A stretch of 61,593 nucleotides of DNA, counting the filler. It is 8 parts of 8 records of this genome, joined end to end, with 100 filler letters (N's around TTAATTAATTAA, not from the genome) between each part and the next. Parts side by side here need not be neighbours in the genome. Positions count along the whole stretch, not along the records: positions 10,099 to 15,197 come from SRR31147125_126350; 7 more parts are not named here. The stretch is one strand, 5' to 3'. Below are positions 1-61,593 of this stretch, piece by piece. The stretch's first letter is position 1; every line of letters starts with the position of its first letter. The notes below the pieces were generated by a model that did no database searches, was not told where the DNA came from, and was given only the letters and a program-made list of their open reading frames with translations. The translations under genes and the position numbers were made by a program.

Positions 1-1772
1 GTCCATGACCGGCATCTGGATATCCATGAGAATGATATCGAATTGTTGCCTTTCCACTGCATCTACCGCTTCGCGACCATTATTGGCCACGGAAACGACA
101 GCACCGGCATCGATCAATATCTCCATGGCTACTTGCTGATTGATTCGGTTGTCCTCCACAAGCAATATATTGGCACCGCCCACCTCTCTGTGCCAGGACG
201 GATCATACCGATTGAAGGATTGGGACATGTTTCGGAAGGCCGAGGGAATAATAGAATGATATCGTTCCGGCGATACCTTTTGAGTCGTTTCATAAACATC
301 AGCAGCAGCAAGTCCCATGGCAACGGAGAAGGTGAAGGTCGTGCCGACACCGGGTTTGCTTGAGACGGAAATCTCTCCGCCCATCATCTCCACCAGACGT
401 TTGGAGATACTGAGCCCCAAACCGGTCCCACCGAATTTTCTGGAGATGGATGAATCCCCCTGAGAGAATGCCTCAAACAGATGTTCCATCTCCCCCTCGG
501 TCATCCCGATCCCGGTATCGGAAACAGCAAATTGGAGAATACAACACTTCCGGGTTTGCGATTGCAGTGAAGTTGTAATGGTAATTTGACCCGATTCCGT
601 AAATTTTACGGCATTGTTGGTCAGGTTGATCAGAATCTGGTTTAACCGAAGGGGATCCCCCATAATATCATTGGGCACATCTTGTGCCAGTGAGTAATTC
701 AGTTCGATCCCTTTTTTTCCGCCTGAATTGAGACCATGGAGATTAGATTCTCCAGCAGACCGCCAAGCTGAAAAGGAACGCGTTCCAAATCAAGCTTGTC
801 CGCTTCAATCTTTGTAAAATCGAGAATATCGTTAATGATTCCCAAAAGGGTACGGGCGGACAGATCAATCTTTGAGACGTAATCCCGCTGTTGGGCATTC
901 AGCTCGGTCTTGAGGGCCAGGCCGGCAAATCCCATGATGGCGTTCATCGGGGTTCTCACCTCATGACTCATGTTTGCCAAAAACCGACTTTTTGCCTTTG
1001 TGGCCTCTTCAGCGCTTTGCCTGGCATCGGCACTCTCGGCAAGTGCCTGTTCAACGGTTTCAAGAAGGGCATTTATACTTCTGGACAGTCTTCCGATTTC
1101 ATTATTCGCATTGTTGGGATCAATGGTAAGGCGGACTCCGCTATCCGGTTTAATATTTGCAACCGCCGCTGTAAAGCCGGCAACAGGCCCGGTGATGATT
1201 CGCCGGGAAAACCAGGTAATCAAAAATGAAGCAGCCAGCAGTTGAAGCAGCATGGTCCCTGCCTGACTGAAAGAGCGATCCCGCGCCTCTTTTCGAATCT
1301 GCTTTTTGTCTTGAAGGACAATCAAAGCGCCGATGTGCTCCCCTTCATTTACCGGCGAAAAAAGCGGGTAGATTGAGCCTCGACTGAAGTCGCCCTTTTG
1401 AGCATTTATTCTAAGGATATCGGACCGACTTCCGGCTACGTTGCCTTCTTTTATTGTAAGATCATCTTGGAATTTCTGAGTGCTGAATCCATCTTCCGAC
1501 TCAATGCGGATACCGAGAAAAAGGGGATTGGTGAGAAGTCCGGTGAGAATTTCATCGGCGATCTCGGAATTTCTGGCAAACGCCGCCACCTCAGCCTGGC
1601 TTTGAACCGTCCGGATAAGTTGACCTTGCAAGTTTTCGCTGGACCGGAGTTGATGCCTAAACGCATTGTAGTAAGTAAAAATCCCCATCAACAGGGAAAA
1701 ACAGAGCAATCCAACGCTGACATAAATAACAAGTAAATGTTCTAAACTATTGATTGCACGACGCATATACAC
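1..1772 (-). CDS. Membrane hybrid histidine kinase (2TM-HAMP-HisKA-HATPase-REC), 3'-partial, frameshifted near 710
   Basis: H-box FLANMSHEVRTPMNAI. After a one-base correction at the C/T run 708-718 the frame continues GDPLRLNQILINLTNNAVKFT...GGTGLGLSIS, and the window edge reads ILLVEDNRINQQVA...ILMDIQMPVMD (receiver). Confidence 0.9.
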
Positions 1773-1855
1773 ACTCTTTCAAGCCGAGTTAACCGCCCAC
1801 TGCAAAAAACTGAAAAGGGGAACCGACCAACCGTCAAAATATCCTCAAAAAAACG

Positions 1856-3024
1856 TTACCATAAGGGACGGATGATTTCCGGCAGCACGTTGGAAGAGAG
1901 CACCTCACGCAGCTCTTCTCCCAATCGTTCCGCGGAATTCCAAGCCAGCTTCCATTGTTGGATCCTCATTTTGTTTTTCCCTTTGAATCGAGTAAAATCC
2001 GCCCGTTCGGGGATGGCACCACCCGGTAGCATCTCAACGAATTCGCGACTGGGGGTCACCATCAACACATGTCTCAAGTTTTCTCGATCGGCCTGACGCC
2101 AAGGCAGATGCTTATCCAACCATCCCGGAACGATTCGGTCGGTATAGTGTGGAAAGAGAACAATCTTTTCCGTTCCTGCGTCCATTCCGGAACCATCAAG
2201 ATCACGTTGGGTTTCTCTCTTCAAGGGGGACGCCTCGAATCCACTGTCGTGCGTATTGTTCAGTTTGCCGGTACCCAGAAAAGGAATATTCAGATGATAA
2301 TCGATCACACCACCATCCCTGTAAACCCCTTTCGGCGCATCCGGGATATTTTTGACACCGCGCATAATAACAGGAATGGAACCTGAAGACAATAAAGCCT
2401 CCTTGAAATTGGCCGGCGTGAGCGACACACGGCAGGGGGAGAAATCACCGGCATGAATAAAGGGAGGCAAATCGGCCGGATGATGAAACAGAACCCGCCT
2501 GAAAAAAAGCGTTAAAGCGGCGCGATCGACGGCATTTAAGACGGCGGACGCAGCAAGGGCGGAAAGCAGCAGCAACGGATGATCGCTTTTCGCCGGACCT
2601 TTTGCCTGCACCGAAAAAAAGGTGGGACGACAATAGGGATGGTGAAAAATTCATCCAATGCTGTCCCATCCATAACCCCGTCAATGATCTTCCGACACTC
2701 CACGTCAATCTCTTCAAGGGTGGGCTTCAATGAATAATGTTGATGAATATATGCGCGGGCCAGTTTTTCAATGCCCTGTTCCGGATCATTTCGAGTCAGC
2801 GCGGCAAACCGCCATGCGCCGGAGGATGAGCCTGCAAGGTAAAGCGGCGTCCGACGCCCTTTAAACCACTCTGAAAAGAGAAATCGATCCATATGCCCGA
2901 GAATCAGCCATTTAGGGCCACCGGCTGCACCGGCAACCACCTTGACTCGATCCGGAGTCAATCCGTATTTTTTGATGATGGCGATGGTACGATCACCGCC
3001 GTAGAAGGAAAGATAACGAGGCAT
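1856..3024 (-). CDS. Patatin-like phospholipase family protein, frameshifted near 2612
   Basis: Gly-rich GAAGGPK, nucleophile GSSSG and DGG motifs. ORFs 2536-3024 and 1856-2611 meet at a poly-A run. Confidence 0.8.
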
Positions 3025-3037
3025 TTATCAAAGCCAA

Positions 3038-4363
3038 TTAAAATGTGTATTCAACGCAGACAGTAGCGAGATTGACCACACTGGAAACCGACATAATATT
3101 TCCATCGCGCCACCACAATGCATACCCATAGGCATCTATATGGGTCCTGTCCCACTGCAGCTTCAGTGCGGCTTGATTATGGAAATCCCATCGGACACCT
3201 AAAGAAATAGTATATTGATCGATCCGGGTCGTGTTCAATAAGTCCAGGGCAATATTTTGAATTTCAGCAGCTTCCGGAGCGATCACTCCCCAATCACTGA
3301 CAGGATACCGGACATCCTTGACGGAGCGACCGTAACCGAAAAGCATGTATGGGGTCATGTCTCCAAAACGACGTCCAACGCCCAAATAGCCGATATCACT
3401 TTCCGGAAGGGCTTTCACGTTGGAGGATCCTCGGGCAAGCTCCGCCTGGACAACCCACATTCCATTGTCATACGCCATGCCGATGGTGGAATACCTTAGC
3501 TTTGCCCCTTCGAGTTTGAGCTCCCTTTGGAGAGCTCTTGCCTCTTCACTGACTTCCGGCATCAATTCAGATGTGGCTGAAGCGAAAAAGTCGAGCCCTC
3601 CCAGCAGAGGCCAACCATCAGCGGCCTGGTTTTCCGCTGTCATACGAGAGTGCCCCACCTTCAATTGCAACGGACCGGATTGACGAGACAAGGAGAGACT
3701 CCAAAGGTCATCGGTCTCAAAGTCGTAGTTGCTGCCTCCCACCTCAAAACGGTGCTGACCGCCCTGCGCTTTCACAGCCCACTGCACATCCCCCTGATCG
3801 ATGTGCCAGGTGAGATCCGCCCCATCCACCGAGAAAATCGGCGTCCAGCCGTAAAACTCCGTTGGCGGACGCACCCAAAGGTATGCATATCCGATGTTTC
3901 TTGTGTCGGACATCAGAAAGGCATCATACCCCAACCGGCCTATACGAATATCCACTGTGGGAAAGGGACGCCCTCTGAAAAAAGCGGTCTCGACGGAGTT
4001 CATAAAATTTAGATCCGCCTGGTGCCGAAGCACGCCTTGAATCACCATGTCCACCGTTTCACTGAATCGATATTCGGCTTGAAGGGCAATTCTGGAGTCC
4101 AGCCGCCAATACCAGTCGGTTGCATTGACATCGTTGTCGTCAAATGGGCTTTGAGTAATATCTCGAAAGATGGTCAAATCGTCATTATCATCCCATGATG
4201 CACCCAATGTTCCAAAGCCGCCGATGCGCAGTCCTGAAAGAGACGCATCCTCTGCCGACGCATTCTCCAACAAAGCGGCTCCCACGAAAAACCCGGTGAT
4301 TAAGAGAAAGAAAACGACACCTTTTGCAATATTTTCAACAACACGCATTCCATTGATTTTCAT
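3038..4363 (-). CDS. Outer-membrane porin-like beta-barrel protein
   Basis: Signal peptide, IGGFGTLG start of the mature region, amphipathic strands, LGVRWDF...ALKLQWD and terminal YTF. Confidence 0.75.
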   Translation of the reverse strand: MKINGMRVVENIAKGVVFFLLITGFFVGAALLENASAEDASLSGLRIGGFGTLGASWDDNDDLTIFRDITQSPFDDNDVNATDWYWRLDSRIALQAEYRFSETVDMVIQGVLRHQADLNFMNSVETAFFRGRPFPTVDIRIGRLGYDAFLMSDTRNIGYAYLWVRPPTEFYGWTPIFSVDGADLTWHIDQGDVQWAVKAQGGQHRFEVGGSNYDFETDDLWSLSLSRQSGPLQLKVGHSRMTAENQAADGWPLLGGLDFFASATSELMPEVSEEARALQRELKLEGAKLRYSTIGMAYDNGMWVVQAELARGSSNVKALPESDIGYLGVGRRFGDMTPYMLFGYGRSVKDVRYPVSDWGVIAPEAAEIQNIALDLLNTTRIDQYTISLGVRWDFHNQAALKLQWDRTHIDAYGYALWWRDGNIMSVSSVVNLATVCVEYTF

Positions 4364-4365
4364 GC

Positions 4366-4808
4366 TCAGTCCCCCAGATTCAAAATCACACGAACGGAAC
4401 CATCAACGCTATCGGCATGGAGATAGCCAATGGCATATTTATTGGCTCGAACCACCTCAAGCACGGTTCGGCTATCTTTTAGTTCCGGCGGCGGCGGCAC
4501 CGATCCGCTGAATTGAAGGCGTGCCCAATAGGCATTGAGACGACTGAGGGACATTCCATTGAGCAGTCGAAAGAATGTGGCTCGCATTGGAGAGTTTCTT
4601 TTCTGCTCCAACACCATGGCAAGCTCCCCCGATGGAAAAGTTCGTCGGCGTCCCAAAAAATGTCCGAGACCTGACGACGGGTGAGGTGTTGGATGCTGTT
4701 TCGTGAGTTGACGACCACGACCACTTCAGCGGCAGCACCTCCCGATGGAGGAATGAAGCACAATAAAACAATCATAACGACGATCAATTTTTTCATTTGT
4801 ATTTTCAT
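4366..4808 (-). CDS. Small periplasmic protein (phosphate ABC substrate-binding-like), frameshifted near 4658
   Basis: Signal peptide then EVVVVVNSRNSIQHLTRRQVSDIF|GRRRTFPSG...AYWARLQFSG...AIGYL. The break is in a poly-A run. Confidence 0.75.
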
Positions 4809-4825
4809 GGCATACTTAAAAATTC

Positions 4826-7800
4826 TCAGAGGGGCAAAATATGCTTTTCGTTTTTACTGGAATGCGACCCTTTAAATATTTTCCCGGTTCTGCCGTCAAT
4901 GGAGACCTCGTCTCCAAAGGAAATCCGTACTCCGGCAAACTCACAATAGTGCCGAGATTCATATACCCGCATCTCACGGCATCCCACAACACAGGTTTTC
5001 TCCAGACGCACCGCCACAACAGATGCGTGGGAAGTCTGCCCTCCCCTGGAGGTGAGAAGGCCGTCGGCCATATCGATCACTTTGATATCTTCCGGCACCG
5101 TATCCTGCCGGATCAAGATCAGCGGTCGGTTTTTTGCATCTTTATTTTTAAATTTCATCCGCATCTCACGGATCTGGTGTTGGGAAAATACGGCGATGCC
5201 GGAAAGGGCGGAGCCGGACACCCCGATACCGTTTCCTAGAAATGCCCGGGAGAGGGCCGGAGTTTTTTTAAACACATCGAACTGTTCCTTCTTTTTGATG
5301 GTAATCATGTCCCGGGTCTGAAGCAAATAGAGATGCTCCGGTTCCGGCCCTTCAAAGGTAAATTCCATCTCCTGTGGATTCCATCGTTGTTGATAGACCA
5401 GCTCCCTGGCAATGGCAAGCAGGCGATCATAGATCTTTGGAAATCGCTTCTCAAGGCTCTTTTCCACATCCCTGCCATCCAATTCCGCCTGTTCCACGGA
5501 AATGGGATGGCTCGTCACCAATCCCGCCACAATATCTTCTCCCTGATCGCCGTAGGCATAATCACCCCACAGCGCCACCCGCTGAACTTTCCGGTAGGGA
5601 TGAGAGGTAAAAAGAACCCCTGAACCGGAGCGGCTGCTTTTGTTTCCAAAGACCATGGTCTGGACAATCACTGCGGTTCCCCAAGCATCGGAGAGATCCA
5701 TCACCTTGCGGTAATCCGCCGCTTTTACGTTGGCCCAGGAATCGAGCACCATCTCAATGGCCCCCAACAGTTGAAGCCATGGATCATCAGGGATCCTAAG
5801 CCCTTTGTTTCGAACCAGACGGCTGTAGTTCAGAGCCAACTCCCGCATTTGATCCGGAGTGAATTCCCACTTCAGTTTCACCTGATGCCGCTCTTTTGCT
5901 TCGTCCATCAATTGTTGAAAATCTTCTCTGTCCAGTTTCCCTGAAATCATGGCCCAGGATTGAAGAAAACGGCGGTAATTGTCCCAGATCAGATAGGAAT
6001 TGCCCTGGAGGGCCACATGGGCATCGATCAGCGCTTCATTCAACCCCACATTGTGGATGGTGGCCATCATTCCGGGCATGGAGAGGGCGGAACCGCTCCG
6101 GACGGAGAGTAACAGCGGATTGTCCGGCATACCGTCCTCCGGTAATCCGAATTTTTGCCCGGTAATGCCCTCGATCCGGCCGAGGGACTCCCGGATGCGC
6201 GCCATGAATTCATCTTTTGCCTTATCAAAGAAGTAGACCACCTCTCGGCATCGAAAAATCTCCGTCGTGATGATAAACGCCGGCGGCACCGGCAGGTTAT
6301 CCTGGGTCATGGTGAGTAGGTTGAACCCCTTGTTGCTGAGATGAATGGGATTGTGGGTGTGGGGATTGCCGCCGCTGAGCATGGAGATGCTCATTTCAGG
6401 ATTGTAGGTCATGAGCAGATCCAGATGCGTTTCACTCAAAAGACTCTTTTGCTGCTCCAGAGTCCGGATGATCCTTGTAATAAAGGCGTCCAGATGCTGC
6501 AACCCGAATGTCGAGGCAATCAGATCCCGGAAAAACGCTTCTGACAGCTGATGCAGCGTATTTACCGGATCCCCATCTTTCCAAAAGGTCTTATTTCCGG
6601 GGATCAGATTCTCCTTGCCGATACGGGGGATGATGATGGAAAGATTGTTCTGGTGGATGTTGGTGTAATAGGCATAGATGACATCCTTGACGCCTTCGGA
6701 AAATCCCCTGAAGATATCCATGTACTGGGTGTAGGAAAAGCGCCGGATTTTAAGGGAGCTGTCCAGCAGGGACATGTAGGTATTGAGACGTCTGGAGGAA
6801 ATACCGTCGATGGCCAGCGCCCTGAGGTAGAGTTTCAGGCAATCGGCAATGCGAAACACCGTGGCCTGGGTGATAAAGTTGAGATTGACCTCTTGGGACA
6901 ATTTTTCCAGATAAAGTGCCGCCAGATTCTCAAGGCGAAAGGTAAGACTCAGACTGTCGAATTTTCGCTCCTGGTAACTGCCGTACATGGAGGGGATATC
7001 CACGGCAATATGACGTTTGTGATGAATTGCCTCCCGGGCGGTGAATGTTTCCTCGGAGAGAATGATCTTCTTGAGGCGCTCCAGTTGTGTCAGCAGGGCA
7101 TCGAGACAGTGCGTGGTATTGAGGCATCGACATATACTGCCGATGCCGGTGCCCCCCCTTTTAGACGGGAATGTTCACCCTCTTTTTCAACGTACTCCGC
7201 TTCGGCACCTTCGAGAGTCTCCATCAGCGCCTGCATGCCGACAAATCCCTCCCGCTCGGCCTGGGCAAACTCCGCCTTTAAATCCTGAAAACTCAAATTG
7301 TACTTTTGATGGACCAGGCGATACATCTGCACCATGAGATCAAACCGTCGACGCTCCCGGACGGAGATATCCTTTTGCGCGTTGAGATATTGCTTGAGCT
7401 CCTTTCTGCTCCAGGTCAGAGTATCGTCCATGGAGGTGATCCTAAGCTCTCGGGCAATTTTCCCGGTAAGCGCATGGAGTTCATCGACAAACGGCCCCCG
7501 GGTCTCGATTTCTTCAAAGGTGTCATGGGGGACATACCCGGACAGCGGCCCTTTATTCCGCGTTTTCCAGAAAGTGAAAATCTCATGCATAAACTCCACC
7601 ACCAGGTTTGAGCTCTCCACATGGGCCTGCTTTCTCAGAAAGTGGATCAATCGATCTTTCCGTTTATGCACCTCATCCAGTTCGGTGGAGACGTACCGAA
7701 GCTCTCCTTCGGCACCGATCTGATTGAAAAACACCGGCATCAACTTGGTGAACTGCTTCACCAGATTGTACACCGGTTCAATGGGATGATTGAGCAGGTG

Positions 7801-9333
7801 AGTGATGTCCCGCTGAAAGAGATCGGTATCCTTGACGCAGGTGCCTGCCAGCTTGATGTTAATGATCAGGGCGGAAAAAAGCGTCGCGCACCATTTGGGT
7901 TCCTGGGTGATGAGATGGAGCCAGACCCGAATGTTGGTGAGATGAGCCGGATTGGTGATGGGCTGCCACTCTTCGTCCACTCCGGCCACGGATGCCTGCT
8001 GAAATCCAAACCGTACCGCTTCCCACAAAAACGTCTCCACCATCCGGCTGTTGCCCCGCTTGAACACCTCGTCTCCCAGTACCTGAATACAGTTGAGGGA
8101 GGTATGGGGATATTTACCTACATTGGCTTCCAGGAATTTAAAGGTGGTCAGAAGAAAATTTTCGATCTCTTCAAATCCCTGACGCCGAATCAGGTTCACC
8201 AGGCTGTGATTGATCTCCCGCAGGGTCTCTTCGTGAATCAAATAGAGGCCCTGTGTATCCATGATCTTGAATAGAAAACGAAGCTTGAGATTTTCAGCGT
8301 CCTGGGAGGCAAGGTTTTGGGGGAGCACACATTGCTCCGTATTAGAAGAAGAAGCACTGTCGACCAGGGTCTCATTTTGGGTTGATTTGTCTGCCGGTAG
8401 GTCTGCTGAGGGTGAAAGCGGCGACGCCATGTGCAAATCCGTCAGCGCATTTGTCACTGCTTTGTATTGTCTCACCATATCCAGATGGCAAGGAAGTGAG
8501 AGCATTTTCTTGAGGGATTGGGCGCTGTCTGTTTTCGTTTTAGCTTCATCCAGGACATCCAACTGCATTTGAACGGATTGGTGACTCACTTCCCGGATGA
8601 GCGTTTCCACCTTATCCATTCCATTCAACGGCCGTCTGCTTTCTTCACTCTCAGAAGGAGATTCGGGCTGCTTGTCGAGCCACTCCAAAGGATCCTCTTC
8701 ACCCAGCCAATAGCGATACGTCCGACTGAGAACGGCAGCCGTCAAGTTTGCAAGCGGCCGATAATCAAAATCACATGTCTCCCTTTCCAGCTTGACCATT
8801 CGAGTGATCATTTTTCGCATGGCATGATGCCCCTGAACAATGTGCATCATGGCTCTTTTCTCTTCTTTTTCATCACCGCTGAGCGAGATCAATTGAATGA
8901 AAAAGGTATTGAACACCGATTGGTACCGGGTGAGATCCTCCGGCCGTAAAAAAGAAATCAATTTGTCCAACCATGCAAAGAGCGCTTCTACCACTTGGGA
9001 GAGGACTGGATCGTTCTTTTCCGATTCAGACAAGGCCTTCAGAAAGAGTTCGGAAAATAATGTAAATGCCTCAGGGCCCTGGGGATGTTTATTGTAGAGA
9101 TGGCAATTTTTCAGAAGATAGCTTCGGAGCTGCGGAAGTAAAATCGACCAATTTCGGAAGGGGTGACAAAGCTCGAGAAGCAGTGACTCAAGATTGTTAC
9201 GGATGCCCCGGTATTTCGACACCACATCCAGAAGCAGGTGATATTCGGGTGGGATGGTGACCTGCTGTGCGGTTTCAAGCAGATTGGCCCTCAAGGCATC
9301 GGATTCGATCAATTCTGATGGGAAGGCATTCAT
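4826..9333 (-). CDS. Large PPDK-like protein (~1000-aa N-terminal region + ATP-grasp + phospho-His swivel domain, no C-terminal pyruvate-binding barrel), frameshifted near 7155
   Basis: LLSVRSGSALSMPGMM, QTMVFGN, QGEDIVAG, LYLLQTR, RGGQTSHASVVA. The second ORF's frame is open upstream (NTTHCLDALLTQLERLKK...) to a poly-C run that joins ORF 7090-9333. Confidence 0.85.
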
Positions 9334-9454
9334 GGCCTTTGATACTCCTGTCGGTACCCTTGATATTTCATATCAATCGGGGCGGCTACAACCCCGTCCA
9401 GCCGCCCCGAACCATACGCATTTCATTGTTATCACAATCGAAGCATCCGTGTCT

Positions 9455-9998
<544 letters not shown>

Positions 9999-10098
9999 NN
10001 NNNNNNNNNNNNNNNNNNNNNNNNNNNNNNNNNNNNNNNNNNTTAATTAATTAANNNNNNNNNNNNNNNNNNNNNNNNNNNNNNNNNNNNNNNNNNNN
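9999..10098. other. Artificial contig spacer
   Basis: N44-TTAATTAATTAA-N44, giving stops in all six frames; identical at all seven junctions. Confidence 0.98.
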
Positions 10099-10911
10099 GA
10101 TAATCTGCCGATCAGGTAGTTTCCCCTTACTGTAATGTTCCAAAAATTCCTTGAAAGTGGTTTCACTCTCACCGGAAAAAATAAAATCCACGGCATCACT
10201 CAAGGCGGCAATGCCTTCAGCCATCTCAGCCTCGCAATTGGAGCCGCCAAGCAGGGTCAATGTCTCCGGCCGAGCTTTTTTCACGGCGTTTATTACCGCG
10301 ATACAGCAGTTGGTTTGTTCCCAATTACTGGATAGCAGCACCATTTTACAGTTGAGGGCCTCAATGGCGCAAGAAACAGCCATTACAAATGAATGACAAG
10401 TCCGTTCTATTTCAAAAAAATATTCCAGATCAAATTCGGTAATGTCATAATATTTATATTCAAAATCATTGACGGCGTCCTGCGAACCGAATACCGATCG
10501 GGCCGGGTCCAAACAGAGCTCCGGGGATTTTCCCAAGGGAGGCAACCCATAAGCGCTACGGGCAAACAAGCGCTCTCCAAGCATACGGAACGGTTGGCCG
10601 TAGCTGACGCTTTCATAGGTTTTAATACCGATAATACTCGCTAAAAGCTGGTTCAGGCACAACACCTCGGTTTTGAAGCCCATTTGAGCGGCAATGGATT
10701 GCAGAATGTAGGGCCCCATGACAGGGGTTCGGGTGGTGACAAACGGAGGAACCAGCAGCAGGATTTCCGGATCATGGATGACGGCGTGAATTCGGGTGCA
10801 GATCTCATGGGTGTCTATCAAGTCTATCATAGGGGCCATATCAGAAGAGAAGCGTTTCATGGGTAAGGCAAAGTCCATTGGGCTGCAATCTTTTTGTATT
10901 AATACGGCCAA
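10099..10911 (-). CDS. B12-binding N-terminal part of a RiPP-maturation radical SAM (class B C-methyltransferase-like), 3'-partial
   Basis: ILLLVPPF..P.MGPYILQS, LGERLFARSAYG, LLGGSNCEAEMAEGI, DFIFSGESE are typical of cobalamin-dependent RiPP rSAM enzymes. The CxxxCxxC motif would lie beyond the contig end. Start codon uncertain. Confidence 0.75.
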
Positions 10912-11171
10912 TGCATTCGAAAGAGAGTTTGTCTGATATTTATATTTGGGAGGTTTTCGACAGATTCGTCTTCGAGAATTGCCATCACTATTTTTAACAA
11001 GTTTGTTCGATACTGTGTTTTCAGTGAAAATATCACTGTGACCTCAGGTCAGAAAAAAGGGAATGAGCTATCACTACAAGAATGTTTAAAATTTGGCGAT
11101 TATTTTTCCTTCCGGCTGACGCTGGGATTTTCGGTACAACTGAAGCGGTTCACCCTTGATTCGCATCGACG

Positions 11172-11211
11172 CCCCTGTCAATCAACGTTATCAAACCTTG
11201 ATCGACAGGGG
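11172..11211 (-). terminator. Stem-loop downstream of the precursor gene
   Basis: CCCCTGTCAATCAA-N12-TTGATCGACAGGGG, 13 of 14 positions complementary; no clear U tract. Confidence 0.5.
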
Positions 11212-11320
11212 GGATGATAAAGATACAGTCAAAAGTGTCAAAAGAACGAATCTTCCCGAACTGTTTACAAGCTACCATTCAATGCCTTTGAAGCCTCGCT
11301 TTGGATTGCACCATTTGCGA

Positions 11321-11830
11321 TCAGCAAGTACTTAAGACCAATTCGGCCTCAGGCGCATCTTTGAATTTAAACTCGGTGAGTAAATCCGTTTCCATGGAAA
11401 AATAGGGCATCACCACGACCATGGAATCACACTCGTCGCGCTTGAACGGAACGTCGACATTCATCGGACCGGCATCCTCCCGTTCCGACACTTTTCGGCT
11501 GAGCTTTCCGCTCCGGTCAATAAGGCTTTCGGTAACGGACAAAGGCCCCTCGACATATTGCACTTCCTCTTTGTCATTGTGAAAATTAACAGTGGGCCAA
11601 CGGGTTCCATAGGGGTCCAGTTTGACAACGGCATCTTCGGGGATTGTCAGTCCGACAAAATTTTCCAGCAGCTGCCGCGGCTCATTTTCAAAAAAATCGC
11701 GCACCTGTTCGTTGGCGATACAAGAGGCCATCAGCAGCATATACCGTTCGGTTACTTTTTGCAGCTTGGATTCGGGGTGAGATTTTTCGAGGATTTCCAA
11801 AATGTCGTTCAGTTCCAGATTTTCATTCAT
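11321..11830 (-). CDS. Putative NHLP-like RiPP precursor (169 aa) ending ...AELVLSTC
   Basis: AAGGAGGA RBS before the ATG at 11830. MASCIANEQVRDFFENEPRQLLENFVGLTIPEDAVVKL and VVVMPY resemble the nitrile-hydratase-like leader pattern. Lies between ycaO and the rSAM gene. Confidence 0.6.
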   Translation of the reverse strand: MNENLELNDILEILEKSHPESKLQKVTERYMLLMASCIANEQVRDFFENEPRQLLENFVGLTIPEDAVVKLDPYGTRWPTVNFHNDKEEVQYVEGPLSVTESLIDRSGKLSRKVSEREDAGPMNVDVPFKRDECDSMVVVMPYFSMETDLLTEFKFKDAPEAELVLSTC

Positions 11831-11934
11831 AACGTCCTCCTTAAAAAAAGCTTTTAATGTTTTTCCGGGAAATTCCCGAAGGTGATGAAACGTTGAATAA
11901 AAGACCCTCGTGCCCATTCGAAAATGGTTCAGGG

Positions 11935-14193
11935 TCAAATGAACAACCCTATGGGGTTCAGCTCACTCTCTTTCAGTTTTCTCTCCAGCAGCCCCATTTC
12001 AAAAGGAACATCATAGAGCCGGCCCGGTCCGAACCGGGGCCAGAAATGGCGCATACCCGGAACAATGACTTTGACCACGGGCAAACCGATATCCGGCCGG
12101 GTCAGATCCAGCACAAGCGTTTCCAGGCCCCTTTTTTCGGCCTTTTCAATGCAGAATCGGACACTGTCCGTGATTGTGGGCGGACACAACGATTTAAACG
12201 CTTCCATACGCTTTAACGGAAGGTCGGGATTCGGCGTCAGATACGGCATCTTTTCAAATTCGGCATCATTGAGCCAGCTCACAAAATTCTCATCCCGGGT
12301 CAAATATCGCCCTTTGGCACGCTGGGCTTCGGGCACTGCGGCAATGGGCAGAATCTGATTCAACTCCACCAATGCCCGCTCCAGGGCAATGGCGGCATCC
12401 ACATGGGCGCCGAAACCGAAAACGATGTTTTCCGGTCCGCCGTCCATTCGATGGGACAGCGCACCAAAGGTCGGGATGCCCAGATCTGCGGTCAAATCCA
12501 GGACATGGAGGCTTCGCTTCATGGCGTGGTAAAACTCCGAAAGCCGGGTAATGTAAGGGTCGTTCCAGCTTGAAAGATCGACACCGGGCTTTCTCAACCG
12601 ATTGTACCACCACTGGGCCACACTATCCCGCTCCACCAACTCCAAGAAGCCCTGAAGTATTGCCTCTTCAATGGAGTTTCCGGCAGCGCAGCCGTTGCTG
12701 TCTGGAAATGCAAACGGGTGGTGCTCGTCCTCAGCCGGATATTGTGCATAGCAAAAGGAGGCAGGCAGGTATTTGAAGGACTTTTGGGTCATGGAGTATA
12801 CCGGTGCCCACGCCATTGTTCTTGACACGTCAAACCGTATCGGCACCAACGCGTAAAAGTGTGACAAATCGTGATTGAGGGCCAGGCGGTTGTCAAACTG
12901 GCTGTGGCTGTAATTCATGCAGGCATTGGGATGAATCGCCTGGCTGCCCAACTCATTGAAACTCGAACGGATGAAGTGCTCATCCCCTTGATATGCCAGA
13001 CTGTAGCGTTCGATGGCCTCACACAGCGCACCGGTCTTGGCCTGTTCCAAGGTTTTGCCTTTGCCGCCGCTGGCGCTGCGGATATGTTGATTGAGCCAGA
13101 AGAGATTTTTGCTTCGAAACGCCAGATTGCGACCGGAAGAAAAATTGTAAACCGGTGCGCCGTTCATGCGATGATAGGGTTTCAACTCCTGAACCACGCC
13201 GGTGATGGGGCTCACATGACAAGAGAATTTTCTTAGGGTCTCCTCCGGAGATGTTTCCCGATATCCGCCTAATCTCCCTTTGGTCGGGGTGGTGTTGTCA
13301 CTCAAAACGATGGGTGTCAATTCGATGCCGGCCCGGTGGCCGCACACCGGGCATTGCGGCCGTTTGACAAGTTCATGGGACTCGGTTTTCAAGGCGTGGG
13401 TGTCAAAACTCACCAGCCGCCCCTCCAGGCGATCATTTTTACCGTGATACAACCACTTGACGATTTCAAGAGCGGCCAGATCAGCCGCGGTGCGAAAGGT
13501 CTGGGCAAGGCCGGAAAGAGGCTTGGGCGGCCTTTGGGTGGTATTTTTTTGGGTTTGAAAAAACGAGTTGATGGGGAAATTGATTTCCAGACGCTGATGC
13601 AAACACTCCCAACATCCGGTTTTTCCGGGGACAAATATGGGACCGAGCCACACGTCCACCCCCACGGGCTTGACCAGCATCCACGGCTGTTCTTTTTCAG
13701 CAGCACGGCGATTCAACGCCGCCAGGTCAACGTGGGCATAGTCGTCGGTAATCACCAGTGTCAAATCCCCTTTCTCACTGATGGATATTCCCAGGGATTC
13801 AAAGGTGTCCCGAAAGATCGGCATCGGTTCGATCCCGACAAACTCAAGTGAGATGCTTGTCGATTGCAACATCTCCGACAACCGCGTCACATCCATGCCC
13901 TGGGCATTCCAATAGGCGCATGCCGCCTCGGGAATGTGGGGGGTTGCCTCGGTAAGATACCCTTTGCTCTCCAGCACCTGAACCCCCATGAAAACATCCA
14001 TGGGGGTCATGCTCTCTTTCAGCGCTTGCGCCAACGCATCCATACTCAGGCCGTGTCCATGAATCTTCGAGAGTACCTGCACATAACGCGCTCCCGTAAG
14101 AACAACACTATCTGCCTCCGATGATAGAATCACGGTTTGCCCGTCAATAAATTCAGCGTGATAACAGTATTTGAGTTTTGGATTCTTGAGCAT
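11935..14193 (-). CDS. Fused RRE-E1-like-YcaO cyclodehydratase (TOMM type)
   Basis: N-terminal winged-helix/RRE-like region; GPIFVPGKTGCWECL and KRPQCPVCG; YcaO motifs GKGKT..QA..ALCEAIERYS and SNGCAAGNSIEEAILQGFLELVERD; ends ELNPIGLFI. Confidence 0.93.
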   Translation of the reverse strand: MLKNPKLKYCYHAEFIDGQTVILSSEADSVVLTGARYVQVLSKIHGHGLSMDALAQALKESMTPMDVFMGVQVLESKGYLTEATPHIPEAACAYWNAQGMDVTRLSEMLQSTSISLEFVGIEPMPIFRDTFESLGISISEKGDLTLVITDDYAHVDLAALNRRAAEKEQPWMLVKPVGVDVWLGPIFVPGKTGCWECLHQRLEINFPINSFFQTQKNTTQRPPKPLSGLAQTFRTAADLAALEIVKWLYHGKNDRLEGRLVSFDTHALKTESHELVKRPQCPVCGHRAGIELTPIVLSDNTTPTKGRLGGYRETSPEETLRKFSCHVSPITGVVQELKPYHRMNGAPVYNFSSGRNLAFRSKNLFWLNQHIRSASGGKGKTLEQAKTGALCEAIERYSLAYQGDEHFIRSSFNELGSQAIHPNACMNYSHSQFDNRLALNHDLSHFYALVPIRFDVSRTMAWAPVYSMTQKSFKYLPASFCYAQYPAEDEHHPFAFPDSNGCAAGNSIEEAILQGFLELVERDSVAQWWYNRLRKPGVDLSSWNDPYITRLSEFYHAMKRSLHVLDLTADLGIPTFGALSHRMDGGPENIVFGFGAHVDAAIALERALVELNQILPIAAVPEAQRAKGRYLTRDENFVSWLNDAEFEKMPYLTPNPDLPLKRMEAFKSLCPPTITDSVRFCIEKAEKRGLETLVLDLTRPDIGLPVVKVIVPGMRHFWPRFGPGRLYDVPFEMGLLERKLKESELNPIGLFI

Positions 14194-14294
14194 AACAAAG
14201 TCGTTTCAAATCGTTTTGGACCGGCTTCGGATTCCCGGATACAATTCATGAAATTCCAGAAGGGTTCCGAATCCTCATTCTGTTCAACAGATAG

Positions 14295-14361
14295 ACGTTT
14301 CAATACAGAATTGGCTATATACCATACTAGAGTTGGCTATATATCATACTAATTGAAACGT
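14295..14361. promoter_or_regulatory. Tandem 19-bp direct repeats flanked by a 10-bp inverted repeat, upstream of ycaO
   Basis: TTGGCTATATAYCATACTA at 14311 and 14333; ACGTTTCAAT (14295) and ATTGAAACGT (14352). Confidence 0.5.
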
Positions 14362-14548
14362 GTTAATAAAAATATCTCTTAACTTAAAATTATCCGATAC
14401 GCCCTTTAGCGCCTCATGACAATACAACCATTTTTTACACGACCTTCCCCACTTCATACCCCAGCCCCCATGGGCCGGATATCGATACTGATCCGGGCCC
14501 AAACCAAAACGAGCGATAAACATGCCGAATTGTACATAACAACAAATA

Positions 14549-15145
14549 TCAGGATTTTCTAAAATCCGGATAAAGAATCGCTCTGCATTCCGGGCAGATC
14601 CCATGGCTGAAATCCGCATCGGAAAACTTGTGAATATACACTTCCAACTGCTGCCATTGGCCTTGATCGTCCCGGATTTTTTTGCAACTGGAACAAATGG
14701 GCAGCAAACCGCTGAGGGTTTTGACTTTTTTCAGTGCCTGTTGAAGCTCCAGCAGGGTCCGGCTCAAGGTGATATGGGTTCTCACCCGGGCCTTGACGGT
14801 ATCCGGATTAAAGGGTTTGGTGATATAATCCACCGCCCCCAGTGCAAACCCTTTGGCCTCATCCATCACCTCTGAAACCGCAGTGATGAAAATCACGGGA
14901 ATACTCTTGGTGGCGTCATTCTGTTTCAGCCGTTTACACACTTCATATCCATCGATGTCGGGCATTAGAATATCCAACAGTATCAGATCCGGCTGAGGAT
15001 CGGCAATCGCCTTGTCCAGGGTTGATTTGCCGTTTTTCACCGGAGTGATATGATAGTCGTGCTTCAACAGCGCCACCAGGACACTCAAATTTTCCGGCAT
15101 ATCATCGGCAATTAAAATTCTGGATTTGGAGGAATGGGGATTCAT
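14549..15145 (-). CDS. Response regulator (REC + C-terminal CxxC...HxxCxxC putative Zn module)
   Basis: ILIADD, LILLDILMP, DYITKP; LPICSSCKKIRD...FSHGICPEC; GGAG before the ATG at 15145. Confidence 0.88.
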   Translation of the reverse strand: MNPHSSKSRILIADDMPENLSVLVALLKHDYHITPVKNGKSTLDKAIADPQPDLILLDILMPDIDGYEVCKRLKQNDATKSIPVIFITAVSEVMDEAKGFALGAVDYITKPFNPDTVKARVRTHITLSRTLLELQQALKKVKTLSGLLPICSSCKKIRDDQGQWQQLEVYIHKFSDADFSHGICPECRAILYPDFRKS

Positions 15146-15197
15146 ACGGTTGTCTCCAGTAAAATTCGGTATAACTGCCATGGGCAGACCATGATTA

Positions 15198-15297
15198 NNN
15201 NNNNNNNNNNNNNNNNNNNNNNNNNNNNNNNNNNNNNNNNNTTAATTAATTAANNNNNNNNNNNNNNNNNNNNNNNNNNNNNNNNNNNNNNNNNNNN
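15198..15297. other. Artificial contig spacer
   Basis: N44-TTAATTAATTAA-N44. Confidence 0.98.
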
Positions 15298-17290
15298 TTT
15301 GACTTGAGGCGTGCGTCCGCGACACCATGGTGTCAAGAAGTTCAGGGCGCTGAATAAAGATCCGCGACAGAAGCTGACTCGATCCGAAGAGGGAGATCAA
15401 CAGTTTCACCGTCGTCGGATTCTCAACCAGCAGCGAGAAAAATGAACTGCGCGCCTGAATCCCATGCAGAAACGCTTCAAGATTATTCAGCGCCTGATCC
15501 GGGTTGGGCGAATCGAGCAGTTCGCACATCAGCTGCGGCATCAGTTTATCCATGCAGCGCCGCGCTTTCCGGGTCATACGCTTGTGCGGGTCACCCTTGT
15601 AGAGCAGCTGCAGACTGTCGTAAGCTGCATCAGGATTGTTGAAGCCTTTTTCTTCGAGCAGGTCCTTGACCAGGTCTGGATCCGATTCTTCGTCAAAGAT
15701 AAAGACGACATCCGGACGGATATCCTGCTCCGGTTCTTCATCCGTGTGGAACAGGTCGTTAAATGACGCGCTGACGCTGGACCGATGCTGTTCCAGACAG
15801 GCAGAGAACTGTTCAACGGTTGCAAACCCGCAGCGTCGGGCAAGAATCTCCTGTGAACGCTCCTCTTTAGGCAGCGCGTGCGTCTGCTGCTCCTGAACAA
15901 TCTGGATGCGGTGCTCGACCTTGCGCAGAAAGCGGTACGCTTCGGACAGAGTGTGGCGATCTTCATCCGAGATCAGACCGTCATCGACCAGAAGTCCCAG
16001 CATGGTCAGCGAGTTGCGATCTCGCAGCTGTGGCTTGCGACCACCGTTCACCAGTTGCTGCGCCTGAATAAAAAATTCAATCTCGCGGATTCCGCCTCGG
16101 CCCAACTTCAGGTTGCGCTCTTCCTCCTGATCGCGTCCGAGGCTGGCGTTAATCTTCTGCTTCATGATTTTGATATCTTCGATCATACCAAAGTCGAGGT
16201 AGCGCCGGTAGATAAACGGCGTAAGCCTCTGCAAAAGCTCTTCTCCAATCGCCATCGATCCGGCGACCGGACGCGCCTTGATCATTGCAGCCCGCTCCCA
16301 ACCCTGCCCCCAGGATTCGTAATAATTCTCCGCGCCATTAACCGAGATCGCCAGATCACCATTATTGCCGTCAGGGCGCAAGCGGGTATCAACCCTGAAG
16401 ACAAAACCGTCCGTTGTAACCTGGTGCAGGGCCCGTGTGATCATTTCCGCCAGTTTGACAAAATAGCGGTGCAGGCTGATCGCTTCCTCGCGCTGCCCCC
16501 CTTCCGTTTCCCCGTTATTGGAGGAGTAGCAGTAGATCAGGTCGATATCGGAAGAAAAGTTCAATTCATTGCCACCGAATTTCCCCATACCCAGGATGGT
16601 CATCTCGGCGAGCCGCGTGTTTCCTTCATCCGTTGTTTCCAGAGGGCGTCCGTAGTCCTTCTGCAATAGCAACCCGCAGATTTCATAAGCCCGCTGCAGG
16701 CTGGCCGCCGCCAGACCGGACAATTCCGCCATCACCTCTTCCAGAGAGGCGAGCTCACACAGGTCACGGCTACCGATGCGCAGGATCTGACGCGCCTTAT
16801 ACTGCCGGAGAACCTGCTGAAGCGTCTCAAAGTCGGAATCATCGGGAATGAGGTCACGCAGTTCACTCAACATCTGGGATTCATCACAGGATTTCTGAAG
16901 ATCACCGTCGATGAACAGGTGGCTGAAATGCTCGCGTTGACGACAGAGGATCGCCGCCATAAAGGGCGAGCCACCAAGAACCGTCAGCAGAAAACGACGG
17001 GCCTCCGGATCCAGAAGGACCTGCTTCAGCTGACCCTGATCAACGATATCAAACAAGCGCTCAAGCAGGTTCAGAGCACCATCCGGGTCGGCACTTTCAA
17101 GAGCCTGGGCAAACAGTTCTGCCATCAGCGAACGCTCACCCAGCTGTTCATCAATCAGCTTCAGGTTGGTGCGAGTCCGCTCTTTGTCAATCAACGCAAA
17201 CGTCTCCAGCCAACCGAGAAGGCTGTCTTCGTCCGTGTCCAGCAGGGCCAGATGGTTCAGTATTTCCTGATAATCAGGGGTCATCGGCAC
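15298..17290 (-). CDS. glnE: Glutamine synthetase adenylyltransferase, 3'-partial
   Basis: ILGMGKFGGNELNFSSDIDLIY, FRVDTRLRPDG, WERAAMIKARPVAG, NLKLGRGGIREIEF. Confidence 0.95.
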
Positions 17291-17293
17291 ACC

Positions 17294-18361
17294 TCAACGC
17301 TTGTTGACAAGCTCTGCCAAACGCTTCAGGTAATCGCCCTCGGCAACACCATTTTCCGTGATAATAGCGGTCACCAGTTCATTCGGCGTCACATCAAACG
17401 CCGGATTCCTGACAGAAATCCCTTCGGGAGCCAGCTGGATGTCTTTCACATGAGTAATCTCGCGAGCATCCCGCTCCTCAATCGGAATCAGAGAGCCATC
17501 GCCCAGGCTAAGGTCAATCGTCGACACCGGTGCGGCAACATAGAAGGGGATATTGTGGGTCTTCGCCAGAACAGCGACCGTGTAGGTCCCGATTTTGTTG
17601 GCCACGTCACCATTGGCGGCAATCCTGTCCGCACCGACGATGACGGCATCGATTTCACCCTGACTCATCAGGTAGCCGGCCATATTGTCGCAGATCAGGG
17701 TCACCGGGATATTATCCTTCTGCAATTCCCAGGCGGTTAAACGCGCACCCTGAAGGAAGGGACGCGTTTCATCAGCAATCACCGAGATCTTCTTCCCGGC
17801 CGCCACAGCCGCGCGAATAACCCCCAGCGCTGTTCCGTAACCAGCCGTGGCCAGAGCTCCGGCGTTGCAATGAGTCAGGACACGGGCTTCTTCCGGGAAG
17901 AGAGCTTGTCCGTGCTGGCCCATCTTCTGATTGATCATCTCATCTTCCTGGGTGATCGCCAGCGCCTCATATTCAAGACCGATCTTCAGTTCCATGACCG
18001 ACCGATCCAAATTGGCAAAAGCGAAACGTTTCATCCTCTCAAGGGCCCAGAACAGGTTGACCGCCGTCGGACGGGTTGCGGCGAGAACGTCACAGATCTT
18101 TTCCAGCTCCGCATAAAAGTCTTTGGATGACTCCGTTTCGATATCACGTGCGCCGAACCAGGCTCCAATCGCAGCTGCGACCCCAATGGCCGGAGCACCG
18201 CGGACAACCATGCTGCGGATCGCCTCGGCGACCTCTTCATAGGTCGTGTAGCTGATCCAGACCTCTTCAGCAGGCAGCAGACGCTGATCCAGCATCTGAC
18301 ACTTCCCGGCAATGAATCGGATCGGGCGAATAACATTCGGATCGATGTGGCACGTTGACAT
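17294..18361 (-). CDS. mtnA: S-methyl-5-thioribose-1-phosphate isomerase
   Basis: [55 protein letters not shown]. Confidence 0.95.
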
Positions 18362-18429
18362 GTTTCACTCCATGTAAAATATCAATCGGTTTCACGACCC
18401 CCTCTCCCTGAAGAGAGGAGGATAACGGC

Positions 18430-19863
18430 TTAAGACAACTTCTTCTTCAGCAGTTGATTGGCCATCCCCGGGTTCGCTTTCCCTTTGCTGGCCTTCATCA
18501 CCTGGCCGACAAAAAATCCCATCAGCTTCTCCTTGCCCGCCTTGTACTCGGCGACCTGACCGGGATTGGCCGCGATCACCTCATCAACAATCGCCTCGAT
18601 AGCTCCCGTATCAGTGACCTGCTTCAGGCCTTTCTCTTCAATCACCTGGTCGGCTGTCTTTCCCGTCTGCCAGATCTCTTCAAAAACCGTCTTGGCGATC
18701 TTGCCGGAGATTGTTTTGTCATCGATCCGTTTAAGAACACCCGCCAGAAGCTCTGGAGAGACCGGGCACTCAGCCATCGGAATCGCCTTATCCTTGAGCG
18801 CTCCCAGGACTTCGCTCATGATCCAGTTTGAACAGACCTTCGGCTGATTGTGAAGAGCGACCAGAGCATCGAAATAGGCGGCGACACTCTTGTCCGCAAC
18901 CAGAACTCCGGCATCGTAAGCGGGTAGGCCAAGCTCCTCTTCGTAGCGCTTCAACTTCACCTCCGGGAGCTCCGGCAGGCCATTTCTGACTTCGTCAATC
19001 CAGCTGTCCGAGATGTTAATTGGCAGCAGATCCGGGTCCGGAAAGTAACGGTAGTCATGCGCTTCCTCTTTCCCGCGCATCGACCGTGTGACCCCGGTGT
19101 CGGCATCAAACAAGCGGGTTTCCTGAACGACCTTGCCGCCGTCCTCAATGACCTCAATCTGACGCTCAACTTCGTACTCGATTGCCTGCTTGATGAAGCG
19201 GAAAGAGTTGATGTTTTTCAATTCCGCCCGGGTTCCGAGCTCCTCCTGCCCCCAGGGGCGGATCGAGACGTTGGCATCACAGCGGAAAGACCCTTCCTCC
19301 AGGTTGCCATCGCAGATCCCCAGATAAACGACAATCTGGTGAAGCTGCTTCAGGTATGCGATCGCCTCTTCGGGACTGCGCATATCCGGTTCGGAGACCA
19401 CTTCCAACAGCGGCGTACAGGCCCGGTTCAGGTCGACCGATGAGCTGTTGCCATCGCTATGCAGCAACTTGCCCGCGTCTTCCTCCATGTGGATCCGGGT
19501 GATCCCGATGCGCTTTTTTTCACCCTCTTCCAGATCAATATCGAGCCAGCCGTGCTCGCAGATCGGCAGTTCAAACTGAGAGATCTGATAACCCTTCGGC
19601 AGATCGGGGTAGAAGTAATTCTTACGCGCAAAAATGGACCGTGGTGCGATACTGCAATTCGTCGCCAGCCCCGCCTTGATCGCGTTTTCAACCACCTGAC
19701 GGTTCAGCACCGGCAGGGCACCGGGCAGGCCCAGGCAGACCGGACAGGTCTGACTGTTCGGAGACTGTCCAAACGCGGTCGAACAACCGCAGAAAATTTT
19801 TGTCTTTGTCGTCAATTGAACGTGGACCTCAAGACCAATGACAACTTCATATCTGGAATTCAT
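18430..19863 (-). CDS. gatB: Asp/Glu-tRNA amidotransferase subunit B
   Basis: [44 protein letters not shown]. Confidence 0.98.
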
Positions 19864-19900
19864 GTTCGCCTCTTTCCTCTCCCAGAGTTCTCAATATATC

Positions 19901-21358
19901 TCACAGCTGCGGGGCGTGGTCGCCCAGATCGACAGCCTGTTCAAGCGCGTAAGCCGCTTTCAGGATTTCTGCTTCGGCAAACGGCTGGCCAATCAGCTGA
20001 ACACCAATCGGCAGTCCCTCCTGGCTGACTCCACAGGGCAGACTCAGCGCGCAGGTCCCCGCCAGATTGACCGGGATGGTGAAGATATCCGACAAGTACA
20101 TCTGCAGCGGATCATCGACCATCTCACCGAGCTTGAACGCAGGGGTCGGAGCAACCGGGGTCAGCAGCATATCAACCTTCTCAAAAGCATCGAGAAAGTC
20201 CTGACGGATCAGGGTTCTGACCTTTTGTGCCTTCAGGTAATAGGCATCGTAGTATCCGGAGGACAGCGCATAGGTTCCAAGCATGATCCGGCGTTTGACC
20301 TCTTCACCGAACCCGGCTGCCCGGGTCTGCTGATACATGTTGATCAAACCGTTGCCATCATCCTTGCGAACACCGAAGCGGACGCCATCATAACGAGCCA
20401 GATTGCTCGAAGCTTCCGCCGTCGCAATCAGATAGTAACAGGCCACAGAGTAATCGGTATGAGGCAGGGACACCTCGACGATCTCTGCTCCCAGGCCACG
20501 ATAGGTCTCAATGGCGGCATCCACAGCCCGCTTAACTTCCGGATTGAGCCCGTCAATAAAGTATTCTTTAGGCAGGCCGATCTTCTTCCCCTGAACACCG
20601 TCGGTGATACCATCCAGATAATCGGGCACCGGCGTGTCGACCGAGGTCGAATCAGCCGGGTCATAGCCGGCCACCGCGCCCAGCATCAGCGCACAGTCTT
20701 CAACGCTTCGCGCCAGAGGTCCGACCTGATCCAGCGAGGAGGCATAGGCAACAACCCCGTACCGGGAGACCCGCCCGTAGGTCGGCTTGAGACCAACCAC
20801 GCCGCAATGAGATGCCGGTTGACGGATCGAACCGCCGGTATCGGTCCCCAGCGTCGCGACCACCTGCCGCGCAGCGACAGCAGCTGCGCTGCCTCCCGAA
20901 GACCCTCCAGGAACACGTTCATGATCCCAGGGATTTCGAACCGCACCCGCAGCGCTGTTCTCATTGGAGCTACCCATGGCAAACTCATCCATGTTCAGCT
21001 TGCCGACAATGATTCCACCCTGGTCACGCAGTTTGGCAATCGCCGTCGCATCGTACGGGGCGACGTAATTATCCAGAATGTTTGAACCGCAGGTTGTGCG
21101 CACGCCAAGGGTGTTAAAAATATCCTTGACCGCAAACGGGATACCGGTCAAAGGCGGTGCGTCCCCCGCGGCCAATTTCTGATCAGCCGCTTCCGCTTCT
21201 TTGAGCGCCGTTTCTTCGCAAACAGTAATAAACGCGTTGATCTTTTCATCGGTCTGCTTGATCCGCGCCAGGCAGGCCCGAGTCAGCTCGACCGATGTTA
21301 CGTCACCATCCGCCAGCTTTTTCCGCAACTGTTGAATTGTGAGATCTTCAAAAGACAT
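19901..21358 (-). CDS. gatA: Asp/Glu-tRNA amidotransferase subunit A
   Basis: Amidase signature [41 protein letters not shown]. Confidence 0.98.
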
Positions 21359-21429
21359 AAATGACTCCAAAATTCTGTCACACACGAGAACATCACCTGC
21401 TGATGGCAGGCAGGTCCCCTGCGCTGGTC

Positions 21430-21717
21430 CTATTCAATAACCTTCGGTACGGTAAAACAGTCATCCCCGGACTGTGGCGCATTCTTCAACGCCTTGTCGA
21501 TGCCGATCGACGGACGCATTCTGTCCTCCCGAAACGCATTGGCCATCGGCACAGCATGTGCGGTCGGCTCGATCCCATCGGTATCCAGTTCATTCAACTT
21601 GTCGACATAGCCAAGAATGCCATCCATCTGACCGGTCATCAGCTCCAGCTCCTCCGGAGTCAGTGTCATGCGTGCCAAGCGGGCGACATGTTCAACATCT
21701 TTCTGCGTTATTTTCAT
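21430..21717 (-). CDS. gatC: Asp/Glu-tRNA amidotransferase subunit C
   Basis: [17 protein letters not shown]...[11 protein letters not shown]...FTVPKVIE, directly upstream of gatA. Confidence 0.95.
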
Positions 21718-21785
21718 AACCTGTCCTGTCATCATCAGAGGCCGAGCACAAGGTCCGGCCCCTGACATGGTCAAATATGGCCTTT

Positions 21786-22652
21786 TCAGGCCGGTTCAAA
21801 TTCGCAAACAGCGTCTGCAACCTTGATCAGAGCTTCACTGTTGGCTGAATCGGGGTGAGAAAGAATATGCGGCTGCCCGGAATCACCACCAATGACAACC
21901 AGAGGCTCGAATGGAACCTTGGCCAGCAGGGCAAGGCCCGACTTCTCTGCCAGCTTTTCTGCGCCACCACTCTTGAAGATATCAGAACGCTCACTGCAGT
22001 GCGGGCAGATAAAACCGCTCATGTTTTCAACCAGTCCGACAACCGGCAATTTGAGCTCACGGCAGAAGCTGAGTGACTTCTCGACATCGGTCAAAGCCAC
22101 ATCCTGCGGCGTCGTTACCACGACAGCGGCGGACCGTGTTCCCAGCAACTGGACCGCACTCAGAGGCTCATCCCCGGTTCCCGGAGGGCAGTCGAGCAAC
22201 AGGTAGTCGAGATCACCCCAGACAACGTCAGCCAGAAGCTGCTGAATGGCGCCATGCTTCATCGGCCCGCGCATGATGGTCGCATCGTTGTTGTTGGCCA
22301 GCAGAAAACCGATCGACATCAATTTGAGGCCAGACACTTCCAGCGGATAAATGCCATTTTCATCAGCGTTGGGCCGCTCGCCCTCAAGCCCGAGCATCTT
22401 CGGAATGCTGGGCCCGTGAAGGTCGATATCGAGCAGGCCGACCTTCTTCCCTTTTTTCACCAGGGCCAGGGCCAGATTAACGGCCGTCGTACTTTTGCCG
22501 ACGCCGCCCTTACCCGACATGACGATAATCTTGTTCTCAACGCCGCACATCCTCTTGTCAAGAGCCTGGCGCATCTGAAACTGCTGGTCATTCGGATTTC
22601 CTTCCTGCTTCAACGAGCAGGAGCTATCACTGCATCCATCACAACTACTCAT
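21786..22652 (-). CDS. mrp: Mrp/NBP35 (ApbC) Fe-S cluster carrier ATPase
   Basis: SGKGGVGKST, DIDLHGPSIP, DCPPGTGDE, ENMSGFICPHC; Cys-rich N-terminus; AAGGAG RBS. Confidence 0.92.
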   Translation of the reverse strand: MSSCDGCSDSSCSLKQEGNPNDQQFQMRQALDKRMCGVENKIIVMSGKGGVGKSTTAVNLALALVKKGKKVGLLDIDLHGPSIPKMLGLEGERPNADENGIYPLEVSGLKLMSIGFLLANNNDATIMRGPMKHGAIQQLLADVVWGDLDYLLLDCPPGTGDEPLSAVQLLGTRSAAVVVTTPQDVALTDVEKSLSFCRELKLPVVGLVENMSGFICPHCSERSDIFKSGGAEKLAEKSGLALLAKVPFEPLVVIGGDSGQPHILSHPDSANSEALIKVADAVCEFEPA

Positions 22653-22707
22653 ACCTTTATCTCTCCTTACATCGATTTGTGTCATCCCCCTGCCTTCACA
22701 GGGGAGT

Positions 22708-25700
22708 TCAATGACTGCCGTGTTGTCCCGGAACCAGCCAATGGGCTCCCAGGGCATCAATCAATTCGTCAATTTCGGCAGCATCATAATCTTCTTTGAC
22801 GAGGGACTCCCGGTAATGGTCGATCAATTCCAGAGCGGCTCGTCTGTTCTTTTCTTCCTGATAAATATCCAGCAAGCGTCGGACCATGGAATCCCGTGTC
22901 ATATCGAGCGCCAGCCCCTGCTGGAGCAAACGCGTGGCATCGGCCCAGCGTCGTCCACGAGTTAGCAGGCGCGCAAGCGTCTCCAGGGCATTCAGGTGTT
23001 TGTTCCTCAGCTCTTCACGCGTGTTCCAGACATCTTCGTCAACTTCGTATGCGGACAGCAGATCGCCCTTCCACAGCGCTTCCACCTTCCACAGCGCAAC
23101 TTCCGCCTGCCACTTGTATCCCCGGCGCAGGGCATAGTGCGCCTGAGATAGTAAACGTTCAACTTCACTGCTGTCTATCCAGATATTCTTTAACGACAGC
23201 ATCCCTTTTTCAAGAACCAGGTAGTGTTTACGGACACTGGTTCCGAAGGCCTCTTCCAAGGACTTGCGCAAGCGGGAGTGGGCCGCGTCGAAGCTGTTCC
23301 TCGCCCGACTGCTCGAGCTCTCCGGCCACAGGCGCCCCATCAGGGTTTCTAGGCTCATCGTATTATTCTGACTGACCACCAGCAGAGCGAAGATCTGGCG
23401 CGACGCAAACCCCACCTGCCCGAGATCAAAATTGTCCTCTTGGACCCACGCCTGAAACGTCCCCAGAGTGTAAATCCTGAGCAGGGGAACCGCATCCCCT
23501 TTGGGAGAAATGCTCTGTGAGCGGAACAAGCTGAACATCGGCCGGAGAACCTCACGCAGACCATCCCCTTCAAGAGCCTCAGCCGATCCAGCAGGCCTGC
23601 TGTCAGCCCCCAGAAAAAATAGCTTTTCTGCTGCTTCAACAACCTCAGAAAAGCATTCAAATGGGTTTTGCGCTCATCGGACTGCCCTTGCACCTCAGCC
23701 AGAACCATCAGCCAGGCGTGCAGACCAATCCGACTGCGCAACTCGCCGATCCGGGACGAATGGGCCAATCCCTCGTTCAGATACTGAGCCGCCTGATCAT
23801 AGTGTTCCAGTTCAATACAGGTCATCCCGGCTAGAAGCAGATTTTCGAGGCGCATCAGAACACCTCCTGCAACCTCCCGCTGCTGCAACGCCTCTTCCAT
23901 ATCCTGCTGCGCCAGCTCATGGTGACCTTTCCGCGCGTGGCAGTAGGCACGCAGCTGGAGCAGACGACTGCCGGCACCAAGATCAATCGATGCAGACGGG
24001 TTCATGCGCGCCACTTCAAGAAGCTCCAGAGCGTCACTCTCGCAGCCATGCGCGAGCAGCAGTTGTGCTTCATAATAATTCAACAGCGGGATAAAAAGCC
24101 CCTGTTCCGGTTTGCGATCCAGCACCAGTCGCTGTTGCCGGAAGCCGTCCAGATCTCCTTCCGCGTGAAGCTGTTCACAAGCGATCAGACGCAGAACAGA
24201 ACGACGGATATCGACGACGATCTGACCCAGCATACCGAAGCCCTGTTCGACAGCGGCTTTCGCGACGAGCAAGCGCCCACGATACACTTCCAGAGAAAAC
24301 TTCAGGGCGTGAACGTCAATCAGAGGCCGTGTCAGCTGCTCCCGCTGCCCTTCCGACAGGGCCTGCTCGACCATCTCTTCAACATCATCGATGTCGCCGG
24401 CAAAATAGAGAGAAATCTGGCCACAGGCGGTCAGCACCCGGATCCGCTCACCCGGCTCAAGAAGCGTCTTCTGCGCATCAAACAGCCGTACCATAAGCGG
24501 CCACCGCTCGCTCCAGCGCTCGTAATTTCCGTCCACGCAGAGGGTCAGGTAAACCTGATACACGAGGGATAGCAGCTGTCCCCGCTCCTGCTGAGACCCT
24601 TCAAACAGCTGATAGGACAGCTCAAGCCAGATTCCGGTGTCGGCTGACATGGTCTGCAGCTCAAAAACACCTCTGAACAGAGACATCCAGCCACAGCGAG
24701 CAACCTCCTCATCCGGAATCCCGGAAAACACCCGCATCAGTTCGAGGATGTCTGTCGCATCGAACAGGGTCAAACCGTACTGGCTTAACAACTGCGAGAT
24801 CGCCTGATACTGTTTCCCTCTCAGGAGGCAATCACAGGCCGCAACATATTCACCCCGCTGACAATAGTCATCCGCCGCCAGGAGAAAACCTGGGAGCACC
24901 CGGTTGAATCCAGCTCCTGACCCGCCTTTGACCGAAGAAAACCTCTAACATCGTCCGTAAACGAAAGTCTCAACTCCCCGTTATCGCCCTCTTGCACCAG
25001 AGCCAGATCATGGCGATGAAAGTACTCAAAAGCGGCTTCCACATCGTTCAGATCACTGAGCCTTTTTGCCAGTTTCAGCGGGACTGCGTCCAGAAGAGAG
25101 AGCTTCAGAAATGTCTGTTTCCAGGCGTCGGGGAAATCGGTCGTCAAACAATCGAACAGATGCGTCTTGTTTTCGGCCTTTCGCTCAGGATCAACGCCGC
25201 AAGAGTCGAGATCAACTCTTCCGAAGGCTCCCGGTCTACGCCATCACCCGCCATCAGCAAACCGCTGACCCACCGCCTCACCCTCGACTGCTCCTCAGCC
25301 GTCTGACGATCTGAGTCGTTCTGCTCCTGCAGGCGCCGTTCGTTGTCACACATCCTGAGCATGACCTTGATCCGCGCCAACATTTCAACGTTGCTGATCG
25401 GCTGGGTAATAAAATCATAAGCTCCAACTTCGAGCCCTTCCGCCCTGAGTTCTGGCTCGGCCAGATGGGCGGTCATCAGGACCAGAGGCAGACCTGCAGT
25501 TCGAGGATCCTCATTCAGTTTGCGACACATCTCAAGGCCGCTCATGTGGGGCATCTGAACATCGATAAAGGCCCCGTCGATCGGCTCCTTCGCCGCCAGT
25601 TCCAGCCCCTCCGCCCCGCTAGAGGCCGTCAGGACACGAATCTTTGGCAGGTCAAGCTCGATAATCTTCACCAGCAGCAGCAGGTTGGTCGGATTGTCAT

Positions 25701-25737
25701 CAACCAACAGCAGAGTATATGTCCTGTTCACGTCCAT
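22708..25737 (-). CDS. REC + MalT-like/TPR + wHTH-BTAD (SARP-type) transcriptional regulator, probably one gene with three frameshifts
   Basis: Four overlapping ORFs: REC (LLVDDN, FIDVQMP), two helical/TPR-like ORFs, and LRIYTLGTF...RLWPESS..ARNSFDAAHSRLRK...WIDS followed by BTAD-like helices. Confidence 0.65.
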
Positions 25738-25747
25738 TGTCCGACCC

Positions 25748-26291
25748 CTAAACCGGCATCAGGCCTGCAAATTTGGAGAGCAACTTTTTCGTCCCGACGG
25801 AATCGAAGTAGACTGTCACCTTCTGCTTGTCCCCTTCTCCCTCAAGTCTCCTCACCGTACCGATGCCGAACTTGACATGCCGGACCTTAAGCCCGAGGCG
25901 GAAGCCACCCTGAGCCGCAGCGGGTTTCGACGTCTTCCGTGGCGGTGTCGGGCGCGGAACCTCTGCGATCACGTCCGGCTCTGCACTAACAACCAGCTCC
26001 TGAGTCCCACCCCCGACCAGATCCGCCAGAGACGCAAGGTTGTGATTCCCGAAGTCTGTACTCTCGGTCTCCTCCACTTCGTACCCCTCGACCAGTTCTC
26101 CCGGAATTTCATCGAGAAAACGGCTTGGAGGATTAAACTGATACGTTCCGTAAACACGTCTCCGCCGCGCGTGAGACAGATACAGTTTCTGCATCGCCCG
26201 GGTCATGCCGACATAGCAGAGCCGCCGCTCTTCGGCCAGCTCTTCACCCAGATCTCCGGAACGTGGTGAGGGAACAGTCCTTCCTCCATTC
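25748..26291 (-). CDS. UvrD/PcrA helicase C-terminus, 5'-partial
   Basis: MEEGLFPH...EERRLCYVGMTRA, PSRFLDEIP and Tudor-like tail KVRHVKFGIGTV. Confidence 0.92.
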
Positions 26292-26391
26292 NNNNNNNNN
26301 NNNNNNNNNNNNNNNNNNNNNNNNNNNNNNNNNNNTTAATTAATTAANNNNNNNNNNNNNNNNNNNNNNNNNNNNNNNNNNNNNNNNNNNN
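26292..26391. other. Artificial contig spacer
   Basis: N44-TTAATTAATTAA-N44. Confidence 0.98.
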
Positions 26392-26525
26392 TTTTTTTAA
26401 AACACTATTTTAGCAATCCATAAAATGACAATCAAATGACCGAAGAAAGAATGGACGGCAGTTTACTTACCAAGAAAAAATTTAAGGAGAGACTTATTTA
26501 ATAAAATAGTGCTGCTCTATAACAC

Positions 26526-26550
26526 AAAAGCCCAGCTTTGCTGGGCTTTT
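26526..26550 (-). terminator. Intrinsic terminator after the orphan immunity gene
   Basis: AAAAGCCCAGC-TTT-GCTGGGCTTTT perfect hairpin. Confidence 0.8.
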
Positions 26551-26557
26551 CCATAAC

Positions 26558-26749
26558 CTATATTGACTCTACATCTCTTTGGGAAACTGTCAGTACCGCA
26601 ATCGATTCATTATTATTATCTACAAATTCAACTTCATATTCAATAGGATTTGAGTCATAGACAATCAGGATTGTTCCTCTCATCCCTACTTTAACTGTAT
26701 TTTTTCCCAAATTTTTGGTTGCTTTAACGATATCATATTCTTTGTACAT
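26558..26749 (-). CDS. DUF4926-like small immunity protein
   Basis: EYDIVKA...GMRGTILIVY...YEVEFVD; 3 nt downstream of the toxin CT. Confidence 0.8.
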   Translation of the reverse strand: MYKEYDIVKATKNLGKNTVKVGMRGTILIVYDSNPIEYEVEFVDNNNESIAVLTVSQRDVESI

Positions 26750-26752
26750 AAT

Positions 26753-27598
26753 TTACTTTTTAGCAGGAACAGCTGTTACTAATCGTACTACATCATCATT
26801 ATTTTTAATCCAACCAAAGGTTACATCAATCTTACGTCCATTTGCTCCCGTAATTCGTATTATTTGGTTATATTTTGTTCCGAACTGATTTGCACCAATT
26901 TTAGTAGCTTTTTGGGGATTAAATCTAATTTGTTTCGCCAAATCAGAGGCATTCTCAGTTGTAAAACCTAAAGCTTGTTCAAACCATTTGGCTTTGTCTT
27001 TCCCAATTGCATGGCTTTTGTTCAGTATATACCTTGCTAGCTTATCATCAACGCTTTTCGCTGTTAACTCTGCAATTTCCTCTATTGCTTCTTTTGTAAG
27101 CTTCTTCACCAACCATTGCCCACCTTTTCGAATCAGAATAAGCCCTCCTCCAGTAAAAACTACTTCAACAATGTCGTAAATAATATTATTTTGCTCAATC
27201 CCCGCGTTCGAGTATAAATATGCAAGACGAGAGTCATACACATCATGGTCCCAATCATAATATCTATTTCGGATATAGCCACCTTTACGATAGTTCCCTC
27301 CCGGTTTTTCTTCCCCAACTACTTCCAACCCCTCTGTATTTCCATCTTCTCCTTTTTTTCCGTCAGGAGATAAATAAATGTTTTTATCATCAGAATCATC
27401 ATGATAAATAATATTACCTGTAGGATCTATAACCGTTTTTGTAATTGAACCGGCCCACATCCCTGTTGGGTCAATCATTGATATAGGATTATTACCAGCA
27501 TATGTGTATGGACTATCATATTGTCCAAGTGGATCCACCGAGTGCCACCGTGCTAGTGCCGGGTCATAGAATCGGGCCCCATAATCATACCAACTAAT
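26753..27598 (-). pseudogene. Orphan Rhs C-terminal cassette with DUF6883-like toxin domain
   Basis: Frame opens after a TAA at [21 protein letters not shown]...[12 protein letters not shown] with no ATG at its 5' end. CT reads [25 protein letters not shown]...RLVTAVP. Confidence 0.8.
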
Positions 27599-27621
27599 TT
27601 ATTACCACCTCTGGCAGCCTT

Positions 27622-27819
27622 CTAATAATTCAGAGAACGCATTTTTGTCGTAACTAAAAAATTGTTCGTCGTAACAAAATCATCAAATTTTGATTTTACT
27701 ACGATGGATGTGACCACCAAACCTTTTCTTTCAAAGAACAAATATGTTGATATTTCATTTCTTAAGAAACAAAATATCCATATTAAAATCAAAAGTAATA
27801 CTTTAAGTATTATAACCAT
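27622..27819 (-). CDS. Small membrane-anchored ORF or gene remnant between cassettes
   Basis: 65 aa with a hydrophobic N-terminal helix; no recognisable family. Confidence 0.3.
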   Translation of the reverse strand: MVIILKVLLLILIWIFCFLRNEISTYLFFERKGLVVTSIVVKSKFDDFVTTNNFLVTTKMRSLNY

Positions 27820-27827
27820 GTCATTTT

Positions 27828-27856
27828 AAAAAGCCCAGCAAACCTGCCGGGCTTTT
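27828..27856 (-). terminator. Intrinsic terminator after the cognate immunity gene
   Basis: AAAAAGCCCAGCA-AACC-TGCCGGGCTTTT. Confidence 0.75.
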
Positions 27857-27877
27857 ATTGTTTATTAAAATAATCTG

Positions 27878-28471
27878 CTATTCAATTAGCGTTTTGATTC
27901 TATCATCGGTATAATTCTTTAAAACACAACTTTCTGTATTAATAGCATTTAAAATATTCTTGATAGCTTCATTAAGCTCTTCATAATATACGCCAAAGCT
28001 TCCTGTATGATGAAAATATAAAACAAAATTATTTGCAGGAGAGTATAGCATGATGCTGTAAGGAGCCTTATGTGATAAAATACATTTTAAAGCAATTGGT
28101 AAAAATATATCCCATTTTTTGCAACGACAAAGTCCAGTATATTCAGGATTTATCTCGTTCTCAACAAGCATTCTTAAATAATCAGCCGTTTCTTCGCTCT
28201 TATTCTCAGTCGAATAATCATAACTATCTTTATTAACATCCCATGTGTCCATGCAAAAATCTCCCCAACTTGCCATAGGATTTGGTTGCCCAATTACAAA
28301 ATCGGGAAGAAAACTTTTAAATAAAGAATAGAGAAGCATCATTATTTCTGTAATAGAAGTCTCCTTATCCATATATAATTCAAACTTATACCCATCGCTA
28401 TCCGGTAAGTAATCAAAGTTTAACCATTCAAATGGCTCAAACTCAGAATCAAATTTCTCTATTATTTTCAT
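27878..28471 (-). CDS. Putative immunity protein for the main Rhs toxin
   Basis: AT-rich 197-aa ORF starting 2 nt after the Rhs stop codon. Confidence 0.7.
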   Translation of the reverse strand: MKIIEKFDSEFEPFEWLNFDYLPDSDGYKFELYMDKETSITEIMMLLYSLFKSFLPDFVIGQPNPMASWGDFCMDTWDVNKDSYDYSTENKSEETADYLRMLVENEINPEYTGLCRCKKWDIFLPIALKCILSHKAPYSIMLYSPANNFVLYFHHTGSFGVYYEELNEAIKNILNAINTESCVLKNYTDDRIKTLIE

Positions 28472-28473
28472 TG

Positions 28474-31400
28474 CTATTTTACAGTTGATAATTGTCCCCA
28501 AGAAATTGCTTTACCAACATTTCCTTTGTGTTTGTTTAATATGAAATTACCAAATTCATCGGCATCTTTATACCATTTTAGTCCTTGTTTTGACTCCTTG
28601 AAGACTTTAAACTTACTACCTCCATGTCCGGCTCTATCTAAAGCCCACCATAATCCGTCCGACTTACTTTTATAAAGAGTTCCAAATGTTTTGTGATATT
28701 TAACGGCAGATGAACCTTGTTTGGTAAGTTTCCATAAACCACCTAGATTCTTAATTTTTCCAGGTGTTGGAGCAACTCCCATGATGGGTGAAGGTCCTGT
28801 TGCATTCCCATCAAAATCATATTTCCAACCATCAATATTTCCACCAGTCCATAAAAATTTTAAAAGTCCATTAGAACCCCTAAAATCTTGTTTCGAAGCC
28901 ATTGCGGTAAAAGGGAGAGCATCAGGCATTTCACCTACTGCTGTAGCTCCTCCTACTGTTGAAGAAAATGCTCCACCGTCCCCATTATTTGAACCTGCTG
29001 CTCCATCCAATGCATCGTAAACATTTGACATGCTGGAATTTCCACTACTTACATGTTTCAACATGGATTGATAATTAACAATATCATCACCTGTTACTTT
29101 GTAACCAGTAACGTTGCCATCATCATCATAGATGTATTCAACATCCATCCCTGTAGGGTCAATATTTACAAGTGGGTTATTATTAAAGAATGCATAAGGG
29201 CTAATTTCAACGTAAGAATCTGCATGTGGGTCAATACTATGAGTACGCCCCAGGCTTGGGTCATAGAATCGTGCCCCGTAATCGTACCAGTTCAAATCAT
29301 ACTCATCCTGCAACTCTTTTCCGTTGTAGAGGTATTTCGTAGCACTCGGGTCTGTGTTGTACCATTGTGCCATTTCCATACCAAAAGGGTAGTAATCTTT
29401 GTATTGCAATGGTTCCGCCTTTGTATCCACATCCTTAAATGATACCCTGGTGTTACCCAGGTGGTCTTTTAAATCGTACTGGTATTCCCATGTGCCACTG
29501 TTGTCAATTACGCGGCCTTCACCTGTCAGTATCACTTCTTGTCCGTCAATTTTAAGAACGCTGCCCTGGTAATAAGTATTTGCCCCAGCGGCTCTTTTCT
29601 TCAACTTATTTCCTAAAGCATCGTAAATATAAGTAATCGTACCATCGTCTGCAACTATTTCTTCGGGCAGGTTCAGGTAGTTGTAATCGATTGAACCTTT
29701 ACCCGGCACGTTGATTGCATTCCCATTATCATCGTATGAATATTCTGAGGAAGAATCATACTCGTATTCTATATCATGATATGCATTCTCACCATAATCC
29801 CTGACTTTTTCGAGCCGGTTACTTTCACTCTCATAAAAATAAGTAAGTTCATCAATATAGCCGTACACCGGAGTATCCCCACTTACTTTTCTGTTTCCTT
29901 TCCTGTTTAGGGTATGTAAATTCCCGTTTTTATAGTAAGTATACTGGGTATTAAAATTCCCTGTATTCACATCTGAACCCTCCGGAGTATATTCCTTGTA
30001 ATATGCATTCCCCAAACGGTTCAGTGCATCGTAATCAAAGGTGTATTCCAATTTATTAGCCGGAGCAATACAATCGTTTTCATCGAGCAGTGCATGTTTC
30101 CAGTTCATGCCCTGTATATTCCCGTTACTGAAGTAGTCAAGCGACTGTGCAAAGAGTTTGTTGCGAGTCGTATCGCTAAAGTTGTTTACCTGTGTAAGCC
30201 ATCCCCTAACATCGTATAGGTAATCAATATCCTGTATGTAACTGGTATCGTTGGCACAGTGTAACTTTTGTAACGTCAGCTGTCCCAACTCGTTGTAATC
30301 GTTTTGGGCAAGTACAACCCTTCCGTTTTCAGTATCGCCGGTAATTTCCTGTTCCACTTTTTCCAGGCGTCCTGCATGGTCGTAGGTATAGAATTTGGTA
30401 ATTTTATGGTCTACCTGTCCGCTGTAATCTTCAACACTTTGCAAGAGGTTGCCTGCAAAATCGTAGGAGTTCTGTATCTCAGCATCAATAAAGCCCGATG
30501 GGTTATCAATATTGGTTTGTATTACCCTGTACTTATCATCATAAAAAGTATAGGTTTTATGGTAATCTTCGTCGTTGTCAAGTAGTAAAGCTTTTTGCCA
30601 GGTCACTTGTCCTTTAACAGCAGTATTTTTAGTTGCCAGGTTACAAAGCGAATTGGAAGGATAAGTATCGTAGGCAGTTTGTGTTATCACCTCTTCAAAA
30701 TCACAGTCTTCCGGAAATATGATAGTATTTTCAAAAAGGTTACAAAGCCAGGAAATTCCCCATCCTCTTCTCATTCTTAACCATCCGGTTTCAACCGGAC
30801 GATTAAAGTCATCGTACTTTGTGAAAAGATATCTCCTGCTATCTTCATCTCTTGTATTTCCATCCTGTACCAGTACCATCCTGTCGCGTGCATCGTAAAC
30901 CATGAATACATATTCAGCCCCAGGTAGTTGTTTGGTTACCATGCGTTTGCGTTTGTCGTATTTATAGTAGTAACATAAACCTTTTACTTCAGAGCTGGCT
31001 GGAGTATAGGAACTACCAGTCATTTCTTCGGTAGCCTCAGGAGGAAGCACATATCTTAATAGTCCAAAATCATCGTAAACGTAATATGTTTTGGCAGAAC
31101 CGCCTGCCACCTTCAGTATAACCTGCCCCAGTTTGTCTTTATATTCTTCCGTTATTTTACCGCTGGCATCCGTAGTTTTGGTGCGGTAAAGCTCTCCTGT
31201 TTCATAATCGTTGCCTCTAACCAAGCCGTTGGAATCATCCACAGTCCATATGGTCACTGCGCCGGTATTTGTCCCGTATTCGTAGGTAATTGTCCCACCT
31301 TCCGGGTCTTTTACCGAAAGTACCCTGTTTAGTGGTGAACTTTCGTAAGTAGTCAGGGAATGGTCAGGATTGGAACCACCATGGTAGGTCATCCCATCCA

Positions 31401-32520
31401 CCGGAGAGCCGTTTACCCCGCTGTAGAAAGCATCAATATTGTTGCCAATATCGTTTACAAAGGCACCTCTTCCGTGTACAGAGGAAGGAATATAATTCAT
31501 GTTTTTTCTTCCGAAACTATCGTATTCCACACCTGTCACCAGGTCGTTAAAGAAGTAACTCTGGTTCACCGCCACGGTTTGTTCAGGTCGTCCCAACCCG
31601 TCGTAATACTGTACCACAGCCCCTTGTTCTTCCAGCGGCAGGCTGGTTAAAGCCGCTTCGTTGGTCACCTCTTTTACCGGGCTGTAACTAAGCACATAGT
31701 TTTTGTCAGAAGGTGTTTGTATGGTTTCATCAGCCTGTACCGGCACCGAAACAAAATAACTGTTATGGGGAATATATTCTCCTGTTTCGGGGTCTTCAAT
31801 TGAATAAGCCGACCTTGCCCTGTAGCGTGTAGAACGGGAAGGGCTGCCAACTGCAAAAACAGAGTCCAGGGAAGTCTGGAAAGGCAGCCCTTTGTAACTG
31901 TCGTACCACTCCCAGTGCCCAAAAGCACCATATCTTCCTTTATGGACAGTTAAAGTGTTATTATTTTCTATCAGCGAAACTGGGTGTGCAATAATGGAAT
32001 CAGAAGGCAGGTATATTAAAACACTGTCAGTCCATGCCTGTTGTCCCATATCATCGCTTACTCCTCTGCGGAACCATGTACTTTTTCCGGTAAATCCGGC
32101 AGGTAATTTTCGCTGTTGGTATTGTCTATGGTTATCCATCCCAGCAACTCATCGTCCATCATCTCCCACTGGTAGGTATAGGGGGTCAGGCCTTCACTTG
32201 CGGGCTCTTCACTAACAAGTTCCTGTGGCAACTGTCCCGGGGCAAGGGTATCGCTGCAACAGATTAAACCGGGATTTAAAGGATTGCCTGTTTGTATAAA
32301 TACAGTATTTGTTTCCTCTTGGCATTGACCGGAACTTACCCTTACCCTGTAATAAACAGAAGTATCAACAGTAGTAACAAGCATTGATGCAGTTGCCCCC
32401 TGGGGCTCAAAATTAGTACCATCCAAAGATTCCAGCCATTCGTATTCATAACTTCCATCACCTCCTGAAGGTGGTGGGTCTAAAGAAAGAGTTACAAGGG
32501 TTCCCGGAGAGACAACCTGG
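28474..32520 (-). CDS. Rhs/YD-repeat polymorphic toxin (Ig-like repeats + DUF6443-like region + Rhs core + CT toxin), 5'-partial, frameshifted near 32150
   Basis: QYYDGLGRP, YD repeats, LKDHLGNTRV, YLYNGKELQDE...[10 protein letters not shown]...NNPLVNIDPTG, followed by an AT-rich CT. Confidence 0.93.
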
Positions 32521-32620
32521 NNNNNNNNNNNNNNNNNNNNNNNNNNNNNNNNNNNNNNNNNNNNTTAATTAATTAANNNNNNNNNNNNNNNNNNNNNNNN
32601 NNNNNNNNNNNNNNNNNNNN
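32521..32620. other. Artificial contig spacer
   Basis: N44-TTAATTAATTAA-N44. Confidence 0.98.
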
Positions 32621-32632
32621 AGGACAGGTACA

Positions 32633-33375
32633 ATGACCATAGACAAACATATTACCCTGTTCGTCCAATGTATTGTGGACGGCATCTACCCCGAGGCCGG
32701 GGAGGCCATGGTCTCCGTATTTAAAGGGCTCGGATTTACCATGGACTACCCCCCGGACCAGACCTGCTGCGGCCAGCCCGCCTTTAACTCCGGCTACCGC
32801 AACCAGGCCCGTACCGCAGCCAGGCACTTCATTGAGGTCTTTGAACATTCAGGGACCATTGTCTGTCCCTCGGGTTCCTGCGTGGCCATGGTCCGCCACC
32901 ATTACCCGGAACTCTTTCGGGACGAACCGGACTGGCTGGCCCGGGCCCAAGCTGTGGGCAAAAAGACATTTGAGTTCACCGAATACCTGGTGGATGTGCT
33001 GGGACTCAGCGATGTGGGGGCCTCTTTTGAGGGCAAGATCACCTATCATGATTCCTGCCACCTGCTGCGGACCCTTGGGGTTGCAAAACAGCCCAGGCAG
33101 TTGATCAACGGGGTCAGGGGGTTGAATTCGTTGAAATGAAGGATTCCGACACCTGCTGCGGATTCGGCGGAGCCTTTTCCGCCAAATACCCTGATATTTC
33201 CACGGCCATGGTCAAGGAAAAGGCCCAGAACATCATAGACTCCGGCGCCCATGCCGTGGTGGGCTGCGACATGGGGTGCCTGATGAACATCCAGGGATAT
33301 CTGAACCGGAACAACCACGCCGTCAAGGTCATGCATATTGCCCAGTTACTCGCCTCCCGGGAGGTGCAATCATGA
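32633..33375 (+). CDS. lutA: Lactate utilization protein A (CCG Fe-S domains), frameshifted near 33120
   Basis: QTCCGQPAFNSG, CPSGSC, YHDSCH, CCGFGGAF, DMGCLMNI. Confidence 0.92.
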
Positions 33376-34807
33376 CCCAAGTCAAAACCCAGGACTACGT
33401 CCAGGCCGGCCGGGCGGCCATGAAAGATGAGACCCTCCAGTCCGCCCTGTCCAATGTCCAGGGCCGCCTGGCTCCCGGCACACAGGCTGCCTACCGCAAC
33501 CTGCCCGAAGGCCCGGACCTTCGCCTCAAGGCCCACGAAATCCGGGAAAAGACCATCAACAACCTGGACATCGTCCTGGAAACCCTGGCCGAGACCATCC
33601 GTAACAGAGGCGGTAAGGTCTTCTTTGCCCGGACCAAGGAAGAGGCTGTGGAATACTGCCTCAAGGTGGCCCGGGCAAACAATGTCAAACAGGTGGTCAA
33701 GGGCAAGTCCATGGTCACCGAAGAAATCGAACTCAACGAAAACCTGGAAGCCGCCGGCATTGAGGTCAACGAAACCGACCTGGGTGAATACATCATCCAG
33801 CTGGCCGGGGAAAAGCCCTCCCACATCATTGCCCCGGCCATTCACAAGACCCGCCAGCAGGTGGGAAAGCTCTTTGCCGAAAAGATCGGGATTCCCTATA
33901 CCGAGGATCCCCCCACCCTGACCCATGCAGCCAGAAAGGCCCTGCGGGAAAAATTTCTATCCGCCGACATGGGGGTGACAGGCTGCAACCTGGCCTGTGC
34001 CGAGACCGGACACATCTCTCTTGTCTCCAACGAGGGCAATATCCGCATGGCCACCACCCTGCCAAAAGTCCATGTGGCGGTCATGGGCATGGAACGGGTG
34101 GTGCCCAACATAGAAGACCATGAGATCCTCTTCCGCCTGCTCTCCAGAGGGGCGGCGGCCCAGAAGCTGGGGGGCTGTGTCAGCTATATCGGCGGTCCCG
34201 GCGGCCCGGAGTTTCCCGACGGCCCCCAAGAGTTCCACCTGGTCATCCTGGACAACGGCCGCAGCCGGATCCTGGCAGACCCCGAATTCCGGGAAATCCT
34301 CTGCTGCATCCGCTGCTCTGCCTGCCTCAACGCCTGCCCGGTCTACGGAAAGATCGGCGGCCATGCCTATGGTGCAACCTATTGCGGCCCCATTGGTGCG
34401 GTGCTGACCCCGCTGATGGTGGGCATGAACCAGGCCAAGGATCTGTGCCTGGGAGAATCCTTTGCGGGGCCTGCCAGCAGGCCTGCTCCGTGAACATTGA
34501 TCTGCCCCGGATGCTCAGGGAACTGCGGTTCCGCCTGGCCGAGGGGGACCCGGCCTGGGGCACCACACAGGTCAGCCGTTTGGAACACATCGGCTATCAG
34601 GCATTTTCCTTTCTGGCCGGTCACCCCAGACTCTATCGCACCGCCCTGAAACTGGGGGCCTATGCCCTGAAATTTTTCCCCAAAAACAAGGGTATGGTCT
34701 CGAAAATGCCGGGCCTGGGCGCCGGCTGGACCGTCTCCAGGGATATTCGCCCTGTGTCGAGCACCCCCTTCAGGCAGAGGTGGAAAACCATGGATCGGGA
34801 GGAGTAA
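33372..34807 (+). CDS. lutB: Lactate utilization protein B (Fe-S), frameshifted near 34460
   Basis: KGKSMVTEE, ETDLGEYIIQL, PSHIIAPAIH, CIRCSACLNACPVY, CGACQQAC; ATGA overlap with lutA. Confidence 0.93.
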
Positions 34808-34812
34808 AGAAG

Positions 34813-35604
34813 ATGCCCATGCAGACCAATCAAAACGCATTCATCCAAAATCTGAGGACCAGCCTGGGCAAAGGCTCCGACGATATTGAGGCCCGCAAGG
34901 CCGCCATTTTTACCCGGAACAGAAAAGACCTGCCCCAAAGCCAGGCCGCCCTTTTGGACACCGTCAAGGCCAGGGGCCGGGATGAGCAGCTCAAACTGCT
35001 GGACCGCCTCATTGAAGAGGGAAAACCCCTGAACCTCAAGGTTGTCCCCGTAAAAGACAATGCCGAGGCCTCGGCTGCCATTGCCAAGCTTGTGGCCGGG
35101 AGCTGCCCGGAATGGGGGGATGAAAAAAGTCTTGTACAATGGGACCACCCTTTGATGCGGGCGCTGGACCTGGAAGAGGCGCTCAAGGATCAAAATGTTC
35201 CTGTCTCTACTGCAGCCTATACCGGTACAGAAATCCATGACAGGGACAAGGCAGATAAACGGGCCGACATCCGGAAAAAAGTCATTGATGCCTATATCGG
35301 GGTGACCTCGGCAGACTATTGCCTGGCAGACACGGCCACCCTGGTCATGAAATCCAGGCCGGGAGAGGCAAGATCTGTCTCCCTGCTGCCCTCCATCCAC
35401 GTGGGGGTCATCCGCCTGGAACAGATCCTCTTTGACCTGAAAGAACTATACGCCCTGCTCAAATGGGACCCGGACAAAACAGAGGACCTTCCCCATCATA
35501 TGGTCTTTGTCTCAGGCCCCAGTAAAACGGCAGATATTGAGCTGGTAATGGTCCACGGCGCCCACGGCCCCCGGGCACTGACCCTGTATGTCATCACCGG
35601 CTAA
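34813..35604 (+). CDS. lutC: Lactate utilization protein C (LUD domain)
   Basis: LADTATLV, RSVSLLPSIH, SGPSKTADIELVMVHGAHGP. Confidence 0.92.
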   Translation: MPMQTNQNAFIQNLRTSLGKGSDDIEARKAAIFTRNRKDLPQSQAALLDTVKARGRDEQLKLLDRLIEEGKPLNLKVVPVKDNAEASAAIAKLVAGSCPEWGDEKSLVQWDHPLMRALDLEEALKDQNVPVSTAAYTGTEIHDRDKADKRADIRKKVIDAYIGVTSADYCLADTATLVMKSRPGEARSVSLLPSIHVGVIRLEQILFDLKELYALLKWDPDKTEDLPHHMVFVSGPSKTADIELVMVHGAHGPRALTLYVITG

Positions 35605-35644
35605 GGGCCGGGGCAACTGCTTTTTCCATAGCGCTTGAATTCAA

Positions 35645-35674
35645 GGCCCGGGTATTTACCCGGGCCATTTTTTT
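35645..35674 (+). terminator. Intrinsic terminator after lutC
   Basis: GGCCCGGGTA-TT-TACCCGGGCC followed by A and T7. Confidence 0.8.
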
Positions 35675-35695
35675 AATGTCCCTTCATATTTGGAC

Positions 35696-35724
35696 TTGAT
35701 TCTTAATGGTTTAACCATTAAACT
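35696..35724 (+). promoter_or_regulatory. Sigma70-like promoter with a palindromic operator in its spacer
   Basis: TTGATT-N17-TAAACT; TTAATGGTT-T-AACCATTAA at 35703-35721. Confidence 0.6.
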
Positions 35725-35766
35725 TCTGCTTAGACCTATTGATTCAATGCACTAAAGGAAGAATCC

Positions 35767-36676
35767 ATGATACACAAATTAATCAGCAATATCTTACCCC
35801 ATATGCCCCAGCCCCTGATCTGGCAATTTTCAAAGGGCTATATTGCAGGAGAAACCACCCAGACTGCTGTTGACGCTGCCCTGGAGCTAAATCGGAACAC
35901 CACCCTGGTCACCCTGGACATCCTGGGCGAATTCATTGAAACCATGGACCAGGCCAGGGCCAACCGGGACGAGTACATCACCCTGATCAAAACCGTGGAA
36001 GCCACCGAGGTTCAGGGCAACTACTCCATCAAGCCCACCATGTTCGGTCTGCTGATAGACAAGGAGACCTGCTATGAATACATGAGGGAAATTGTGGCAA
36101 CGGCCGCCTCCTTTGGCAACTTTATCCGCATTGACATGGAAAATTCCCCCACCACAGACGACACCATTGAGATTTTCCGACGGATCAAGGCTGAATTTCC
36201 GGACAACGTGGGCCTGGTGCTCCAGGCCTATCTGAAGCGGACCAAATCAGATATCCAGGCCATGCTGGATTTAAAACAGGGGGGCGGATCTGAACTTCAG
36301 GCTCTGCAAAGGCATCTATGTGGAACCGGCCGCCATTGCCTACAAGGCCTATGAGGAGATCAACGCCCACTATCTTGAAGATTTGGAGTTCATGTTCCAG
36401 AACGATATCTATCCCGGCATCGCCACCCATGACAAGCCCCTGATCCAGGGTGCCTTGGAACTGATCAAAAAGTACAATGTGCCCAAGGACCGCTACGAAT
36501 TCCAGATGCTCTACGGCGTCACCCCAAAACAGCGTCAGAGCCTGGTTGACCAAGGTCACAAGGTCAGGGTTTATGTCCCCTTTGGCGCCCATTGGTTCGG
36601 CTATTCCACCCGGCGGCTCAAAGAAAACCCGGCCATGGTAAGCCATATCGTCAAGGCATTGTTCTTTAAGGGCTAA
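35767..36676 (+). CDS. Monofunctional proline dehydrogenase, frameshifted near 36280
   Basis: YIAGET, DILGE, RIDMEN, VLQAYLKRT, RLCKGIY, IATHD, EFQMLYG, RVYVPFG..WFGYSTRRLKENP. Confidence 0.9.
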
Positions 36677-36771
36677 ATAGCGTCCAGGCGCGATCCAAGA
36701 CAAAAAAGAAGACGGGGCTTAGTAATGGACAGGGCTTGTTTTGGATTCTGATTTGAGATAAGACAGGGCCC

Positions 36772-37359
36772 ATGGTAACCAAACCCACAACAATCATCCC
36801 CAAAGACAAGGCGGTCTTTTGGATGGACGGCAGAGGGGTCTGGCATAATGAACACGGCCCCTTTGAGCATCCAAAGATCATCCAATATTTTAACCGGTCC
36901 ATCCAGTGGGACGATCAGGGGTTTTTCCTCTGCCAGGAAATGGACCTTACCTATGAAAAGGTCTATTTCCCCTACGAGGAGACAGCCCTGTTCGTGGTTG
37001 ATGTCAATGCCAAGCCCCCCGAGCACCTGCGCCTGAACACCGGAGAAAAAATGCGCCTGGATCCCGCCAGTCTTTTTATCCGGGATGACAGCCTCTTTAT
37101 TCGCAGGCCGGACCACCTGGTCAAATTCAGCCCCCGGGCCTTGCTCAAGCTGTCAAAGCAGATCAGCCAAGAGGATGGTAATCTGGTGCTTACCCTGGCA
37201 TCGGGACGCTGCCACCCCATCCCGGAAACATGTCTAGGGTTCAGGCTGTTTCCCGCTCCAGGATACCGGTCATGCAGCCCATGGCCCCGTTGGCCTTTCT
37301 CAACTCATCCACAGACACTGGAATGCACTCAATGCCCAGGATTTCGTAGGCCGCCATAG
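36772..37359 (+). CDS. DUF1285-like hypothetical protein (true stop probably near 37240)
   Basis: VFWMDGRGVWHNEHGPFEHPKIIQYFN...EKVYFPYEETALFVVDV. The tail overlaps the convergent gene. Confidence 0.6.
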   Translation: MVTKPTTIIPKDKAVFWMDGRGVWHNEHGPFEHPKIIQYFNRSIQWDDQGFFLCQEMDLTYEKVYFPYEETALFVVDVNAKPPEHLRLNTGEKMRLDPASLFIRDDSLFIRRPDHLVKFSPRALLKLSKQISQEDGNLVLTLASGRCHPIPETCLGFRLFPAPGYRSCSPWPRWPFSTHPQTLECTQCPGFRRPP

Positions 37360-38224
37360 TTTTGGGGCTGCCGGCGGGCAGCATGATCTTTTTAGGCCCC
37401 AGGACCACAAAATTAAAGGCCATGTTCCCCATGGCCTCGGCCTGATCTGCCAAGGGCAAAACCTTCACCCCGCGGCCCTCCAAAAGGGAGACCAGGCCGT
37501 GGGGGGTCCGTCTGGGCCAGACAAAGGCAAGGTCCTGAGCCACCCGCCGCATCATCCCCATAAAGTGCATGCAGCCCCAGGGCAGGTCAAAGGCGTGGAC
37601 CTCAACCCCCATACTTTCCAGCACCTGGGTGATCTGATCTATGGCAACCTGGTTGGTCCGCAGCCCCCGGCCCACCACCGCCGTGTTTTCATCTACCCAC
37701 ATGAGATCTGCCCCCTCGAACAGGGCATGGCCGGTAAGCGTCCGGACCACGGGGATTGCTAAGGCCCCAAGGGTTCGGGCCACCCTGATCTCCTCCCCGG
37801 CTCTTACCGTTGAGGCCGGCCGGGCCAGTATGGCCCCCTCCGGGGTCATGGCAAAAAGATCGGCACAATAAAGCTGGTTGGGGGTGGCACCGCCCCCGGC
37901 ATCCAGATAATGGACCCTTACCCCGTGGCTGCGGTAGGTTGCCACCATCCGGTCATGCTCCTCTCCGGCCCTTTCAAGGTCCAGATTTTCTGCAAATTGA
38001 AAGGCGTTGATCTCCTCTGCCGGAATATCCGCCTCTTTTCCCGGTCGGTGGACCAGGACCTGTTTTAAGGGGCGCCACTCACTGTCAATGCCGCAGGCGG
38101 ACCAGAGGCTGCCGATCTCCTGTCTGTGGGACCGGACTCGCGGGGACCAGCCGTCCCCGCCGTATGCGGCCGTGCCAAAGGAATCAGACAGGGATCTTGC
38201 GCCCTCTTTATTTTCAAGGGTCAT
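37241..38224 (-). CDS. Amidinotransferase/DDAH/arginine deiminase superfamily enzyme
   Basis: DSEWRPLKQVLVHRPG, ARPASTVRAGEE, FEGAD, GRGLRTN, C-terminal GAMGCMT with the catalytic Cys. Confidence 0.85.
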   Translation of the reverse strand: MTLENKEGARSLSDSFGTAAYGGDGWSPRVRSHRQEIGSLWSACGIDSEWRPLKQVLVHRPGKEADIPAEEINAFQFAENLDLERAGEEHDRMVATYRSHGVRVHYLDAGGGATPNQLYCADLFAMTPEGAILARPASTVRAGEEIRVARTLGALAIPVVRTLTGHALFEGADLMWVDENTAVVGRGLRTNQVAIDQITQVLESMGVEVHAFDLPWGCMHFMGMMRRVAQDLAFVWPRRTPHGLVSLLEGRGVKVLPLADQAEAMGNMAFNFVVLGPKKIMLPAGSPKTMAAYEILGIECIPVSVDELRKANGAMGCMTGILERETA

Positions 38225-38366
38225 TCTTACATCCTTACATTTTTAAAAAAATTAAATAGTCCCCAACCCAGGGGGAAGATTCCGATCTTTTACCACAAAC
38301 CCGGCACCAGGGGAAAAGGAATTCACCGGTATTGACATCCGAGGATAAGACCAGATATTGGAAGGA

Positions 38367-39124
38367 ATGATGTTTTTATACCGCCATACCATACACAGTT
38401 TTCTGATCCTGAGATATTTTTTCCACCGCCTCAGCCAAACCGGCGGATTTGGTCCAGGACCGGCCGTGCCCTTTGAGCCCGGTCCCGGGGAAACCTCAGG
38501 CCCCTCCCTCAGGGCGGCCCTGTTCCGGCACCACGTCAAGCAATTCCACGAATCCTCCTGCTCCGTTGCCTCGGTGGCCTCGGTAATCAATGCCCTGCTG
38601 GAACGCTGCCATCCCTCCCAGGCGGGTCTTGTCACCCAAAAGGGACTTCTTGACACCGTCTCAGAGGCCCATTGGAAAGCGCGCATGACCCCGGGCGGCC
38701 ACCGGGGAAAACGGGGCCTGCCCCTGGATGTCCTCGGCAGGGTAACCCGGGCCAGCCTGGCAGCATACGGCATTAAGGCCAGGGTTCAAGTCGTCCATGC
38801 CCCTGGGGGCCGGCAGGCCAGGCAGGCAAAAAAAGACCTTGTCACCCACCTGGTAAACTTCCAGGGCCGGGACAAGAGCCTCATCATCGCTCATTTTGAC
38901 CAGGGCAGCTTCATCAGGGAGCTCAACATCCCCCATATCTCCCCGGTGGGAGGATTTGATCTGTCTTCGGAAACACTCATTGTTCTGGATGTGGACCCCT
39001 CCCAGCCCAGGCCCTATAAACTGCCCTTGAAGCGGTTTTACAAGGGAATCTCCACCCGGTACGGCGGGTTCTTCCGGCCCTTTGGCTATGGCAGGGGGGC
39101 TATATTCTCATAACCCTTGCCTAA
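38367..39124 (+). CDS. Phytochelatin synthase-like (papain-fold) protein
   Basis: KQFHESSCSVASV..VINAL (Gln/Cys), HISPVGGFD (His), VLDVD (Asp). A likely frameshift in the G run near 39095 would move the stop from 39113 to 39124. Confidence 0.75.
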
Positions 39125-39144
39125 CTTTATCTTTCTATCCTTGA

Positions 39145-39163
39145 ATAAATAATAATCATTCTT
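39145..39163 (+). promoter_or_regulatory. Fur-family box-like sequence upstream of sod
   Basis: ATAAATAATAATCATTCTT matches GATAATGATAATCATTATC at 13 of 19 positions. Confidence 0.4.
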
Positions 39164-39256
39164 AATTTGTATGCCTGAGCACAGGACAATCCGTCCTGTT
39201 CATCGACCATAAAAGGGCCATTAAAAACCGCCCTTTCCTATATTCAAGGAGGACAC

Positions 39257-39858
39257 ATGTCACATACTATTCCATCCCTCGGGTATGACTACGATGCACT
39301 TGAACCCTATATTGACGCAAAAACCATGGAAATCCACCATGCCAAACACCACCAGACCTATGTGGACAAGCTCAACGCCGCCTTAAAAGGCCATGACGAC
39401 CTGGCCGCCCTCGGGGTGAACGCCCTGATCTCCGATCTGTCCCGGGTGCCTGAAGATATCCGGCCCGCCGTAAGAAATCACGGCGGGGGCCATGCCAATC
39501 ACAGTTTTTTCTGGCCCTCTCTGAAAAAGGGGTGGCCCTGGAGGGCAATGTCAAGGAACTCATTGACCGGGACTTTGGCAGTGTTGATAATTTTAAGCAG
39601 GAATTTTCCACCAAGGCTGCCCTGCTATTTGGCTCGGGCTGGGCCTGGCTCACCTATGACCAGGGCAAATTGTCCGTGGTTACCACCCCCAACCAGGACA
39701 GCCCTTTAAGCCAGGGCCTGACCCCAATTCTTGGCATTGATGTCTGGGAGCACGCCTATTATCTTAAATACCAGAACCGGCGGCCGGATTATGTTTCCGC
39801 CTTTTTTGAGGTCATCAACTGGGAGCAGGTCAATAAAAACCTGGCCCAAGCCGGCTGA
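39257..39858 (+). CDS. sodA: Fe/Mn superoxide dismutase (Mn-type signature), frameshifted near 39525
   Basis: [51 protein letters not shown]. Confidence 0.92.
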
Positions 39859-39873
39859 TCTGACGATTCCCTG

Positions 39874-39910
39874 GCCGCTGGAAAGCCAGAGGCTTTCCAG
39901 CGGCATTTTC
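39874..39910 (+). terminator. Terminator hairpin after sod
   Basis: GCCGCTGGAAAGCC-AGA-GGCTTTCCAGCGGC followed by ATTTT. Confidence 0.7.
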
Positions 39911-39928
39911 CCAGGGTATTTTTTTCCC

Positions 39929-40028
39929 NNNNNNNNNNNNNNNNNNNNNNNNNNNNNNNNNNNNNNNNNNNNTTAATTAATTAANNNNNNNNNNNNNNNN
40001 NNNNNNNNNNNNNNNNNNNNNNNNNNNN
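39929..40028. other. Artificial contig spacer
   Basis: N44-TTAATTAATTAA-N44. Confidence 0.98.
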
Positions 40029-43000
40029 CCGAACCGTTGGAATCCCACGAACGTTTCTCCGTCCGTAATTCCAAAGATAGGGGCCTGCTCGTCCACCAGA
40101 CCCTCCTTCAACTTGTTATCCATGGCCTCAACTGTGACAACAACACGATAATCACTGTTCTCAATCTCCAAGGTTTCGGCGGGTACGAGAGGAAGCTGGA
40201 ACAGTTTGTCATTGAGATCCACACCCGTGCCGAATTCCAGATAGCTCTTGTCCGTGCCCATCGTTTTCGCACGTGGATTGTTCACAATTTCCTCGGCATG
40301 GTCCTTGATGTACGACGGGGTGAATGTTTGATGGTAGATTCCGTCCTCGTAGACGGTAACCTCCAACTGGTAGATGCCGTATGCTTCGTTTCGTTCCGTC
40401 GCGGCCACTACCAAGTTCAGATTGCTCATCCTGTCAAGCACAACCGACGACTCCATCGATGCCGGATCGTTCGCAGGATCCACAGACGCCACAACAAAGG
40501 TTGCTCCACGTCGCATATTGATTGTCACGTCTGTCCACACGTGTGTCGTGGAGGTGTCCGACCCTGCAGAGAATCCGCGCTTCGTCAGGGTGTTCAGTTT
40601 CGCTCCATCGGACAGATCAACAGCCTCAACACCGTATCCAAGGCTCTTGAGTGTTTGAGATCCACGTTGGAATCCTACAAAGTGCTGGCCATCCGAAACA
40701 CCGAGAACGGGACTGACGAAGGGAGCCGTCCGTCCCGAAAAGTCCGGATAATCCTTGGATAAGGCAGCCCGAATGCGGATCGTGTAGTTGGAGTGCTGTA
40801 TCTTCACGTCCCTTGGAAGGAGAGGAACCTCAAACAACTTCTCGACATCTTCCGCACTCGATCCACCAGCCGGGAAGATAATCTCTCCAAAGCTCAGTCG
40901 TGATCCGCTTCGGAAGAGGGTAGCATGCGACTGAAGCCATGGTCCTGTCATCAAGCGATGATAGGCGATCCCGTCCTGGGCGTGGCACTCTACGGGGACA
41001 GGAGTACCGGCGACATCTTCTCCGTTCAGCTTGACACTCGCTTCGTAGAGACCCATTTTCGGAAGCAGGAATGTGCCCGTATATGTGCCATCCTTGTGAT
41101 CCACGGGTGTGGCGACAACTTCCACAGCCCCCGTGACGACAACAGACAAGGCATCCCCCCAACACCGCGGGCATTGCCATACCGATCCCTGGCTTGAACA
41201 CTTAGTGACTTGGTCTCCAGAGCCACGGTAGAGAGCTTTGTCGCGTTCGGGGCAAGAAGGATCAGAGACGTCGCCGAATCCGTGGGACCGGGATGAACAG
41301 TCACCGGGAACGGACTTGCCGCTACGTGAACCCCGTCAAGCAGAACCACGAGTTCATAGGCACCGGCGACGGTGCTCGATACCATTCCTTGGAATTTGCC
41401 TGGTTCCGCGAGAGGTTGAAGGGAAATTGGTGTGGCAGACGCATTGTCTGCTCCCTTAAGCCGCAAGGCCGCCGTGTAGACTGCACGAGGACCACTGCTT
41501 AACACAGTATTCCCCCACGCATCCAACGACGTGACCGTGAAGGCTTCCGGTTTGCCAGCCTCTACACTGTGAACAGCACTGACAGTGGACGCCGAAGCGG
41601 AGGCAGGACCATGGGTGACATTGATTGCCGCACCACTGCCCTGAATGTCTTGGGAGTCCACGGACACGAACAACTTGTAGCTGCCCACAATCGTTGGCGC
41701 AAACTTGATGGTGTACAGACCCTTGCCCTTGTCCAGGGAGACGGCCTCGTAGTTTGTGGGACCCTCCGTTGTCAGGGTGAAGTGGTCCCCACCACGTGTA
41801 CGTTGCTTGGCCACATTCTTACCAATGGCAATGATGTGCAAAAGCACTTCAGTACCGGCAACCATGGTCTTCACGTCATCTTGCACAGTGAACAGGGATC
41901 GGGATGCATCGGTCACGTCCGCCTTGACGGTAACAGCAAACGGACTTCCCTGAATGGGACTTCCATCCAGGGTAACCGAGACATTAGCCTTCCCGGGCCC
42001 GGGGAGGGTGTACGTCGCATTGTAGGATCCGTCTTCATTATCAAGAACCTTGGCAGAGTAGGTGCTCGATCCCATGGTGACAGTGACGACAAACCTGTCG
42101 CCTCCACCCTGACGAGGAAGATCGCTCGAATTGCGACCGTGAATGACAAACAGAGCCTCCTCGCCCTCGAAGAACTCGGTGAGTCCCATACCGGTGGCAA
42201 CGGTATACTCCGCGACGGCGAAGTCCGGAATCACTCGAATGTCAAGGACGTATCCACCCAACACCTTTCCGTCAAGCTTGATGGAGAGGGTCCAGTTCCC
42301 TACAATCGCCAAGCCCTCTGTGGGAGCAACTTCCAGTTTCCCGCTCTCAAGCTGGGTGACACGACCCGGAATCTTCATTCCCGGTGGACCATCCAGAGCA
42401 TACATCACGTCAAAGAGTCCGCCACTTGCTACATTGCCAAACTTGTCCAGAGCGTTGAGACGGACGCGTGCCTCGAATCCGCGCACCACCTCACCAATGT
42501 AGTGGGCGGCGGGGTTGGCCAAATCATCTGTCACAATGCTTGTGTGGTCAAAGTCCGCGGGACCGCCCACAGCATTCACAAGGAAGCCGCTGTTCTGGAT
42601 GGGTGTTCCTTCCAGCGTCACAGTCACAGTATACGCCCCAGCCTTGGTGATCGTGTAGGCCACAGTGTACGTTCCGTCCTCGTTGTCTGCCACAATGGCA
42701 TCGTTGATCTCTTCCGGACCATCAACAAGAATGACAAACTTGTCACCCCCACGCAAGCGACGGAGACCGTCACGGTTCTTCGTCTCAATAATGAACACGG
42801 AATTCTCCCCAGCGACTGCGTGATGCAGGGTGGCGCCTTGTGCTACACTCTGAGTTGCGTCCGTGAGTTCTGGTTTCACGTGGATCACCAAATGACGCCG
42901 AATCAGTGCGCTGTACCCCTTGTACTCGACACGTACATCCACATCCCCTGCATAGTTGCACACGTACGAAACTTCGAACCGAGAAGCGACATCAGGCCCG

Positions 43001-46000
43001 CTGATATTCGTTTGACACAACTGATTGCCGTCAATCCCGGTAATCCGGACTAACCAGTCCTCCGCGCGGACATCCTTAGTAACAACGTTATCATACTTGT
43101 CGCGTGGTGTGAGGAACAAGAAGCCAGGGCGATCGCGTGTCGCGTTTCCTTCAACCTCTACAAGCGTATGTTGAGCCTCAGGGAGAGTGGGTGCGATTTT
43201 CACAGTCCACGGCGATCCAGTCACCGGTTTCCCCTCCAGGGAAATGTGTACCGAGTAGAAACCGGAAAGGGTGGGAGCAAACTCGGCACGATAGGTACCG
43301 TCGCCAAGATCCTTGATGGTAACATTGGGGAAGATGGGATCGTCATCGACAAGTTGAAGCAGGGACAGCTGCTGTGCGGAAGACGGATCTTCCGCAAGAG
43401 GTCCGTGTACAACAACAGTGAAGGGATCCCCGCCCACAATCTTCTCATTTCCAAACTCATCCCGAGCCCCGAGCTGGAACGCAACGGACTTGCCAGCAAC
43501 GGATACAGCACCCTCGGGGGAGGTCGCGACGGGAGGTTCTACGGTTGACATGGTCTCAGTAGCCTCGGCAGCATCCACCACAACCGTGAATGGACTCTGT
43601 TTGATCGGATCTTCGCGAAGTGTTATCTCCATGCGATACTCCCCTGCCTTGGTACACATGTACTCGGCCGTGTACGAACCATTACGGTGATCAATGAGAT
43701 TGGCCACAACGCGTGGCAAGTTCGTTCCCGTGAGAGTAACCTTCCACGGATCTCCGCCACGCAAACGACGCTCCGCTGTAATGTTGCGGGAGAAAATGTC
43801 GACAAGTTGTTTCTCGCCGGCAATAATGTGTGTGGACACTGTTGCCAGACTCTTGGAGGGAACCGTGACGTCGGGGCTGACAAATACATCAAACGGACTG
43901 CCCTTAAGGGCGACGCCGCGCAAGAAGATGTGCAATTCGTATTTCCCGAGCTTCTCGGCCACGTAGGAGCCCTGATAGATCCCATCCCCCAGGTACGTAA
44001 CGGGACCCTTCACACTTGTGTCGCCTTGAACGAGATTGAACACGAAGCCGCTCTTCCCCACACGAACAACGTTGTTGAAACGATCTCGACTCTCAATCCG
44101 GAAGTAGGCGGGGAAGTCTTGGGTCGCCTTGGAAAGTCCGCTTCCGAACGCCAAGCTGTTCTGGGCTGCCGTCTCGGCACCAAAGACGGTGACGGTAAAC
44201 GGACTGCCAGCAATGGACACACCGTTCCGAGTGATGGCAAGACGATGGAGACCGGCTGTTGTAGCATTATAGAAACCCGCGTAGTAGCCTGTGTCTTTGT
44301 CCGCGAGAGCAATCTTCGTATGAACGTTATGCGGATCTGTCAGGACGACATCCCACACAACACCACCCGTTGTGATGTTGTTCTGCCATTTGTCGCGTGC
44401 CAACACCGAGAACGACCCAGCATACCCGGCCACACTGTGCGTCAAACCCCCTCCCAAACCGATGGTATCGGGAACACTTAGAGGGCCGGGTTTCACCGTC
44501 ACCACCACAGGACTGTTGGGAACCTCCAAGCCTTGGTCCATGACTTCAAAGGAGTGTTCGGTTGCGTGGGTTGCCAGGAATGCAAGCTGAACGCGATGAT
44601 CGGGAAGGATTGATTTCGTCACGTTAATCACGTCTCCCGTGTCCAGACGTGTCACCATCCCCTCAAACGCTGTCACAGGAACGGGACGCGGGTTATCGAA
44701 GCGATCCCGTGCCAGAACTGTCAAGCGCATGGTATTCCCTGCTGTAACCGTCCTGTGTCCCTCGCCCTCCACCACACAGTGGGCACGATCCAGGGCAGCA
44801 GGGTCCACACGAACCGTAAACTCGCCATCCCGGATCACATGACCATGAATGCGTACAGTGGCTGTGTATGTTCCCGCCTTAAGGGCAACCCACGTCAGGG
44901 TGTACTGTCCGTTCTCGTGATCGGTGGTATGTGCATCAATCGTAGACAGCCCCGTCAGAGTGAGAGTCACATCGTCCCGTCCACGAATACGATTGTCTCC
45001 GGTGGCGTTCACTGCCTGCACAACAAACGTCTGTTGTTCCCCAGCCACCACAATGCGCGCCTTGCTGAGGAGAACACTCTGCGCGGGGTCGGTTACATCG
45101 GGACGGACGTGCATGGACACCGGCATCCCGTGGATCGGATCACCCAACATGTCACAGACAACTGAGTGGTCCCCTGTCTTATCCATCACAAAGCTAACGT
45201 CGTACGTGGCCACAGAGGTTCCATTCTCAACCTGTGTCGTCACATTACTCCCACGTTTGGTGATCAAACACTCCAACTGCTCGGCGGGATCCTCCACGGG
45301 TGACGGATTGCCCAGTGCATCGTGGGTGTGGACCTGAAAGACGGAAAAGTGATCTTGCACCACATCTGTGAGACGTGGACCCGAGGCCGTGGTCGTGTTC
45401 GCAACAGGTGGTCCGGGTCGCACAACCATCGCATACGGGCTGCCACGGATAGGCTTGCCATGATGCATCACGGAGATGGAATGCCGACCCGACTTGATGG
45501 GGACGTAGTGAACCGTGTATACACCATTATCGTGATCGACCACATCCACCGGAACTCGAGCCATTGGATCACGCGCCGGAACAATGTCCACCTCCCATTC
45601 TTGCCGACCCCGTTGCTGTGGATGCCCCAGAACATCGAGAGCGAAGATATCGAATGTGGCGTTCTGTCCGGCTTCGGTTCCGTTTTGCCAATCTGTGGCA
45701 GCAAACGAGGTCGAGGGGTTGAGGACTGCATTGGCGTGGATAAACGAGACTTGAATGGAGTACTCGCGAATATCTGCATTCATGATGGAGAAGATGACCT
45801 TGTCCCCCACAGACACACTTGTCTCGGGCGTACTCCAACGAACAAGTCCACTTCCCCCACGAGTAAATTTGATCATACCAGGTGTGGTCTCGTAACGCCA
45901 TCCAACAATGTCCCCTTGTTGTGCAAGGATCCTTTGATCTTCCGGTACATCAAAGCTCTCCAGGGCAACGTGCGATTCGAATTCATTTTCCCCCACAAGC

Positions 46001-46885
46001 AGGAACTCGTGAGGATTCACTTGCCGCCATACTTGAAACTTGATAACACCCTTGTGTTCACCATACTTCAACCAAGACTTGACAACGCCCGGTGAATCAA
46101 ACGCAAGATGAGCATCGAGGAAGGAGACGTGTGTCATGGTCCGTGTGTCCTCTGATGCACGATCACCTAACACATGACCCAGTTTTCCAATGGAGTTCTC
46201 TGTGTCACCCTTCACCTTGAGATGAGGGAAGAACCGGTAGTGGGCCATGAGGGAGTAAACGCGTCCAGACAATCGACGATCAAACAAGAGTGTCTCTCGT
46301 GGCCGGACGTCATCAACCTCGTCTGTGATGCGTACGTCGGCCAAGGTGGAGCCCTCTGTGTCCCAAACGATATGGGGGACGTCTTCCCCGTCCACGGAAA
46401 CTCCAAACCTCCATCCAATGACATCACCCGCACGAAAGGAGACTTGTTCGTCAATAGGTACGTCCACCACGTTAAAGCCCTTCTTGTGGACCGACACCTC
46501 GTTCTCGCCAATCAAGGTGTAGTCATCAAGGTTGTCCGACCACGCACGCCGCCAGATTTGAAGACGGAGATACCCCTGCCCGGTGCTGAAGAAGGACCAC
46601 TTCTCCACCACACCGTCCATCCCAAAGCGCATGGTGGAGTCGAGGAAGTTCACACCTACAGGACTGTCCACACTCTCTCGTGCTATCACAGGGTGTCCCT
46701 TCGTTCCCTCCTGGGGGTGAGGGTCAAGTTCTGTCTCGAGAGCAGCGAGAAGCCCATCCTGGAGGTACGTGTGTCAGGAAGCGGAGAGGGAAGGGGGATA
46801 GTCATCTTTAGCGTACCAATTCATCATCATCGTTATCGTTGGGTAGCTGCAGCCTTGTGTCATCTACTTCGTCCAGGACTTCTTG
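40029..46885 (-). CDS. Giant filamin/ABP280 (Ig-like) repeat protein, open at both ends, one intron, frameshift near 41157; probably eukaryotic
   Basis: About 15 repeats of the type G.GL..AG..F.I..RD..GN.R..GGD...D..DG.Y...Y...G.Y...V...G..I.GSPF.V.V. Adding one G at the run 41155-41160 joins the two ORFs (GVGGDALSVVV). Confidence 0.85.
46759..46816 (-). other. 58-nt phase-0 spliceosomal intron
   Basis: GTACGC donor, pyrimidine tract, CTGAC branch site, CAG acceptor. Splicing joins ...NDDDEL|DGLLAALE... in frame and removes stops in both flanking frames. Confidence 0.75.
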
Positions 46886-46985
46886 NNNNNNNNNNNNNNN
46901 NNNNNNNNNNNNNNNNNNNNNNNNNNNNNTTAATTAATTAANNNNNNNNNNNNNNNNNNNNNNNNNNNNNNNNNNNNNNNNNNNN
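46886..46985. other. Artificial contig spacer
   Basis: N44-TTAATTAATTAA-N44. Confidence 0.98.
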
Positions 46986-47829
46986 TTTTGGAGCCGGTGA
47001 CGGTGTCGCCGATCTTGGTCTCATGGACCGACTTGATGGAGCAGATCACATAGCCCACCTGGCCCGAATCCAGGGACTTGAGCTTCTTGGCCTCCGGGGT
47101 GAACGTTCCCACCTCGGCCACTTCGTAGGCGCGCTCGGTGGCCATGAAATCCACCTTCATCCCCGCCTTTACGGAGCCGGAGAACACCCGTACGAGAACC
47201 ACAGCACCGCGGTAGGAATCGTACCAAGAGTCTACGATTAGCGCGCGCAGCCGTTCTTCGTCTTCATGGGGTGTGGGTGGAGGAAAGCGCTCTACAATGG
47301 CCTGGAGGAGCTCTGCCACGCCCTCACCGGTTTTGGCCGACACCGCAAGCGCACCGTCTATGTCCAGGCCCACCACCTCTTCGATTTGGGTCAAGGTGGC
47401 TTCTTTATCTACCCCGTTCACATCGATCTTGTTCATCACGGGGATGATTTCCAGGTCGTTTTCGATGGCCAGGTATGCGTTGGCCAGGGTCTGGGCCTGA
47501 ACCCCCTGAGTCGCGTCGACCAGAAGCACCGCTCCTTCGCAGGCCTGCAAGGAACGCTCGACCTCGTAGTTGAAGTCCACGTGCCCGGGGGTGTCGATGA
47601 GGTTCAGTGAGTAGGTTTGTCCGTCGGCGGCTGTGAATTCGATTCTCGCGGTTTGGGCCTTGATGGTGATGCCCCGCTCGCGCTCCAGGTCCATCTTGTC
47701 CAGATGCTGGGTCTTGAGCGCCCGCTGCTCCACCGCGCCCGTGAGCTCGAGGATTCTGTCTGCCAAGGTGGACTTCCCGTGATCGATGTGGGCTATGATG
47801 GAGAAGTTTCTGGTTTTGCTGATGTCCAC
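46986..47829 (-). CDS. lepA: Elongation factor 4, 3'-partial
   Basis: [51 protein letters not shown]. Confidence 0.97.
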
Positions 47830-48017
47830 TTCGAGACTCCTGGATTTCGAGGACCGTCCGGGCGGTGATTGTAGTCATAGTCCATAGGAACGCAACCGTT
47901 CAAGCGGCCAAGATGGGACCAGGACGAGAAAGTTCGACCAAATGGGTTGAAAGGTTCACTAATCTGCTATTCTTGTAAGATAATTCAACGTGGATGACCC
48001 ACTCGGGGAGGAGAGAT

Positions 48018-50310
48018 ATGAAGAAACTATTTTTGACGAGCGCAGCTTTGATCTTGTTTGCGGGCGGGTGCAGCAACAGCGGCTCCGCGGATTTCAGCGG
48101 TCCTGACGATACCGACACCACTGCCGGGCTTGGCCAAGGAGAAGACTGCTCCGGCGGGAGGCTTGCATGATGGGACTCGTTTGCGCGGCGGACGGTACGT
48201 GTCAGCCGGAGGGATACCCGGGAACGACCCCGGAAGGGGAGACTGCATGTCTTCGGCGTTTTGCCAGTACGGGCTGGTTTGCGCTTCGGATGGGACATGC
48301 CAGGAAGAGGGCGCCCCGGGAACCACGGGATTCGGAGGTTCCTGCGAGGAGGACGAAGACTGCATGCTCTTCCTCGAGTGTATAGACGGAGCCTGCTACG
48401 GGTTCCAGCCTCCTTACTGGACCGGCGGAACATGCGAGGACGAGTCCACTTACCCATCGGATTTCACCGCGTTCTTCGACGTGGATAGCTCCTCTCCCGA
48501 GTTTTACAGACTGCCGTTCCCCAACGACATCAGAATGTCCGGAGGCAAGATCGATCTGGACGGCCACGCCAATCCGGGGGTCCTTATCCCCGAGCTCGGC
48601 AATCCCGTGGACGACTATTTCGAGATGATCGAAAACGATCTGGACGGCTTCGGCACCCTGTCCTGCGCCTACTTCCGCTTCTCCAAATGGGTGGACGGGG
48701 ACACTCTCGACAACATGGAGAACCTCTACATCGTCAACATCGATCCCACTTCGGACGACTACGGCGAAAAGGCCTGGTCCGGATACCGGGGCAACTCCGC
48801 TCGTGGAAACTATATATGTCGCAACTGGCTCGCAGTATGCCCCAGCTTGGGACGACCTCTCGATCCTTCCACCAAGTATGCGGCGATCCTCACCACCGAC
48901 ATCAAAGACGATGACGGTAACGCCCTTCAGAGGGACGCTGACTTCGACGCGATCATGGGGTCCTCCCAGCCGTCGGATTCGGCCCTCACTTCCGCGTGGC
49001 AATCCTACGCACCACTACGAGACTACATTGCGGACCAAGGGGTAAACGCCTCTTCAATCGCGGTGGCCGCGGTATTCACCACCGGGGCAGTCAACGAGGC
49101 CATACCCAAGATGCGCGATGCTGTGAACGCCGAGGCTTCTCCCACGGTGACCGGCCTCAATACCGACACGTCTTCATCGGACTACACTCTGTACACTGGT
49201 GAGGTTTCCATTCCGTTCTTCCAGGACGGCACGCGCCCGTTCAAGACCGTGGCGGAAGGCGGCGCAATTCAATACGACTCCTTCGGCGCACCTGTCTGGG
49301 TTGAGGACGAGTACGTGAAATTCGCTTTGACGGTTCCCACCGGCACGGCTCCGGTAGATGGTTGGCCGGTAATCCTCTACGCCCACGGAACGGGTGGAAG
49401 CGAGCAGTCCCACGTAACCAACGGCGTTGCAGCTTTGATGGCCCAGGCCGGCGCAGCGGTTATCGGCATCGAGCAGGTGCAACACGGCGACAGGCGAGGG
49501 CTCTCCGGTAACGACGAGAACCTGGAGTCCAACTCTCCAGAGCGCCTTTTCTACAACTTCCTGAACCCATACGCGGCTCGGGACAACAACGTTCAGGCCG
49601 CCGCGGACTACTTCCAGCTGGTTCGATTCATCGATGATTTCGACTCAATTACGGGTCAGGCAGTGATTTTCGATGATGCGAATATCTTCTTCTACGGCCA
49701 TTCCCAGGGCAGCCAGGGACCTTTCCTTTTCGCCGCTCACTCTCTCGATGTCCGCGGAATCATCATCAGCGGCGCCGGGGGCTACCTCATTGAATCCTTC
49801 CTGGGGAAAAAGAACCCTGTGGACGTGGCGTCTTTAATGACCCTGGCCCTCATGGAATTCGACGTGGACAACGCTCACCCGCTTTTGAACCTCATCCAGG
49901 CGGGCTTTGATTCGGTGGATCCGGTCAACCACGCAAAGGCTGTGGCTCAAAGCACCTGGGCGCCTGATACGTATCCCCACCGACACGTCTTCATGTCCTA
50001 CGGTATCGGCGACACGTACACACCCAAGAAAACCGCCGAGGCTCTGGTGAAGACCCTGCGCTTGAAGCAATGGGCCGTGGCCGGCGAGGAGTTCGGGACG
50101 GGTGCGGTTGAGGAGATCACGAGTCTACCCCACACGGATACCTACTGGTGGGGAACAGATCACCTCACCGAGGTGGTGGTTCAGTACGAGCCCGACGGAT
50201 CCTACGACGGCCACTTCGTGATGACCGATCACCCGGACGCAATCACCCAGCAACAAGCTTTCGTGCAGACCATGATTTCCGACGGAACTCCCACGCTGGT
50301 TGAACCCTAG
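48018..50310 (+). CDS. Lipoprotein with Cys-rich repeats and an alpha/beta-hydrolase domain (two frameshifts near 48155 and 48238)
   Basis: GGAGGAG RBS; MKKLFLTSAALILFAGGC lipobox; repeated C..GLVCA.DGTCQ.EG.PGT; YAHGTGG, GHSQG nucleophile elbow, DGHF. Confidence 0.75.
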
Positions 50311-50312
50311 TT

Positions 50313-50377
50313 GTCATTCCCCGCGAGGGCGGGAACTCCTCAGGCACCAAATGGGTCCTCACTTCCGTGGGGATGAC
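50313..50377. repeat. REP-like imperfect palindrome (GTCATTCCC...GGGATGAC type)
   Basis: GTCATTCCCCGCGAGGGCGGGAAC...GTCCTCACTTCCGTGGGGATGAC, starting 2 nt after a stop codon. Confidence 0.55.
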
Positions 50378-50420
50378 GACAAAAATACTAAAGATTTCCG
50401 TTCGTCGACCGTATTGAGAC

Positions 50421-52223
50421 TTGAAAGAGAACTCAAAAATAAAGGTCGATATGAACGCTGAAGAGAAGAAGACCGTAGAGGTTGAAGTGAAGGATCTGGC
50501 CCAGATCACCGAGAAGATCGAGGACCAGCAGAAGGTTATCGGCCTTCTTTCAACCCAGCTGTCCCACATGGAGGACAAGGCAGCCCAGCTGGACAACATG
50601 GTTTTCCAGATGCGGGCCCTGCTGCAATCCGGCAAGGGGTTTTCCGAGATCATGAATCTGCCCAGCCTGCTGGACGCTTTTATGGCGGTCTGCCGGGAAC
50701 GCTATGCTTCCATCAACTCAGCGGTTCTTCTTCTCGACGATCTGGATCCGGACGACATTTTTTATCGGGTGCGCGGGTATTACGGTCTGAACGACACCTT
50801 CATCGACAAGGAGGGCGTCGAGGAGGAGATGTACCTGTTCAAGATCCCCCACGACATGGGTCTTCTCTGGCAGCTCATCCACCAAGGAGATGTGTTCGCG
50901 GTTCGGGACATGCGCAAGTTGCCACGCTTCGAAACAGCCTTCAAGCGCTGGAACCTGGGGGTGCTTCAGTCGGATGTCTGGGTACCGCTTATGCGAGGCT
51001 CCAGCGTGCTTGGCTTGCTCACATTGGGAGAGTGCGAGGACGGTTCCCAGATTCCCGAATCGGATTTCGCTTTCCTCGAGGAGATCGCTGCGGTGGCCGC
51101 CACCAACATTGATTCCACTCTCAAGTACGAGAAGAACGCCCGCATCTTGAGCAACCTGCGCACCCTGTACGATGTGAACCAGCAACTGGCCAATGTGAAC
51201 GACTTCAAACAGCTCACCATCGAGACTCTGGCCACGGCGGTGGACGCCCTGAAGGCCCAGAAGGCCAACTTGATGCTGTACAACCCCGAGACCGAGCGGC
51301 TTGAGATCAAGGTGGTCTGGGGCAATATTCCCGCGCCCACGCGGGACGCCATAAACGAGGGACGCTTGGACACCAAGTCCTTCGCCATAGGGGAGGGGGT
51401 TGCAGGCAAAGCCGCTCAGAACAAGCGCCCGGTGAGGGTGAACGACAGGACCAAAATCGAGCAGGTGGGACGCAACGTGGCGTACTGCATCCTGTCGGTT
51501 CCATTGATATACGGCGGAGAGGTGAAAGGGGTCATGACCCTCACCAACAAGGTGAAAGAGAGGGGGGACGGGACCGTTGTGATCGACACCCTCAGCCGTT
51601 TCGGGGAGGACGACGAGCAGCTTCTCCTGTCCCTGGCTGATCAGGCGGCCCAGAACCTGAACAAGGCGCGCCTGTACAACGCCTCGATCACCGATCGCCT
51701 TACTTCCTTGAACAACGCCAGGCACTTCGAGACTCGTTTCGGAGAGCTTGTGATAGAAGCCCACGACAAGGAAGAGCCCCTCGCGTTGGCTGTCACGGAT
51801 ATTGATCTTTTCAAGAAGTTCAACGACACGTACGGCCACAAGGCTGGGGACTATGTCCTTCGAGAAACCGCCAGACTTCTCTCGGACACCATACGCCAGG
51901 AGGGCAGGGACCAGTGCTATCGTTATGGCGGCGAGGAGTTTTGCGTGACCATGCCCGCCACCAAAAATGAGGTGGCCTTCGAGGTGATGGAGGCTTTCAG
52001 GAAAAGAGTTGAGAGCCACAAGTTCAAATACGAAGGACAGAGCCTCTCGGTGACCATCTCGGTGGGAGTCGCAAATCTCACCGATTTTGTCCATTCTGTG
52101 ACGTTGTTTGAAGCTGCGGACAAGGCCCTCTATACTTCCAAGAGCAACGGCAGGAACCTGGTGACCATCCGCACCCCCGAGGGCTCAGAGACTCCAGAAC
52201 TGCTGGAGAAGGCCGCCCCGTAA
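50421..52223 (+). CDS. Diguanylate cyclase (coiled coil-GAF-GAF-GGDEF)
   Basis: ITDRLTSLNN, DIDLFKKFNDTYGHKAGD, RYGGEEF, AADKALY.SK.NGRN; two GAF-like segments. The start may be the ATG at 50451. Confidence 0.92.
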   Translation: MKENSKIKVDMNAEEKKTVEVEVKDLAQITEKIEDQQKVIGLLSTQLSHMEDKAAQLDNMVFQMRALLQSGKGFSEIMNLPSLLDAFMAVCRERYASINSAVLLLDDLDPDDIFYRVRGYYGLNDTFIDKEGVEEEMYLFKIPHDMGLLWQLIHQGDVFAVRDMRKLPRFETAFKRWNLGVLQSDVWVPLMRGSSVLGLLTLGECEDGSQIPESDFAFLEEIAAVAATNIDSTLKYEKNARILSNLRTLYDVNQQLANVNDFKQLTIETLATAVDALKAQKANLMLYNPETERLEIKVVWGNIPAPTRDAINEGRLDTKSFAIGEGVAGKAAQNKRPVRVNDRTKIEQVGRNVAYCILSVPLIYGGEVKGVMTLTNKVKERGDGTVVIDTLSRFGEDDEQLLLSLADQAAQNLNKARLYNASITDRLTSLNNARHFETRFGELVIEAHDKEEPLALAVTDIDLFKKFNDTYGHKAGDYVLRETARLLSDTIRQEGRDQCYRYGGEEFCVTMPATKNEVAFEVMEAFRKRVESHKFKYEGQSLSVTISVGVANLTDFVHSVTLFEAADKALYTSKSNGRNLVTIRTPEGSETPELLEKAAP

Positions 52224-52272
52224 AAGAAAACCTACCTTTGCTCGGCCATCGATTCTGTGGCAAGAATCGATC

Positions 52273-53454
52273 ATGAGCTTCTTTACTAGAATCTACACCA
52301 ATCCTATCGGCATATTCATCTCGATATTCTTGCTCGTGGTCGCTTGCGATGAGGGTGACGTCACCGTGAGGATCCTCGCCTACGATCTTGCCGCCGACGA
52401 GTACGGCTTCAAGGATGTGACCATCACTACCCTCGATGATCTGGAGCGCATGGAAGGAAGCACCACCACGATGATAGGCGGGGCTGACATCGAGATCGAC
52501 TACGTGAAAGGTCAGATGAGCTGGAACGAGCCGGGTTACAAGGTTGCCTTCTCCGGCATAAAGTCGGGGGATGTGGTGATTCCGGAGGATTTCGATTCTC
52601 TCGCCATGGCCTCGGTCTACTACAACCTGGAGACGGCCACGTTGTTCTTCGAGCAGGTCGGCTTGCCCAACGGCACCTTGGTTCAGCTGGACACGTATTA
52701 CTGGCCCAAGGTGAATCTCATCGAAACCACAGGAGAGGAAACCGAGATGGTGGACAACGCGTTCTACCTCTATGTGAACTCCAGCGACCGGGGATTTTAC
52801 GTTTTCCCCTGGGAGGACTTCAGCTGGCTTCCGCTATCCATGAACCAGGGTGTAATGGCTCACGAGTTTACCCATGCCGTGTACGATGCAGTGGTCCACG
52901 ATCCCAACCGCAGCCTGGTTTCATCCGGGATGGAGGAACCTTCGTCAAACTTCCTTTATGGTCTCAACGAGGGATGCGCCGACTACATGGGATACGCGGT
53001 CACTGGTGATCCGGACTTCATGGAGCATTCAATAGAGAAAGATGTATTCATCGTTCAGTGCAATGACACAATGGTGAAGGACATCGTGCGTGATGTTTCC
53101 TTGAATCTGCCGTACACCAATGGTCTGGACGCCGGGGCCAGACAGAAGAAGACCGACGTCTTTTGTCCTTACGATATCGGAGCGTTCTTCGCGTCAATGC
53201 TCTACGCAATAGCAATCGAGACAGACAGCGAAGGAGCGGGAGGGCAGCCTTCCCAGGAGGCTCGTCTCAAAGTGGCCGAAGCGCTGATGGGTGCCATGAT
53301 GGCCCTTGGGCAGAACCTCACCTACGACTTCGAGCTGTGGGATATGATCAACCTGGTGGTGGCCCAGCTGGACCCGGCGGACAAGGACGGTGCCTGCACG
53401 GTTATCGAAGAGCGGTATGCGATGTATTACTCGGAAATAGGGGAGTGCTCATGA
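52273..53454 (+). CDS. Gluzincin-like metalloprotease lipoprotein
   Basis: LLVVAC lipobox, DNAFY, AHEFTH, GLNEGCADY (thermolysin-like third ligand). Confidence 0.7.
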   Translation: MSFFTRIYTNPIGIFISIFLLVVACDEGDVTVRILAYDLAADEYGFKDVTITTLDDLERMEGSTTTMIGGADIEIDYVKGQMSWNEPGYKVAFSGIKSGDVVIPEDFDSLAMASVYYNLETATLFFEQVGLPNGTLVQLDTYYWPKVNLIETTGEETEMVDNAFYLYVNSSDRGFYVFPWEDFSWLPLSMNQGVMAHEFTHAVYDAVVHDPNRSLVSSGMEEPSSNFLYGLNEGCADYMGYAVTGDPDFMEHSIEKDVFIVQCNDTMVKDIVRDVSLNLPYTNGLDAGARQKKTDVFCPYDIGAFFASMLYAIAIETDSEGAGGQPSQEARLKVAEALMGAMMALGQNLTYDFELWDMINLVVAQLDPADKDGACTVIEERYAMYYSEIGECS

Positions 53455-54203
53455 GAGTTTTCCTCGTATCTTTCTCGATACTTTTCGCCTCCCAAGCTTT
53501 TGCGGTCGAGGAAGATAATAAGCTCGATAAGCATGGGAACGAGTCGGTTTCACTGAATGATGACGCTGATGAACCTATTAAAAAAGAGAAGCCAGTTCGC
53601 TGGTTTACCGATTTCGGAGTGGCTTTTCGCGCAGGAGGCGGGATTCACAGCCGCGCTTTGAATGATCGCGACTACGACACGGGACACGCCATGGGGCCGG
53701 AGCTTCTTCTCAACATTGCGGAGATAAAGAAGAGGCACGGAATCATTCTTACCGCCGGTTTCATGGGTTTGGGCAGGAACACCTCCAAAGGAACCGCCGA
53801 AATATCCGTTAAGAGCGAGTACAGCCGTTTCGACGCGTCATTTGGATACGAATTCCGCTGGAAGCTCCTGGTAGCCGGAGCCAGGCTGGGCGCCGCGTTT
53901 ACCATGGTCAAGGTCACCACGAGCTACGGAGAACCAACCTGGGAGATCGTCGAAGTAGACGGTGAAAACGCACTCGAATATCACAGATCACAAAACCCGG
54001 AAGTACAAACCGAACGCGGACTGAGCACTGGTTTCCTGGCAGGCGCCGGAGTAGGTTTGGCCCTGGGCAAGTACATGTTCGACATCCCCGGACTGATAGA
54101 ACTCAGAGCCCAATCCGACTACGTGCGAAGAGGCACAAGAAACGAATGGCTGGTCTTCGGCAATCTCGTATTTTGGCCCACAAAGCTCTTCAAAAAGAAC
54201 TAA
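53451..54203 (+). CDS. Exported outer-membrane beta-barrel-like protein
   Basis: ATGA overlap with the upstream gene; signal peptide MRVFLVSFSILFASQAFA; amphipathic beta-strands. Confidence 0.6.
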   Translation: MRVFLVSFSILFASQAFAVEEDNKLDKHGNESVSLNDDADEPIKKEKPVRWFTDFGVAFRAGGGIHSRALNDRDYDTGHAMGPELLLNIAEIKKRHGIILTAGFMGLGRNTSKGTAEISVKSEYSRFDASFGYEFRWKLLVAGARLGAAFTMVKVTTSYGEPTWEIVEVDGENALEYHRSQNPEVQTERGLSTGFLAGAGVGLALGKYMFDIPGLIELRAQSDYVRRGTRNEWLVFGNLVFWPTKLFKKN

Positions 54204-54404
54204 AACCCCATTTTGCGAAAAAACCCATCCCTCAGCCCAGAAAACCAAAAGAAACCCGTAAAAACAACCCTTTAGATATAACGTACCCGTCTGGATGCTG
54301 GATCTAATACTTTACATAATATAGCTTCTACGCACTAACCCAAGTCCCACCTGTCCCTGGACCGTGAGTCCACCAGCGCCTAATTTCGATGCGTTTCACC
54401 AGCC

Positions 54405-54668
54405 CTAACGTATTGGATTGATTTTCGAAAGGAAGGTTTCATAAGGCATCGTGGAAATCACATTGTCTCCACCGCCACGGAAATAAAGAATTGTCCCTCC
54501 GTCCCCACGAGAATGAGCATATGTAACCATAGAAATGTTGACAGCTACGGACGCTCCTGAAGTGACTGGCAACAACATCCAGTTATTATGAATTTCTCCC
54601 TCTTTTGGTTGCGTTTCGGAGACCGACTCTCCATTGGAACCATGTTCTGTCGTCTTTTGAACTGACAC
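54405..54668 (-). CDS. Hypothetical protein
   Basis: 87-aa ORF with plausible composition; no family recognised. Confidence 0.35.
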   Translation of the reverse strand: MSVQKTTEHGSNGESVSETQPKEGEIHNNWMLLPVTSGASVAVNISMVTYAHSRGDGGTILYFRGGGDNVISTMPYETFLSKINPIR

Positions 54669-54823
54669 GGGAATACCCTCTCTAGCCCCAGGCTGATCAA
54701 TTGATCAGCGCGCTGTTTCATTGTCCATGAAAGATTAAGGTACCTCAATTCCAACCAGAGGCAAACGACAACTCCAACGAGATTTTCTCAATAGAAGCAA
54801 AGAAGCGGAGGCGACGCTGCAAA

Positions 54824-55179
54824 TTACTGGTGCGCCTTCTGCTGTCCATTGTCGGCAGAGACAGACTTTACCCCCCGAATGCATGGACCTACGATCGAGG
54901 CGGTGGCGTGGTTTCCCCAGGCTTGGCATTGTTTTTCGGTTTTTTCTGCTTCTACTATGACTCTTTTATTTCGGTAGGTTTCGATTTCCTGGTCCGAACG
55001 AATGCCCTTTTCGTGGGTTTCCAGAAGAACGCGTTCTCCTTCGTCGGTTACGATTACGACTCTCCCTACATACTTCGGCACACCGTCGGCCTTCTGTTTG
55101 ACGTTTAGCTCTTGGTACATACCGACAACCGAGGTCGTGGATTCTTCTTGGACGAGGGGAGCTTTTTGGGGGCCTTTTT
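54824..55179 (-). CDS. Hypothetical protein, 5'-partial
   Basis: Frame open to the contig edge; no family recognised. Confidence 0.4.
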
Positions 55180-55279
55180 NNNNNNNNNNNNNNNNNNNNN
55201 NNNNNNNNNNNNNNNNNNNNNNNTTAATTAATTAANNNNNNNNNNNNNNNNNNNNNNNNNNNNNNNNNNNNNNNNNNNN
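55180..55279. other. Artificial contig spacer
   Basis: N44-TTAATTAATTAA-N44. Confidence 0.98.
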
Positions 55280-56093
55280 ATCTGAATGTGGAACGGGATT
55301 TGTTCGGCGGATTATGCAGGATTGTGGGAGGTATTTATACTTCCAAATTTTGGATCCGTGATTATACCGGGGATGAGGTGCCGGGCAAGGAGGACCCGGA
55401 ATTTGACGAACGTACAGACGCCATACAGAATGAAACCTTGTTGCATTCTGATTATCTTGCCGGCAAGATAATCGGCTATGATGGGGGTGGAGCAATAGTT
55501 TGCAATTGGGATTTGCCTATGATACGCGTGATATGGAGACCAATCCGCGAAAAGGCATGTTTCATGATGTTTATTTTGTATGGTCAGACAAGGCAATGGG
55601 ATCGGATTTTGATTATACCATAACAACTATAAGTACCCGATATTATGTCCGTCCCTTGCCGAAATGGATTGACTTGATATTTGCTACGAGGCTTGCTTAT
55701 TCTATTAAAGGAGGAGATGTACCGGTTTTTATTATGAACTATCTGCCTTCGACTGACAAACACCAATATGGTCTTGGCGGCGAGACGTCATTGCGTGGAT
55801 ACCGTCAATCCCGGTTCCGCGGTCAACATGCGCTACTTGGTAACCTGGAGATGAGATATGTATTTACAGATTTCAAAGTGCGTGGTGAATTGATGGAACT
55901 CATGCTGGTGCCTTTTGTTGATTATGGTCGGGTATATGATGAGGTGAAAAAGACAACTCTGAAAGACATGAAAATGACTTATGGTACTGGTCTGCGTTTA
56001 AGTATGAACCAGGCTTTTACACTGTCTTTTGATTTTGGATTTAGTGAAGAAGAAAAAGGCGTTTTTTATATGTCATTTGGAACGATTTTTTAG
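55280..56093 (+). CDS. Omp85/BamA-TamA family outer-membrane protein C-terminus, 5'-partial, frameshifted near 55495
   Basis: AYDTRD.ETNPRKG, LGGETSLRGY, PFVDYGRV, YGTGLR, terminal IF. Confidence 0.85.
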
Positions 56094-56177
56094 TATAAAA
56101 ATAAAAAAGGTGTTTTGGTGAAATGGGAAAATGATTGTATACCATTAAAAATCTCTTTACCTGACTTGCGATTTTGC

Positions 56178-56206
56178 TTGCAATTCATATGGACATTCTC
56201 TATAAT
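56178..56206 (+). promoter_or_regulatory. Near-consensus sigma70 promoter upstream of the toxin-antitoxin pair
   Basis: TTGCAA-N17-TATAAT, with CATATG in the spacer. Confidence 0.7.
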
Positions 56207-56266
56207 TTAACATAAATAGAAAATACAAAAGGACATATGAGTCGAGAAGTTCATATGAATAATGTT

Positions 56267-56314
56267 AAAAAAAGCGTAAAAGTATTGGAATCAAAACTTT
56301 TACGCTTTTTTTTT
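56267..56314 (+). terminator. Terminator-like hairpin in the toxin 5' leader
   Basis: AAAAAAAGCGTAAAAGT-N12-ACTTTTACGCTTTTTTT(TT), a perfect 17-bp inverted repeat. Confidence 0.65.
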
Positions 56315-56388
56315 GCTAATCCAGACCTGCTTTTGAGTTGAGAACATGGGCAACTGGTTGCTGTCATAGATTTGGAGCGGGATTTCTT

Positions 56389-56796
56389 ATGACAATACAA
56401 AGAAAGAATAATTTAAAGTGGCATATTCTCTATTGTGATGCAAGCATGAATTTGTGCCCCATAACCGACTTTATCGAATCGTGTCAGAAAAAACATCAGA
56501 TAAAAATACTTCGATTTCTGGATTTGCTGGAGGAAATGGGGCCAACGTTGACGCGTCCTTATGCAGATATTTTAAGTGACGGAATCCACGAATTGCGCCT
56601 CACTTTATCCGGAGATCATGCCCGGTTTCTTTATTTCTTCTGCTTTGAAAAATATATCGTTCTCTATATAGCCTTCTGGAAGCATACTGATCGGGTTCCA
56701 AAGAAATTTATCAACAAGACCATACATTACCGGACTCAATTACTTGAGAAATGGAATCGAAACGAATGGGAGAAAATAATAAATGCAGGTATTTAG
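56389..56796 (+). CDS. RelE/ParE-superfamily (HigB/Gp49-like) toxin
   Basis: LLEEMGPTLTRPYAD...GIHELR...ARFLYFF...IVLYIAFWKHT..VP; GGAG RBS. Confidence 0.85.
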   Translation: MTIQRKNNLKWHILYCDASMNLCPITDFIESCQKKHQIKILRFLDLLEEMGPTLTRPYADILSDGIHELRLTLSGDHARFLYFFCFEKYIVLYIAFWKHTDRVPKKFINKTIHYRTQLLEKWNRNEWEKIINAGI

Positions 56797-57073
56797 AACC
56801 TATTTGAATTCGAAGCTTGATGATTCCGGATTTAAAAACGATTATTGTTGTCAATGCTCCATATGTCCCACGACGGTTGAGATTGTTGCACATATTGCAG
56901 AAACACGAGAACCCCTGGATAAAATAGCCGTACAATGTGGTGTGTCTGTTCACGATATAAAAGATCTTGAGCACGCTGATGACTGTTGTGTGGAATCCGT
57001 ACAGAAACTGTGTGACTATTTTTCTATCGCTCGTCCAAAGAATTGTCTCAAGCTGCAGGGGCTTGATCTTTAA
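56783..57073 (+). CDS. HigA-like HTH antitoxin, Cys-rich
   Basis: 14-nt overlap with the toxin; FRTYLNSKLDDSGF N-terminus, HTH-like LDKIAVQCGVSVHDIKDLE; 9 Cys in 96 aa. Confidence 0.65.
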   Translation: MQVFRTYLNSKLDDSGFKNDYCCQCSICPTTVEIVAHIAETREPLDKIAVQCGVSVHDIKDLEHADDCCVESVQKLCDYFSIARPKNCLKLQGLDL

Positions 57074-57261
57074 AAGGACTCTGAAACAGGTATTTTGCTT
57101 TCACTTTTCTCACTTGAAAGAAACCTCTCAGTACAAGATTAAAAAAACAGGGCCGAATGTTTTCAGGTAATCTGCTTTTCTCTTGTAGATGTCATGATTC
57201 CTGTTAGCAAAAGATTGTTTAAATTTTATTTTGTTTCAAATTTTATTAAAGGAGGTAGGAA

Positions 57262-58296
57262 ATGTTTTTTGATTCCGGTTATGAGGGTACAATCAGGGCC
57301 AGACCGGACTGGTTTGAGGACATTTTCAACTTTGCACATCCGACACTCCGCAAATCTGTCTGGCAGATTTTCGATACATTCATACCCTATATTGCCCTGT
57401 GGGCTCTGATGATTTTTATTATTCAAAGATCAAACTCTTTCTGGCTCACCCTGATCCCGGCCATTGTAGCTGCTGCATTATTGGTCCGTATTTTTATTAT
57501 TTTTCATGATTGTTGTCACCGCTCATTTTTTGCTTCACAACGTGCCAACCAGATCCTGGGTTACATCTCTGGCATATTAACCTTTACGCCTTATCATAAA
57601 TGGCGGTTATCCCACCTCCAACACCACGCCACGTCCGGAGATCTTGATCGTCGAGGAAGTGGGGATGTCTGGACTATGACTGTGGAAGAGTATATGTCAG
57701 CGCCCGCATTGAGACGGCTTGCTTACCGGTTATACCGGAATCCCTTTATTATGTTTGGCCTGGGGCCGGTTTTTTCTTTTTTACTCATTAATCGAATTTC
57801 TAATAAAGGGGCAAAAGCTTCTGAACGGAATAGTGTGATTATTACCAATTTGGCCATTCTGGCCATTATTGTTTTATCAAGTCTGACTATTGGGATTGGA
57901 ACCTATCTGAAAATACAATTACCTGTCATTCTTATCGCAGGCTCAATGGGCATTTGGCTGTTTTATGTACAACACCAATTTGAAGGTGTTTATTGGGCGC
58001 GCCATAATGTCTGGAAACCCATGCGTGCAGCATTGGAGGGTAGCTCTTATTACAAACTGCCAGGGATATTACAATGGTTCAGCGGTCATATCGGGTTGCA
58101 TCATATTCATCACGCGCAACCTAAAATTCCCAATTACAATCTGCAAAAGTGTTATAATACGATACCAGCTATGCGGGAAGTCAGGCCGTTAACCTTACCT
58201 AAAAGCCTCACATCATTAAAAATGAAACTGTGGGATGAAAAGAATCAAAAATTAGAAGGTTTTGCTGCATTAAAAGCTAATATTTACAAAAAATAA
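57262..58296 (+). CDS. Membrane fatty acid desaturase (Bacillus Des-like)
   Basis: His boxes HDCCH, HLQHH, HHIHH; WLFYVQHQFE; PKIPNYNL; AAGGAGGT RBS. Confidence 0.92.
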   Translation: MFFDSGYEGTIRARPDWFEDIFNFAHPTLRKSVWQIFDTFIPYIALWALMIFIIQRSNSFWLTLIPAIVAAALLVRIFIIFHDCCHRSFFASQRANQILGYISGILTFTPYHKWRLSHLQHHATSGDLDRRGSGDVWTMTVEEYMSAPALRRLAYRLYRNPFIMFGLGPVFSFLLINRISNKGAKASERNSVIITNLAILAIIVLSSLTIGIGTYLKIQLPVILIAGSMGIWLFYVQHQFEGVYWARHNVWKPMRAALEGSSYYKLPGILQWFSGHIGLHHIHHAQPKIPNYNLQKCYNTIPAMREVRPLTLPKSLTSLKMKLWDEKNQKLEGFAALKANIYKK

Positions 58297-58341
58297 ATTC
58301 TATAACCAAAATAAAGGCAAATCTAACATTTGGAGGTTAAG

Positions 58342-59878
58342 ATGTGTTGTTCATGTGGATCGACAGAGCTGAACAGAAGAGAATTTATTGAATTGTCCGC
58401 ATTGGGAATTGCCGGAGCAAGTTTAGTAAAACCTGCTTTTGCTGGTAGCAAGATGACAGCATGGGATCCGGAAAAACCGTTCAGTATATCCGGTACGAAA
58501 TTGCGTGTTCAACCAGTATTGCTTTATGAAATTTATAAAAAAGAGAACAAACGTCCTGGCGGCCCTGGGGTGGTTTACATACAGAAGAAGATGTGAAAAA
58601 AGAGAGTGCCCGAATTTCCAATGAATTAAAAGAGCTGCAAAAAAAAGCCCCATATCAGATTGAAATTCTACCACTCGTAAAGGTTCGTTCTGAAGAAGAG
58701 GCGGTGAAATTTGAAAATGCAACAGATTATGATGTTCCTATAGTTTATGCCGCATCAGGCAGTACAAAGATGCTGGAATCCGTTGTTTCTGATAAAAGAA
58801 ATAATATTATTTTTCTCAGACACCGTTCCGGACCCGTTTATTTGTGGTATGAAATTGTTCATAATCGGTTTTTGCGCAAAGGAGGAAAAGAATTCGAATT
58901 GGATTCCTATAGAAATCCAGCTGGCATGGATATTCATGATGTTGTTGTGGATGATTATGATGAGCTTGCTTATAAATTGAAGGCACTTTACGCTGTAAAT
59001 AATTTTATCGGAAAAAAAGTTGTTGCTCTTGGTGGCAGCGGTGGCTGGTGTTGTCCTTTAGCCCCACAGGTTTCCCAGGATAAATTTAAACTGGATATTC
59101 AATCCCATAGCTATGAAGATCTGGAAAAAGAATTAAAGCAGCCAGAGCAGATCGGAAACTGGTTCAACAGGCTGAGAAATGGACGGCTCATTATCTTTCT
59201 ATGTCAAAGACGACATTACATACGGATAAACAGTTTGTTGTCAATGCCTTTATTCTGTACAAGATCTTTAAAGACCTGTTACACGAATATGATACCAATA
59301 TCTTTACCATTAAGAGCTGCATGGGTACCGTTATACCCATGGCCGAGACAACTGCGTGCCTGCCGCTGAGTCTGCTCAATGATGAAGGACTTGTTGCTTT
59401 TTGTGAATCTGATTTTAATGTGATTCCTTCCGGAATTCTCCTTCACTATATTGCTGGTAAACCGGTGTTTCTGAATGATCCCACATATCCGCATCATGGT
59501 GTCGTCACAGCAGCCCATTGTACAGCTCCCCGTCGTATGGATGGAGAAAACTATGCGCTTGCCAAGGTTGTGACGCATTATGAATCGGATTATGGCGCCA
59601 CACCCAAGGTTGAACTGCCACTGGGGATAGAAATTACCATGATATGTCCTGATGGCGGCCAGAAGGAGTGGCTGGGATTTAAAGGAACAATAGAGGATAA
59701 TCCCTTTTATGATATTTGCCGATCGCAATATGATATAAAAATCGGTGGCGACTGGGAGAAATTACTGCAAGATCACCGCGGTTTTCACTGGATGATGGCC
59801 TGTGGCGATTATCTTCCAGACATGAAATATGCGTGTGGGAAGATTGGTGTCAATTGGGTGAATGTGTCAAAGGCGTGA
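58342..59878 (+). CDS. Tat-exported L-fucose/L-arabinose isomerase-like protein (frameshifts near 58545 and 59130)
   Basis: NRREFI twin-arginine signal; TIKSCM, TACLPLSLLNDEG..AFCESD, FLNDP, AAHCTAP, CRSQ, GFHW. Confidence 0.7.
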
Positions 59879-60219
59879 GAATTATTCGCGATTATTATAG
59901 TTAAACGATATGCAACTATAGTGATTTTGGATTTGTAAGTGTATTCTTTGTGTCTTTTGTGGTGGTATATAACAAGAAATAAACCACGAGGCACAAAGGA
60001 TGCGAGGAGCTTTCATTACATGCGGTTTCTTTTCAGATTGTTTTGATATCAAAATGACCTCTATATCTGAAAGACCTTGATTTTTTTTTGGGATTTTAAT
60101 TAATATCTGAACCGAAAAATTGCTGCATTTTTCATTCATATCATCTTTGTTATTCAAAATAATGGATACAATTTTATCTGGTCAGTGTTAACCGAAATAT
60201 GAAAAAACGAGGATAATTG

Positions 60220-61593
60220 ATGTTTTTAAAAGTGATTGGGTTTTCCGGTTTCTTTTTCAAAAGTGTGATAATATTGTTTTGGGTTTGTTCTTGTTTCTCT
60301 GCTGATGAGCATACGGTTGTAAAATATAATTTTAATAATATATCGCCGGACTGGAAAAGACATGTCAAGATGGTTCAGGATGTGGCTACGTCCCAAATAG
60401 ACACCGTTTATGGGACATATGCAACAGGACGGGCTGGTATCAGTGGGCAGGCTCTTTTGCTGGATGGTTATTCGGCTTTTCTCAAAAAAACAGCAAAAAA
60501 AATGTCAGCGTTGGGTGATCTGTTCACTGTCGAAGCATGGATTGCCCCTGGCGCCTATCCTACAAATTGGTGTTCTCTTTTAGGTCAGACAGATGGTAAA
60601 AGTCGTGGTTTTTCACTTAGCATCGACGACAGAGGACGCTTTAGGTTGACTGTTTTTACAACCAACGGTCAGGAAAATATCTCTACTGAAAAGGGCGTTT
60701 CCCTGCGAAAATGGGCACATGTTGCCGGTGTTTATGATGATGGACTTTTGACACTTTATGTAAATGGTCAAAAGAAAACAGAAAAGCGAGTGAATGGTCA
60801 CTTTATTCAGGCCAGGGATGTTGATGTCATTGTTGGCAGGAGCTTTGACAAATCAAAACCAACCGGTGTGATACGACAGCATGGAACAGAAAAAGTGTAT
60901 CATTATTTTGATGGTCTTTTGGACAATATTACCATTCATAATGAGGCCCTGGCCAGTGACTATTTTCAGGATGTGCAAAAAAAGATTGCTACATTACTTC
61001 AGGATGCTTTGCCGGAACGTCATCTCCCAACCCTTAAAAATAAGGAATCTGTTTTTGGGGCTGTATACAGTGATTTGAAATATTACGAGTCCTGGGATAA
61101 TTTCTGGAGGATGAGTGGCGAGCCGGATGTGGTTGTCACTTTTGATAAAATGGAGGGACAATTTGTTTTCTGGCGAGGTACAAGCTATATTCCGCACTGG
61201 GTGACGGAAAATGGCATATGGTATGACAATGAATTTACTGAAACATGGAGTCAACATGGCTGCCATGAGCCGATGTCTGATAAACGCTGTCATCATAGTC
61301 AGGTTAAAATTATTGAAAATACAGATGCCAGAGTTGTGGTCCATTGGCGTTATGCGTTAATAGATAACTGGTACAAGATGGCGCGAGTGGATTCCATTAC
61401 GGGTTGGGGCGAATGGACGGATGAAATTTACACGATTTATCCGGATGGCACTGCTGTTCGAAAAATTATCTTACACAGTACCGAACCGGATAGTCCGCAT
61501 GAATGGCATGAAGGTATCATTGTATTGGGCCCCGGCCAACACCCTGAAGATGTTTTACATAAAGATGCTCTCGTGCTTGCGAATATGAAGGGG
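60220..61593 (+). CDS. Secreted LamG-like jellyroll domain protein, 3'-partial (absent from the ORF track because it has no stop)
   Basis: Hand translation from the ATG at 60220: signal peptide, GQALLLDGY, FTVEAWIAP, WAHVAGVYDDGLLTLYVNG, FDGLLDNI, then FVFWRGTSYIPHW...CHEPMSDKRC. Confidence 0.8.
   Translation, partial: MFLKVIGFSGFFFKSVIILFWVCSCFSADEHTVVKYNFNNISPDWKRHVKMVQDVATSQIDTVYGTYATGRAGISGQALLLDGYSAFLKKTAKKMSALGDLFTVEAWIAPGAYPTNWCSLLGQTDGKSRGFSLSIDDRGRFRLTVFTTNGQENISTEKGVSLRKWAHVAGVYDDGLLTLYVNGQKKTEKRVNGHFIQARDVDVIVGRSFDKSKPTGVIRQHGTEKVYHYFDGLLDNITIHNEALASDYFQDVQKKIATLLQDALPERHLPTLKNKESVFGAVYSDLKYYESWDNFWRMSGEPDVVVTFDKMEGQFVFWRGTSYIPHWVTENGIWYDNEFTETWSQHGCHEPMSDKRCHHSQVKIIENTDARVVVHWRYALIDNWYKMARVDSITGWGEWTDEIYTIYPDGTAVRKIILHSTEPDSPHEWHEGIIVLGPGQHPEDVLHKDALVLANMKG

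What the first reader, a model, noticed from the sequence alone, without database searches (positions are those of the whole stretch)
10099..14193. Candidate new RiPP system: YcaO cyclodehydratase + NHLP-like precursor + B12 radical SAM
Seen: three co-oriented genes, an RRE-E1-YcaO fusion, a 169-aa protein with a strong RBS ending in STC, and a cobalamin-binding rSAM N-terminus. Known: E1-YcaO fusions make azolines from Cys/Ser/Thr, and B12-rSAMs C-methylate NHLP-leader (proteusin-type) peptides. Inference: a hybrid azoline-forming/C-methylating pathway acting on a very short C-terminal core, in what looks like an anaerobic Desulfobacterota genome. No dehydrogenase, protease or exporter is visible, but the contig is truncated downstream.
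Basis: partly seen in the sequence, partly recalled or inferred. Interest (0 to 1): 0.82.

Follow-up and report, generated by a model that had tools for sequence, protein, structure and literature searches.

The report
Protein-tail azoline cassette with STAND sensor
The three genes are real and most likely turn the last three amino acids of a small folded protein into methylated rings. Related gene sets always add a cytoplasmic sensor kinase and lack export genes, so the product may be an internal signal rather than an antibiotic; the general design was noted in 2010 and I found no identified product for it.

Summary
In detail: a LynD-type E1-YcaO, a 169-aa protein ending ELVLSTC, and the front of a TIGR03975 B12 radical-SAM enzyme cut by the contig edge.

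The 169-aa protein belongs to an unmodelled family (52 of 53 sequences examined). It has an NHLP-like N-terminus, a beta-sheet insert, no Gly-Gly, and a 3-residue Ser/Thr/Cys tail after E-I-I-L.

I recognised no protease, oxidase or exporter in them, so their absence here is probably not due to truncation.

This is the NHLP-Burk design (Haft 2010). The precursor fails the TIGR03795 test and the YcaO is a different clade. YcaO plus B12-rSAM on an NHLP is known (nostatin A). The scan met this class before on other DNA (e1-4830484).

Best reading (0.5): the tail becomes azolines ending in a thiazoline-carboxylate, is C-methylated, and signals through the STAND protein. No chemistry or binding was shown. 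The host taxon is not established. Verdict: new variant of a known kind; interest 0.58.

The parts
11935..14193 (-). RRE-E1-YcaO fused cyclodehydratase (LynD/TruD type), 752 aa
   Evidence: TIGR03882 and TIGR03604 above cut-off; LynD E 5e-175 with the CEAIERYS, DSNG and ELVERD segments aligned
11321..11830 (-). 169-aa folded NHLP-clan substrate protein with a beta-sheet insert and a 3-residue tail
   Evidence: 39 hits among 50% representatives; 23 of 37 members weakly match TIGR03793 at E<=1, best 8.8e-8, the window protein itself none; AlphaFold2 mean pLDDT 90
11324..11332 (-). Ser167-Thr168-Cys169: predicted core, to become oxazoline, methyloxazoline and terminal thiazoline-4-carboxylate
   Evidence: 135 of 156 first-three tail positions are S/T/C against 11% in the rest of the proteins; last residue Cys in 38 of 52; the chemistry is inferred
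11363..11380 (-). L151-x4-F156: candidate RRE-binding motif
   Evidence: L151 and F156 invariant in 6 close homologues; L(X)4L role and Phe tolerance from PMC12455567; the assignment is inference
11835..11842 (-). Shine-Dalgarno AAGGAGGA of the substrate gene
   Evidence: sequence
10099..10830 (-). N-terminal 244 aa (cobalamin-binding part) of a TIGR03975 B12 radical-SAM C-methyltransferase, cut by the contig end
   Evidence: the two closest full-length relatives carry a CX4CX2C motif, five others in the alignment CX7CX2C
11165..11241 (-). Hairpin (arms 11165-11189 and 11194-11218) overlapping a sigma-70-like TTGACA-16-TATCAT site upstream of the rSAM
   Evidence: consensus match only (7 sites found against 3.6 +/- 2.0 in shuffles), function untested

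Best explanation
A four-gene cassette of which the window shows three.

Step 1 (inferred, about 0.85). The fused E1-YcaO binds the folded 169-aa protein through its NHLP helices and L-x4-F strand. It uses ATP to cyclodehydrate the terminal Ser-Thr-Cys into up to three adjacent azolines ending in a thiazoline-4-carboxylate (-18 Da each).

Step 2 (inferred, about 0.7 that it acts on this protein, about 0.4 for the site). The B12 radical-SAM enzyme adds a C-methyl (+14 Da), most likely at C5 of the terminal ring. It fills the slot taken by an O2-dependent LynB7-like oxygenase in the cyanobacterial version and by a KamA-like rSAM in the Bacteroidota version.

Step 3 (inferred, about 0.55). The product is not oxidised, not cut at Gly-Gly and not exported by a dedicated transporter. 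It acts, as the whole protein or as a small released tri-azoline, on the cassette's cytoplasmic Ser/Thr kinase-STAND-GAF-PP2C protein. That gene is predicted to lie in the roughly 9.8 kb beyond the contig edge.

Shown here: the genes, the family, the tail conservation and the linkage in relatives. Not shown: any chemistry, any binding, or the sensor gene in this genome.
For: - 6 of 6 cassettes with readable context (L001 Desulfobacter vibrioformis DSM 8776, L079, L080, L158, L168, L178) have tail protein + TIGR03975-like rSAM + kinase gene adjacent. YcaO is adjacent in 5 of 6; in G002 it is on another contig.
- Genome G505 (8.1 Mb) has one YcaO, one above-cut-off TIGR03975 and one such STAND protein, all in this cassette, and no TIGR03605 match.
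- The five cassette sensors long enough for the tree form a clade (support 0.996) that excludes two non-cassette paralogues from G001 and G002. The G505 and G002 cassette sensors are 43-44% identical to the G001 one, against 30-32% for the paralogues.
- Among 97 YcaO loci of 12 kb or more, 47 of 50 with a short-tail protein have a kinase-STAND gene and 1 of 50 has an azoline oxidase. A C39 exporter is in 0 of 67 kinase loci against 7 of 30 others.
- Gly-Gly occurs in the last 30 residues of 1 of 52 family members.
- The cyanobacterial version's amidohydrolase has PtmU3 as best PDB match, with D-x-H in 53 of 57 and [ST]-D-[YFW]-P-H-x-D in 50 of 57. LynB7 and E0U9F9 of this superfamily convert thiazoline-4-carboxylates to thiazoles, and the E0U9F9 clade neighbours a thiazoline synthase in about 69% of cases (PMC10127204, PMC13154177).
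- Thiazoline C5 methylation by a class B rSAM has precedent in watasemycin (PMC5427693).
Against: - The sensor gene is not in the window; its presence here is predicted.
- 14 of 52 family members do not end in Cys and 5 have no Cys in the tail, so a terminal thiazoline is not universal. Some cyanobacterial tails end in F, M, L or V.
- Tailoring enzymes are not strictly exclusive: 2 loci (L019 and L084, apparently the same cassette) have both amidohydrolase and B12-rSAM. L079 and L178 have two rSAMs, and canonical Burkholderia cassettes have none.
- 8 kinase loci do have an oxidase, and 20 of 67 kinase loci had no recognised short-tail protein.
- The loci are related by descent, so the contingency counts and the YcaO/sensor tree correlation (rho 0.78) overstate independence.
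- G001 and G497 have SagB-like matches elsewhere in the genome, and a housekeeping protease could release the tail.
- The position of the L001 YcaO relative to the window's clade is weak (0.61; outside the 13-member clade).
Confidence: 0.5

Rival explanations
1. An ordinary small-molecule RiPP. A protease encoded elsewhere releases a methylated tri-azoline of about 300 Da that diffuses out as a metal chelator or antimicrobial. The kinase-STAND gene is only the cluster's regulator.
For: Tandem paralogues with different tails in Aquimarina (TTT, TCT, TCS, TSC, TTC) look like a product blend. Thiazoline-carboxylates are a known chelator motif (watasemycin and thiazostatin family). A product this small may need no exporter (inference).
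Against: No conserved protease was recognised in the six cassettes or in the two Burkholderia cassettes. There is no cleavage motif. The 160-residue body is conserved and predicted folded up to residue 167.
Confidence: 0.28
2. The kinase is a biosynthetic enzyme. It phosphorylates tail Ser/Thr (for elimination, or to gate cyclisation), so the cassette is a four-enzyme maturation pathway rather than a signal and its receptor.
For: The kinase is invariably linked, and the tail is Ser/Thr-rich. The catalytic-loop H[RK]DINP motif and the Walker motifs are kept in L001 and L168.
Against: The same proteins carry STAND, GAF and PP2C output modules. Homologues also occur away from YcaO. No lyase partner was recognised.
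Confidence: 0.1
3. The rSAM methylates the aliphatic residues before the tail (E-I-I-L), as PoyB/C or NstA do on unactivated side chains, and not the rings.
For: NCBIfam names the family a RiPP C-methyltransferase. NstA is proposed to alkylate Pro iteratively (PMC11583998). I/V/L fill the three positions before the tail. Two rSAM paralogues occur in L079 and L178.
Against: In 73 of 75 loci with a tailoring enzyme, only one of oxygenase, KamA-like or B12-rSAM is present, as if they shared one site.
Confidence: 0.3
4. The 169-aa protein is not the substrate but an accessory protein, and the true precursor lies in the missing DNA.
For: No Pfam or NCBIfam hit for the window protein itself. It is predicted folded throughout, unlike a disordered core.
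Against: NHLP-clan N-terminus. Strong S/T/C enrichment confined to the last three residues. No other conserved candidate among ORFs of 70 aa or more in the complete cassettes L001, L168 and L178; shorter ORFs were not screened.
Confidence: 0.07

Closest known systems
NHLP-Burk / two-chain TOMM system (TIGR03795 precursors + TIGR03903 kinase/cyclase + fused E1-YcaO; Haft et al. 2010, PMC2887384)
   Same: NHLP-clan protein without Gly-Gly ending in Cys, fused cyclodehydratase, a large Ser/Thr kinase-STAND neighbour, no dedicated transporter. The Bacteroidota relatives of this family sit in the same FHA - TIGR03903 - precursors - YcaO layout.
   Different: A single 160-245-aa protein, not a tandem 115-aa pair. 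Similarity is confined to the N-terminal 54 columns (hhalign probability 52%). The tail is E-I-I-L-S-x-C, not Y-L-F-T-C-C. The YcaO is 31% identical and in another clade. The sensor is kinase-STAND-GAF-PP2C, not kinase-cyclase-STAND. A B12-rSAM is added.
Nostatin A (azole-containing proteusin; NHLP precursor, YcaO, class B rSAM NstA; PMC11583998)
   Same: NHLP leader + YcaO + cobalamin-dependent C-methyltransferase in one cluster.
   Different: 30-residue core, azoles, dehydroamino acids, and transporters in the gene map. Here: a 3-residue core, no oxidase and no exporter.
MprC/MprE proteusin system and the LynD/TruD cyclodehydratases (PMC12455567; PDB 4v1t, 8tb1)
   Same: Enzyme architecture; a structured NHLP bound through helix 1 and an L(X)4L strand.
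   Different: The MprE leader is 81 aa, ends in a Gly-Gly junction and works with an oxidase. This substrate has a beta-sheet insert of about 60 residues and a terminal core.
LynB7/BarH/DolJ/E0U9F9 thiazoline-4-carboxylate oxidative decarboxylases, and Sven0515 of watasemycin
   Same: Chemistry at C5 of a thiazoline, proposed here for the tailoring slot.
   Different: LynB7, BarH, DolJ and Sven0515 act in NRPS pathways and E0U9F9 was assayed on a model compound. None was shown on a ribosomal protein tail in the passages read.

Membership tests
NHLP-Burk (TIGR03795) | Precursor scores above the TIGR03795 cut-off (41 bits) | tested here: not met
   No hit for the window protein; 3 of 37 members at best E 0.022
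NHLP-Burk (TIGR03795) | Tandem or fused precursor pair | tested here: not met
   A single copy in the window contig and in the 6 cassettes read; DNA beyond 10099 unread
NHLP-Burk (TIGR03795) | C-terminal Cys or Cys-Cys and no Gly-Gly motif | tested here: met
   Ends STC; last residue Cys in 38 of 52, Gly-Gly in 1 of 52
NHLP-Burk (TIGR03795) | Adjacent TIGR03903 kinase/cyclase fusion | tested here: inconclusive
   Not visible in the window. Closest cassettes carry a kinase-STAND protein far below the TIGR03903 cut-off (144 against 706 bits in L001); an Aquimarina relative passes (979 bits)
NHLP-Burk (TIGR03795) | Fused TIGR03882-TIGR03604 cyclodehydratase; no C39 transporter | tested here: met
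   0 of 67 kinase-linked loci have C39
Proteusin / classical NHLP (TIGR03793) | NHLP leader above the cut-off (50.9 bits) | tested here: not met
   Window protein no hit; 23 of 37 members match at E<=1, best E 8.8e-8; L168 member 18.7 bits
Proteusin / classical NHLP (TIGR03793) | Gly-Gly cleavage site followed by a long variable core | tested here: not met
   Tail of 3 residues in 40 of 52, never more than 6
Linear azol(in)e peptides / TOMM | Azoline-type E1-YcaO with intact ATP-binding segments | tested here: met
Linear azol(in)e peptides / TOMM | Azolines demonstrated in the product | not testable with these tools
   needs mass spectrometry
TIGR03975 B12 radical-SAM C-methyltransferase | Whole-protein score above 281.85 bits and an Fe-S cysteine motif | tested here: inconclusive
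   The window fragment stops before the motif (114 bits). Full-length relatives pass (381-471 bits; 437 for G505) and carry CX4CX2C or CX7CX2C

The most novel reading that the evidence does not exclude
RiPP chemistry used as an intracellular signalling modification. The protein is never cleaved: its azoline, methylated C-terminus is the ligand that switches a cytoplasmic STAND kinase/phosphatase. Because the last tailoring step needs B12 and anoxia in this lineage but O2 and iron in the cyanobacterial one, the state of the tail could report cofactor or oxygen status. This would give a ligand to part of the widespread kinase-STAND-GAF sensor family and a function to the NHLP-Burk class, across at least four phyla.
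Probability: 0.22. Interest if true: 0.85.

Novelty: new variant of a known kind. Interest (0 to 1): 0.58.

Why it matters
I found no product or function for the NHLP-Burk design in the papers searched. This locus defines an unmodelled substrate family with a three-residue core and shows that YcaO + terminal tail + STAND sensor is one recurring design with swappable tailoring enzymes. It also points to cultured hosts (Desulfobacter vibrioformis DSM 8776, Aquimarina species, cyanobacteria) where a single co-expression experiment gives the chemistry. If the tail is a STAND ligand, it links RiPP enzymology to cytoplasmic signal transduction. A B12 enzyme methylating a ribosomal thiazoline-carboxylate is not something I found reported.

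Tried and rejected
- Complex prediction of the L001 tail protein with residues 490-1320 of its sensor: no verdict (score 0.00, alignments not used). It is not counted either way.
- Fold searches of the model: no Foldseek match at E<=0.001, best VIA Z 5.1; proteusin structures 8tb1 and 9cjx at Z 3.9 and 3.7 over the N-terminal part. This does not show a new fold.
- Atlas search: all hits under 0.9; a two-chain TOMM cluster scored 0.80, a lead only.
- No RNA holder was listed.
No plasmid match for the precursor.
- Surveys: 1 of 401 (phylum of G001), 2 of 301 (class of G002), 2 of 301 (order of G001; one was a classical NHLP), 3 of 72 (family of G505). The family is rare; not found is not absent.
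- The idea that loss of the YcaO C-terminal PxP marks the class: rejected, the ends vary in all groups.
- I could not confirm that E0U9F9 is the amidohydrolase of locus L180.
- Rows dropped before the tail counts: P0014 (repeat protein) and P0023 (fragment). P0044 was examined and lacks the tail. The 53 rows include near-identical pairs, and the tail pattern itself demands S/T/C/M at position 1.
- PMC10352776, PMC10783134, PMC12322963 and 10.1101/2022.04.01.486688 (passages) did not describe this system. Supplements of bioRxiv preprints could not be seen, and most subscription papers are not in the library.
Full report
Observation. The window is eight contigs joined by N spacers (GC 0.39-0.56), and no genome is held. 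The finding lies on a 5.1-kb contig, 10099-15197, so the host cannot be read from the other contigs. Three minus-strand genes are there as described. The 752-aa protein passes TIGR03882 and TIGR03604 and aligns nearly end to end with LynD. The 169-aa ORF has a strong Shine-Dalgarno and ends ELVLSTC. The third gene is the first 244 aa of a TIGR03975 enzyme. A public contig that may be the source of this DNA continues about 9.8 kb past the rSAM break and has one more A upstream of the small gene, which fixes its start. Those letters could not be read.

The small protein. It has no Pfam, NCBIfam or PDB sequence hit by itself, but 39 hits among 50%-identity representatives. As a family, 23 of 37 members weakly match the NHLP leader model, and the profile picks nitrile hydratase alpha and the MprE7 NMR structure. 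AlphaFold2 gives a confident fold (mean pLDDT 90): a short N-terminal helix, three NHLP-like helices, a beta-sheet insert and two C-terminal strands. Of 53 sequences examined, 52 end in a four-residue E-I-I-L-like motif followed by a tail that is three residues long in 40. S/T/C fill 135 of 156 first-three tail positions, against 11% in the rest. The last residue is Cys in 38, and only one has Gly-Gly nearby (near-duplicates included, two rows dropped beforehand). An L-x4-F motif lies ten residues before the tail, matching the RRE-binding motif and Phe tolerance in PMC12455567 (parts 1-2 of 3 read). That assignment is inference.

Context in relatives. Six cassettes could be read: L001 (Desulfobacter vibrioformis DSM 8776), L079, L080, L158, L168 and L178. 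All have the tail protein, one or two TIGR03975-like rSAMs and a Ser/Thr kinase gene side by side; the kinase-STAND layout was annotated in five, with GAF and SpoIIE in the two full-length ones (L001, L168). YcaO is adjacent in five. I recognised no protease, oxidase or exporter in them. In G505 the only YcaO, the only above-cut-off TIGR03975 and the only such STAND protein of 8.1 Mb are these genes. Five cassette sensors form a clade that excludes same-genome paralogues. Six further family members share their contig length with a top YcaO hit, which suggests co-location. The family is rare: 1 of 401, 2 of 301 and 3 of 72 genomes in the surveys.

A wider design. The neighbouring YcaO clade, in Bacteroidota, has FHA, TIGR03903 kinase/cyclase, one to four tail proteins (180-400 aa; for example EIILTSC, EEFIATCT), YcaO and a KamA-like rSAM. 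A separate cyanobacterial clade has YcaO, an amidohydrolase, a kinase-STAND-GAF protein and proteins ending Y-I-P-x-(T/S/A)-(C/S/T)-x. Among 97 loci of 12 kb or more, 47 of 50 with such a short-tail protein have the kinase and 1 of 50 has an oxidase; C39 exporters occur in 0 of 67 kinase loci. These loci are related, so the counts are descriptive. In 73 of 75 loci with a tailoring enzyme, only one of the three types is present. The amidohydrolase is PtmU3-like. Enzymes of that kind decarboxylate thiazoline-4-carboxylates through C5 (PMC10127204, passages), and the E0U9F9 clade neighbours a thiazoline synthase with no known product (PMC13154177, passages and supplement passages).

Mechanism. 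The YcaO most likely cyclises the terminal Ser-Thr-Cys to adjacent azolines ending in a thiazoline-carboxylate. The B12 enzyme then C-methylates, plausibly at ring C5 as Sven0515 does in watasemycin (PMC5427693, section 12). The GG and GE cobalamin-site motifs of PMC9204698 (passages) are visible in the fragment. With no cleavage site or exporter and an invariant cytoplasmic sensor, the product is best read as a signal for that sensor (0.5). Rivals are a released small molecule (0.28), the kinase as a maturation enzyme (0.1), and a non-substrate role for the small protein (0.07). Methylation of the aliphatic residues instead of the ring (0.3) is an alternative for step 2 only. Against the best reading: the sensor is unseen here, 14 of 52 members do not end in Cys, and two genomes have SagB-like genes elsewhere.

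Comparison. Haft et al. 2010 (PMC2887384; passages and section 8) described NHLP-Burk: tandem precursors ending in Cys, a large Ser/Thr kinase and no transporter. Two annotated plasmid loci show that layout. This locus works like it but is not a member: TIGR03795 fails, similarity stops after the helices, and the YcaOs are 31% identical and apart in the tree. The enzyme combination is known from nostatin A (PMC11583998, passages). Cox et al. 2015 (PMC4603692, passages) add no product. Searches found no paper on this substrate family or on a signalling role; the library lacks most subscription journals.

Verdict. It is a new variant of a known kind: an unmodelled three-residue-core substrate family with a B12 tailoring enzyme, inside a design whose product I found nowhere identified. 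Interest 0.58; 0.85 if the tail proves to be a STAND ligand (probability 0.22).

Noticed in passing
window 14549-15181 (-): Response regulator (REC domain plus a Cys-rich C-terminal segment) upstream of ycaO, about 350 bp away; not seen next to the related cassettes. The last 30 or so bases of the contig are a high-depth repeat.
   Followed up: partly
window 14307-14350 and 14295-14361: Two tandem 22-nt repeats (91% identical) flanked by a perfect 10-nt inverted pair upstream of ycaO; possible operator.
   Followed up: no
L003, L004, L007, L008 (Aquimarina) and L029, L017, L089: Tail proteins of 190-620 aa, up to four in tandem, with different S/T/C tails, in FHA/TIGR03903/KamA-like cassettes; those scanned had no Pfam or NCBIfam model. 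Cultured hosts for testing.
   Followed up: partly
cyanobacterial loci such as L027, L036, L060, L078, L015: At least four unmodelled protein clusters (127-392 aa) ending in Y-I/L-P plus four residues, beside YcaO, a PtmU3-like amidohydrolase and a kinase-STAND-GAF gene.
   Followed up: partly
L005:2406-12250: Cytophagales locus with three YcaO-like genes, an asparagine-synthetase-like gene and a 456-aa protein ending YPFTC with a weak TIGR03795 match.
   Followed up: no
L019 / L084 (Parabeggiatoa and a metagenome contig): Cassette with both B12-rSAM and amidohydrolase, two YcaOs, an S8 protease, a kinase-STAND gene and a 116-aa NHLP ending LPNCC.
   Followed up: partly
L182:7962-14773 (Pseudoalteromonas piscicida): A TIGR03903-like kinase fusion with no YcaO in the 18.8 kb read; followed by an 82-aa ORF and a 529-aa protein that starts like the cluster-24 neighbours of some cyanobacterial cassettes only in ending with an ADFSF motif.
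   Followed up: no
window 4826-9333 (-): Two consecutive ORFs (747 and 725 aa) that look by eye like a split pyruvate phosphate dikinase-like protein, on a different contig.
   Followed up: no
window 26753-32426 (-): Low-GC contig with RHS-like ORFs in pieces; different GC from the finding's contig.
   Followed up: no
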